A DNA stretch of 43,012 bases from a virus (taxonomy: Duplodnaviria; Caudoviricetes), in the IMG/VR virus record IMGVR_UViG_3300031260_000088, positions 1-43,012 of that record, one strand, 5' to 3'. A model generated the notes under the pieces. The model was given only the letters and a program-made list of their open reading frames with translations, was not told where the DNA came from and did not search any database. The position numbers were made by a program, and so were the translations under genes. Within the stretch, counting starts at the first letter, position 1, and each line of letters starts with the position of its first letter. Of the stretch, positions 1-43,012 are shown one piece after another.

Positions 1-675
1 ATCCTTTCGTGGACCACGATCAAGACCGCTCTGTTGGCCACCGCGCAGAAAGCCTGGGCGATCGGGTCGGCGGTGGTAACGGCGGCGACGGCGGCGATTT
101 CAACAGGGTTCCGGGCGATGGGGGTTGCGGTGATGAGTAACCCTATCGGTCTTGTCATTGGCGGCATCGCGCTCGCCGCGACCTTGTTGATTACCTATTG
201 GGAGCCGGTTTCAGGTTTTTTTGTCAGTCTGTGGGCTACCGTGAAGGAAGCGTTTTCTGGAGCATGGGACAGTATCGTCGGCGGATTGTCGACGGCCTGG
301 GAGAAAATAAAATCGCTCTTTTCGTCCGGCGTCGGGTACCTGGTCAAGCTTTGGGAGATGAGCCCCCTTGGTCTACTGTTCCAAGCCGGGGAAGCCCTAG
401 CCGGGCTGGTGGGTATTGCGGCACCCTCCCCAGCATTCAGCGGCGCACCATCGTACCAGGCCCCGGTATTCAGCGGCGGATTTTCCGAGCCCGCTGCGCT
501 ATCTCCGTTGAGAAGCAACACGACATCCTCCTCAACCACCACCATCTCGGCTCCTATCACCGTCCACGCCGCCCCGGGTATGGACGAAAAGAAGCTGGCC
601 GAACAGGTCGGCATCGAGATGGACAAACGTGCCGCCTATGGCCGGGCGCGGCAGCGGGGGGCGCTGCATGACTGA
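1..675 (+). CDS. Tape measure protein, C-terminal part (continues from 41201 across the junction)
   Basis: In frame with the 41201 ORF via the overlap; Ala/Gly-rich with W/F periodicity and NPIGLVI motif. Confidence 0.9.
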   Translation: MLSWTTIKTALLATAQKAWAIGSAVVTAATAAISTGFRAMGVAVMSNPIGLVIGGIALAATLLITYWEPVSGFFVSLWATVKEAFSGAWDSIVGGLSTAWEKIKSLFSSGVGYLVKLWEMSPLGLLFQAGEALAGLVGIAAPSPAFSGAPSYQAPVFSGGFSEPAALSPLRSNTTSSSTTTISAPITVHAAPGMDEKKLAEQVGIEMDKRAAYGRARQRGALHD

Positions 676-1060
676 AATCATGATGATGCTCGGCATGTAT
701 CAGTTTTCGGTTTCGACGGCGGCTTACGAAACGCTGAGCCGCACCGTCGATTACCGCTGGCCGGTGCAGGAACGCATCGGTCGTCGCCCGGCGCGGCAGT
801 TCGTCGGCATCGGCGACGAGACAATCGAGCTTTCGGGGGTGATTCTGCCCCACTACTCCGGCGGGCTGGGGCAGCTCGACAAGCTGCGCGAGCTGGCCGG
901 TCAAGGGGTGGCTCTGACTTTGGCCGATGGGCGCGGGCGCATCTGGGGCAAGTACTGCATCACCGCCGTGAGCGAAACCCGCACGGTCTTTTGGCCTGAC
1001 GGCGAGCCGCGCCGAATGGAGTTCCGCCTGTCGCTGGGTCGGTATGGGGAGGAACGTTGA
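668..1060 (+). CDS. P2 gpU-like tail protein
   Basis: MMMLGMYQFSVSTAAY...RQFVGIG..TIELSG motif; follows the tape measure gene. Confidence 0.9.
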   Translation: MTEIMMMLGMYQFSVSTAAYETLSRTVDYRWPVQERIGRRPARQFVGIGDETIELSGVILPHYSGGLGQLDKLRELAGQGVALTLADGRGRIWGKYCITAVSETRTVFWPDGEPRRMEFRLSLGRYGEER

Positions 1061-1266
1061 TGCTGACCTACCGCACCAAAGACGGGGACATGCTCGACTG
1101 GATCTGCTCCAAGCACTACGGCCGCACCTCGGGCGCGGTGGAGGCGGTGCTGGAAGCCAACCCGGGCCTGGCCGATCTGGGGCCGGTCTATGCCGCCGGA
1201 ACGCTGATTTTGCTGCCGGAGCTTCCGGCGGCGGAGTCGGCCGCCACCGTGAAGCTGTGGGATTGA
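1060..1266 (+). CDS. P2 gpX-like tail protein (LysM-like)
   Basis: YRTKDGDMLDWIC..HYG...VLEANPGLA...LWD. Confidence 0.9.
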   Translation: MLTYRTKDGDMLDWICSKHYGRTSGAVEAVLEANPGLADLGPVYAAGTLILLPELPAAESAATVKLWD

Positions 1267-1269
1267 TCG

Positions 1270-1521
1270 ATGGAACTTGGAAACTGTCTACTCTACGTGT
1301 TGACGCGCATTGCCTCTAGTGGCGGTCGGATGCTGGTGCAAAAGTCGCTTTATGGCTGGTGGCCTCACTTCATGCACGTTGACGGTCGCGGCTGTGTGAC
1401 TGAGTTCGTACCGCACCGGCCAAGGCCCCGGTTGCTTCTTCCGCCGCCCCTGTTCCGTGGAAGGGTGCGGGTATGGGGGGTCATGGTCGAGAAAACCAGC
1501 CGCAAAGCGGGTCCACGATGA
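1270..1521 (+). CDS. Hypothetical protein between gpX and gpD
   Basis: 83-aa ORF fills the gap; its stop overlaps the next start. Confidence 0.5.
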   Translation: MELGNCLLYVLTRIASSGGRMLVQKSLYGWWPHFMHVDGRGCVTEFVPHRPRPRLLLPPPLFRGRVRVWGVMVEKTSRKAGPR

Positions 1522-2489
1522 CGCCGGATTTCCGCCTTCTCGCCGACACCCAGGACGTGACTGCCGCCCTGGCCGCGCGCCTGATGGAGTTGACTATCGA
1601 GGACGCCGCCGGGATGGAGAGCGACACGGTCAGTATCAGCCTGGATGACCGGGAGGGAACGATCGCCGTGCCGCGCACCGGGGCCGAGCTGGTGGTTTCC
1701 ATCGGCTACAAGGAGACGGGCCTGCAACGGATGGGGTCCTACGTGGTGGACGAAGTGACCATGGACGGCTACCCGCAAAAGATGAACATCCGCGCCCATG
1801 CCGCCGACCTGCGGCAAAAGATCAAGGGCCAGAAGACCCGCCCCTGGGACAACGTCACCCTGGGCGGCATCGTCGCCACCATCGCCGGTGAGCACGGCTA
1901 CACGCCGAAGGTGGCCGCCGCCTTGGCCGCCGAGAGCTTCGCCCATCTCGACCAGGTGAACGAAAGCGACCTTCATTTTCTGACACGCCTGGCCAAGGAT
2001 CGCGGCGCCGTCGCCAAACCCGCCGGGGGCTTCTTGCTCTTCGTCCCGGCGGGCGAGGCCAAAAGCGCAAGCGGCCAGAGCCTGCCCGTGACGGCGCTTT
2101 CCGCCGGGGAGTGTTCCCGCTACAGCATCACGATCGCCGAGCGGGGCAAGTACGGCAAGGTCCGCGCCCGCTGGCACGACACGGCGAACGCCACCGAGCA
2201 GACCATCACCGTCGGCGACGGCGAGCCGGAGCATGTGATTTCCCGGGTCTACCCCGACGCCCAGGCCGCAACCAAGGCGGCCAAGGCCAAGCTGAACGCC
2301 CTGACCCGGGGCGTGGCGACGGTGCGCCTGACCTGCATCGGCAACCCTCTGCTCGCCGCCGAAGGGAAGATCGTGCTTTCGGGCTTTCGGCCCGGGGTGG
2401 ACGGAACCTGGCTGATGACCCGCGTCACCCACAAGCTCGGCAGCGGCGGCTACACCTGCGACATCGAAGGCGAAACCCCTAACGGATAA
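1518..2489 (+). CDS. P2 gpD-like baseplate hub / late control protein
   Basis: MTPDFRLLAD start; DQVNESDLHFLTRLA motif. Confidence 0.9.
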   Translation: MTPDFRLLADTQDVTAALAARLMELTIEDAAGMESDTVSISLDDREGTIAVPRTGAELVVSIGYKETGLQRMGSYVVDEVTMDGYPQKMNIRAHAADLRQKIKGQKTRPWDNVTLGGIVATIAGEHGYTPKVAAALAAESFAHLDQVNESDLHFLTRLAKDRGAVAKPAGGFLLFVPAGEAKSASGQSLPVTALSAGECSRYSITIAERGKYGKVRARWHDTANATEQTITVGDGEPEHVISRVYPDAQAATKAAKAKLNALTRGVATVRLTCIGNPLLAAEGKIVLSGFRPGVDGTWLMTRVTHKLGSGGYTCDIEGETPNG

Positions 2490-2500
2490 GGAGCCACCCC

Positions 2501-2752
2501 ATGAGCATGAAAATAGCCAAGGACAACACCGCCACCCCGGATTTTTATTCGGAGAATGGCGCCGGGACCGACCCGCTCCGCGCCGCCGTTACGCTGGACG
2601 GGACCGGCGGGGTCAAGACCGCCGTGTCGGCCAGCCCGATCTATGTGATTTTTTCCGACGACGGCGAGAACATCGCCAGCATAACCGGCCACGACGACAA
2701 CCCCGCCGGTCTGGTCTGGGCCGACGGCTTCGAGATCGAGGTGGTGGCGTGA
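2501..2752 (+). CDS. Hypothetical protein
   Basis: AAGGAG RBS, 83 aa, coupled to the next gene. Confidence 0.65.
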   Translation: MSMKIAKDNTATPDFYSENGAGTDPLRAAVTLDGTGGVKTAVSASPIYVIFSDDGENIASITGHDDNPAGLVWADGFEIEVVA

Positions 2753-3084
2753 TCGGCATGAGCGGAGCGGACGGCAAGCCGCTGTCGGGCATCGATCATC
2801 TGCGCCAGTCGATCCGCGACATTCTGACCACGCCGATCGGCAGCCGGGTGATGCGGCGGGACTACGGCTCGCGGCTGTTCCAGCTGGTCGACCGGCCGAC
2901 CACCCCGGCGCTGATGGTGGAGTTGTACGTCGCCACCGCCGAGGCCCTGGATCGCTGGGAGCCAAGGATCAAGGTGGATAGCGTGCAGTCTTGCGCCGTT
3001 GAGTCGGGCCGCGTCAGCCTGACCTTGACGGGACGTTACCGCCCCACCGGCCAACCCGTCACCCTGGAGGGCATCGTATTATGA
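2749..3084 (+). CDS. Baseplate wedge protein, gpW/gp25 family
   Basis: HLRQSIRDILTTPIGSRVMRRDYGS...WEPRI. Confidence 0.92.
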   Translation: MIGMSGADGKPLSGIDHLRQSIRDILTTPIGSRVMRRDYGSRLFQLVDRPTTPALMVELYVATAEALDRWEPRIKVDSVQSCAVESGRVSLTLTGRYRPTGQPVTLEGIVL

Positions 3085-3968
3085 ACGTCATTGATTTAAG
3101 TCTAGTCACTGCGCCGGACGTTGTCGAGACGCTCGACTATGAGGATATTTTGGCGGCCATGATCGCCGAGCTACAGAGCCGGGACTCTGCGTTTGACGCC
3201 TTGGTCGAGTCGGACCCAGCCTATAAGGTTCTGGAGGTCTGCGCTTACCGAGAACTGCTGATTCGCCAGCGAGTGAACGATGCGGCGCGCTCGGTGATGC
3301 TGGCCTACGCTGCTGGCGTCGACCTGGACCACCTGGCCGCGCTTTACGGTGTGCAGCGGATGGTGGTCGACGCTGGCGACCCCGATGCCGCCCCGCCGGT
3401 GCCGGCCACCTACGAAAGCGACAGCGCCCTGCGCGCCCGCATTCTGCTGGCGCCAGAAAGCCTGAGCGTGGCGGGGCCTATAGGGGCCTACAAATACCAC
3501 GCCCTGTCGGCGGATGCCGATGTGCTCGACGTTGACGTGAGCAGCCCATCGCCCGGGCAGGTTTTGCTGACGATCCTGTCAGCCACTGGCGATGGCACCC
3601 CTGACGCGGGGCTGCTTGCGAGCGTAGAGGAAGCCGTGACTTCTGAAGACGTCAGGCCCCTGACCGACCAGGTGTTGGTGCTGGCCGCCGCGATAGTGCC
3701 TTACGAGGTGTCGGCCACCCTGACCTTCTTCGCCGGGCCCGATGCGGAAACCATCCGGCAGGCGGCACAGTCTGCTTGCAGCGCCTACGTGCAAAACAGC
3801 CACCGGCTAGGGCGAGACGTGACGCTTTCGGGCCTGTACGCCGCCCTCCACCAGCCGGGCGTGCAAAACGTCTCGCTGGCGAGTCCCGCCGCCGATATCG
3901 TCGTGAGCGGCCAACAGGCCGCCTGGTGCAGCTCTCTGTCCGTGACGGCCGGGGGGATAGATGAATAG
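3081..3968 (+). CDS. Baseplate assembly protein J
   Basis: IDLSL..PDVVETLDYE, LESDP-like, SVAGP..AY, VRPLTD motifs. Confidence 0.93.
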   Translation: MNVIDLSLVTAPDVVETLDYEDILAAMIAELQSRDSAFDALVESDPAYKVLEVCAYRELLIRQRVNDAARSVMLAYAAGVDLDHLAALYGVQRMVVDAGDPDAAPPVPATYESDSALRARILLAPESLSVAGPIGAYKYHALSADADVLDVDVSSPSPGQVLLTILSATGDGTPDAGLLASVEEAVTSEDVRPLTDQVLVLAAAIVPYEVSATLTFFAGPDAETIRQAAQSACSAYVQNSHRLGRDVTLSGLYAALHQPGVQNVSLASPAADIVVSGQQAAWCSSLSVTAGGIDE

Positions 3969-4749
3969 CCTGCTGCCGCCAAACGCCAGCCCCCAAGAGC
4001 GGGCCATCGAGCAGTCGGCCGAGCGCCTCGGCGCGGTGGATGTGCCCGTGGGGAAGCTCTGGGACCCGAAGTCCTGTCCTGTCTCTCTGCTGCCATGGCT
4101 GGCGTGGGCGCTGTCGGTCGACGAGTGGCGCAGTGACTGGCCAGAAAGCACCAAGCGGGCGGTGGTCGCGGCCTCCCTTGGGGTGCATGCCCACAAAGGG
4201 ACGGTCTGGGCGCTGCGCCGGGCTCTAGAAGCGGCGGGCTATCCCCAGGCGCGCATCGCCGAGTGGTTCGAGACGGCGGGCGACCCCTACACCGGAACGG
4301 TGCATATCGACTTGGCCGAGGAGGTTGTCGGAGGGGGCGTGTGGGCGCGCCTGATTCGCCTGGTCGAGCGCTACAAGAACGCGCGCAGCCACATCGGACT
4401 GCGCCTCAGCCGGACAATATCCGGCGCCACACCCCTCTACGCCGCCGCCCTGACCTCTGGCGAGCGCGTCGAAATCCTCCCCCGACACACGCCGCTCATC
4501 GAGGCGTCTGGCGCGGCGCCGATGCTTGGGATGGCGGTTCACGCCGGAGAGGTTGCGACGGTGTGGCCGCACAGGCAGTACGAGGCGCAGGTATCGGGTG
4601 CGGCGCTGACGTGCGCCCTTGCGGCCACGGCGCTTGAGGTTGCGACGGTGCGGCCGGCCGTGACAGAGAGCGTCCAGTTTGGAAGTCAGGTGTTTTTCTA
4701 TGGCGCGGTGACGCGCACGACGGAAACCGTAACCATTCAACCCCAGTAG
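3961..4749 (+). CDS. P2 gpI-like tail protein with C-terminal extension
   Basis: SLLPPNA, LLPWLAWALSVDEW, HAHKGT, KNARSH motifs. Confidence 0.9.
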   Translation: MNSLLPPNASPQERAIEQSAERLGAVDVPVGKLWDPKSCPVSLLPWLAWALSVDEWRSDWPESTKRAVVAASLGVHAHKGTVWALRRALEAAGYPQARIAEWFETAGDPYTGTVHIDLAEEVVGGGVWARLIRLVERYKNARSHIGLRLSRTISGATPLYAAALTSGERVEILPRHTPLIEASGAAPMLGMAVHAGEVATVWPHRQYEAQVSGAALTCALAATALEVATVRPAVTESVQFGSQVFFYGAVTRTTETVTIQPQ

Positions 4750-4758
4750 GAGGACTAC

Positions 4759-6897
4759 ATGAGCACTTACTTCATGTTGCTCACGACGATCGGCAAGGCC
4801 AAGCTGGCCAACGCCATGGCCAACGGCCAGCCGCTTGAGCTGACCGAGATGCGACTCGGGCAGGGCGACTACACGCCCTCTCAAGGGCAAACGTCGCTCA
4901 TTGCCCAGGTGTGGGCCGGGCCGCTCAGCTCTGTGCAGCAAGACCCCGAAAACCCAGGATGGGTCGTTGCCGAGCTGATTTTGCCCCCGGAAGTGGGCGG
5001 CTTCCTGATCCGCGAAGTCGGCGTTTTCGACAACGAGGGCGACCTGATCTTTGTCGGGAAATTTCCCGAGACGTACAAGCCTCTGCTCGAGGAGGGGAGC
5101 GGGAAGGATCTGGTCATCCGCGTCATTCTGGAGGTCGGCAACGCCTCGAGCGTCACCCTCACCATCGACCCATCGGTCGTACTCGCCAGCCGACAGTACG
5201 TCGATGAGCGCGGGGCGATCTACCGCGACGCCGCCAAGATGCACGCCGACCAGATTCTGGCGGAGCATCTCGGTAAGCGCCATCGCCCGCTGCTCCTCGT
5301 GCAGGGCAATCGCACGGCCGTGGCGGGGGATCGCTTCTGGGTCGATACGCGCCAGGGGGGCATTGTCGTGACGCTGCCCGAGCAGGCCGCCGCCAACGAT
5401 ACCGTGACCCTTGGCGACTACGCCGGGACGTGGGGCGAGTCCGCCGTGACCGTCGTGCGAAACGGGCACCGGATCAACGGGGCGGAGGAGGATCTGAATT
5501 TGTCGAGCTCCGGCGCGGTCGTGACGCTCGAATATGTCAACGCGGCGCAGGGGTGGAAAATCGCGTCGGGCACGGCCCACGGCGGCGGCGAGCTGGTGCG
5601 CCGCCCGGTCAACGTGTCGCCCGCGAATGGGGCGCTCGGCGTCTCGCCGCTGCCGACGCTGGAGGCTGGGGACTTTTACAGCACCTGGGGCGGCGTCGCC
5701 CATGCGGCGAGCCGGTTCCAGATCGCCACCGATGCCGGTTTCGCCAACATCGTCTACGACTCCGGCGTGCTGGGTGCGGTCACGAGCCATGTCGTCACCG
5801 ATCAACTTGATCCGATGGAGCACTTCTGGCGGGCGCAGTACGAATCAGCGCTGGGCGAGGCGTCCGAGTGGTCCGTGCCGACCTCGTTCGTCGCCGCCGC
5901 CGCCGCTGTGGCAGCACCGCAGATCACATCACCGCAAAACGACGCCACCGACATCCCCGAGCAGCCGGTGCTCGAAACCTCGGCGTTCAGCGTTCTGGGT
6001 GACGAAGACACCCACGCGTCTACCTCGTGGCGCATCCAGCAAGGCGGAGTGACTGTGTGGGAAGAACTGGGGGACGCCTCGAATCTGCTGAGCATCGTCG
6101 TCCCCGCAGAGATCCTGCAAGAAGGAACCGTCTACACCGTGCAGGCCCGGCACCACGGGCAGACCTACGGCGCATCCCCGTGGTCGTCGCCCGCCACCTT
6201 CACCACGTCCGCCCAGTTCATCCCCGCCGATGAGATCGGCGTCCCCTACGGCGGCGGCTACACCGCCGGCAAGATCGTCAGCGACGTCGACGGCGAGACG
6301 TACCTGATCATCGTCTCGGACGGCGGCGGTGACAGCTATCAGATGGGTGCTGGCACGAAACAGTGGCGCACCTCGAATACATCCGTCACGACCACCCCGG
6401 GTGTGCCGCCGATGACCTTGGCCGACGGTGCGGCCAACCACGCCGCCATGCGTGCTGCTGGGATCGCGAACTTCCCGGCCGCAAAGTGGATCGACGACGT
6501 CTGCAACGCCGGTGCGGGCCTCAACGGGCAGAGCGACTGGTACCTGCCCGCCCGCGACGAGCTCGAACTCCTCTACCGCAACGACAAGCCGACGACCGAC
6601 GCGAACAACACGGGCACGCGCACAACGTCGGGCTTCGGCGGCGACGGAGCGGTCCACGGCACGAACAACTCATCCGTGCCAACGGGGGCCGGATACACCG
6701 CAGGGAGTCCGGCACAGACGCAGATCGTCTCGTTCCGCACTGGCCAGCCGGACGCACTGTCGGCCAACCTCTACTGGTCGTCCACGGAGATCGACGCCAG
6801 CAACGCCTGGAGACAGGCCTTCAGCACTGGCAGCCAGTACAGCAGCAGTAAGACGAACACCTTCTATGTTCGAGCCGTCCGGAGAATTAAACTTTAA
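4759..6897 (+). CDS. Tail fibre / receptor-binding protein; DGR target with C-terminal CLec-fold (DUF1566/Lcl-like) domain
   Basis: P2 gpH-like N-terminus (GGFLIREVG, PETYKP); two FN3/Ig-like repeats; WYLP..DEL and YWSSTE..AW..F..G...YVRAVR; VR at the 3' end. Confidence 0.92.
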   Translation: MSTYFMLLTTIGKAKLANAMANGQPLELTEMRLGQGDYTPSQGQTSLIAQVWAGPLSSVQQDPENPGWVVAELILPPEVGGFLIREVGVFDNEGDLIFVGKFPETYKPLLEEGSGKDLVIRVILEVGNASSVTLTIDPSVVLASRQYVDERGAIYRDAAKMHADQILAEHLGKRHRPLLLVQGNRTAVAGDRFWVDTRQGGIVVTLPEQAAANDTVTLGDYAGTWGESAVTVVRNGHRINGAEEDLNLSSSGAVVTLEYVNAAQGWKIASGTAHGGGELVRRPVNVSPANGALGVSPLPTLEAGDFYSTWGGVAHAASRFQIATDAGFANIVYDSGVLGAVTSHVVTDQLDPMEHFWRAQYESALGEASEWSVPTSFVAAAAAVAAPQITSPQNDATDIPEQPVLETSAFSVLGDEDTHASTSWRIQQGGVTVWEELGDASNLLSIVVPAEILQEGTVYTVQARHHGQTYGASPWSSPATFTTSAQFIPADEIGVPYGGGYTAGKIVSDVDGETYLIIVSDGGGDSYQMGAGTKQWRTSNTSVTTTPGVPPMTLADGAANHAAMRAAGIANFPAAKWIDDVCNAGAGLNGQSDWYLPARDELELLYRNDKPTTDANNTGTRTTSGFGGDGAVHGTNNSSVPTGAGYTAGSPAQTQIVSFRTGQPDALSANLYWSSTEIDASNAWRQAFSTGSQYSSSKTNTFYVRAVRRIKL
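6751..6885 (+). repeat. DGR variable repeat (VR)
   Basis: 135-bp match to 7404-7538 with 15 mismatches, all opposite TR adenines. Confidence 0.97.
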
Positions 6898-6916
6898 CCT
6901 TTAAGGTTTTATTTAG

Positions 6917-7258
6917 ATGAAGACGACCGATCTGCCGATCTACCGCGTGACGTATCAGCTCTTGGAGCGCATCACGCAATATGCCCGCAATTTCCCCCGC
7001 GATATGAAACTCTCGCTGGCGACGCGACTGCAAGAGGAGTGCGTCGAGCTGGTGCTCAACGTGTACCGGGCCAACGTGACGCGGCAGGGGCGCAGGCAGT
7101 ACATCGGGGCCGTCTTGGAGAGGGTGAAGGTCGTGGAGCTGATGATCCGGCTGTGCCGCGACCTGCACCTGATCAGCATCAAGCAGTATGCCGCCGTGGC
7201 CGAGCTGACCGACCAGATCGGCCGTCAGGCCTACGGATGGCAGAAGTCGAGCGCATGA
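6917..7258 (+). CDS. avd: DGR accessory variability determinant (four-helix bundle)
   Basis: 113 aa, basic; LPIY..FPR..K..L...IGRQAYGW pattern; lies between VR and TR. Confidence 0.9.
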   Translation: MKTTDLPIYRVTYQLLERITQYARNFPRDMKLSLATRLQEECVELVLNVYRANVTRQGRRQYIGAVLERVKVVELMIRLCRDLHLISIKQYAAVAELTDQIGRQAYGWQKSSA

Positions 7259-7403
7259 CACCTGGCCGGAATGCGTGCGGGTCACGGCCCCGCGCAGTGA
7301 GCCATTTAATCTCGGGCCGCTCCCGCTGGGTTTCAGCGATAGGGCAAACGCCAGTTTCGCCATCCCCCGTATTGGGTGGCGCGACGTGTGAGTGAGCGGC
7401 TGT

Positions 7404-7538
7404 AACGCACTGACGGCCAACAACTACTGGTCGTCCACGGAGATCGACGCCAGCAACGCCTGGAGACAGAACTTCAACACTGGCAACCAGAACAGCAACA
7501 ATAAGACGAACAACAACTATGTTCGAGCCGTCCGGAAA
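7404..7538 (+). repeat. DGR template repeat (TR)
   Basis: Adenine-rich copy of VR with 13 AAY codons. Confidence 0.97.
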
Positions 7539-7550
7539 TTAAGGGGTGCC

Positions 7551-8657
7551 ATGTTCAGCCTCGACGAAATTTTTCAGGCCTATTTTGACTGCCGCAGCAA
7601 TAAGCGCAACACGCACACGGCCGTGCAGTTCGAACAGCGCCTGGAGCGTAACCTGATGCAGCTCTACCGCGACCTGAACGAGGGGAGCTACCGCATCGGC
7701 CGCTCGGTCTGTTTTGTGGTGACGCATCCCAAGTACCGCGAGGTGTGGGCCGCGAACTTTCGCGACCGCATCGTGCATCACCTGGTCTACAACAGCATCG
7801 CCGACCGCTTCTATCGGCGCTTCATCCACGACAGCTACGCCTGCATTCCGGGGCGCGGCGTCCTTTTCGGCGCAGAGCGCATCTACAAGCACATGCGAAG
7901 CGCCACCGAAAACTGGCAGCGCCGCGCCTGGTACCTGCAGGCCGATCTCGCCAACTTTTTCGTGAGCATCGACAAGGGTGTTCTCGAAGAACTGGTGCTA
8001 CGCCACGTCCCCGAGCCCGAGCTTCGCCGCCTGATCGCGCAGATCATCTGGCACGACCCGACGCCGAACCCCGTCCGGAACAGCCCCGACTATCTGTTCG
8101 CCTGCATGCCGCCGCACAAGAGCCTCTTTAACTGCGGCAAGCGCAGAGGCCTGCCGATCGGCAATTTGTCGAGCCAGTTTTTCGCCAACATCTACCTGGA
8201 CGCCCTCGACCAGTACGCCAAGCGCACGCTCAAGGTGCGCTGGTACGGCCGCTATGTCGACGACGTGGTGCTAATCGGGCACGATCCGGCAGAGCTGAAC
8301 GAGGCATTTGCGGCCCTCTCTCGCTTCGCCGAGGACCATCTGCACGTGCGCTTTCACCCGAAAAAGACGGTGCGAAACACCGTCGATTGCGGCATCAACT
8401 TCTGTGGACAGATCCTCAAGCCGTACCGCAAATACATCCGCTCGCGCACGGCGAGGTCAATGAAACGCGCCGCCGCCGATCCGGAGCGCCACACAGACCC
8501 GAAGCGCTGGGCGTCGCGGGTGAACAGCTACCTGGGACACTGCCGGCACGCGAACACTTATAGACTGCGCAAGCAACTGGCCATCGAGACCGGAGCCCGC
8601 TTCGCGCCGAACCTGACGAAAATCATCATTCCAAGGAGGACCCCATGCAATTCGTGA
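7551..8657 (+). CDS. DGR reverse transcriptase
   Basis: RDRIVHH, GLPIGNLSSQFFAN (DGR-type SQ) and RYVDD motifs; AAGGGG RBS before ATG 7551. Confidence 0.96.
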   Translation: MFSLDEIFQAYFDCRSNKRNTHTAVQFEQRLERNLMQLYRDLNEGSYRIGRSVCFVVTHPKYREVWAANFRDRIVHHLVYNSIADRFYRRFIHDSYACIPGRGVLFGAERIYKHMRSATENWQRRAWYLQADLANFFVSIDKGVLEELVLRHVPEPELRRLIAQIIWHDPTPNPVRNSPDYLFACMPPHKSLFNCGKRRGLPIGNLSSQFFANIYLDALDQYAKRTLKVRWYGRYVDDVVLIGHDPAELNEAFAALSRFAEDHLHVRFHPKKTVRNTVDCGINFCGQILKPYRKYIRSRTARSMKRAAADPERHTDPKRWASRVNSYLGHCRHANTYRLRKQLAIETGARFAPNLTKIIIPRRTPCNS

Positions 8658-9160
8658 TCGCCTACTACCACGACGCCCAGGACGGCCGCCCGGCCAACGA
8701 GTTTCCGCTGCGCCACGGCCCCGTCGTCCCCCACCCCGAGCTCACCATCGACGCGGTCGACCGGCGCACAAGCCCCGCGCTCATTATCGGGCGCATCCCC
8801 GAAGGAGCCGATCTCGCCGCCGGCATGACGCGGGTCGACGAATCGGCACATCAGCAGATGCTCGCCGACGTCGCGGCCTGGCGCGAAGACCTGGCCGCCA
8901 AAGAACTTGCGGCGGCGCGGCAGAAGATGGTGATCAGTCGCTTCCAGGCTCGTGCCGTGCTGCGGCAAATGGGCCTGCGGGACCAAGTCGAAACGCTTAT
9001 GAATCACCCTGACGCCGACCCTTTCATGGTCGATGCCTGGACCGACGCACAAGAGTTCCGGCGCACGTCGCCAACACTGGCAGCCGTCGCCGCCCTGCTC
9101 GGCCTCGCGGAGGAGCAACTCGACGAGATATTCGAGGTCGCAGCGAGGATCGAGGCATGA
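8645..9160 (+). CDS. Putative tail fibre assembly/chaperone protein
   Basis: ISRFQARAVL..W..A.EFRRTSP..LGL..EQLDEIF pattern typical of genes downstream of fibres. Confidence 0.6.
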   Translation: MQFVIAYYHDAQDGRPANEFPLRHGPVVPHPELTIDAVDRRTSPALIIGRIPEGADLAAGMTRVDESAHQQMLADVAAWREDLAAKELAAARQKMVISRFQARAVLRQMGLRDQVETLMNHPDADPFMVDAWTDAQEFRRTSPTLAAVAALLGLAEEQLDEIFEVAARIEA

Positions 9161-9456
9161 CCCGCCGCCCCCGCTGGGTCCGCATAGGCGACTGGCTCTC
9201 GGCAGGCTGGAACGTCCTCATACACAACGGCGAGTCTGACGAGAGCACCAGTGGCCGCTCGTATCGGGAGGGCGCTCTGGAGGACAGCCCCGAATGGCTC
9301 AAACGGATGCAGAGGATCGACCGGGTGTTTTCCGCGCTGAAGATCGAGACTGAACACTGCCGGCGGGCACACGAAGCGGACATAGAGAGGGCAGCTGGCA
9401 GGCTTGAGTATTCTTCTGGCTCCCGGAACGGCCAACACTCTCAGGGAGTACAATAG
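9157..9456 (+). CDS. Hypothetical phage protein
   Basis: Coupled start; GESDESTSGR...HC motif. Confidence 0.6.
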   Translation: MTRRPRWVRIGDWLSAGWNVLIHNGESDESTSGRSYREGALEDSPEWLKRMQRIDRVFSALKIETEHCRRAHEADIERAAGRLEYSSGSRNGQHSQGVQ

Positions 9457-9592
9457 TGGCGCGCCGGTTGGCAACTTCGGTTGCGAGCGGACGATAGCCC
9501 GTCTTTCAGGGGCATGCGCGGCACGCGGATACGTTTAATTTGCGGGGGAAACTGCTAGGCCCTCGACCCGCTTCGAATCGAAGAAAATAGGC

Positions 9593-9620
9593 GTGGACAA
9601 ATGTGGACAAACGTGGACAA
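9593..9620 (+). repeat. Three GTGGACAA direct repeats at 10-bp spacing; likely integrase arm-type sites
   Basis: Copies at 9593, 9603 and 9613; inverted TGTCCAC at 9781-9787 on the other side of the att core. Confidence 0.7.
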
Positions 9621-9632
9621 AACAAAAAGCGA

Positions 9633-9670
9633 AAGGGGTTAGCTGAAATCAGCTAACCCCTTGTTTTTTC
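9633..9670. terminator. Bidirectional intrinsic terminator
   Basis: AAGGGGTTAGCTGA/TCAGCTAACCCCTT inverted repeat with T-rich tracts on both strands. Confidence 0.85.
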
Positions 9671-9725
9671 TGGTGCCGAAGGGGAGACTCGAACTCCCAC
9701 GGGCCTACGCCCACTAGACCCTGAA
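9671..9725 (-). other. attP core: 3' half of tRNA-Leu(CAG), anticodon loop to CCA
   Basis: Minus strand reads TTCAGGGTCTAGTGGGCGTAGGCCCGTGGGAGTTCGAGTCTCCCCTTCGGCACCA (long variable arm, T-loop, CCA); adjacent to the integrase. Confidence 0.9.
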
Positions 9726-9745
9726 AAACAAAGGTAATTTTTTAT

Positions 9746-10831
9746 TTATTCGGTATCGTTGGTTTTTTTAGTCGTTTTCCTGTCCACGGTCAGCCCTTTT
9801 TCAATGAGCTTTGCGAGCTTGGCCCCTTGTGTGGCGACGAATTCGCCGGCAATGTGGGTGTAGATCTCGGTGGTGCTGAGGTTGCTGTGCCCCATCATCT
9901 GCTGGACGGCTCGGGGGTCGACTTCGGCGAGGGCGGCGTGGGTGCCGTGGTCGTGGCGCAGCAGGTGGTGGTAGATGCGTTTGTCGACGTCGGCCCGGGC
10001 GGCGGCTTCCCGTAGCATGCTGCGGATGTCTTTGTAGGGCTGGCTGGTGACCGGGTTGATCCAGAGGTAGCCTTTGCCGTGTAGTTCGATGCGGGCGGCG
10101 AGTTCGTCTCGCAGACGCTGGGTGAGGATCGGGACCTGTCGCTCTTTGCCGCCTTTGCCGATGATGTGGATCACGCCGCGGGCGAGGTCGACCTGGTCGC
10201 CGCGGATGGTGAGGGCTTCGGCTCGCCGGAGCCCGGCATCGTAGAGCAGGAGGACGAGGCCGCGCTTGTGGGCGGGGATTTCGTCGATGATGGCTTGCAG
10301 CTCCTGGGGCGTGTGGACGGTGGGTGCCGGGCTCTTGGTCTGCTTTTTGGGGAAGCGTTTGATGCGGTAGGCCGCCGGCGGGATGTGCCGGTTTTCTTCG
10401 GCCCATTTGATGATGGCTGAGAGATAGGACAGTTCGCGGTTGATGGTGCGTTTTTTGACGCCTGCATCGAGGCGCTTGGCTTTGTACTGTTCGACCAGGG
10501 CCGGCCCAAGCTTGGCCATGGGGATTTTGCCGAAGGTGGTCTCGAGCTGTTTCCAGGCCCAATGGAAGTCGGTGATGGTGCCTTTGGTGACGTGGTTGCC
10601 GTAGTCGCGGAGAAACTCGGGGATTGCGTCAAGAAAGGTTGGTGATACGCAGGCGCCGACGCCGGGCTTGCTTTTGCCGCGCAGCTCCATTTCGGCGGCC
10701 CGGGCCTGGGCTTCGGTGCCGATGAAGGGAATGCGATCACGGGGGCCGTTGCGCCCCTGGAGGCGCACGTCGATGATGTATTCGCCGGGGATGGGCTTGC
10801 CGGAGTTGTCGAGCTTGGGGCGGACGGCCAT
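9746..10831 (-). CDS. int: Tyrosine recombinase / phage integrase
   Basis: GLRRAE, GKGGKER, HHLLRH and GHSNLSTTEIY catalytic motifs. Confidence 0.96.
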   Translation of the reverse strand: MAVRPKLDNSGKPIPGEYIIDVRLQGRNGPRDRIPFIGTEAQARAAEMELRGKSKPGVGACVSPTFLDAIPEFLRDYGNHVTKGTITDFHWAWKQLETTFGKIPMAKLGPALVEQYKAKRLDAGVKKRTINRELSYLSAIIKWAEENRHIPPAAYRIKRFPKKQTKSPAPTVHTPQELQAIIDEIPAHKRGLVLLLYDAGLRRAEALTIRGDQVDLARGVIHIIGKGGKERQVPILTQRLRDELAARIELHGKGYLWINPVTSQPYKDIRSMLREAAARADVDKRIYHHLLRHDHGTHAALAEVDPRAVQQMMGHSNLSTTEIYTHIAGEFVATQGAKLAKLIEKGLTVDRKTTKKTNDTE

Positions 10832-10841
10832 GGCGAAACGC

Positions 10842-11849
10842 TTAGATGAAAATCTGAACGATTTTGGCTGACGTTAATCGTTCATGCAGTTCCTTGGTGA
10901 GAATCCTCATGTTGAGGTATTTTCTGTCCCAGCTGTTATTTTTGAGAGCTTCTTGCTGTGTTTCGTCAAGAACTCCATGGGGGATGTCTGCTGAGAAGGA
11001 GTACCCATCGCTCTTTCTCTGGATGTTTACGCGGAATTCGTTTGCGTGTGAAAAGATGGCAGACTGGATAATAAACTCGCCTTCAATGATCTTTTCGGTC
11101 GCCGTTTCTCTTTCCTTTTTTGTAACCTGGTCGGCCAAGTGACCGTTGACTAGAACCGGCATCCTTTCTGCCTGCTCGCCCTCCCACGCACTGACTTCAA
11201 GTCGATCCTCTGGTTTGAGTTTAGTCAATAGGTCGTTTCGTACCTGTTCCATTCCTTCGGAGGCCTCTTGGGCCAGGGGGAATTTCTGGGCAGCTTTTCT
11301 GACCACTTCCATCTTTTCGATTTCAAGTTCCGAAAGTTGAACTTTATGGTCAAGTTCCTTTTCTTTGATGCGGTTATTGAGCCAGTATTTCCAAAAAAAC
11401 AAGCTGGTTACCGAAAGGCTGGCAACGATAATGACGGCGGTGAGTTGATTTGGTGACATTCTGGCAAGAGCGTCCTGTAGAATTTTCATTATTGGAGTAT
11501 CGAGGATGGCGTCGTAGACCGATGACCCCTTGTCGACACGTACCAGTAATTCTAACTGCTCCCGGTCTTTTTTTGTAAGTTTTTTCGTGTTTTCATCGCC
11601 ATTGACGGCGAGGCAGTATACCCGGTAAATTTCTCTCTGCAGTTCAAGCATGGTCGGCATGATCCGCGTTGGAATCGTACCGTCGAAATCGACGCCTTCA
11701 ATGCGAATGACAAATCTTGGCCATGACTCGAAAGTGATTTTGCAGCCTTCTGGGATCGTGTAGCCTTCGACCAATTTGCGCAGCAGGTCAATGGCTTCGT
11801 CTTCGGATGTAATTGTTATGGATTGTGGCGTGTCCATGTGTCCCTCCAA
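10842..11849 (-). CDS. Lower-GC hypothetical protein (lysogeny-region cargo)
   Basis: 335 aa, AT-richer codon usage, one hydrophobic segment; lies between repressor and integrase. Confidence 0.8.
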   Translation of the reverse strand: MEGHMDTPQSITITSEDEAIDLLRKLVEGYTIPEGCKITFESWPRFVIRIEGVDFDGTIPTRIMPTMLELQREIYRVYCLAVNGDENTKKLTKKDREQLELLVRVDKGSSVYDAILDTPIMKILQDALARMSPNQLTAVIIVASLSVTSLFFWKYWLNNRIKEKELDHKVQLSELEIEKMEVVRKAAQKFPLAQEASEGMEQVRNDLLTKLKPEDRLEVSAWEGEQAERMPVLVNGHLADQVTKKERETATEKIIEGEFIIQSAIFSHANEFRVNIQRKSDGYSFSADIPHGVLDETQQEALKNNSWDRKYLNMRILTKELHERLTSAKIVQIFI

Positions 11850-11862
11850 TTATTAGATTAAA

Positions 11863-12114
11863 TCACCGCCTCTTTCGAAACTCCCATGGCGGGGCGGCTT
11901 CCGGATCAGCGGGTTGCCTGCTCAGGTAGAAGTCTTCATCGAGGGTCTGTTTTCGCTGCTTGCCTTGCAGGGTTCTCTGGTAGTTGCGCTTTTCCTGTGC
12001 CGCCTTCTTCTTCTCTTCGGCTTCTTTTGCCCAAGCGTCAATCTTGTCTTTGTTTTTGCTGACCAAGACACCGAGGCCAACGACTACCACCAAAACGATC
12101 AGAACAAATTCCAT
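11863..12114 (-). CDS. Small N-terminally membrane-anchored protein
   Basis: GGAGG RBS; MEFVLIVLVVVVGLGVLV followed by a charged helix. Confidence 0.75.
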   Translation of the reverse strand: MEFVLIVLVVVVGLGVLVSKNKDKIDAWAKEAEEKKKAAQEKRNYQRTLQGKQRKQTLDEDFYLSRQPADPEAAPPWEFRKRR

Positions 12115-12161
12115 AAGTTCCCTCCATTTCTAAGCCACCTTCCACCCAAGCCGCCTCATCT

Positions 12162-12701
12162 CTAGCCGGATTTCATTTCCGGTGAGTCTGAGCCCCCTCC
12201 GTCTTTTGCCCGCGACTTGGCTGCGGACCTTTCGAGCATTCCAAAACACTCTTCTTTGATTTCATCACCGGCACAGCGGTAATTGCAGATCAGTTGCCAT
12301 TCTTCGTCGCTGATCCCGGCCGGTGGCCCGGTGGCCCGGTAGGCTTCCAGGTGCCGGTATCGATCCGGTTGGCCTGGTGGGGGTACCCCTTGAGTCTCGT
12401 CCCCCGTCTCCGAGGGGCCGTAGACTTCGATAAACCGTTTCAGCCTCTGGATGGCTGGTGGTGGGTCGACCTGGACCAGCCCCCGCCGTGGAGTGGGGAA
12501 CATCTCCCCTTCCCCAGTCAAAATCCACGTAACGTTTATGCCTTCTTTTGCCGCCCATTCTGCAATAAGGGGGAAAAGGGTTCCGCGCCTTTTGCGATTA
12601 TTGAAGGCTTGAGAAGACAGGCCTAGCAAGGACGCAAGTTCATTGTCTTTTTTTACGCCAGCGGCCTCTTTGGCTCGTATTAATACGCCGTCGATATCCA
12701 A
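12162..12701 (-). CDS. cI: CI-like phage repressor (HTH, no S24 peptidase domain)
   Basis: ELASLLGLSSQAFNNRKRRG HTH and WILTGEGEM; divergent from the early operon; GGAAGG RBS before TTG. Confidence 0.85.
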   Translation of the reverse strand: MDIDGVLIRAKEAAGVKKDNELASLLGLSSQAFNNRKRRGTLFPLIAEWAAKEGINVTWILTGEGEMFPTPRRGLVQVDPPPAIQRLKRFIEVYGPSETGDETQGVPPPGQPDRYRHLEAYRATGPPAGISDEEWQLICNYRCAGDEIKEECFGMLERSAAKSRAKDGGGSDSPEMKSG

Positions 12702-12702
12702 G

Positions 12703-12756
12703 AATAAACCTTCCGTTTATTTTTTTGCTTGACGCAAATAAACAATACGTTTATTT
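12703..12756. promoter_or_regulatory. Two palindromic operators AATAAAC-N5-GTTTATT in the switch region
   Basis: At 12703-12721 and 12736-12756, with a TTGACG -35-like box at 12729 between them. Confidence 0.8.
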
Positions 12757-12790
12757 ATGTACCTACGAACCTAGAATCGAGGAGGCAACG

Positions 12791-12985
12791 ATGTCCCTGC
12801 AATCCATTGGTCAAGAGATCAGAATTCCAGGCTGGGAGAGTTTCCTGCGCGAAATCTTCGGCGCGGGAAAAATCCGTTCCGTGCAGGCGGCGCTCGGTTC
12901 TGTCCTTACGGAAGCCCCCAGTCCTTTCGCGCAAGATGCGCCCCTTGCTCCAACCAGTGGCGGATGCCGGGGAGTTCACTCCTGA
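12791..12985 (+). CDS. Hypothetical early protein
   Basis: GAGGAGG RBS before ATG 12791; overlaps an antisense ORF. Confidence 0.4.
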   Translation: MSLQSIGQEIRIPGWESFLREIFGAGKIRSVQAALGSVLTEAPSPFAQDAPLAPTSGGCRGVHS

Positions 12986-13145
12986 GTGCCTTGAGTAGTT
13001 TTTCGGCCTGGTCGTCGGGTAGTTCTTCGTCTAGCTTGCCGGCGCCGGTAATGACGGTCATGGCTTGGACCAGGGTTTCTACGTCGCTTTTGGGCTTTCC
13101 GGAAGCTTCGCTGAAGATGGCGCAGTAGATATCACGGTTGGTCAT
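12906..13145 (-). CDS. Hypothetical protein
   Basis: AGGGGG RBS; 79 aa starting MTNRDIYC. Confidence 0.55.
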   Translation of the reverse strand: MTNRDIYCAIFSEASGKPKSDVETLVQAMTVITGAGKLDEELPDDQAEKLLKALRSELPGIRHWLEQGAHLARKDWGLP

Positions 13146-13233
13146 GTTGCCCCCTGTAAGTCGCTGTTTAGCTAATTTTTCAATAACGTTATCACCCAAA
13201 CCGAGGAGAGGGCGACGATGCGGATTGTGAAGA

Positions 13234-13482
13234 CTATTGCCGAAGTAATTGCCTGGCGTGCGCTGATGGTGGCATTTCCGCATCTTTCTCGAGGAGCTGA
13301 AGGACCTCCAGAATCCTTACTGCTGCTGACGCCGATAGTTCCACACGAACCGGGAAACCCTGGGTCGTGTCGGAAACAGCCACCGTTGACTCTATTGTCA
13401 AAGCCCCGGTTGTTTTGTCGTAAGTCACGTTTAGTGGGCAGTCAATCGTGAATCCGTAGGTGGGTCGTTTTTGTTCCGGCAT
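13234..13482 (-). CDS. Hypothetical protein
   Basis: AAGGAGG RBS; 82 aa starting MPEQKRP. Confidence 0.55.
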   Translation of the reverse strand: MPEQKRPTYGFTIDCPLNVTYDKTTGALTIESTVAVSDTTQGFPVRVELSASAAVRILEVLQLLEKDAEMPPSAHARQLLRQ

Positions 13483-13553
13483 GAGTTCCCTCCTTATGGG
13501 CACTGGATAAGAATATTAGCAAGTACGTTAACAGGTACGAATGAGGTTTTCAA

Positions 13554-13760
13554 ATGGAAATTGACAAGGTAGCGACCCACGACAGGGTGAGGCAGCACTA
13601 CGGCAGCGTGAGCGCGTTTGCGCGGGCGTGCGAGGTGCCGCTGCGAATCTACTACCAGGCTGTCTCTGAGGGGCGTGGCCGGGTGCGGTCGAACACCGCT
13701 CCGCGCCGGGTGCTGGAGCGGCTGAAAGTGGAAAACCTGCTGGTCGTGAATGACGGGTAG
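13554..13760 (+). CDS. Cro/Ner-like HTH regulator
   Basis: YGSVSAFARACEV HTH, 68 aa, upstream of the CII-like gene. Confidence 0.65.
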   Translation: MEIDKVATHDRVRQHYGSVSAFARACEVPLRIYYQAVSEGRGRVRSNTAPRRVLERLKVENLLVVNDG

Positions 13761-13823
13761 TCGGTTCATGGTGTCAGCCTAGCAGGGTGCGCAGCCAGTG
13801 ACCATTATTGACGGAGCTTAGGG

Positions 13824-14282
13824 ATGGAATCGTATGAGGCGATGCGCCGGGCAGTCGGCGCGGATTCAGTGCGGGTGGCGAAAAGGGTCGGGAGATCCAC
13901 GAGCCTGGTCCAGAAGTGGTGTGAGCCTTCGACGGATTATTCGGATTCGGGGGCACTCAACCCGTTGGACCGCCTGGAGCTGGTGATCGAAGTGGCGGAA
14001 CAGCAGGGCCGCCAGTCCTGCGACGCCTATGCTCCTATCTATTTTCTGGCCCTGCGTTTCGGGGGGATGTTCCTGCCCCCGGTGAAGCACCAGGTGAACA
14101 CCATTGAGTACAGCAAGCAGCTGTGTGCGGTGGTTAAGGAATCCGGCGAGGCCTTCGCGGCGGCTGCCGACGCCTTGGCTGACGACGAGCTGTCGCCGAA
14201 TGAGCGCCGTCGAATCAGTAAGGAACTGCATGAAGCCCTGGCGGAAATGGCGGCGTTTCTGCGGATGATCGAGGAGGGGTGA
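13824..14282 (+). CDS. CII-like regulatory protein (CP76-type)
   Basis: N-terminal HTH, NPLDRL motif, ESGE...ALADDELSPNE helical C-terminus. Confidence 0.7.
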   Translation: MESYEAMRRAVGADSVRVAKRVGRSTSLVQKWCEPSTDYSDSGALNPLDRLELVIEVAEQQGRQSCDAYAPIYFLALRFGGMFLPPVKHQVNTIEYSKQLCAVVKESGEAFAAAADALADDELSPNERRRISKELHEALAEMAAFLRMIEEG

Positions 14283-14464
14283 TGAGCGACGTGTCTCATG
14301 GCTACCGTAGTGCGACCCGGGGCGAGCGAAAAGAGGAAAGGACCTGTGAGTTCTGCCGGCACCGCAGGGTGCGCGAGATGAGCGGACGGCTCGAATGTCC
14401 GTTCCAGGATAACTACCAGGTGGGCCGGCATTCGGTCTGCGACCGGTGGGAGGTGGCGTGGTGA
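14282..14464 (+). CDS. Small Cys-rich hypothetical protein
   Basis: CEFC..C...CD.W; coupled ORF. Confidence 0.55.
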   Translation: MSDVSHGYRSATRGERKEERTCEFCRHRRVREMSGRLECPFQDNYQVGRHSVCDRWEVAW

Positions 14465-14670
14465 GTGAGCTGAGGGTTTCGTTCGCCGAAGATCGGCACG
14501 GGCGGCCCCTGGTGATCGTCCGAAATTTCCCCGGCATCGATGCGGAGATGACCCCGAAGCAGCTGCGCTCTCTGGCGGACGCTCTGTATATGGCCGCCGA
14601 CGATGCGGAGCATGGGCCGGTGCATCGTCGGGCAGGAATGGGCAAGGGAGATGCGAGCTATGACTACTGA
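14461..14670 (+). CDS. Hypothetical protein
   Basis: GTG start overlaps the previous stop; GGAGG RBS. Confidence 0.55.
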   Translation: MSELRVSFAEDRHGRPLVIVRNFPGIDAEMTPKQLRSLADALYMAADDAEHGPVHRRAGMGKGDASYDY

Positions 14671-14884
14671 GTGGACGCGGTGCGATGACGGGCTGCCGCC
14701 GTTGGAGGATGACGGCCGGTCTGACCATGTTCTGGTTCTTTTCGATGATGGGGCTTTTGCTGTCCTTTTTTACGACTATGACTCCATTGGTTGGTTCGAC
14801 AGTTACGGGTCGGAGTGTAGCGGATATGCCGCGCCGCTCTACTGGATGCCGCTGCCTGATCCTCCCCTGCCGGAGGCCGCGTGA
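14660..14884 (+). CDS. DUF551-like protein
   Basis: W..C...LP...VLV...YWMPLPDPP signature. Confidence 0.75.
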   Translation: MTTEWTRCDDGLPPLEDDGRSDHVLVLFDDGAFAVLFYDYDSIGWFDSYGSECSGYAAPLYWMPLPDPPLPEAA

Positions 14885-15141
14885 TGTCGTATCCCGCCTC
14901 CATAGAGCGCCGACTGGAGCTCATCGAGGAGCAGCAGCGGCGCATCATCGCGCTGCTGGAGGGGCGCGTCCTGGCGGAGGTGGGCGAACCCCGCAGGAAG
15001 GGGGAGCCGTCTTTGGCGCAGGCCAACATGGAGGCGGCCCGGATGGCGGACATCTACGAGCGGGAGGGCCGTGAGGCGATGAAGGCGGCGTTTCGGGCGC
15101 GGAATGAGGCGGTGCGGGCGAAGAGGCGGCGGCAAGGATAG
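14884..15141 (+). CDS. Hypothetical protein
   Basis: Coupled ORF with GGAGG RBS. Confidence 0.55.
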   Translation: MSYPASIERRLELIEEQQRRIIALLEGRVLAEVGEPRRKGEPSLAQANMEAARMADIYEREGREAMKAAFRARNEAVRAKRRRQG

Positions 15142-15149
15142 GAGCCAAA

Positions 15150-15272
15150 ATGAAGACGAGACTGACGACCGAGGTTAAGGTGTGGCTTGGGATTTTGGCG
15201 GCGGGATCCCTGTTTTGGTGGGGGATGTTCCGCCTGGTGGAGTGGGCGGTCTTCGGAGGATGGCATCTATGA
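15150..15272 (+). CDS. 40-aa membrane peptide (not in the ORF track)
   Basis: AGGAG RBS; MKTRLTTEVKVWLGILAAGSLFWWGMFRLVEWAVFGGWHL; stop overlaps the next ATG. Confidence 0.55.
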   Translation: MKTRLTTEVKVWLGILAAGSLFWWGMFRLVEWAVFGGWHL

Positions 15273-15454
15273 GACGGTCATGGGAATCGAAACGGACGAA
15301 GAGAGAGTGGCGCAAGACGTGGCCGTGGCTGCTGGCCTGGGGAATAGGTCTACTGCTGTATGGGGCGGCTGATACTTCGGACACGGAGACCGCGGCGAGC
15401 CTGACCGCAGAGGTGGATCGTGCGGAGGTCATTTCGTGGCTCCTGGAAAAGTGA
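15269..15454 (+). CDS. Small membrane protein
   Basis: MRRSWE...WPWLLAWGIGLLLYG; coupled. Confidence 0.55.
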   Translation: MRRSWESKRTKREWRKTWPWLLAWGIGLLLYGAADTSDTETAASLTAEVDRAEVISWLLEK

Positions 15455-15942
15455 CCTGCCCGAAGTGTGGAACCGGGAGTGCGGCGCTATACCGGCGCGA
15501 TCGGTGGTTGACCGATGGGTCGCACCTGGAGGAGGTCGCCTGTCGCCTGTGTAGTCACGTGCTGGCGAGTCGCCTAGCTGTTCGCCAGGCGCGGGTTGTT
15601 CGCCAGGATGAGGCCGCGACCGTTGCGCAGGGGACGGCCAGGGCGGCCCTGTCGGAGATCATGACGTCGATCCGGAGACAGCAGACCGAGGAATACATGC
15701 GGCCATGTCCGGTTCCCGGCTGTGATGGTTCGTATTATGAGCCATGCAGCCGGCGGAAACTCTGTGCGGCTCATGCGTCCGTACTCCGGAGCTATGAGCA
15801 TCGTCTCCAGATGTATCTGTCAGGGAAGCGTCCGAACCGCCCACTGCTTCCGTCAATCCTTCGGGTTAATGGGAGCTGGGTCAGGAGAGGGGATCCCCTC
15901 CCGGGGCTCTCTGCCGTGGAGTCCAGGCAGGCGCAAGCGTGA
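15451..15942 (+). CDS. Zn-finger hypothetical protein
   Basis: CPKC, CRLC and CPVPGC..C..H motifs. Confidence 0.55.
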   Translation: MTCPKCGTGSAALYRRDRWLTDGSHLEEVACRLCSHVLASRLAVRQARVVRQDEAATVAQGTARAALSEIMTSIRRQQTEEYMRPCPVPGCDGSYYEPCSRRKLCAAHASVLRSYEHRLQMYLSGKRPNRPLLPSILRVNGSWVRRGDPLPGLSAVESRQAQA

Positions 15943-16307
15943 GGAGGGTGTTGTGGTCCAGGTCGAATGTCGGACGTGCAAGAGGGCGCATGTTTGCGAG
16001 CGAAAGGGTGAGCGTCACCGCCGGGTCGCGTTCGCGTGGTGCAACGGCCGCCCGATCGAGGACTGTGGAGACTACGCTCCCCGCTGGTGGCGTGGTGTAT
16101 CGGGCGTCCTGGACCTCCCCGAGCCCCCACCGTCGGACAGGCCTCGTTGATCAGATGATCGCTGACGCAGCCTCTCCGCGACCCGCAGGGGGCGCGCCGC
16201 GCCCGTCCATCTACCAAGCCCCCGCGCCCCGCCCTCGCAGGAGAGGCCAGGAAATCTGTGATCATTCGGGAGTGGGATCAAGGGGACGGCCGCCGCGCTA
16301 CGCCCAT

Positions 16308-16347
16308 GGGTCCTTCCGGGCCGCCCGGAAGATGCGGGCAGCGAGAC
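16308..16347 (+). other. Candidate lambda-type cos site (cosQ GGGTCCT plus cosN-like GGGCAGCGAGAC)
   Basis: Resembles lambda GGGTCCT...GGGCGGCGACCT (21 vs 23 nt spacing); followed by an AT-rich tract; genome has a gpA-type terminase. Confidence 0.45.
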
Positions 16348-16426
16348 CCCGGGCGGTGGGTCCGTTTGTGTTTTTATAAGTCACTGGAATAATAGAATTT
16401 ATTCAGTCGGTACGGGAGGTGTTCAG

Positions 16427-16786
16427 GTGGAATGTGCAATTGCGGCGGCCCTGGGGTTGATGGATGCAGACTCCTGCCGGACGTTCTTGATACGAAGGTT
16501 GCACCCCGGCGGCCCGTGCTGCCCGGATTGCGGAATCTCTCTGGTTGGCCGGCAGGGAGAATCTTTTCTCGCCGGCGGGCGGGTGCGTTGCCGCGATTGC
16601 GGGCGATGGTTTACCTATCGCACCGGGACTCCTTTTCAGGGGTCCTTGGCCAGCGATCAGCAGCTCTGCCTGTTTGCTCTCCTGTGCGCGGCCGGATGCT
16701 CCATTTGGACCATCGCTGCAGCCTGCCACGTGACAGAGGAAGCCATCCTCGCCCTACATCGGCGATTGAGTGAGTGGCGCGGATGA
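16427..16786 (+). CDS. Zn-ribbon/HTH protein resembling the IS1595 transposase N-terminus
   Basis: CPDCG..RCRDCGRWFTYRTGTPF followed by a short HTH; no DDE domain. Confidence 0.6.
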   Translation: MECAIAAALGLMDADSCRTFLIRRLHPGGPCCPDCGISLVGRQGESFLAGGRVRCRDCGRWFTYRTGTPFQGSLASDQQLCLFALLCAAGCSIWTIAAACHVTEEAILALHRRLSEWRG

Positions 16787-18537
16787 GCGAGCACGAGGAC
16801 AATATCGATCTCGACGACATCCGGGCGCTCGTCGAAGAGCGCGTGGATTCCGAGGACGAAGCCTTCGGCGACCTGGTCGGAGACTCCGGACATTCCTCCG
16901 GCACTCCGGACGATCCCCGCTTCGTCCTGTCTTGCCTCGCCAACAACGAGCGCGGAGACGGCATACTGTTCGCCGCGCTGCATCGCGGGCGCTACCTCTG
17001 CAACAAGTCCAAGAAGGATAAGCCCTGGATGGTCTGGGGCGGCCACCACTGGAAATACGACTTCCTCGATGAGTCCGTGCGAGGTGTCGAGGCCGTCGCC
17101 CTCAAGTACCTGGCGCAGTCCGGCTTGATCTCCGACGAGATCGCCGAGCTTCGCCAGCAGCTGGCCGACGTCGAGGAACAGGCCGAAAACTTCAGGCAGG
17201 CCGAAGACGCCGAGGGACAGAAGGCCAAGCAGCGCGAAGCCGAGCGGCTTGCCCAGCAGATCGCCCGGCTTTCCGCCAAACGCAAGGCCCTCGATCGACG
17301 CGTCGACCGCCTGAGATCCTGGCCCGGGGCGATCAAGTGCCTCAACTGGGCAGGGTGCGTCGAATCGCACCTCGCCATCAAGGGGGATGAGATCGACCGC
17401 CAACCCTGGCTGCTCGGCTGCCCCAACGGCGTCGTCGATCTGCGCACCGGCCTGCTGCGCCCCGGCGACCCGGAAGACTACCTGGTGCGAGCCGTCAACG
17501 TGCCCTTCCCCGACGGCCCCGAGGTCGAACACTACCTGGCCACCGGCGAGGGCTTCCAGGCGCCGACCTTCGCCCGCTTTTTGGATGAGATCCATCAGTC
17601 CGACCAGGAGATCATCGACTGCATCCACCGGCTGCTCGGCTACAGCATCGCCGGACTCAACACCGAGCACTACCTCGGATGTTTCATCGGCGACGGCGCC
17701 AACGGCAAGGGGACCCTCTTCGAGCTGCTGCTGCACATCCTCGGCGAGCTCGCCTGGAGCATCGATCCCGAGATGGTCATGCAGCAGAAAAACGCCAAGT
17801 CCAGCGGCGGACCCGATCCGGAGATCATCTCCCTGCATGGCCGCCGCCTCGCCATCGCCAGTGAGACCGAAGAAAACCGGAGGATCAGCGCCGCCAAGGT
17901 CAAGCGCCTGACCGGCGGCGACACCCTCAAGGCCAGGGCTCCCCACGACAAATACGAGATCAACTTCGAGCCGTCGCACACCCTGGTGTTGGTCACCAAC
18001 CACCCGCCTCGCGGCCTGGCCGCCGACTTCGCCATGTTCCGCCGGCTGCTCTATTTCTGGTACCCGCTGCGCTACGTCGACGATCCAGAGCACCACGCCA
18101 GAAAAGACCCGCAGAACGCCGCCATCTTCCGCAAGAAAGATCCCGATCTTCCCGCCAGGCTCAAGAAAGAAGCCTCCTGGGTGCTCGCCTGGCTGGTGCG
18201 GGGCTGTCTGCTGTGGCAGGCGGCGGGAGGCATCAACCCACCCGACAAGCTCCGGGCCGCCGCCGAAGAGATCCGCCGCAACGAGGACCACCTCGAACAG
18301 TTCATCGAGGCGGTCTGCGAGCACTCCCACCCCGAAGACTGGGTGCTGTTCAAGGATTTCTATGCGCGCTTCAAGACCTGGTACGAGGAGAACGTCGACG
18401 AATCTTCCCGCTATCGACCGTCCAACAAGGTCGTCACCGACCAGTTGCGCCGCAAGGGCTTCCGGGTTCCGCCAGGCAAAGAGACGGGGGGCCAGGTCAG
18501 GGTTTACGGGCTGAATCTGCCGCAGGTCTGGTCATGA
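16783..18537 (+). CDS. P4/D5-family SF3 replicative helicase with C-terminal winged helix
   Basis: NGVVDLRTG, Walker A GDGANGKGT, ASE, KRLTGGD and TNH motifs. Confidence 0.92.
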   Translation: MSEHEDNIDLDDIRALVEERVDSEDEAFGDLVGDSGHSSGTPDDPRFVLSCLANNERGDGILFAALHRGRYLCNKSKKDKPWMVWGGHHWKYDFLDESVRGVEAVALKYLAQSGLISDEIAELRQQLADVEEQAENFRQAEDAEGQKAKQREAERLAQQIARLSAKRKALDRRVDRLRSWPGAIKCLNWAGCVESHLAIKGDEIDRQPWLLGCPNGVVDLRTGLLRPGDPEDYLVRAVNVPFPDGPEVEHYLATGEGFQAPTFARFLDEIHQSDQEIIDCIHRLLGYSIAGLNTEHYLGCFIGDGANGKGTLFELLLHILGELAWSIDPEMVMQQKNAKSSGGPDPEIISLHGRRLAIASETEENRRISAAKVKRLTGGDTLKARAPHDKYEINFEPSHTLVLVTNHPPRGLAADFAMFRRLLYFWYPLRYVDDPEHHARKDPQNAAIFRKKDPDLPARLKKEASWVLAWLVRGCLLWQAAGGINPPDKLRAAAEEIRRNEDHLEQFIEAVCEHSHPEDWVLFKDFYARFKTWYEENVDESSRYRPSNKVVTDQLRRKGFRVPPGKETGGQVRVYGLNLPQVWS

Positions 18538-18559
18538 TGACCAGACTTCTTGGTGTGTC

Positions 18560-18840
18560 CCAGACCAGGGGACCGGGGATTATGATGAATGATAAAGCTA
18601 AAAACGGCCCAAAAATGGACATCATAAAAGTAAGCCAGCGGAATGAAACGAAAAAAATAGAAAAAATGACGTGATGATGAAAGTCCTAGAAACTCTCCCG
18701 CGCGCGCGCGCGAAAACGAAGAAATAAGGTTTCGGCTTGGGCTGAAACCAAAAAAAATTTATCAAAGTTACTAGGACATAAATCATCAAATCATAGAAAT
18801 AGATATTTGATTAATATTTTAAATAAATTAAGGAAATGAC
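18560..18840. other. Putative replication origin
   Basis: AT-rich non-coding tract after the helicase with ATGA/TCAT repeats, a long spaced inverted repeat and (CG)7. Confidence 0.6.
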
Positions 18841-18846
18841 CACCAA

Positions 18847-19164
18847 ATGATTTCCAATGATTTGCTGACGATGACCCTTTTTGGCTCAAAATCCCTGGCC
18901 CGGTTCTCCGATATCGATCAGAACCTCGAAATTCTCGCCGAAGAATGTGCCGAGGTGGTTCAGATCAAATCGAAGATCGTGCGCTTTGGGATGGATGACG
19001 TCTGGCCTGCTCGTGGGATGAGCAATCGGGAGGCTTTGGAACAGGAACTCGGCGATGTGCTCGTCCTGGTCGAGGTCCTGATTGGTAACGGCGTGCTCTC
19101 CCTGGAGGGCCTGATGGCCGCCAGGGACAGGAAAATCGAAAAGATGGGGGAGTGGTACCGGTGA
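18847..19164 (+). CDS. MazG-like NTP pyrophosphohydrolase
   Basis: LAEECAEV...LEQELGDVL (EExxE...ExxD). Confidence 0.75.
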   Translation: MISNDLLTMTLFGSKSLARFSDIDQNLEILAEECAEVVQIKSKIVRFGMDDVWPARGMSNREALEQELGDVLVLVEVLIGNGVLSLEGLMAARDRKIEKMGEWYR

Positions 19165-19196
19165 GGACGAACGGGGCGAGAAGAGCCAGAAGCGGC

Positions 19197-19454
19197 TCAG
19201 GGGCGCAGGTGTTTCGCTGTCTCCTCTGGCAGGGGTACGGCTACGGCATTTCCGTCGATCGGGGAAGGCGCGGGGATTTCGTCGCTGTCGTCGATCCGTC
19301 CGGCGATGGCTTCGGCCAAGCAGTCGGCCGCCATGTCCAGGGCCTCGACCGGGTCGCGGCCCGAGGTCAGCGCTTCGGGCAGATCGGGAAAGCTGACGAC
19401 GATTTCGCCCCCTTCCCGGGTCGGGATCGCGGGGTAGATTCTCTGGTCTTTCAT
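19197..19454 (-). CDS. hicB: HicB-like antitoxin (N-terminal domain only)
   Basis: YPAI....VSFPDLPEALTSG...EAL.MA.DCL...IPAPS. Confidence 0.8.
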   Translation of the reverse strand: MKDQRIYPAIPTREGGEIVVSFPDLPEALTSGRDPVEALDMAADCLAEAIAGRIDDSDEIPAPSPIDGNAVAVPLPEETAKHLRP

Positions 19455-19460
19455 CGGCGT

Positions 19461-19739
19461 TTACGCCACTCTCAGTTTGCAGCCGAGGGCCTTGGTCACC
19501 TTGTAGACGGTGGCGAAGTTCGGCCTGCCGTCCTCGGAAAGCGACTTGTACAGGCTGGCGCGGGTCACGCCGGCGGCCTTGGCCACCTCGGTCATGCCCC
19601 TGGCGCGGGCGGCGATGCTCAGCGCGTGGATGAAATCGCTCTCGTCTCCCGTATCGAGAGATTCCTGCAGAAACTCGCGAATATCTTCTTCGGTTTCGAG
19701 GTGTTCGGCGATGTCGAACGGTTTTGTTTTGACGGTCAT
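19461..19739 (-). CDS. Addiction module antidote (HI1420/HigA-type HTH)
   Basis: FDIAEHL...ARARGMTEVAKAAGVTRASLYKSLS..GRPNF. Confidence 0.9.
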   Translation of the reverse strand: MTVKTKPFDIAEHLETEEDIREFLQESLDTGDESDFIHALSIAARARGMTEVAKAAGVTRASLYKSLSEDGRPNFATVYKVTKALGCKLRVA

Positions 19740-19742
19740 GGG

Positions 19743-20042
19743 TCACTCCTCAAGGCTGTTCAAAAGATCCGTGGCTTTCGCGATGTCTTTGGCTTGGGTC
19801 GATTTGTCGCCACCGGCCAGCAGCAACACCACCTGGCCGTCGCGCAGGGTGTAATAAACGCGCAGGCCGCCTCCGAAGAAACAACGCAGCTCGAACAGTG
19901 TGGCGGAAATCTGCTTGAAATCGCCGAAATTTCCGTTTTCGACCCGCGCCAACCGGGACATCAAGCGGTTTTTAACCGACCGGTCTTTCAGCCCGGCCAG
20001 CCATTTGTCATACATTTCGGTGCTCGTCAGCGTGTATTTCAT
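19743..20042 (-). CDS. Addiction module killer toxin (RelE/HigB, HI1419-type)
   Basis: RL.R...GNFGD...ELR...G.RVYY...LLLAGGDKSTQ.KDI. Confidence 0.9.
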   Translation of the reverse strand: MKYTLTSTEMYDKWLAGLKDRSVKNRLMSRLARVENGNFGDFKQISATLFELRCFFGGGLRVYYTLRDGQVVLLLAGGDKSTQAKDIAKATDLLNSLEE

Positions 20043-20048
20043 GGGTTG

Positions 20049-20077
20049 ATTGTATCCCACAGGAAACAAAAACGCAA
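20049..20077 (-). promoter_or_regulatory. Sigma70 promoter for the TA operon (probably leaderless)
   Basis: TTGCGT-17-TACAAT ending 6 nt before the ATG; imperfect palindrome TGTATCC-N4-GGAAACA overlaps it. Confidence 0.65.
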
Positions 20078-20103
20078 CACAAAAACAGAAAAATCAAAAC
20101 CCC

Positions 20104-20132
20104 TTGACCTCCGCCTGGGTTTTGGCTATGCT
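20104..20132 (+). promoter_or_regulatory. Sigma70 promoter of the C4/antirepressor operon
   Basis: TTGACC-17-TATGCT. Confidence 0.75.
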
Positions 20133-20251
20133 TTCCCCGTTGCCGCAAAATCGGCAGCCGGGTTTGGAAGCCCGAATCAAGAGGCGGATGCCGCCACTGC
20201 GAAATCAGTGGTGTTTTTGCATCCAAAGCACGGCGTGTCTCCGTTTCGACT

Positions 20252-20323
20252 GGGCGGCCGTGCGGGAGGCCTTCGGGCCTGCCGGTTCCTCTTGACCGGT
20301 CTTCCAACCCGCACGGTCCGCCC
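20252..20323 (+). ncRNA. C4-like antisense RNA (P1 c4 / P4 CI family)
   Basis: Outer stem GGGCGGCCGTGCGGG/CCCGCACGGTCCGCCC and a UUCG hairpin; single-stranded CCTCTTGA and CTTCCAA complement sites upstream and downstream. Confidence 0.85.
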
Positions 20324-20381
20324 TTTTTGCGTTTGGAAGCGCGAAGGGGGCCTCGAAAACCCCGTCAAGAGGAGACCCGCC

Positions 20382-20849
20382 ATGCCCGAAGTCCGTCCCG
20401 TCCCCCCGTGTTCGCCCCCTGCCCGCTTCTCGTACCCCGCCGATTTCGTCCGCGATTATGCCGCGCCGGTGTTCGACCGACACGCCGCCTGCCCACAACT
20501 GTTCGCCGCCTGGTTCGACGGCGACGACCGGCTGCTTGGCCGGCAGACCCTCGCCCTTGGCCCCCTCGCGACCCGCCCCATCGATCTCAAGCGCCTCTGG
20601 TCCCTGGCCCGCGTTCCCGCCGGGGCGCGCTTCGTCGCCTTCGCCCGCAACGTGCCGGGGGTCGACCTGCCCGACCTGGACGACGCCCATGGGCGCACCC
20701 TGTCCCGTCTCGGCGAGCTGGCCCGGGGCGCCCGGCTGGGGCTGATCGATTACGTCCTGGTGGGGGATAAATATCTGCAAAGCGCCGCCTACCACCGCGA
20801 TCCCCGCTGTCGGGGCTGGCGGATTCACGGCCAAGGGAGCCCGTCGTGA
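20382..20849 (+). CDS. Degenerate RadC/JAB-domain protein
   Basis: L.A.W.D..DRLLG...G......D...LIDYVLVG layout of RadC; HNHPSG replaced by RNVPG. Confidence 0.6.
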   Translation: MPEVRPVPPCSPPARFSYPADFVRDYAAPVFDRHAACPQLFAAWFDGDDRLLGRQTLALGPLATRPIDLKRLWSLARVPAGARFVAFARNVPGVDLPDLDDAHGRTLSRLGELARGARLGLIDYVLVGDKYLQSAAYHRDPRCRGWRIHGQGSPS

Positions 20850-21001
20850 AGCCCCGGCGGCTGAGCGCCGAAGAACGCGCCCTGGTCGAAGGCTTCCGGC
20901 GCCTGCCGGAACATCGCCGCGCCGGGCTGTTGTGCCAGATCGCCGATACCCTCACCGTCCATCGACTCGCCCACGGGGCCATGAAAGGAATACAGCCATG
21001 A
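20846..21001 (+). CDS. 51-aa protein resembling the repressor C-terminal domain (not in the ORF track)
   Basis: GTGA and ATGA coupling at both ends; LSAEERALVEGFRRLPEHRR. Confidence 0.65.
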   Translation: MKPRRLSAEERALVEGFRRLPEHRRAGLLCQIADTLTVHRLAHGAMKGIQP

Positions 21002-21783
21002 CCGAACTCGTTTCCATTACCGACCAGAAAGCCGTCACCTCCTCGCTGATCGTCGCCGAGGCGTTTGGGAAGGGCCATGCCCACGTACTGCGGACCATTC
21101 GTGAAATGGAATGTTCCGAGAGTTTTGCCCAATCCAATTTTGGATTGGGCTCCTACCTCGATGTCAACAACCAGCCTCGCCCCATGTACACGATCACCCG
21201 CGACGGCTTCACCTTTCTGGCCATGGGCTTCACCGGCAAGCGGGCGGCGGAGTTCAAGGAAAAGTTCATCGCCGCCTTCAACGCCATGGAGCAGGCCCTG
21301 CTCGAAGGGACCGGCGAGCGCCGCCAGGTGGATGTGACCCTGAACCACGTGCGCGGCATCACCAACCCGAACGGGCTGGACATCAAGTACACCCTCGACC
21401 TGACCAAGATCGCGATGCACCCGACCCGGCGGAACCTGGCGGTGCTGGAACGGCTGACGGGGATCCCCATGGAGGATGTGTTGCCGAAGCAGGTGGAGGC
21501 GGTCGACGGTCCCGCCGATCAGGGGCATGTGGCCCAATTCGTCGCGGATCGCTGCGCCGAGGTCGCCACCACGTATAGGCTGCCGCTGAAGCGGTTCTAC
21601 GAACATTTCCGCAAGTGGTACGCGCTGGAAGTGGACGCCGGGCATTACGGCATCCCGAGCCGGGTCGAGGTGGCGCGGAGCCTGCGCGCGATGGGCTTCG
21701 ATCTCCCCGAGGGCCGCAAGACTGCCGGTCAGGTTCAGATTTTTGGACTGAGCTTGACCGATCAGGCCGAGAGTATTCGTTGA
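20998..21783 (+). CDS. rha: Rha-family regulator fused to a D5/P4-type winged-helix domain
   Basis: TSSLIVAEAFGKGH..VLR.I, TRDGFTFLAMGFTG.RA..FK..FI.AF..ME; AAAGGA RBS. Confidence 0.88.
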   Translation: MTELVSITDQKAVTSSLIVAEAFGKGHAHVLRTIREMECSESFAQSNFGLGSYLDVNNQPRPMYTITRDGFTFLAMGFTGKRAAEFKEKFIAAFNAMEQALLEGTGERRQVDVTLNHVRGITNPNGLDIKYTLDLTKIAMHPTRRNLAVLERLTGIPMEDVLPKQVEAVDGPADQGHVAQFVADRCAEVATTYRLPLKRFYEHFRKWYALEVDAGHYGIPSRVEVARSLRAMGFDLPEGRKTAGQVQIFGLSLTDQAESIR

Positions 21784-21813
21784 TCTTCCGGCCGGGCGGT
21801 TCGCCGCCCGGCC

Positions 21814-23331
21814 ATGAAAGGACGTTTTGTGGATCTTCTCGACTTGGCACGACAGCATGTTTCCCTGCGCAAGGTCGGCTCTGAATGGCACGGGGCTTGC
21901 CCGGCCTGCGGTTCGGGCAAGAGCGGGCCGGAGAAGACGGATCGTTTTTCGGTGAAGCCGGACGGCCGCTTTTTCTGCCGCAGCTGCACGCCGTCGGGCG
22001 GGGATGCCGTCGCCTTCTTGCGCAAGTTCGAGGGGAAGAGCTGCCCGGAAGCGCACGCGGCGTTGGGAATCGAGTGCTGGTCCGCCACCTGCCCGGTGGC
22101 GGACCGCTGCCGCAAGGGCGGCGGCGTGGGGCCTCGGCGTGACGACCGGCAACGGCAGACGGCGGCGCCGGCGAAAAGCAACGGCCCGGTGTGGGCGCCG
22201 GTGGACGCCACCGAGCCCGCCGATCTGTGGCGGAGCAATGCCGCCCGCCTGGTCGAGTGGGCGCATGAGCGGATTTTTCAGGAGCCGGACCAGCTCTCCT
22301 GGCTGGCGGCACGGGGCCTGCCGGTGGAGGCTGTGCGCAAGTACCGCCTGGGCTGGTGGCCGGAGACCAAGTTCAAGACCCTGTCGAGCTGGGGCTTGCC
22401 GGAAGAGCGGCACGAGCAGACCGGCAAGCCCCGCCGCCTTTGGCTGCCGCGCGGGCTGGTGATTCCCACCTTCCATGGGGACCGGGTGGACCGGGTCCGG
22501 ATCCGCCGCCCCTCGGAGGACCTGGGCGACGGCCTCGGCAAGTACGTGGCGATCAAGGGCAGCGGCGACGATGTTCCGGTCTACGGCGCGGACCGGCGCG
22601 GCTTCGTGGTGGTCGAGTCGGACCTGGACGGGCTGCTGATCGATTGGCTCGCCGGCGACCTGGTGGGATCGGTGCCCCTGGCGAGCTGCAGCGTCAAGCC
22701 CCGCAGTCGGGCGGCGGCCGTGCTCGAGCAGGCGCTGGTCATCCTGGTGGCGCTCGATTTCGAGCCGCGCCACAACGAGAAGACGGGCAAGTACGAGAAC
22801 CCGGGCGGGCACAGCGCGATCTGGTGGAAGAAGACCTATCGCCAGGCCAGGCGCTGGCCGGTGCCGGCGGGGAAGGATCCGGGGGATTTTTTTAAGGAGC
22901 ACGGCGGCGACATTCGCGCCTGGGTGTTGCAGGGCTTGCCGCCGGGGCTGAGAATCCGTGTGGCGCCCGCGCCCGCCCCGGTCGCGGCGGAGACGCCGGC
23001 GCCGGAGATCTCGGCCGCCGAGCCGGAGGGGCCAAAGTGCTGGACGTTGGAAAGCCGGAGCGGTCGGGTCTTCCATGTGGTGGAAACCGAACAGCAGGCG
23101 CGGCTCGTGGCGGCTCAGCGTCCGGGCGAGGCGGTCTTTACCGCCGCCGACATCCAGGCGATCAAGGACGCCGGGTTGTCTCCCGAGGAGGCGGAGCCGA
23201 TCCTCCTGGTCCGGCAGATGTTCGGGTACGGTCGGGCGTTGGACATCAAGCAGGTCGAGGGGACCGGTCTGGTCGAGTCGGCGCGGTTCGATCCGAGCCG
23301 CCTGCGGGCGGCGCGGCAAAGGGGGGCGTGA
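21814..23331 (+). CDS. Primase (Zn ribbon + TOPRIM)
   Basis: GACPACG..DRF..FCRSC..GD; VVESDLD, ALDFE and KDPGD motifs. Confidence 0.85.
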   Translation: MKGRFVDLLDLARQHVSLRKVGSEWHGACPACGSGKSGPEKTDRFSVKPDGRFFCRSCTPSGGDAVAFLRKFEGKSCPEAHAALGIECWSATCPVADRCRKGGGVGPRRDDRQRQTAAPAKSNGPVWAPVDATEPADLWRSNAARLVEWAHERIFQEPDQLSWLAARGLPVEAVRKYRLGWWPETKFKTLSSWGLPEERHEQTGKPRRLWLPRGLVIPTFHGDRVDRVRIRRPSEDLGDGLGKYVAIKGSGDDVPVYGADRRGFVVVESDLDGLLIDWLAGDLVGSVPLASCSVKPRSRAAAVLEQALVILVALDFEPRHNEKTGKYENPGGHSAIWWKKTYRQARRWPVPAGKDPGDFFKEHGGDIRAWVLQGLPPGLRIRVAPAPAPVAAETPAPEISAAEPEGPKCWTLESRSGRVFHVVETEQQARLVAAQRPGEAVFTAADIQAIKDAGLSPEEAEPILLVRQMFGYGRALDIKQVEGTGLVESARFDPSRLRAARQRGA

Positions 23332-23888
23332 TGGAGTTCAAGCAAATTTACAAAACCCGGGCGGAGGCGTTCCGGCTGTTCGTCGCGGCGCAGAATCTGC
23401 CGCGCAGCCAGTCGCAGTTCTACCAGGACGCCGACCGGCGGAAGATGGTTCGCCCCGACAAGACGGTGCATCTGTCGGACCTGCTGGCTTATGTCCAGGG
23501 GGAATTGCAGGGAGAGGCGGCGACGGGAAGGTCGGTGGCCGATGAGGAGCTGTCCCGGCACAAGGCCCGTCTGGAGGTGCGCAAGCTGGAGGCGGAGGTC
23601 GAGGCCAAGGAAAAAGCAAACCGCAAGGAGGACGACCGGTGGATGGAGGTCGCCGAGCACGATATCCAGATGGCCGCCTTCGCCGGGCTGATAGAGGACA
23701 CACTGAGGCAATTCACGACGCTGCGCCTGATGGAGCTGATTTACCTGTGTGGCGGCGATTCCCGCAAGGCGGCGGAGTTCAACCGGGGGCTGGAGGATCT
23801 TTACGCGGGCGTGTTCACCGACGCGGTGCGGGAGCAAACCCGGTCTATCGAATTCGAAGGTGAGGGCGATGACGACTTTGGCGATTGA
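23331..23888 (+). CDS. Terminase small subunit (Nu1-like)
   Basis: N-terminal HTH-like region plus coiled coil; directly precedes the large subunit. Confidence 0.65.
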   Translation: MEFKQIYKTRAEAFRLFVAAQNLPRSQSQFYQDADRRKMVRPDKTVHLSDLLAYVQGELQGEAATGRSVADEELSRHKARLEVRKLEAEVEAKEKANRKEDDRWMEVAEHDIQMAAFAGLIEDTLRQFTTLRLMELIYLCGGDSRKAAEFNRGLEDLYAGVFTDAVREQTRSIEFEGEGDDDFGD

Positions 23889-25830
23889 TCCGCAACCGGA
23901 GCTGATCGCGGGGCGGCGGCTGCCGCTTCGTCCGTGGATGCCGCGGGCCTGGCGCGATCGTCTCGCGGGGCGGCGGGTGGCGTTGCGGGTCGCGGCCCCG
24001 GTGCGCCTGCGCTGCCGCCGTCCGGAGCGGATCACCCCGAGCGAGTTTTCGGCGCGGTTCCGCTACATGCCCGATTCGGATTCCCATCCCGGGAAATGGC
24101 GGATCGAGTTCGCCCGGCAGTCGGTGAAGGTCATGGACACCTGGGCGCTGCCCTGGGTGCGCGAGGTCTGGTTCTGCGGCGTAGACCAGATGAGCAAGAC
24201 CAACACCATGCTCGGCTGCATCCAGTGGTCGATCGAACACGCTCCGGGGAATATCTTCTACCAGATGCCGGACGAAGCCAGCAGCATCAAAATCATGGAC
24301 CACAAGATCAACGCCGGGCTCAGGGCCACGCCGCGCATGGCCAAGTATCTGAGCCCCCGCGCCGACGATACCGGTCTGGCCAAGACGACCCTGGTCAACG
24401 GCGTGACGATCATTCCGGCCTGGTCGGGGTCTCCCAGCTCGACGGCGATCTTTTCGGCGCTGTACACGTTCACCGACGAGTTGGACAAGTGCAAGATGGT
24501 CGGCAAGGAGGCCTCGCCCGTCGCCCGGATCAAGAAGCGGACCCGGAACAAGCGCTTCGGCAAGCACTTCTTCGCCGGCACTCCGGCCGGGCAATGGCTC
24601 TACAAGGAGACCATGGCCTGTGTGCAGGTGTGGGTTCTGGCCGCGCGCTGTCCCGAGTGCGGCGAGCTGATCGCCATGGACGAGGATCATGTCGTGATCC
24701 CCGGCGGGGCGACGGTCGAGGATATCAAGGCCGATCCCGCCATCGTCGAATACGCCTGTGCCTGCGGCGCCCCGTGGAACGAGGAGGTGCGAGCTGAGGC
24801 CTGTCGGAGGGGAGATTGGCTCTGCATCAAGGGGGAGGAGGTCTCCCGCCCGGAATCGGTGGGGTTTCTCGGCCCGGCGTTCCCCTTGCCGGAGGTCTCG
24901 CTGGCGGAGATCGCCATCACCATTCTCAAGGCCCGCTCGGGGGACACCTCGGCCAAGCGGGATCTTGCCCACGGCATCAAGGCGGTCGACGCCGAGGAGG
25001 AAATCTTCGACCGCAAGGAAGACCAGATTCTGCGGCTGCGTGACGACCGGCCCGAGGGCCTGGTGCCGTCCGTGCCGATCGCGGCCATCACCGCCGTGGC
25101 GGACATGCAGAAGCGCGGCTTCTGGTTCAAGATCACCGCCTGGGGCTATGGCCTGGAACAGGAATGCTGGCTGCTGCGCGCCGGCTTTGTCGATTCGTGG
25201 GATGCGCTGCGCAAGCTCTTCTACGAAACGGAGTTCAGGGATGTCCACGGCAACCGCTATGTCGTCACCATGCGCGGCATCGACTCGGGTGGCGGCGAGA
25301 GCGAGGATTATGTCGACCTCTCCAAGACCGGCGAGGCCTATCTGTTCGCCTGCGCCAATCCCGGCATCGTGCTCTTCAAGGGGGTGCGCACCATGGCCAG
25401 CCCCTACATCCTGAAGACGGTCGACCGCCTGCCGGGAACCAACAAGCCGCTTCCTGGGGCGCCCCAGCTTTATTCGCTGAATTCGAAGCACTACAAGGAC
25501 GCCCTCGCCGCGAAGCTGATGGTGGACCCGAACAGTCCGGGAGCCTGGCACCTGCACAGCGGATACGCCGCCGAGCAGCTGGAGCTCAAGCGCCGGGACC
25601 CGTCGGTCAAGCTCGATCACAACCTCGGCGAACTGGCCAAGCAGATGTGTGTCGAGGGGAAGGACGATAAGGGCGGCTTCTGGGTGAACCCGAAGCGGCG
25701 GGCCAATCATCTTTGGGATGCCGCGTATATGGAGTTGGCCCTGGTCGACATCGCCCAGGTGAAATTTTGGAAACAGCCTAGCGCCCGGCCGGAACAGAGT
25801 GGTCCACGGGTGCTGAGCCATGGCGTGTGA
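23869..25830 (+). CDS. Terminase large subunit (lambda gpA family)
   Basis: HPGKW, QMSKT, FTDELD, GTP, CPECG, D.Q, IDSGG, KG and NH.WD motifs. Confidence 0.92.
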   Translation: MTTLAIDPQPELIAGRRLPLRPWMPRAWRDRLAGRRVALRVAAPVRLRCRRPERITPSEFSARFRYMPDSDSHPGKWRIEFARQSVKVMDTWALPWVREVWFCGVDQMSKTNTMLGCIQWSIEHAPGNIFYQMPDEASSIKIMDHKINAGLRATPRMAKYLSPRADDTGLAKTTLVNGVTIIPAWSGSPSSTAIFSALYTFTDELDKCKMVGKEASPVARIKKRTRNKRFGKHFFAGTPAGQWLYKETMACVQVWVLAARCPECGELIAMDEDHVVIPGGATVEDIKADPAIVEYACACGAPWNEEVRAEACRRGDWLCIKGEEVSRPESVGFLGPAFPLPEVSLAEIAITILKARSGDTSAKRDLAHGIKAVDAEEEIFDRKEDQILRLRDDRPEGLVPSVPIAAITAVADMQKRGFWFKITAWGYGLEQECWLLRAGFVDSWDALRKLFYETEFRDVHGNRYVVTMRGIDSGGGESEDYVDLSKTGEAYLFACANPGIVLFKGVRTMASPYILKTVDRLPGTNKPLPGAPQLYSLNSKHYKDALAAKLMVDPNSPGAWHLHSGYAAEQLELKRRDPSVKLDHNLGELAKQMCVEGKDDKGGFWVNPKRRANHLWDAAYMELALVDIAQVKFWKQPSARPEQSGPRVLSHGV

Positions 25831-26171
25831 GGGAGGTCTTTTTGAAGAGAGAAGCTATCGAGGTCAGGCGTCGGGAGCGGGCAGTGATCGCCCCGCAGTT
25901 CGTTACCCTGGAGGAGATCGATGCGGTGAAGCGGGCGTTCATCGAACGCACTCTGTCGTTTTCGCCGGAGGAGGCCGGGGCCATTTTCGGCAAGTCGGCG
26001 CGCTGGGCTATCGGCAAGGTGAAAGACGGCGTCTTTATCGCCATCGATGAAGGTGCACGCAAGGGCGAAGACGGAATGCTGCAGATGTCCCGCTATGGTC
26101 GTATCACCGCCGAGTCGGTCGCGGCCTACCGGAAATCCATCACGATCGCGCCGGAGCTGTGGTGCGAATAA
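25827..26171 (+). CDS. Hypothetical HTH-like protein
   Basis: FSPEEAGAIFGKSARW; coupled start. Confidence 0.6.
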   Translation: MREVFLKREAIEVRRRERAVIAPQFVTLEEIDAVKRAFIERTLSFSPEEAGAIFGKSARWAIGKVKDGVFIAIDEGARKGEDGMLQMSRYGRITAESVAAYRKSITIAPELWCE

Positions 26172-26188
26172 CCATTTAAGGAGGGAGC

Positions 26189-26869
26189 ATGTTCAGGGCC
26201 ATCATTTTCGATACCGAAACCACGTGCATCGACAGCCCGGAAATTATCGAGGCCGCCTATGTGCCGGTCTTCGACGTCGAAAATCTCACCATGGGGGATG
26301 AGTTTTTGCAGCGCTACCGCCCCCAGGGACAGATCAGTCTCGGCGCCATGGCGACCCACCATATCCTTCCCCTGGATCTTGTCGATTGCCCGCCATCCCG
26401 GGATTTCACTCTCCCCTGGGGGTGCCGCTATCTCATCGGCCATAATGTCGATTTCGACTGGCGCGCCGCCGGGTCTCCCGAGGACATCAAGCGCATCTGC
26501 ACCCTGGCTCTGTGCCGCAGTCTCTATCCGGAGGCCGACTCGCACAGCCTGGGCGCGATGATGTATCTGCTCTTCGGCGAGAAGGCCAGGGTTTACGTCA
26601 AAGGGGCGCATTCGGCCATGGCCGATGTGTTGATGTGCCGGATGATTCTGGAGCACATCCTTGACAAGCGGCTGAACTGTTCCTCTTTCGAGGAGCTGTG
26701 GGAAGCCTCCGAAGGTGCCCGGATTCCCAAGGTCATGTCGTTCGGAAAACACAAGGGCTCGCCGATCGGCGAGATCCCCGCCGATTATCGCCGGTGGCTG
26801 ATGGGGCAGCCGGACCTGGACCCGTATTTGCGCACGGCGCTGAACCGCGCGGGCGAGGTGCGCGCATGA
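26189..26869 (+). CDS. DEDDh 3'-5' exonuclease (ExoX-like)
   Basis: FDTETT, GHNVDFD, HSAMAD; C-terminal MSFGKHKG..IPADY..W. Confidence 0.88.
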   Translation: MFRAIIFDTETTCIDSPEIIEAAYVPVFDVENLTMGDEFLQRYRPQGQISLGAMATHHILPLDLVDCPPSRDFTLPWGCRYLIGHNVDFDWRAAGSPEDIKRICTLALCRSLYPEADSHSLGAMMYLLFGEKARVYVKGAHSAMADVLMCRMILEHILDKRLNCSSFEELWEASEGARIPKVMSFGKHKGSPIGEIPADYRRWLMGQPDLDPYLRTALNRAGEVRA

Positions 26870-27171
26870 AGATCTACATCGCCGGGCCGATGTCCGGGTT
26901 CCCCGAATTCAACTACCCGACCTTCCACGCCGTCGCCTCGGCGCTGAGAAGCCAGGGTCATGAGGTCGAAAGCCCCGCCGAGAATCCCGAGCCGCCCTGC
27001 GGGAGCTGGGAAGGCTACATGCGCATGGCGGTGGCGCAGCTGGCGCGCTGCGAGGCGGTAGCCCTGCTCCCGGGGTGGGAGTCGTCGAAGGGGGCCAGCC
27101 TGGAACACCGTCTGGCCCATGACCTGGGGCTGAAGGTAGTGACTGTCGATGCTCTCGGGATTGCCGTCTGA
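26866..27171 (+). CDS. DUF4406-family (nucleoside deoxyribosyltransferase-like) protein
   Basis: KIYIAGPMSG..FNYP.F...LPGWESSKGA.LE. Confidence 0.85.
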   Translation: MKIYIAGPMSGFPEFNYPTFHAVASALRSQGHEVESPAENPEPPCGSWEGYMRMAVAQLARCEAVALLPGWESSKGASLEHRLAHDLGLKVVTVDALGIAV

Positions 27172-27203
27172 TTTCGGTTCCCATCATTTCAAGGGAGAGA
27201 CCC

Positions 27204-27503
27204 ATGCTTTACGAGAAAATCACAACGCCCGGCGGCCGGACCACGTATCGGCCGCTTTCGGCCCGGCGTGTCGAGGTGACACCGGAAATGGCGAACGCGC
27301 TGTTTCTGATTCTGATCGGCGCGATGATCGTCAACCTGGAAAACAATCTGCCGGAGCATGGTCGCACCCGGCGCGAAATCGCTACCATTGAGAAGTCGTT
27401 GCGGGTGATCGGGGCAAAGGCGGACCCCGCCTTGCTTCCCGTCGCCTGGGGCGCCCTGGACTCCGCCCTGGCTTTCGTCGATGAGAATCTGTCGAATCAT
27501 TAA
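27204..27503 (+). CDS. Hypothetical protein
   Basis: AGGGAG RBS, 99 aa. Confidence 0.65.
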   Translation: MLYEKITTPGGRTTYRPLSARRVEVTPEMANALFLILIGAMIVNLENNLPEHGRTRREIATIEKSLRVIGAKADPALLPVAWGALDSALAFVDENLSNH

Positions 27504-27515
27504 GGGAGAGGTGAC

Positions 27516-27755
27516 ATGAAAAACAAACTGATCGATCTGAACAATCATCTGTTCGCGCAGCTGGAACGCTTGAGCGACGAAGACAATGCCGGCGAGAAGC
27601 TCCAGGAGGAGATCGAACGGAGCAAGGCGGTCGGCTCGATAGCGCGGAACATTATCGACAACGCCCGGCTCGCCCTCGATGCCCAGAAGGCCCTGGGTGA
27701 TTCGGTGCGCACCCTGCCGGCGATGATCGGCATCGAGGACAAGGACCATGCGTAG
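27516..27755 (+). CDS. Conserved phage hypothetical protein
   Basis: MKNKL.DLNNHLFAQLERL...EI.RSKA pattern. Confidence 0.75.
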   Translation: MKNKLIDLNNHLFAQLERLSDEDNAGEKLQEEIERSKAVGSIARNIIDNARLALDAQKALGDSVRTLPAMIGIEDKDHA

Positions 27756-28488
27756 CTGGGCGCGAAAAAAGGTCAAGGCCAAGCTCGCCGCCCTGGCCGG
27801 AAAGCTCCAGGAGCGCCCGGAGAACGCCGTTACCCGCGACGGCCGGGGACTCATCCGGTGGACGCCGGAGCTGGTCGGATTCCTCCGTGAAAATTACCGG
27901 CGGTTGTCTCTCGCCGAGCTGACCGCCGCGTTCAATGCCCGCTTCGGCACGGCGATCCCGGAAACGACAATCCGCGGCACCTTGAGAAATCACCGGATCA
28001 GCTCGGGGCGAACGGGGCGATTCAACCCGGGCGGAACGCCTTGGAACCTCGGGAAGAGCGGCTACATGGGGGCGAATGAGACCAGCTTCGCGCCCGGGAA
28101 CATGCCGCACAACAAGCGCCGCCTATGGACGGAACGGACCACCGTGGACGGCTATGTCGAGATCAGCGTCCCGGAGCGCAACCCCCATACCGGCGCGGCG
28201 ACGCGCTTCCGTCTCAAGCATGTGTGGCTGTGGGAGGGGGAACACGGCAAGGTTCCGCCGGGGCATGCCGTGATTTTCAAGGATGGCGACCGGATGAACT
28301 GTGTCCTGGACAACCTGATGTTGGTCAGCCGTTCGGAATTGCTGTCGATGAACTTGCACGGCTACCGGGAAATGCCGGAGGAGGTCAAGCCGTCGGTGCT
28401 GGCCCTGGCGAAGATCGAGGCGAGGGCGGGTTTCAGGCTGCGGCCGGGCAGGAAGCGGGGGGAAGAGATATTGGAGGGAAGCCTGTAA
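27748..28488 (+). CDS. HNH endonuclease
   Basis: H..LWE..HG.VP.GH..IFKDGDR.N..LDNL; GRF..G..PWN.G. Confidence 0.85.
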   Translation: MRSWARKKVKAKLAALAGKLQERPENAVTRDGRGLIRWTPELVGFLRENYRRLSLAELTAAFNARFGTAIPETTIRGTLRNHRISSGRTGRFNPGGTPWNLGKSGYMGANETSFAPGNMPHNKRRLWTERTTVDGYVEISVPERNPHTGAATRFRLKHVWLWEGEHGKVPPGHAVIFKDGDRMNCVLDNLMLVSRSELLSMNLHGYREMPEEVKPSVLALAKIEARAGFRLRPGRKRGEEILEGSL

Positions 28489-28574
28489 CGCTTGAATTAA
28501 GCGGCGGCGGCACAGTGGTTTGCCGCGATAGCGGCGCGGACAGGTTCACCGTCCGCTTGAATGATTGGTTGTAA
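28483..28574 (-). mobile_element. Integron attC-type site 1
   Basis: + strand: TAAC-GCTTGA-ATTAAGC-GG-CGG...CCG[T]CC-GCTT[G]AAT-GATTG-GTT, the canonical bottom-strand fold with extrahelical G and T. Confidence 0.85.
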
Positions 28575-28612
28575 ATTAACCTGCGCTGGCCCAAAGGGCC
28601 ATAGGGGGCACA

Positions 28613-28867
28613 ATGGTGAAAGATTGCAGGACCTGCGACATTGGGAAACGCTGTGCGCTGGCCGGAACAAATGGTTCGTGCGGGAATTGGCGGCAGACCG
28701 CCTACTACTGCAAAAAATGTGGATTGAGGCACAGCAAGGGACCGGTGCCAATGCCATGCCGGAACTGTGGCGGGCAAATTTTTGAGCTGCGGAATACGGA
28801 TGGCAAAGACCAGACGGACGCAGAAAAGATGCTGCGCAAGGTCTACGGAGCTGAGAGCGCAGGTTGA
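28613..28867 (+). CDS. Cassette 1 gene: Cys-rich Zn-finger protein
   Basis: CRTC, CKKC and CRNC motifs; lies between attC1 and attC2. Confidence 0.65.
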   Translation: MVKDCRTCDIGKRCALAGTNGSCGNWRQTAYYCKKCGLRHSKGPVPMPCRNCGGQIFELRNTDGKDQTDAEKMLRKVYGAESAG

Positions 28868-28868
28868 T

Positions 28869-28972
28869 TTACAACGACCATGATAAGCGGCTGACCGCCG
28901 CAGGAAGGATCACCACCGAGATGACCGAGGACACGAACAGCCCCAACAGTCCGGTTGATTTACTGGTTAGCT
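28869..28972 (-). mobile_element. Integron attC-type site 2
   Basis: CAAC-GACCAT-GATAAGC-GG-CTG...CAG[T]CC-GGTT[G]ATT-TACTG-GTTAG. Confidence 0.75.
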
Positions 28973-29202
28973 TGCGCTGGTCGAAAGAGCCGCCGACTGA
29001 ACCTGGATGGTATTGGTACGAGGACGAATATTACGGGCCATGCCCCGTAGAGGTTGACTGGACCGGATTTATTAATAGACCAGAGGCAAGACAGCTTGAG
29101 GTGGTTCTTGCCTGTGGTGATGATTCGGATCAGCCGATTGGAGAGATTGCCAACCTGGGCGGAAAATGGGCAGGCCCTATTCAACAACCCGAAGCACCCT
29201 AA
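28921..29202 (+). CDS. Cassette 2 gene: hypothetical protein (W..E.PTEPGWYW)
   Basis: ATG lies inside the attC2 loop; TAA stop is part of CCCTAAC. Confidence 0.65.
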   Translation: MTEDTNSPNSPVDLLVSLRWSKEPPTEPGWYWYEDEYYGPCPVEVDWTGFINRPEARQLEVVLACGDDSDQPIGEIANLGGKWAGPIQQPEAP

Positions 29203-29254
29203 CGATTGAGTTAAGGTGCTGCATCAGACGCCCCGCTTGAGCGCCTGGTTGGGC
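29197..29254 (-). mobile_element. Integron attC-type site 3 (short)
   Basis: CTAAC-GATTGA-GTTAAG...CC-GCTT[G]AGC-GCCTG-GTTGGGC. Confidence 0.7.
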
Positions 29255-29270
29255 GCGGAAAGGATGTAGG

Positions 29271-29472
29271 ATGTACACGATAAACCAGGATTTTTTTGCA
29301 CAAGGCCATTGGGGAAATTATTGACAGGATAGAGGCTTGCGGTGCATCGCCGGCATTGACTCATGCTGTGACTTTGGCCGTAGACCTACAGCGCGCTATC
29401 GGAAACCAATATAACCCTGCTGACCCATACGCCCTTGTCAGGGTTGCGGCAGAGGTAGATCCGGGCGCCTAG
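29271..29472 (+). pseudogene. Cassette 3 gene frameshifted at a T7 run
   Basis: Removing one T from 29291-29297 gives a 66-aa ORF MYTINQDFLHKAIGEII...DPGA ending at the cassette boundary. Confidence 0.55.
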
Positions 29473-29494
29473 CAACCATTACCCCACCACCTTC

Positions 29495-29562
29495 GGCGTC
29501 AATTACATGGCCTCCATCGCTTTGTAATTGACGCCAGCCCTACACCAGCCCTACACCAGCCC
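29495..29562. promoter_or_regulatory. 13-bp inverted repeat plus 11-bp tandem repeat upstream of the head operon
   Basis: GGCGTCAATTACA-N15-TGTAATTGACGCC; CCAGCCCTACA about 2.6 copies. Confidence 0.5.
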
Positions 29563-29641
29563 CCCTTTATTGTTTCCAAAAATCCCGTCATCCTGTATCC
29601 AGCGCCGCCAGGGAAGCCTCACGCATGGAGACCAGGATGTA

Positions 29642-29884
29642 ATGCCCGACGATTCCGGAATCACTCTCGCCGATGCCAAGTTGCAGCTGTCCCGGTGGCT
29701 CGCCGCCGACGCGGCGGTGTCGACCAGCCAGGCTTATGAATACGATGTCGACGGGGAGCGGCGCCGGTTGACCCGCGCCGACGCCGTCGAGATCCGCAAG
29801 AACGTCGAATACTGGAACGTCATGGTCCGCCGCCTCTCCGGGGCCGGCGGCATTCGTTTGTTTGGAGTCATTCCTCCCGCATGA
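29642..29884 (+). CDS. Head-tail joining protein (gpW-like)
   Basis: Q.Y......RRLTRAD..EI; directly before the portal gene. Confidence 0.75.
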   Translation: MPDDSGITLADAKLQLSRWLAADAAVSTSQAYEYDVDGERRRLTRADAVEIRKNVEYWNVMVRRLSGAGGIRLFGVIPPA

Positions 29885-31584
29885 ACCGTCCCGACGAAAA
29901 AGCCAACCGGCCGGGCTTGTTTTCCGGACTGTCCCGGGGGATCGATCGCGTGATCGAAACCCTGGCTCCGGTGTATGGCGCCCGGCGCATGAGCGCCCGG
30001 ATGACCATGGCGATGGCGGCGGACATGTTCGGTGGTGGCGGCGGCTTCGATGGGGCGGATCGGTCGAGTCTGGATATGGGCTCGTGGACTCCCTTCCCCA
30101 CCGACGCCGACAGCGCGGTCATCTTCGGGTTGGAAGACATGCGCTCCCGCGCTCGGGACGCGGATCGCAATCAGCCGATCGCGCGCGGCCTGGTCAACAC
30201 GACCGTGATCAACACCGTCGGCGTCGGGCTGACCATGCAGAGCCGGATCGACCGCGACGTTCTGGGGTTGAGCGATGCCGAGGCCGACAACTGGCAGCGG
30301 CATGCCGAGCGGCGGTGGCATCTATGGGCCGGTTCGAAGGATTGCGACCTGGAGCGCAAGCTTTCGTTCAATGGCCACCTGCAACTGGCTTTGCGAAGCC
30401 GCTGTGTCAATGGCGAGGCGCTGATCCTGCTGCCTATTGTCCCCCTGCCGCACCTGTCCAACCCGCTGCGGCTCCAGGCGGTCGAGTCCGACCGCCTCAG
30501 CAACCCGGGTCGATGTCCGGACGGCAGCGGCCTGGTCGGCGGGATCAAGAAGGATCAATACGGCGCTCCGCTGTCGTACTGCATCATGCGCGGTCACCCG
30601 GGGAATGTCCTCTATGCCGACCCTCAGCGTTGGGAGTGGGATGAGTACCCCGCCTACAACCCGCAAACCGGGCTCCCCAATGTGCTGCATTACTTCCGCA
30701 GCGAGCGCCCGGGGCAGTCCCGGGGGTTCCCTATGGTGGCGCCGATCATGGAGCCGCTCAAGGACCTCTCGCGGATGAGCAAAGCCGAGCTCAAGCGGGC
30801 CGTGGTTTCCGCCCTGTTCACCGTGTTTCTCAAGGGGACCGGCGGCAAGGGCATGGGGAACATGCCCCCGGGGTTCGGCGGTCCGGCCATGTATCCCGGC
30901 GGGATGAGCGTGGCGACCGGAGCGGGCGAGCAGAGCGCCGCCACGACCGGCAACATCAAGCTGGGATACGGCGCCGTGGTCGACCTGGGGGATTCCGGCC
31001 AGGAGATTCAGCTGGCCGATCCGAAGCTGCCCAACGTGAATTTTGACCCGTTCTTCCTGGCCAATGTCCGGCAGATAGGCATGGCCACCGGCATACCCTA
31101 CGAGGTGGTCATCAAGCACTACACCGCCTCGTACAGCGCCGCCAAGGCAGCCATGGAGGATGCCTACCGGTATTTCCTCTTCGAGCGAGCCAGCGTGGTC
31201 GATGACGTCTGCAAGATCGTCTATGCCGTGTGGATGGCGCAGGAGGTTGCCCAGGGGTCGATCTACGCCCCGGGGTTCTTCGCCGATCCGATGATTCGCG
31301 CCGCCTGGCTCGGCAGCGAGTGGATCGGCCCGAAAAAGCCGATACTCGACGAGGAAAAGGCGATCGATGCCGCCGGCAAGCGGGTCGCTCTCGGGGTATC
31401 GACCGGGGCGCAGGAGACGGCGGAGCTGAACGGCGGCGACTGGGAGACCAACATCAAGCAGCGCGGGCGGGAGATACGGATGATGGAAGCCGAAGGGCTT
31501 GCGGAGACGGCTCCGGCCCGGAGTAGCGCGCGAGGCGGGGAGGAACAAGACCCGGACCTGCCCGAAACGGAGGATGTCGCATGA
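29881..31584 (+). CDS. Portal protein, lambda family
   Basis: RSRARD..RN, RPGQSRG.P and YS..KAA motifs. Confidence 0.93.
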   Translation: MNRPDEKANRPGLFSGLSRGIDRVIETLAPVYGARRMSARMTMAMAADMFGGGGGFDGADRSSLDMGSWTPFPTDADSAVIFGLEDMRSRARDADRNQPIARGLVNTTVINTVGVGLTMQSRIDRDVLGLSDAEADNWQRHAERRWHLWAGSKDCDLERKLSFNGHLQLALRSRCVNGEALILLPIVPLPHLSNPLRLQAVESDRLSNPGRCPDGSGLVGGIKKDQYGAPLSYCIMRGHPGNVLYADPQRWEWDEYPAYNPQTGLPNVLHYFRSERPGQSRGFPMVAPIMEPLKDLSRMSKAELKRAVVSALFTVFLKGTGGKGMGNMPPGFGGPAMYPGGMSVATGAGEQSAATTGNIKLGYGAVVDLGDSGQEIQLADPKLPNVNFDPFFLANVRQIGMATGIPYEVVIKHYTASYSAAKAAMEDAYRYFLFERASVVDDVCKIVYAVWMAQEVAQGSIYAPGFFADPMIRAAWLGSEWIGPKKPILDEEKAIDAAGKRVALGVSTGAQETAELNGGDWETNIKQRGREIRMMEAEGLAETAPARSSARGGEEQDPDLPETEDVA

Positions 31585-32861
31585 GACTCGATCACCTGGT
31601 CCGGCTGATCAGCCAGCCCTGGGCCATTCACCCGGAGATTCTGGAGAACTGGTGCCAGATCCTGGATGCCAAACTGTCCGGGGTCGGCATACCCAACGAG
31701 CTCGCGGAATCCGGCAGGGCGTCTCGGGGCGGTGAGGATGAACCCTTCATCCGCGATGGCAACGTCGCGATCGTCCCCGTGGTCGGCACCCTGGTCAAGG
31801 CCAACACCTTCTTTTCCTGCGATGCCACCTATGCCGAAGTTCGGCGGGCCGTCCTGGCGGCCGAAGGCGCCAGGGGCATCGATGCCATCATTCTCGATGG
31901 GGACACGCCTGGCGGAACCGTCGCCGGAGCCCAGGAGACCGGGGACTTCCTGGCCAAGGTCAATCAGCGCAAGCCGGTCTTCGGCTGGGTTGACGACCTG
32001 GCCGCCTCGGCCGGCTACTGGCTGCTTTCGCAGACCCGGATGATCGGGGCGCATCCGGCGGCGGACATCGGCTCGATCGGCGTGCTCACGGTTCATTACG
32101 ACCGCTCCCTGCGTGATGAGAAAGCTGGTGTGCGCCGCAAGGTCCTGGCCGTAGGGGACTACAAGGCCGCCGGGAACGATACGGCGCCGCTCTCCCCCGA
32201 GGCGGAAGCCTACATCATGGATCGCCTCAACCAGACCTACGGCCTGTTTATTTCCGCCGTGACCCGTGGCCGCCAGCAGCTCACGCCCGCCGCCGTGAGG
32301 GAGATGCAGAGCCGCGTTTACAAAGCCGCCCAGGCCAGGGAGCTGGGCTTGATCGATCAGGTCATGGGGCGGGACGAATATATCGAGTTTGTGAAACAGC
32401 AAGTAAAAGGTTCCGTTTCGACCATTTTTGCCAAAGGAGAAGAGCTTATGGATCTCGCAACCCTACGAAAAGAGCACCCCGATCTCGTCGCCCGGATCGA
32501 GAGCGAGGCCCGCCAGGGCCTGATCGCCCAAGCGGACGCCGACAGCGCCAAAACGGCGGCCGTCGCCGCCGAGCGTGAACGTATCGTCGCCATTCTCGGC
32601 ATTCCCGGTCCGGCCGCCAAGGCGCACCACGGCTTGCTGGTCGAGGGGATCAAGGACGGTAAGACCGCCGGCGATGTCGCCCTGGCCATCCAGCACAAGG
32701 AAGCCGAGCTGCTGACCAAGGTGGCCGAAGGAATGGCCGGCGGGGCTCCAGTCCCAGCGCCTCCGGCGGACCCGGGAACCGGGTCGGAAGCCGACGCCAG
32801 GGCCGCCGCCGCGTCTGACGCCATGGTCGCCGCCGCCAAAGACTGGGCCAAGCGCAACTAA
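31581..32861 (+). CDS. S49 head maturation protease with C-terminal scaffold
   Basis: DTPGG, AASAGYW, GSIGV; internal RBS and ATG at 32448. Confidence 0.92.
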   Translation: MRLDHLVRLISQPWAIHPEILENWCQILDAKLSGVGIPNELAESGRASRGGEDEPFIRDGNVAIVPVVGTLVKANTFFSCDATYAEVRRAVLAAEGARGIDAIILDGDTPGGTVAGAQETGDFLAKVNQRKPVFGWVDDLAASAGYWLLSQTRMIGAHPAADIGSIGVLTVHYDRSLRDEKAGVRRKVLAVGDYKAAGNDTAPLSPEAEAYIMDRLNQTYGLFISAVTRGRQQLTPAAVREMQSRVYKAAQARELGLIDQVMGRDEYIEFVKQQVKGSVSTIFAKGEELMDLATLRKEHPDLVARIESEARQGLIAQADADSAKTAAVAAERERIVAILGIPGPAAKAHHGLLVEGIKDGKTAGDVALAIQHKEAELLTKVAEGMAGGAPVPAPPADPGTGSEADARAAAASDAMVAAAKDWAKRN

Positions 32862-32889
32862 CCAGACACTTTATCCGAGGAGATGAACG

Positions 32890-33255
32890 ATGCCCGATGA
32901 AACCTATACCCCCGACAATCTGATCGCCGGAAACGACTTTCCGGCCGTCGTCAAGCAAGTCACCATCAAGTCCGGTCAGAGCCTGGCGCGCGGCGCCGTG
33001 CTCGGAGAAATCACCGCCAGCCCCGGCGTTTACAACCTGGTCGACAAGACCGCCGAAGACGGCAGCCAAACCGCCAAGCTGGTTCTGGCCGAGGCGGTGG
33101 ATGCCACCCTGGCCGATACGGTGGGCGTGGCCTATGAGACCGGCGTATTTAATCCCGACGCCCTCGGCCTGGCTGACGGCACGGTGGTCGCCGATGTCTC
33201 CGGGGCTTTGCGTTCGCGCTCGATCTTCCTGCGCGACGTGCGATCCTTCACCTGA
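32890..33255 (+). CDS. Head decoration protein (gpD-like)
   Basis: L.RGAVLG, DGSQ, G.FN..AL motifs. Confidence 0.88.
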   Translation: MPDETYTPDNLIAGNDFPAVVKQVTIKSGQSLARGAVLGEITASPGVYNLVDKTAEDGSQTAKLVLAEAVDATLADTVGVAYETGVFNPDALGLADGTVVADVSGALRSRSIFLRDVRSFT

Positions 33256-33284
33256 TTCCAAAACCCGATAGAGGAGAAATCATC

Positions 33285-34460
33285 ATGAGATGGAAAAGTT
33301 TTGGACCGATGGGGCTTTTGCTTGTGGTCTGCGTGGCCCTGGCCTGGTGTTTTGTCCCCGACCTTCAGGCCGCGCCCCTGGCGGATGACGGGCTGGGCGG
33401 ACTCGGCCTGGTAGGCGTCGCCGGCACCCTCGAAGCCTTCCTCCGGCGAACCATGCACACCGCCCACGAGCGGATCCCCGTTCCTTCCCGTTTTCTCATT
33501 GAACGCTTCTTTGGCCGGGCGTTCACCTTCGGCACCCGGCATGTCGATATCGACATGGTTCTGCCCAAGCGCGGCATGGCCCCGTTCGTTCACCCGCTGC
33601 ATCCCGGCAAGGCGACGGCCAAGCAGGGTTTCACCATGAAGACTTATGTTCCGCCGACCCAGAAGCCGACCAAGTTGATCACGCCGGAAGACCTCAACGC
33701 CCGCGAGCCCGGCACCACGATCTATGAGGCCGGAGCCGACCAGCCGGCGCTCATCGCCCGGATGATCGGCGAGCGGATCGCCGAAAACAACGACGAACTG
33801 GCCTTCCGCCGCGAGTGGATGGCGGCCAAGGCCCTATTCACCGGACAGATCCCCATCGTCGGCCCCGGGTACGATCACGTCATTTCCTTCGACCTGCCGG
33901 GCACCCACAATATCACGCTGGCCGCCGGGGCCATCTGGAGTGAAACCGAAACCGCCACTCCCTGGGACGATCTGGTCGACGCCTGCCGGGCCAACAAGGA
34001 TGACGGCCAGGTGGTCAGCGACACCATCGTCTTCGGCAGCGGCGCCTGGAAGCTCTTTCGCGAGCATCTCGTCGCCACCAAGCGGCTAGATCTGCTCGAC
34101 CTGAAGCTGGGAATGGTCTCCCCGGTCGAGATCGATAAGCACACTACTTATCTGGGCAGCCTCCGCGACGCCGATATGACCGTCGATATGTTCGCCTACA
34201 GCGCTCAGTATCTCGACGACGACGGCACCATGAAGCCCTATGTGCCGGAGGATGAGGTTTTTGTCGGGTCGACCCGGGCCACGGGGAACCAGGTGCTCTA
34301 TGGCGCCATTCAGTCCCTGTTCGCCGGAAGCCGCAAGGGCGAAGTCTACCATGACACCAACATCAAGAAGAATCCGGAGTCGATCGAGGTGCTCTCCCAG
34401 TCGGCGCCGCTGGTCGCGCTGCTGGAGCCCGCGGCGGGTACCCGAATCAAAGTCAAGTAA
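33285..34460 (+). CDS. Major capsid protein (lambda gpE family)
   Basis: MAPFV.P, RREWMAAKAL.TG, YGAI and QSAPL motifs. Confidence 0.9.
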   Translation: MRWKSFGPMGLLLVVCVALAWCFVPDLQAAPLADDGLGGLGLVGVAGTLEAFLRRTMHTAHERIPVPSRFLIERFFGRAFTFGTRHVDIDMVLPKRGMAPFVHPLHPGKATAKQGFTMKTYVPPTQKPTKLITPEDLNAREPGTTIYEAGADQPALIARMIGERIAENNDELAFRREWMAAKALFTGQIPIVGPGYDHVISFDLPGTHNITLAAGAIWSETETATPWDDLVDACRANKDDGQVVSDTIVFGSGAWKLFREHLVATKRLDLLDLKLGMVSPVEIDKHTTYLGSLRDADMTVDMFAYSAQYLDDDGTMKPYVPEDEVFVGSTRATGNQVLYGAIQSLFAGSRKGEVYHDTNIKKNPESIEVLSQSAPLVALLEPAAGTRIKVK

Positions 34461-34512
34461 CCGATGGAATCATGAGGCGGCGGGATAACCTCCCGCCGCC
34501 ATAGGAGAATTT

Positions 34513-34899
34513 ATGGCAAACAAGAAGACATTGACCTGTGAGGTCCTGGCGACGGTCAAGGGCTTGGATCCCCAGAGGCCCAGGGAGTACACCCATGCCG
34601 GGGGACAGGACAACCCCACCTTGGTGGAGCTGCCAGACAACCAGGCCACCCGTGGATTGATCGACTCGGGGGCCGTGCGGATCTACCCGGGCCCCAAAGT
34701 CTCCGAAACTCCCGGTGTCGCCCTGAAACCGGCCGACCTCAAGAGTCTGCGCAAGGCCGAGGAGTTCCTTGGGTCGATCATCGCCCGCTATGAAAAAGAG
34801 ATTGAAGGCGTGACCGACGAAGCCTATGTCGCCGAGATCAAGGGAAAGATGTCCGAGGCCGAAGCCGACCTGTCGACCGTTCGCGAACTGCTCAAGTAA
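34513..34899 (+). CDS. Hypothetical head-associated protein
   Basis: AGGAG RBS; follows the capsid gene. Confidence 0.7.
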   Translation: MANKKTLTCEVLATVKGLDPQRPREYTHAGGQDNPTLVELPDNQATRGLIDSGAVRIYPGPKVSETPGVALKPADLKSLRKAEEFLGSIIARYEKEIEGVTDEAYVAEIKGKMSEAEADLSTVRELLK

Positions 34900-34911
34900 C
34901 CGGCGTGTATT

Positions 34912-34949
34912 CCCCGGGGATGCCTCTCTCCCCTCCCCGGGTCTTTTTG
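34912..34949 (+). terminator. Probable intrinsic terminator
   Basis: CCCGGGGA...TCCCCGGG stem followed by TCTTTTT. Confidence 0.5.
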
Positions 34950-34964
34950 AGGTGAGGGGCCGGC

Positions 34965-35207
34965 ATGACGATGGACGTATTTTGGGTGGCGCTGCTCAGC
35001 GCGGGTGCCGGTTGGGGGGTTCCTCGTCTGTTGACCCGGGTGATCGGAACCCGGTATCGCACCGAGCGCGATTGCCACGCCTGCGACACCCGGAGGGCGG
35101 TGCGAGACATCCTGAAGATGGTCCAGGAGCTGGCGATCAAGGCCGGGGTTCCGGTGCACGAGGCGCTGAAGGTCGGCGCCGATCTGGGGTCCAACGACAA
35201 GAGGTGA
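34965..35207 (+). CDS. Putative holin/antiholin
   Basis: N-terminal transmembrane segment; first gene of the lysis cassette. Confidence 0.5.
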   Translation: MTMDVFWVALLSAGAGWGVPRLLTRVIGTRYRTERDCHACDTRRAVRDILKMVQELAIKAGVPVHEALKVGADLGSNDKR

Positions 35208-35209
35208 TT

Positions 35210-35785
35210 ATGGATTCGTTGACCATTTTTCGTGAAATCATTCGTAGGAACGAGCTCGGGGGCGACCTGTCCCACGCTTATCGGTTCTCCGACCCGGACG
35301 GCGTGCGCAGCGGTAAAAGCGGGTGGAGTTTCGGCCTGTGTCAGTTCGATGTCGCCAACAACCCATCCGCCGTGCTGTGCCTTCGCGAATGCCAGTTCAC
35401 TACCGATGAGATTCTGGGATTGAAGCGACAGGATGTCGACATCGTTCCTCTTAATCGGAAGCTCGCCTGTAACACCCGCACGGTCGACCGATGGGATGAC
35501 CGGCAACTGTTCGAGTGCCTAACCCATGCCTCGGAAGTCTGCCGGGCCTCCGGGATCCGCTTCGCCTCCGATGAGGTGCTGTTCCACCTGGCCGATTACC
35601 ATAACCAGTTCTACCTCTCCCGGGGCGGGAAGATGCACCAGTTTCTGTTGGGCGTTGGGCGCCCCGTCACGGCGCAAGACATCCTGATCTTCAAGCTCGG
35701 CCTGGCTTGGGGGAAGAAGCGCCCCGACGATGTTCACCGGCGCTTTTCCAATATTCGCAACGTTTGGGTGGAGAACTTCGCATGA
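35210..35785 (+). CDS. Putative endolysin (atypical)
   Basis: Position between membrane proteins and spanins; NE.GG...SGWSFGLCQFD lysozyme-like motif. Confidence 0.55.
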   Translation: MDSLTIFREIIRRNELGGDLSHAYRFSDPDGVRSGKSGWSFGLCQFDVANNPSAVLCLRECQFTTDEILGLKRQDVDIVPLNRKLACNTRTVDRWDDRQLFECLTHASEVCRASGIRFASDEVLFHLADYHNQFYLSRGGKMHQFLLGVGRPVTAQDILIFKLGLAWGKKRPDDVHRRFSNIRNVWVENFA

Positions 35786-36228
35786 GACAAACGATTTTCG
35801 CCCTGGTCCTGATCTTGTTTCCGTGTGCCGTCCTGGCCGAGGGATATGCCGCCAATCCGGTAGGCGACGCTGTCGCCGGGTTTCTGCACACGGTGGTCTT
35901 CCCGGTGTTGTCGGCCCTGCTGCTGGGTTTGGTGGGGGTGGTGCTCAACAAGGTTCGCCAGGAATACAACCTGAACATCTCCGAGGCTCAGCAGCGGTGG
36001 TTGGAGGGCCTGGCCCGGCAGGGCATCGCCCTGGCAGAGGAGTATGCCGCCGTCATGGTCAAGGAACGGATGACCAAGATCACCGGCAGGGAGAAGCTGG
36101 ACCGTGCCGTGGCGCATGTTCTCTCGGGCGCGCCGACTGTCTCTCCCGAGGTGGCCGAGCGCCTGGTGCATGCGACGCTGGGGCGCATTCGCGGCGCCGG
36201 CGCCACGGGAGATTCCGCGTTTAATTGA
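35782..36228 (+). CDS. Holin-like protein (LL-H-like)
   Basis: Two hydrophobic segments, then I..AEE...G.EKL..A. Confidence 0.55.
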   Translation: MRQTIFALVLILFPCAVLAEGYAANPVGDAVAGFLHTVVFPVLSALLLGLVGVVLNKVRQEYNLNISEAQQRWLEGLARQGIALAEEYAAVMVKERMTKITGREKLDRAVAHVLSGAPTVSPEVAERLVHATLGRIRGAGATGDSAFN

Positions 36229-36428
36229 TGGAGGCTCTTCTTCAGATCGTCGCCGCCCTGCTCCCCTTCTTTCTCGATTGGTGGCAGGGACGCAGGCGGC
36301 CGGAGGCGAAAGCGGATGAGCGGATCGAGGGCGCCCGTAGGGCCTTGGCAAAAAATGATGGCGGTGGCTTTGATGCTGCCGGCGCTGATCAGCATGACCG
36401 GGTGCGGCGGGCGCTTCGTGGTGGTTGA
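36228..36428 (+). CDS. i-spanin-like protein
   Basis: N-terminal hydrophobic segment; overlaps a lipoprotein ORF. Confidence 0.5.
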   Translation: MEALLQIVAALLPFFLDWWQGRRRPEAKADERIEGARRALAKNDGGGFDAAGADQHDRVRRALRGG

Positions 36429-36528
36429 CGGCGAAGAGGTTGTCACGGTGAAAAAGAGCACACTCGATCATCTGTATGTCGATAACGAGCTGTTGCTCCA
36501 GGCTCTTGAGGAGTGCCGGAAACAGTGA
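36355..36528 (+). CDS. o-spanin-like lipoprotein
   Basis: MMAVALMLPALISMTGC lipobox. Confidence 0.6.
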   Translation: MMAVALMLPALISMTGCGGRFVVVDGEEVVTVKKSTLDHLYVDNELLLQALEECRKQ

Positions 36529-36830
36529 TCGTCGATCCTCTGGAAATACCCCGCCAGGCCCTGGCCGATTTTGGCGTCGACGTCATCGCGACGCCGCTGT
36601 CCGGCGGCGAGCCCTTCCCGGTCCTCGCCTTGTTCTCGGCGGGGCCGGTGGCGAGGGCGCTGGGGCAGTCCCGGGGCGAGATCCAGGGGCCGGTGTTCCG
36701 GGTGGATCCGGATCGAAACGGCGATTTTGCCGAGGGGGATCTGTTGACGCATGGCGGCGACAACTATGCCATCGTCGAGATCGTCCCGGTCGCCGGAAAC
36801 CTCACCGTGATCAAGGTGGTGCCGAGATGA
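36525..36830 (+). CDS. Head-tail adaptor (gpFII-like)
   Basis: Size, beta-rich sequence and synteny. Confidence 0.55.
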   Translation: MIVDPLEIPRQALADFGVDVIATPLSGGEPFPVLALFSAGPVARALGQSRGEIQGPVFRVDPDRNGDFAEGDLLTHGGDNYAIVEIVPVAGNLTVIKVVPR

Positions 36831-37450
36831 GCAAGAACAAGCTGGCTTACAATCAGCTTTCCCATACCGGGCCCACCACGGCGCGCAGTGTTTCGTCAGC
36901 TGATTTCTACGTACAGGTAGACACCCGGGAAATGGAGAAGCTGTTATCCATCCTTCCGGAAAAGATGACCCTCGCCTCTCGGCGCGCGGCCGTTCGCACC
37001 CGCGATTGGCTCATGACTCAACTCCGTCGGGAGCTGGCGAGCTCGACGGCGATCCCACACAAAAACTTCAAGGGTCGTTTTAAGCGCGGGGCCTATAGCA
37101 ATGAAGGGTTCGCCACATTGTGGATCGGATTGAACCCGATGGATGCCACGAGGGCCGGAACACCACGCCAGAACAAAAAAGCGGCCGGTCCTAGGCCGAT
37201 TCCCGAAGCTGGGACCAAGGTCGGTAAGCATTTTTTTGATCGTGCTTTTGTCGCGGACATCTACAGCGGTGAAAGCGTTTGGCGGAGAAAGTCTTTCGGG
37301 GTGGGATCAAAAGCGTTTCCGGTGGTCAAGATGACCATCCCGGTCAGCGAGGAGATGGAAGAGATCCTGCCGGAATACCGGGAAGCCGCCGCGCGCATGT
37401 TCTCGCAGCGGTTGGAGCATGAAGTGAACTACCTGCTGGGGAGGTCGTGA
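36827..37450 (+). CDS. Lambda gpZ-like minor tail protein
   Basis: Basic; LWIGLNP, AF.A and F..RLEHE motifs. Confidence 0.7.
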   Translation: MSKNKLAYNQLSHTGPTTARSVSSADFYVQVDTREMEKLLSILPEKMTLASRRAAVRTRDWLMTQLRRELASSTAIPHKNFKGRFKRGAYSNEGFATLWIGLNPMDATRAGTPRQNKKAAGPRPIPEAGTKVGKHFFDRAFVADIYSGESVWRRKSFGVGSKAFPVVKMTIPVSEEMEEILPEYREAAARMFSQRLEHEVNYLLGRS

Positions 37451-37989
37451 TGTTCGACTTCGAGGCGCATCTCGCCAATATCGTGGAGTACCTGCGGGGG
37501 GAGTTCCCCTCGGTTCCGACGGTCGAGGAGTACCCGCGACTGCGGAAGAAGATTACCGTCCCGGCGGTCCTGGTCGAGGTGGCGGACCTCTCCCCCATCG
37601 ATGACCCCGGTACTGAGCAGCTGGCCTTTTCCGCCCGGATCGAAGCCCGGGTGGTTTTCGATGAGGCCCCGACCAGGCCTGGCGGAAAGCCCGATATGCA
37701 GTGCCTGTCCCTGGCGACGGCTGTGGCTCAGGCCTTGTTCCGGCAAGGTCGGTTCGGGGTACCTGGTGCCGGCCCGGCCAAGGACTTCAAGCTTGAGCCC
37801 GACCGGTTCAAGCCGGAGCTGGCGACGTACTGTGTGTGGCTGGTCGAGTGGTCGCACGATATCCGGCTGGGGGATTCGGTCTGGGATTCCGCCGGCATCC
37901 TGCCGACCAGTATCTATCTCGGCTACGCGCCGGAGATTGGCCCGCCGCATCTCGACGATTACGTTCACCTGGGGGATTTAGATGGCTGA
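37450..37989 (+). CDS. Tail completion/terminator protein
   Basis: PAVLVE, D.GTEQL, W.VEW motifs; synteny. Confidence 0.65.
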   Translation: MFDFEAHLANIVEYLRGEFPSVPTVEEYPRLRKKITVPAVLVEVADLSPIDDPGTEQLAFSARIEARVVFDEAPTRPGGKPDMQCLSLATAVAQALFRQGRFGVPGAGPAKDFKLEPDRFKPELATYCVWLVEWSHDIRLGDSVWDSAGILPTSIYLGYAPEIGPPHLDDYVHLGDLDG

Positions 37990-38473
37990 TGGTTTCGACC
38001 TCTCCGAGTTGTCCCGCCGTCTGGAAAACCTGCTGCGCATCGGTACAGTGGCGCAGGCCGACTACGGCGCCGCCCGGGTGCGGGTGAAAAGCGGCGATCT
38101 TTTGACCGGCTGGCTGCCCTGGCTGACCCACCGGGCGTCGAACGATGTGACCTGGCACGCGCCCGAGGTGGGGGAACAGGTACTGCTCTTGTGTCCCTCG
38201 GGAGACCCGGCCCTGGGCGTGGCGTTGCCCGCTGTGTATCAGGCGGCGCACCCCGCCAACGGGAATCGCGAGACGGTGGCCCGTATCGATTTCGCCGACG
38301 GCGGATTTTTCGAGTACGACCGGCAAAGCGGGGCCATGACCATCAATGTCGTGGGGGATGCCGTCGTTACCATCGGCGGCAATTCGGTCATCCGCACCGA
38401 GGGGCACGCGACGATTTCGGCGGGGGCCTGCATGACACTCAACTGCGACGTCCACGGCACGGTCGATTTTTAG
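37982..38473 (+). CDS. Baseplate spike gpV, N-terminal part
   Basis: RRLENLLRIGTV, WLPW, P.VGEQV, F.DG....YD. Confidence 0.9.
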   Translation: MADGFDLSELSRRLENLLRIGTVAQADYGAARVRVKSGDLLTGWLPWLTHRASNDVTWHAPEVGEQVLLLCPSGDPALGVALPAVYQAAHPANGNRETVARIDFADGGFFEYDRQSGAMTINVVGDAVVTIGGNSVIRTEGHATISAGACMTLNCDVHGTVDF

Positions 38474-38482
38474 GAGCAGCGG

Positions 38483-38728
38483 ATGAAGATCGTCGTCAAG
38501 GGGTTCGATATGCACGTGTCGCTGGGCGAGGACGGTTTCGTCACCATCGTCAGCGACGGCACGATGACCGTCACTGCTCAGGGAAACATCGCGATTTCTA
38601 CCGCCGGGACACTCTCTGTCGCCGCCGCCGGGGTCGAGATCGACGCGAACCTCACGGTCACCGGCAACATTACGGCGTCCGGGTCGATTGTCGACGCGGG
38701 CGGCAACACGAACCACCACAGCCATTAA
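38483..38728 (+). CDS. Spike C-terminal beta-helix/apex segment
   Basis: Beta-repeats and terminal HxH (NHHSH); same frame as gpV after a TAG. Confidence 0.75.
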   Translation: MKIVVKGFDMHVSLGEDGFVTIVSDGTMTVTAQGNIAISTAGTLSVAAAGVEIDANLTVTGNITASGSIVDAGGNTNHHSH

Positions 38729-38740
38729 GAGGGGGAGGCC

Positions 38741-38923
38741 ATGCCCAGATATACCGTTATCAAGCCCTTTATCTTGCCAGGCGGCGCCGTCGCCGCCCCC
38801 GGGCGCGGCGTGGAACTCTCCGCGCGTCAAGCCAAATATCTGCTGCTTTCCGGGAAAATCACCCCGGGGGGCGGCGACAAACAGAAGGGCAAAAAGCCCG
38901 CCCCTGACCAAAAGGAGAACTAG
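38741..38923 (+). CDS. Small hypothetical tail protein
   Basis: Y.V..PF...G..VELS..QAKYL; GGAGG RBS. Confidence 0.7.
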   Translation: MPRYTVIKPFILPGGAVAAPGRGVELSARQAKYLLLSGKITPGGGDKQKGKKPAPDQKEN

Positions 38924-38926
38924 CCC

Positions 38927-40132
38927 ATGTCTGAGACCTTTTTGCATGGCGTCGAGGTCGTCCAGATCGATGACGGCCCGCGTCCCATTCAGACCGTCCG
39001 TTCGAGCGTCATCGGCCTGGTCGGCACAGCCCCCAATGCCGACGCCACCGCCTTTCCCCTGAACACGCCGGTGCTGATCGCCGGAAACCGCGTCGAGGCG
39101 GCCAAGCTCGATACCCTTGGAAGCGGCGAAGGCACTCTGCCGGATGCCATCGATGCCATCTTTGACCAGACCGGTGCCGTGGTGGTGGTCATCCGCGTCG
39201 AAGAAGGTGTCGATGCCGCCGCCACCCTCGCCAACATTATCGGTGGGGTGGATGCCGCAACCGGCGCTTACGAAGGTGTTCATGCCTTCCTCGCCGCCGA
39301 GTCCGTGATCGGCTTCGCGCCGCGCATCCTCTGTGTCCCCGGCTTCACCTCGGAGCGTCCGGAAGATCCCGTGACGCCCGGAACGTATCTGGCCAACCCC
39401 GTGGTTTCGGAATTGCTCGGCATCGCCGACCGGCTGCGGGCGGTAATCATCGCCGACGGGCCGGACTCCAATGACGCCGACGCCATCGCCTGGGCCGGGG
39501 ATTTCGGCAGCAAGCGCGTCTATGTGGTCGATCCGGGCGTGAAGGTGCTGGACGGAACGGCCATCGTCAGTCAGCCCGCCTCGGCCCGGGTGGCCGGCAT
39601 TATCGCCAAGAGCGACGCCGAGCGCGGCTTCTGGTGGAGCCCGTCGAACCGCGAGGTCTACGGCATCCTGGGCACCACCCGCCCGGTCGACTTCGCCCTC
39701 GGGGACGCCAACTGCCGGGCCAACCTGCTCAACGAGCAGAACGTCGCCACCATTATCCGCCAGGACGGCTATCGCCTCTGGGGCAACCGGACCCTGTCCA
39801 GCGACCCGGTGTGGGCCTTCCTGTCGGTGGTGCGCACCGCCGACATGATCAACGAAAGCCTGCTGCGCGCCCACCTGTGGGCGGTGGACCGGAACATCAC
39901 CAAGACCTATTTCGAGGACGTTGTCGCCGGCGTCAACGCCTACCTGTCGCACCTTAAGCAGATCGGCGCCATCCTGGGCGGCAAGTGCTGGGCCGATCCG
40001 GACCTGAATACCCCCGAGCAGCTCGCCGCCGGCAAGGTCTATTTCGATTTCGACTTCACCCCGCCGACCCCGGCGGAACATGTCACCTTCCGCAGCCGGC
40101 TGGTGAACGATTACTTCGAGGAGGTGATCTAA
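38927..40132 (+). CDS. Tail sheath protein (P2 FI)
   Basis: FLHGVEV, PRIL..PG, WWSPSN, GYRLWGNRT. Confidence 0.96.
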   Translation: MSETFLHGVEVVQIDDGPRPIQTVRSSVIGLVGTAPNADATAFPLNTPVLIAGNRVEAAKLDTLGSGEGTLPDAIDAIFDQTGAVVVVIRVEEGVDAAATLANIIGGVDAATGAYEGVHAFLAAESVIGFAPRILCVPGFTSERPEDPVTPGTYLANPVVSELLGIADRLRAVIIADGPDSNDADAIAWAGDFGSKRVYVVDPGVKVLDGTAIVSQPASARVAGIIAKSDAERGFWWSPSNREVYGILGTTRPVDFALGDANCRANLLNEQNVATIIRQDGYRLWGNRTLSSDPVWAFLSVVRTADMINESLLRAHLWAVDRNITKTYFEDVVAGVNAYLSHLKQIGAILGGKCWADPDLNTPEQLAAGKVYFDFDFTPPTPAEHVTFRSRLVNDYFEEVI

Positions 40133-40639
40133 ATGGCTCTCGACCACATTCTGAAAAACATGAACCTCTTCGTCGATGGTCGCGGCTATGCCGGGAACAT
40201 CGAGGAGTTCACCCCGCCGAAGCTCACCCTGAAGACCGAAGAGTTCCGCAACGGAGGCATGGACGCCGGCGTAGAGGTCGACATGGGGATGGAGAAGCTG
40301 GAATGCGGATTCACCCTGACCAAGTACGACAAGGAAGTGCTCAAGCTCTTCGGCATGGTCGCCGGTGGGACGGTGCTGCTCACGGCGCGCGGCTCGGTGG
40401 AGAGCGAGGACGGCACCAAGCTGCCGGTGGTGATCGCCATGCGCGGCATCATCAAGGAGATCGACGGCGGCACCTGGAAGCCCGGCGACAAGGCCACCAT
40501 CAAGGCCACCGTGGCCCTGCGCTACTACAAGCACGACCTGGACGGCGAAACCCTGCACGAGATCGACGTGCCGAACATGATCCGGATCATCGCCGGCGTT
40601 GATCAGCTGGCCCAGACCCGGGCGAATATCGGGATGTGA
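40133..40639 (+). CDS. Tail tube protein (P2 FII)
   Basis: LKNMNLFVDG, PKLT.K.EE.R.GGMD. Confidence 0.95.
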   Translation: MALDHILKNMNLFVDGRGYAGNIEEFTPPKLTLKTEEFRNGGMDAGVEVDMGMEKLECGFTLTKYDKEVLKLFGMVAGGTVLLTARGSVESEDGTKLPVVIAMRGIIKEIDGGTWKPGDKATIKATVALRYYKHDLDGETLHEIDVPNMIRIIAGVDQLAQTRANIGM

Positions 40640-40647
40640 GGTGAGAG

Positions 40648-40887
40648 ATGAAGAAAATTGAATTGCAGACCCCCGTTCAGGTGAACGGGGTTGAAGTCAG
40701 GACGTTGACCATGCGGGAGATGAAGGCCCGCGACAGGTTGGTGGTCGATAAGGTTAGAGGGGGGGAGTTCGAAAAGGAGTTGATCCTGATCGCCAACCTG
40801 TGCGAGGTCGACCGCGCCGTTATTGAAGAATTGGAGATGGTCGACTATCTCGAACTTCAGAGGGCTTACAGCGATTTTTTGTCATAA
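40648..40887 (+). CDS. Tail assembly chaperone gpE
   Basis: LTMRE....D, E..LIANLC, L...DY..LQ; ends in a TTTTTTG slippery site. Confidence 0.85.
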   Translation: MKKIELQTPVQVNGVEVRTLTMREMKARDRLVVDKVRGGEFEKELILIANLCEVDRAVIEELEMVDYLELQRAYSDFLS

Positions 40888-41027
40888 GCGCGGAAGACTG
40901 CCGACGGCTGATTCTGGTTATGGCAGACGTGACGGGGTGGTCCCTTGCCGAGTTCCTCGATATGGATCTCGACGACCTGGTGACGTGGTACGAATCCGCG
41001 AAAACAGTTCACAGAAGAAGCTCGTAA
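40875..41027 (+). CDS. gpE' -1 frameshift extension
   Basis: -1 frame encodes ...MADVTGWSLAEFLDMDLDDLVTWYESA, P2 E'-like. Confidence 0.8.
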   Translation, partial: FFVISAEDCRRLILVMADVTGWSLAEFLDMDLDDLVTWYESAKTVHRRSS

Positions 41028-41202
41028 CGGCTCGGCTCGGGGTCCAGAGCAGCCAACCGAAAATCAGGCCGATCGCCACGCCCTGACCGAAAGAGAACCC
41101 TTGGTCGAACAGCCCGAGGAACCATGCGCATGTCAGGGTGAGGGCGACGGTCGTCGCGATCGTCAGAATGGACTGAGCTTGAACAAGAGGGTGTTTCGGC
41201 AT
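40918..41202 (-). CDS. Antisense two-TM membrane protein (possible moron)
   Basis: Two hydrophobic helices; fills the gap between gpE' and the tape measure gene. Confidence 0.45.
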   Translation of the reverse strand: MPKHPLVQAQSILTIATTVALTLTCAWFLGLFDQGFSFGQGVAIGLIFGWLLWTPSRAVTSFFCELFSRIRTTSPGRRDPYRGTRQGTTPSRLP

Positions 41203-43012
41203 GGATAAAAATCTCGCTATTGGGTTTGCGATTGGCGGAACGATCACCGCGACGTTCCGCCAAGCCATGAACACCAGTATAGCAAAGATCGATTCTCTTG
41301 GGAAAGAGATCGCCGGCCTCAACGCCCAAGGGAAGAACCTGTCTTTGTTCAAGACCATGAAGCGGGAGCTTCCCCAGGCAGAACAAGCATGGAAGGAAGC
41401 GACCAGTCGGGTCGCGGCCCTTTCTCGGGAGATGGCGAAGTCTGAAAAACCATCCAAGGCCCTGGTCAGAGATTTTGAGCAAGCCAAAAACGCGGCTGTA
41501 AAAGCCAAAGCGGCCTACGAAAGAAAGCGAGAAGCATTGCATAAGGTCCGGTCCGAGTTGGATCGGACCGGAATTTCGACCAAGGATTTGGTCTCTGGTC
41601 AGACCAAGCTGCAATCGGCGCTTAAGAAAACCCAGGCGCAATACGCGGCGCTCAGCAGAAATCAGCAGGCCTTGACGGCTAATAGTGCTCGGCGGGGTGA
41701 ACTCCGAGGGCAGATGGTCGATGCCGTCGCCCTGGCGGCGTCGCTTGGGGCACCGATAAAAGCCGCCATCGGATTTGAGTCGGCCATGGCCGACGTGCGC
41801 AAGGTCGTTAATTTCCCCGAACCTGACGGCCTGAAAAAATTCGGTTCCCAACTCAAGGCCATGAGCCGGGAAATTCCCATCTCAGCCGAAGGATTGGCAC
41901 AGATCGCCGCAGCAGGTGGGCAGTTGGGAATCGCGGCGGGCGACCTTGGTGCATTTACAGACACCGTCGCCAAAATGTCCACGGCTTTCGATATGGCTCC
42001 CGATGAGGCCGGGGACGCCATGGCCAAGCTTTCCAATATCTTTCAGATCCCCATCGGCGAAATGGCCGGCCTCGGGGACGCCATCAACCACCTCTCCGAC
42101 AACACCGCCGCCAAGGCGCGCGATATTGTCCCTGTCCTCGCCCGGGTCGGCGGAACGGCAAAGCAGTTTGGTTTATCCGCTGTCCAGGTGGCGGCCCTCG
42201 GGGATGCCTTCATTGCCCTGGGCAAGCCGCCGGAAGTTGCCGCGACGGCCATCAACGCCATGTTGCTCAAGCTTCAGACGGCGACAAGGCAGGGAAAGCC
42301 GTTCCAGTTGGGATTGGACGCAATGGGCGTCTCGGCGAGAGAGCTTGAGAACTCTATCGCCAAAGACGGACAAGCGGCGCTGATCGGGTTTCTTGAGCAG
42401 TTGTCGGCCATCGACGGCCAGGAGCGGGCCGGGATTCTTTCCGACCTCTTCGGTCTTGAATACGCTGACGATATTTCTTTGCTGGCCGGGTCGCTGGATC
42501 AGTATCGCAAAGCGCTTGGGTTGGTGGGTGACAAGACTAAATATGCCGGATCGATGCAGCGCGAGTTCGAAAACCGGAGGGAAACGACTGAAAACGGGCT
42601 CAATCTGCTGAAAAACAGCGTGACTGAGTTGGGCATCAATATCGGGTCGGTCCTGTTGCCAGCGGTCAATACAATCGCGAAGGTCTTCACCTCGGGAAGC
42701 GTCGTTTTGGCGGACATGTCCGAAAGATTCCCGCGCTTGACTGCGGTCTTGACTGGCGTGGCGGCGGGGCTTGTCGCGACCAAGGTCGCTGCAATCGGCC
42801 TGGGCTACGCATGGACCTTTGTGAAGGGTGGCGCGTTGGTTCTTAATGGCATGCTGGCTCGCATGGGGATCATCCTTTCGTGGACCACGATCAAGACCGC
42901 TCTGTTGGCCACCGCGCAGAAAGCCTGGGCGATCGGGTCGGCGGTGGTAACGGCGGCGACGGCGGCGATTTCAACAGGGTTCCGGGCGATGGGGGTTGCG
43001 GTGATGAGTAAC
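41201..43012 (+). CDS. Tape measure protein (TP901 family), N-terminal part; 781 aa in total across the junction
   Basis: GAGGG RBS; AIGFESAMADVRKVV and GDAINHLSDN motifs; continues to 675. Confidence 0.92.
   Translation, partial: MDKNLAIGFAIGGTITATFRQAMNTSIAKIDSLGKEIAGLNAQGKNLSLFKTMKRELPQAEQAWKEATSRVAALSREMAKSEKPSKALVRDFEQAKNAAVKAKAAYERKREALHKVRSELDRTGISTKDLVSGQTKLQSALKKTQAQYAALSRNQQALTANSARRGELRGQMVDAVALAASLGAPIKAAIGFESAMADVRKVVNFPEPDGLKKFGSQLKAMSREIPISAEGLAQIAAAGGQLGIAAGDLGAFTDTVAKMSTAFDMAPDEAGDAMAKLSNIFQIPIGEMAGLGDAINHLSDNTAAKARDIVPVLARVGGTAKQFGLSAVQVAALGDAFIALGKPPEVAATAINAMLLKLQTATRQGKPFQLGLDAMGVSARELENSIAKDGQAALIGFLEQLSAIDGQERAGILSDLFGLEYADDISLLAGSLDQYRKALGLVGDKTKYAGSMQREFENRRETTENGLNLLKNSVTELGINIGSVLLPAVNTIAKVFTSGSVVLADMSERFPRLTAVLTGVAAGLVATKVAAIGLGYAWTFVKGGALVLNGMLARMGIILSWTTIKTALLATAQKAWAIGSAVVTAATAAISTGFRAMGVAVMSN
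42872..43012 (+). repeat. 141-bp direct terminal repeat identical to 1-141 (circular assembly overlap)
   Basis: ATCCTTTCGTGG...GATGAGTAAC occurs at both ends, inside the tape measure gene. Confidence 0.97.

What the first reader, a model, noticed from the sequence alone, without database searches (positions are those of the whole stretch)
28483..29473. Phage-borne array of three integron attC cassettes with inverted genes and no IntI
Seen in sequence: three attC-like hairpins with R and L boxes, 6/5-nt spacers and an extrahelical G (plus an extrahelical T in sites 1 and 2). The + strand corresponds to the attC bottom strand. Each cassette's ends complement each other, as expected for a circular intermediate: GTTGTAAAT/ATTTACAAC, GTTAGCTTGC/GCACCCTAAC and GTTGGGCGC/GCGCCTAGC. 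Cassettes are 28489-28874, 28875-29202 and 29203-29472. Removing all three restores GCCTGTAA|CAACC, a GTT target at the HNH stop codon. All genes point opposite to the usual cassette orientation, so they are co-directional with the phage operon, and their stop codons lie in or beside the R boxes. Established: IntI recombines attC bottom strands and can use secondary GWT sites. Inference: this is a phage-adapted cassette system for gaining and shuffling small genes, using a host IntI or another recombinase in trans. I cannot confirm novelty without a search.
Basis: partly seen in the sequence, partly recalled or inferred. Interest (0 to 1): 0.9.

Follow-up and report, generated by a model that had tools for sequence, protein, structure and literature searches.

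The report
Back-to-front integron cassettes in a phage
This temperate phage carries three small integron-type gene cassettes built back to front (the folding recombination site sits in front of each gene, on the coding strand); two of them turn up with different neighbours in related DNA, joined at the integron cut point, so phages likely shuffle their own mirror-image cassette pool with an integron integrase borrowed from elsewhere.

Summary
Confirmed except for the right-hand boundary. The window is a 43-kb temperate myophage with no IntI. Three attC sites (28483-28574, 28869-28972, 29197-29254) score 43.7, 19.6 and 36.6 bits against a model built from bacterial integron sites, all on +, which is the bottom strand and also the coding strand. 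In five other metagenome runs (four studies), cassettes 1 and 2 have other neighbours, with breaks within 4 bases of AA|C and each gene keeping its UPSTREAM attC. The predicted empty site was not seen; relatives rejoin at 29487, not 29473. The layout is general. With one search pattern, 46 of 56 viral sites had the reversed layout against 13 of 171 bacterial sites. Some phages carry a full IntI downstream of reversed arrays. Two phage attC sites that Qi et al. 2023 showed IntI1 recombines are of the reversed type, which their text does not note. Phage attC clusters are published; nine literature searches found no description of the reversed polarity. This scan has noted the class before on other DNA (33 notes). 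Recombination by IntI here is inferred, not shown.

The parts
27748..28488 (+). HNH endonuclease gene (246 aa); its TAA stop supplies the AA of the first crossover AA|C
   Evidence: PHROG 1891 E 8e-57; Pfam HNH_3; run X2 carries a different attC-like arm straight after this stop
28483..28574 (+). attC1, bottom strand on +; crossover 28488|28489, GTT at 28568; extrahelical G and T; long loop
   Evidence: 43.7 bits with R1; likeness to the aadA7 bottom strand; run X5 has a similar arm before a different gene
28489..28874 (+). cassette 1 (386 bp): attC1 followed by gene 1; ends complementary over 19 of 20 bases
   Evidence: X3 holds 28486-28875 with 0 differences between other neighbours; in X7 it starts at 28489 and ends at 28876
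28613..28867 (+). gene 1, 84-aa cysteine-rich protein (CxxC pairs, possibly zinc-binding); function unknown
   Evidence: only weak hits: DUF7129 E 0.03, rubrerythrin-like E 0.009; no PHROG hit; no homologue search was run
28869..28972 (+). attC2, degenerate; crossover 28874|28875, GTT at 28966; loop holds a ribosome-binding site and an in-frame ATG at 28921
   Evidence: 19.6 bits; X9 substitutions give AAGGAG before the ATG; X4 has a 12-base in-frame deletion near 28960
28875..29202 (+). cassette 2 (328 bp): attC2 plus gene 2
   Evidence: X9 (25-kb contig) holds 28873-29205 between other neighbours; X2 28873-29205 and X4 28874-29206
28921..29202 (+). gene 2, 93 aa, predicted to start inside attC2 and ending at the TAA of the next junction; family of small hypothetical proteins
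   Evidence: 8 homologues, 53-81% identity; P0001-P0004 share the peptide encoded by the attC right arm, P0006 and P0008 begin after it; translation
29197..29254 (+). attC3, short, imperfect stem; crossover 29202|29203, GTT at 29248; a competing hairpin spans the left junction
   Evidence: 36.6 bits; competing hairpin
29203..29472 (+). putative cassette 3 (270 bp); right junction reads AG|C and is not confirmed
   Evidence: 7 of 9 end complementarity; no laid run other than the probable source covers its gene
29271..29472 (+). gene 3, about 66 aa in relatives; here out of frame in a run of seven T at 29291-29297 (real or an assembly error)
   Evidence: 8 homologues; P0009 is 97% identical and reads through as 66 aa
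29473..29486 (+). 14 bases between the putative right junction and the conserved right flank; differ in relatives
   Evidence: X2, X3, X5 and X6 rejoin at 29487; no likeness to 12 intI-upstream regions
29642..31584 (+). head-tail adaptor and portal genes, right flank of the array
   Evidence: PHROG 118 and 21
9746..10831 (-). the phage's own tyrosine integrase; not an IntI
   Evidence: TIGR02249 93 bits against cut-off 265; lacks the IntI-specific insertion; nearest named homologue Geoalkalibacter sp., 65%

Best explanation
The stretch is a short array of reversed integron cassettes, each an attC site followed by its own gene on the attC bottom strand, which are swapped at the AA|C point, likely by an integron integrase (IntI) supplied in trans by the host or by another phage. 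SHOWN: the sites match bacterial integron attC; the bottom strand is the coding strand; cassettes 1 and 2 occur with other neighbours, bounded at AA|C and keeping their upstream attC; this phage has no IntI; the same polarity dominates other phage contigs, some with a full IntI at the downstream end. INFERRED: single-stranded coding-strand DNA folds at the attC; IntI cuts between A and C of the left R box; recombination between neighbouring attCs releases a circle whose own complementary ends close the stem; the circle re-inserts at another attC, at a phage attI or at a secondary site. Because the cut point falls in TAA|C on the coding strand, insertions land after stop codons, leave the upstream gene whole, and the new gene is predicted to be read from the phage's own operon promoter, sometimes from a start codon inside the attC loop. 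SPECULATIVE: the polarity would keep host cassettes (many are anti-phage) antisense in a phage array and phage cassettes antisense behind a host Pc promoter.
For: Model hits on + only. Strand fixed by the published aadA7 bottom strand. Breakpoints in runs X2, X3, X4, X7, X9 (four studies) within 4 bases of AA|C, with another attC-like arm following the gene in X3, X4, X7 and X9. Same pattern, downstream gene on the bottom strand: 46 of 56 viral sites (6 opposite, 4 no call) against 13 of 171 bacterial sites (133 opposite, 25 no call); 4 of 5 of those bacterial genomes tested have IntI over the cut-off. Between adjacent sites, the longer ORF is on the bottom strand in 81 of 117 viral and 6 of 123 bacterial intervals. 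PHROG hits for 15 of 58 bottom-strand ORFs and 0 of 58 opposite ORFs. In 114 phage sites the extrahelical G is kept in 107, and 11 of 14 pairs show changes on both sides. PH101 attC1 and attC2, recombined by IntI1 in Qi et al., lie on the gene strand. Full IntI (427-447 bits, cut-off 265) in 4 of 8 viral loci, 3 of them with a visible reversed array upstream.
Against: No recombination assay on these sites. No circle junction and no empty site in 8 runs (contigs drop rare forms). Right boundary unproven, with an AG|C junction and no attI likeness. The full attC fold is not the minimum-energy fold in place (+ strand z -2.0, 0.1, -1.7), and modelled circles of cassettes 2 and 3 are no more stable than the linear forms. 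Two junctions in relatives are non-canonical (AG|C in X7, GA|C in X4). Among shared segments of viral loci only 6 of 18 internal ends fall at AA|C (one pair counted twice), 2 in the right arm and 10 elsewhere. The host is unknown, so host IntI is untested. P12002L attC1, also on the gene strand, failed the IntI1 assay. R1 was trained on sites picked with a pattern drawn from attC1, and alignment A3 is fitted to R1.
Confidence: 0.72

Rival explanations
1. The array is a frozen remnant of a once complete phage integron that lost intI and attI; the cassettes moved in the past but no longer move in this phage.
For: Complete reversed phage integrons exist, several with truncated intI (L264, L267, L268). 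Sites 2 and 3 are degenerate, gene 3 is out of frame, the right junction is AG|C.
Against: Cassette 1 is identical over 390 bases in X3 and cassette 2 differs at 4 of 333 bases in X2, in other contexts, so exchange is recent. No intI remnant or attI likeness at the right flank. 0 of 49 attC-bearing viral records have IntI over the cut-off, and 0 of the 8 near-complete ones have any match.
Confidence: 0.1
2. The attC-like sites act as short shared boundary sequences exchanged by homologous or illegitimate recombination, with no site-specific enzyme.
For: Near-identical attCs precede different genes (L004-L007; X5). Two shared segments begin inside the right arm (L044/L077, L249/L252).
Against: Left ends in X2, X3, X4, X7 and X9 sit within 3 bases of the cut point with unrelated DNA beyond. 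The extrahelical G and compensatory stem changes are conserved. Each cassette's own ends covary: 0.85 against 0.57 shuffled for positions 4-7. Homology alone does not need these features.
Confidence: 0.09
3. The recombinase is not an IntI but the phage's own tyrosine integrase or a Xer-like enzyme.
For: The phage encodes a tyrosine integrase. Earlier scan notes describe reversed arrays beside Xer-like recombinases in other phages (unchecked).
Against: The integrase lies about 18 kb away beside repressor-like genes, scores 93 against 265 bits, and lacks the IntI insertion. 45 of 49 attC-bearing viral records had no match to the IntI profile even at E 0.001 (many are fragments). These sites belong to the attC family that sits beside true IntI in bacteria and phages.
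Confidence: 0.06
4. The hairpins are RNA elements (terminators or translation leaders) that only resemble attC.
For: They lie between co-directional genes, and some hold ribosome-binding sites.
Against: No Rfam family (best E 3.3). Breakpoints at AA|C and own-end complementarity are properties of DNA recombination.
Confidence: 0.02

Closest known systems
CALINs in phage genomes (Qi et al. 2023, PMC9892861; main text and first part of the supplement read, figures not seen)
   Same: Two or more attC sites on one strand in a phage with no integrase; small phage genes and DNA methylases as cargo; five of six tested sites recombined by IntI1.
   Different: Their text does not mention gene polarity relative to the bottom strand and calls PH101 typical. 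Checked here: TJE1 is classical; PH101, ctTUS972 and P12002L attC1 are reversed. They found 17 clusters in 10,705 genomes and suggested illegitimate capture; this locus shows exchange at the cut point.
Classical integron cassettes and attC (aadA7, VCR; Bouvier et al. 2009, PMC2727003; Cury et al. 2016, PMC4889954; passages read)
   Same: [quoted passage not shown]
   Different: The classical unit is gene then attC, with the gene on the top strand and transcribed opposite to intI. Here the unit is attC then gene on the bottom strand; no intI, attI or Pc; the start codon can lie in the attC loop; cassette 1 pairs over 19 of 20 bases.
SALINs and attG secondary-site insertion (Loot et al., bioRxiv 10.1101/2022.09.11.507474; passages read)
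   Same: IntI inserts cassettes at GWT sites outside integrons, which could found such an array.
   Different: Described for ordinary cassettes in bacterial chromosomes, with no strand bias. Here insertion points coincide with stop codons on the coding strand, and the founding site was not observed.
Complete phage-borne integrons with reversed arrays (loci L262, L265, L266; found here, after a lead from earlier scan notes)
   Same: Same attC family, same polarity, last gene ending in TAA|C.
   Different: They carry intI downstream and co-directional, with a conserved attI-like stretch before it; this phage has neither.

Membership tests
integron attC site | AAC and GTT at the boundaries, R and L boxes with spacers | tested here: met
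   site 2 has one L-box mismatch and site 3 an imperfect inner stem
integron attC site | extrahelical G (and T) on the R''-L'' arm of the bottom strand | tested here: met
   G in 3 of 3 sites, T in 2 of 3; G in 107 of 114 phage sites
integron attC site | [quoted passage not shown] | tested here: met
   breakpoints within 4 bases of AA|C at three junctions in five runs; comparative evidence, not an assay
integron attC site | bottom strand folds into the recombinogenic hairpin | tested here: inconclusive
   not the minimum-energy fold in place; the cassette 1 circle closes a long R stem at -34.8 kcal/mol
integron attC site | recombined by IntI with bottom-strand preference | not testable with these tools
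   needs an assay; two reversed-type PH101 sites pass it in Qi et al.
integron attC site | hit by the IntegronFinder or HattCI attC model | not testable with these tools
   those models are not on hand; own model R1 used instead
classical gene cassette | gene on the top strand, upstream of its own attC | tested here: not met
   genes on the bottom strand; each gene travels with its upstream attC
classical gene cassette | own ends (R'' and R') complementary | tested here: met
   19 of 20, 7 of 10 and 7 of 9 bases
classical gene cassette | free circular intermediate | tested here: inconclusive
   no circle joint in 8 runs of assembled contigs, which drop rare forms
CALIN | two or more attC sites on one strand within 4 kb, no intI | tested here: met
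   three sites in 772 bases; no IntI; definition in Cury et al.
complete integron | intI gene | tested here: not met
complete integron | attI site | tested here: inconclusive
   right flank no closer than shuffles to 12 intI-upstream regions, and the phage attI-like motif is absent; the host's attI is unknown

The most novel reading that the evidence does not exclude
Phages of proteobacteria and Desulfobacterota keep a large mirror-image cassette pool that shares the integron recombinase but not the cassettes of their hosts. Reversed polarity makes TAA|C stop codons the natural insertion and capture points, so new cassettes are made from ordinary phage genes. It also keeps host defence cassettes silent in phage operons. 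A phage-specific IntI lineage serves integrase-less phages like this one in trans. This would be a general site-specific mechanism for phage accessory-gene mosaicism and a tractable model for how gene cassettes are born.
Probability: 0.35. Interest if true: 0.9.

Novelty: new variant of a known kind. Interest (0 to 1): 0.72.

Why it matters
How phages gain and swap small accessory genes, and how integron cassettes are first made, are both open questions (the second is named as open in PMC8618304). A reversed cassette class gives a site-specific route for the first and a test bed for the second, since near-identical attCs are joined to different genes and long complementary ends are written de novo. 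It also matters for annotation: pairing each attC with the gene before it assigns the wrong gene in these phages. This locus adds near-identical cassettes in other neighbourhoods, which fixes which attC belongs to which gene.

Tried and rejected
No close full-length relative of the phage was found: HNH gave 1 viral locus at 52%; portal gave 2 viral loci at 54-59%, none in genome contigs and 4 of 401 Desulfobacterota-sample genomes at 36-39%; the adaptor gave 14 metagenome loci. R1 found no attC in the 13 of these loci searched, so the array is not a fixed feature of this phage group. Rfam: no family. BLAST of attC1 against plasmids and of a viral attC against named phages gave nothing useful. 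A strict scanner for shared cassettes gave one informative pair, L249/L040, with upstream attC identity 1.0 and downstream 0.5. No tblastx match between 117 viral and 123 bacterial intervals (small sample). Top-strand (G|TT) crossover rejected: no right-hand end of a shared segment fell there and relatives keep the upstream attC. No structure or complex prediction was run. The host was not identified. My ORF caller is a crude composition score, so single calls can be wrong; PHROG hits were used as the independent check. Bacterial controls are dominated by Methylophilaceae, and the scan stopped at 20 of 64 parts. The 17 viral records were chosen mostly for having many sites.

Full report
Setting. 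The window is the whole record: a 43-kb temperate phage with contractile-tail genes, lambda-like head genes, a tyrosine integrase, repressor-like genes and a diversity-generating retroelement. The finding lies between an HNH gene (27748-28488) and the head-tail adaptor (29642), in a stretch of lower GC (0.54-0.57 against about 0.63). The integrase's nearest named homologue is from Geoalkalibacter sp. (65%), so a Desulfobacterota host is likely but not shown.

The sites. Each reads AAC, a 6-base spacer, an L arm, a loop, an L arm with an unpaired G, a 5-base spacer and GTT on the + strand. A covariance model built from 34 attC sites of bacterial genomes finds all three on + at 43.7, 19.6 and 36.6 bits, and nothing else in the window above 10.6 bits. 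Those training sites were picked with a pattern drawn from attC1, so the test is not fully independent. They are real integron sites, however: 4 of 5 source genomes tested carry IntI over the cut-off, in three cases beside the array. The strand is settled by the aadA7 bottom strand printed in Qi et al.'s supplement, which shares 17 and 10 bases with the two arms of attC1 on +. Against efficient recombination in place: the full fold is not the minimum-energy structure at any site. Only cassette 1 gains clearly when modelled as a circle (-34.8 against -23.6 kcal/mol; cassettes 2 and 3 do not).

The genes. All three are on +. Gene 2 has 8 homologues and an in-frame ATG with a ribosome-binding site inside the attC2 loop; four homologues carry the peptide encoded by the attC right arm. 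Gene 3 has 8 homologues and is out of frame here in a T run. Gene 1 is cysteine-rich with only weak family hits. No function can be assigned to any of them.

The mobile unit. Eight of 22 listed runs were laid on the region; X1 is probably the source and is set aside. At 28488|28489, X2 continues from the HNH stop into a different attC-like arm, X3 enters cassette 1 at 28486 after 549 other bases, and X7 enters at 28489. At 28874|28875, X3 and X7 leave cassette 1 into other attC-like arms, while X2, X4 and X9 enter cassette 2 from unrelated DNA. At 29202|29203, X4 and X9 leave cassette 2 into other attC-like arms within 4 bases; X5 leaves at 29214. X9 shows both ends on one 25-kb contig. These five runs come from four studies. 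The unit is therefore attC plus the gene after it, cut at AA|C, which is the bottom-strand R' position (Bouvier et al.). The right end is not confirmed: X2, X3, X5 and X6 rejoin only at 29487, the empty site was never seen, and no circle joint appeared. The window's last junction is AG|C, as is the one before cassette 1 in X7 (GNT-type secondary sites are recalled, from no call); X4 has GA|C.

How general. A first pattern found four viral contigs with nearly the same attC, an ATG in its loop, and a different gene after each. A wider pattern gave 61 viral and 138 bacterial stretches (the bacterial scan stopped at 20 of 64 parts). After removing duplicates, the downstream gene was on the bottom strand at 46 of 56 viral sites (6 opposite, 4 no call) and at 13 of 171 bacterial sites (133 opposite, 25 no call). 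R1 found up to 26 sites per viral record. In 20 stretches of 17 records chosen mostly for many sites, the longer ORF lay on the bottom strand in 81 of 117 intervals, against 6 of 123 in bacterial arrays. For every second viral interval, 15 of 58 bottom-strand ORFs and 0 of 58 opposite ORFs hit PHROG families, several of them DNA methyltransferases. Three records (G034, G046, G024) have arrays on both strands, each following its gene strand. Own-end complementarity exceeds shuffles in both pools (viral 0.85 against 0.57 and 0.56 against 0.33). Stems covary in 114 phage sites (0 of 500 shuffles reach the score; alignment fitted to the model). Against a pure site-specific picture, only 6 of 18 internal ends of shared segments fell at AA|C.

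The enzyme. The phage's integrase is not an IntI, and 0 of 49 attC-bearing viral records have one over the cut-off. One record held an IntI fragment. Following it, and a lead from earlier scan notes, gave 8 viral loci, 4 with full IntI (427-447 bits), and a fifth by tblastn. In L262, L265 and L266 the intI lies downstream of a reversed array and reads the same way; L263 has too little upstream DNA to tell. A conserved attI-like stretch begins at the last gene's TAA|C. The intI-to-attC geometry is thus classical and only the genes are turned round. The window's right flank shows no likeness to these or to bacterial intI-upstream regions. IntI in trans, from the host or another phage, is the most economical reading; which source applies here is open.

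Why reversed. Two ideas, both inferred. First, the cut point sits in TAA|C on the coding strand, so insertions fall after stop codons and join the phage operon (23 of 56 viral sites have the upstream stop exactly there by my caller). For genes co-oriented with replication, the bottom strand would also lie on the lagging-strand template, which favours folding (Loot et al. 2017). Second, host cassettes, many of them anti-phage (search listings only), would be antisense in such an array. One gene family occurs in both polarities (TJE1 orf3, 60% to a reversed cassette), so the two pools are not sealed.

Literature. Qi et al. 2023 (main text and supplement part 1 of 2 read, figures not seen) report phage CALINs and IntI1 activity on five of six sites but do not discuss polarity in the text. 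On checking their phages, TJE1 is classical, while PH101, ctTUS972 and P12002L attC1 are reversed. Both PH101 sites passed their assay; P12002L attC1 failed. For Loot et al. (bioRxiv 2022.09.11.507474), Loot 2017, Bouvier 2009, Cury 2016 and Ghaly 2021 I read passages only. Nine searches returned no paper describing reversed cassettes as a phage class; the library lacks most subscription journals. This scan's own notes record the class in at least 33 other genomes and none on this genome or sequence; they are unchecked and were used only as leads.

Verdict. A real, recently exchanged, integrase-less array of reversed attC cassettes. It meets the CALIN definition and fails the classical cassette polarity: a new variant of a known kind. 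Interest 0.72; confidence in IntI-in-trans 0.72.

Noticed in passing
window 4759-8657: Diversity-generating retroelement: Avd (6917-7258), reverse transcriptase (7392-8657), VR 6752-6883 in the tail fibre gene and TR 7405-7536; all 13 differences lie at TR adenines.
   Followed up: partly
window 29533-29560; L010 216-236; L002 just before 7650: Short tandem repeats just upstream of the head-tail adaptor gene in this phage and two relatives, with a different unit in each; possibly a late-promoter or packaging feature.
   Followed up: no
window 29193-29220: A strong hairpin spans the cassette 2/attC3 junction and competes with the attC3 fold; it looks like a template-switch change of the attC3 left arm.
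   Followed up: partly
window 28566-28600 and 28964-28991: The 25 bases after attC1 and attC2 are 80% alike (D7), suggesting the two cassettes share a leader beyond the R box.
   Followed up: no
L261 8001-8390 (G045): An N-terminal intI fragment lies inverted relative to its reversed array, breaking at the GATAAC motif near the intI start; a rearrangement or a mis-assembly.
   Followed up: partly
L262, L263, L265, L266, L281: Phage-borne full IntI genes (68-74% alike among the four aligned) preceded by a conserved attI-like stretch with repeated GATAAC/CTAAC motifs overlapping the start of intI.
   Followed up: partly
L240-L242 (G034): A 58.5-kb provirus with 26 attC sites in arrays on both strands, each following its gene strand.
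   Followed up: partly
L236 77-1520 (phage TJE1): Classical-polarity cassettes that carry typical phage genes; orf3 is 60% identical to a reversed cassette in G044.
   Followed up: partly
L002 36-1770: A related phage (portal 54%) also appears to carry Avd and reverse transcriptase genes (read by eye).
   Followed up: no
window 19152-20849, 34826-35785, 41009-41851: Long ORFs with no PHROG or NCBIfam hit; the first two also have no Pfam hit.
   Followed up: no
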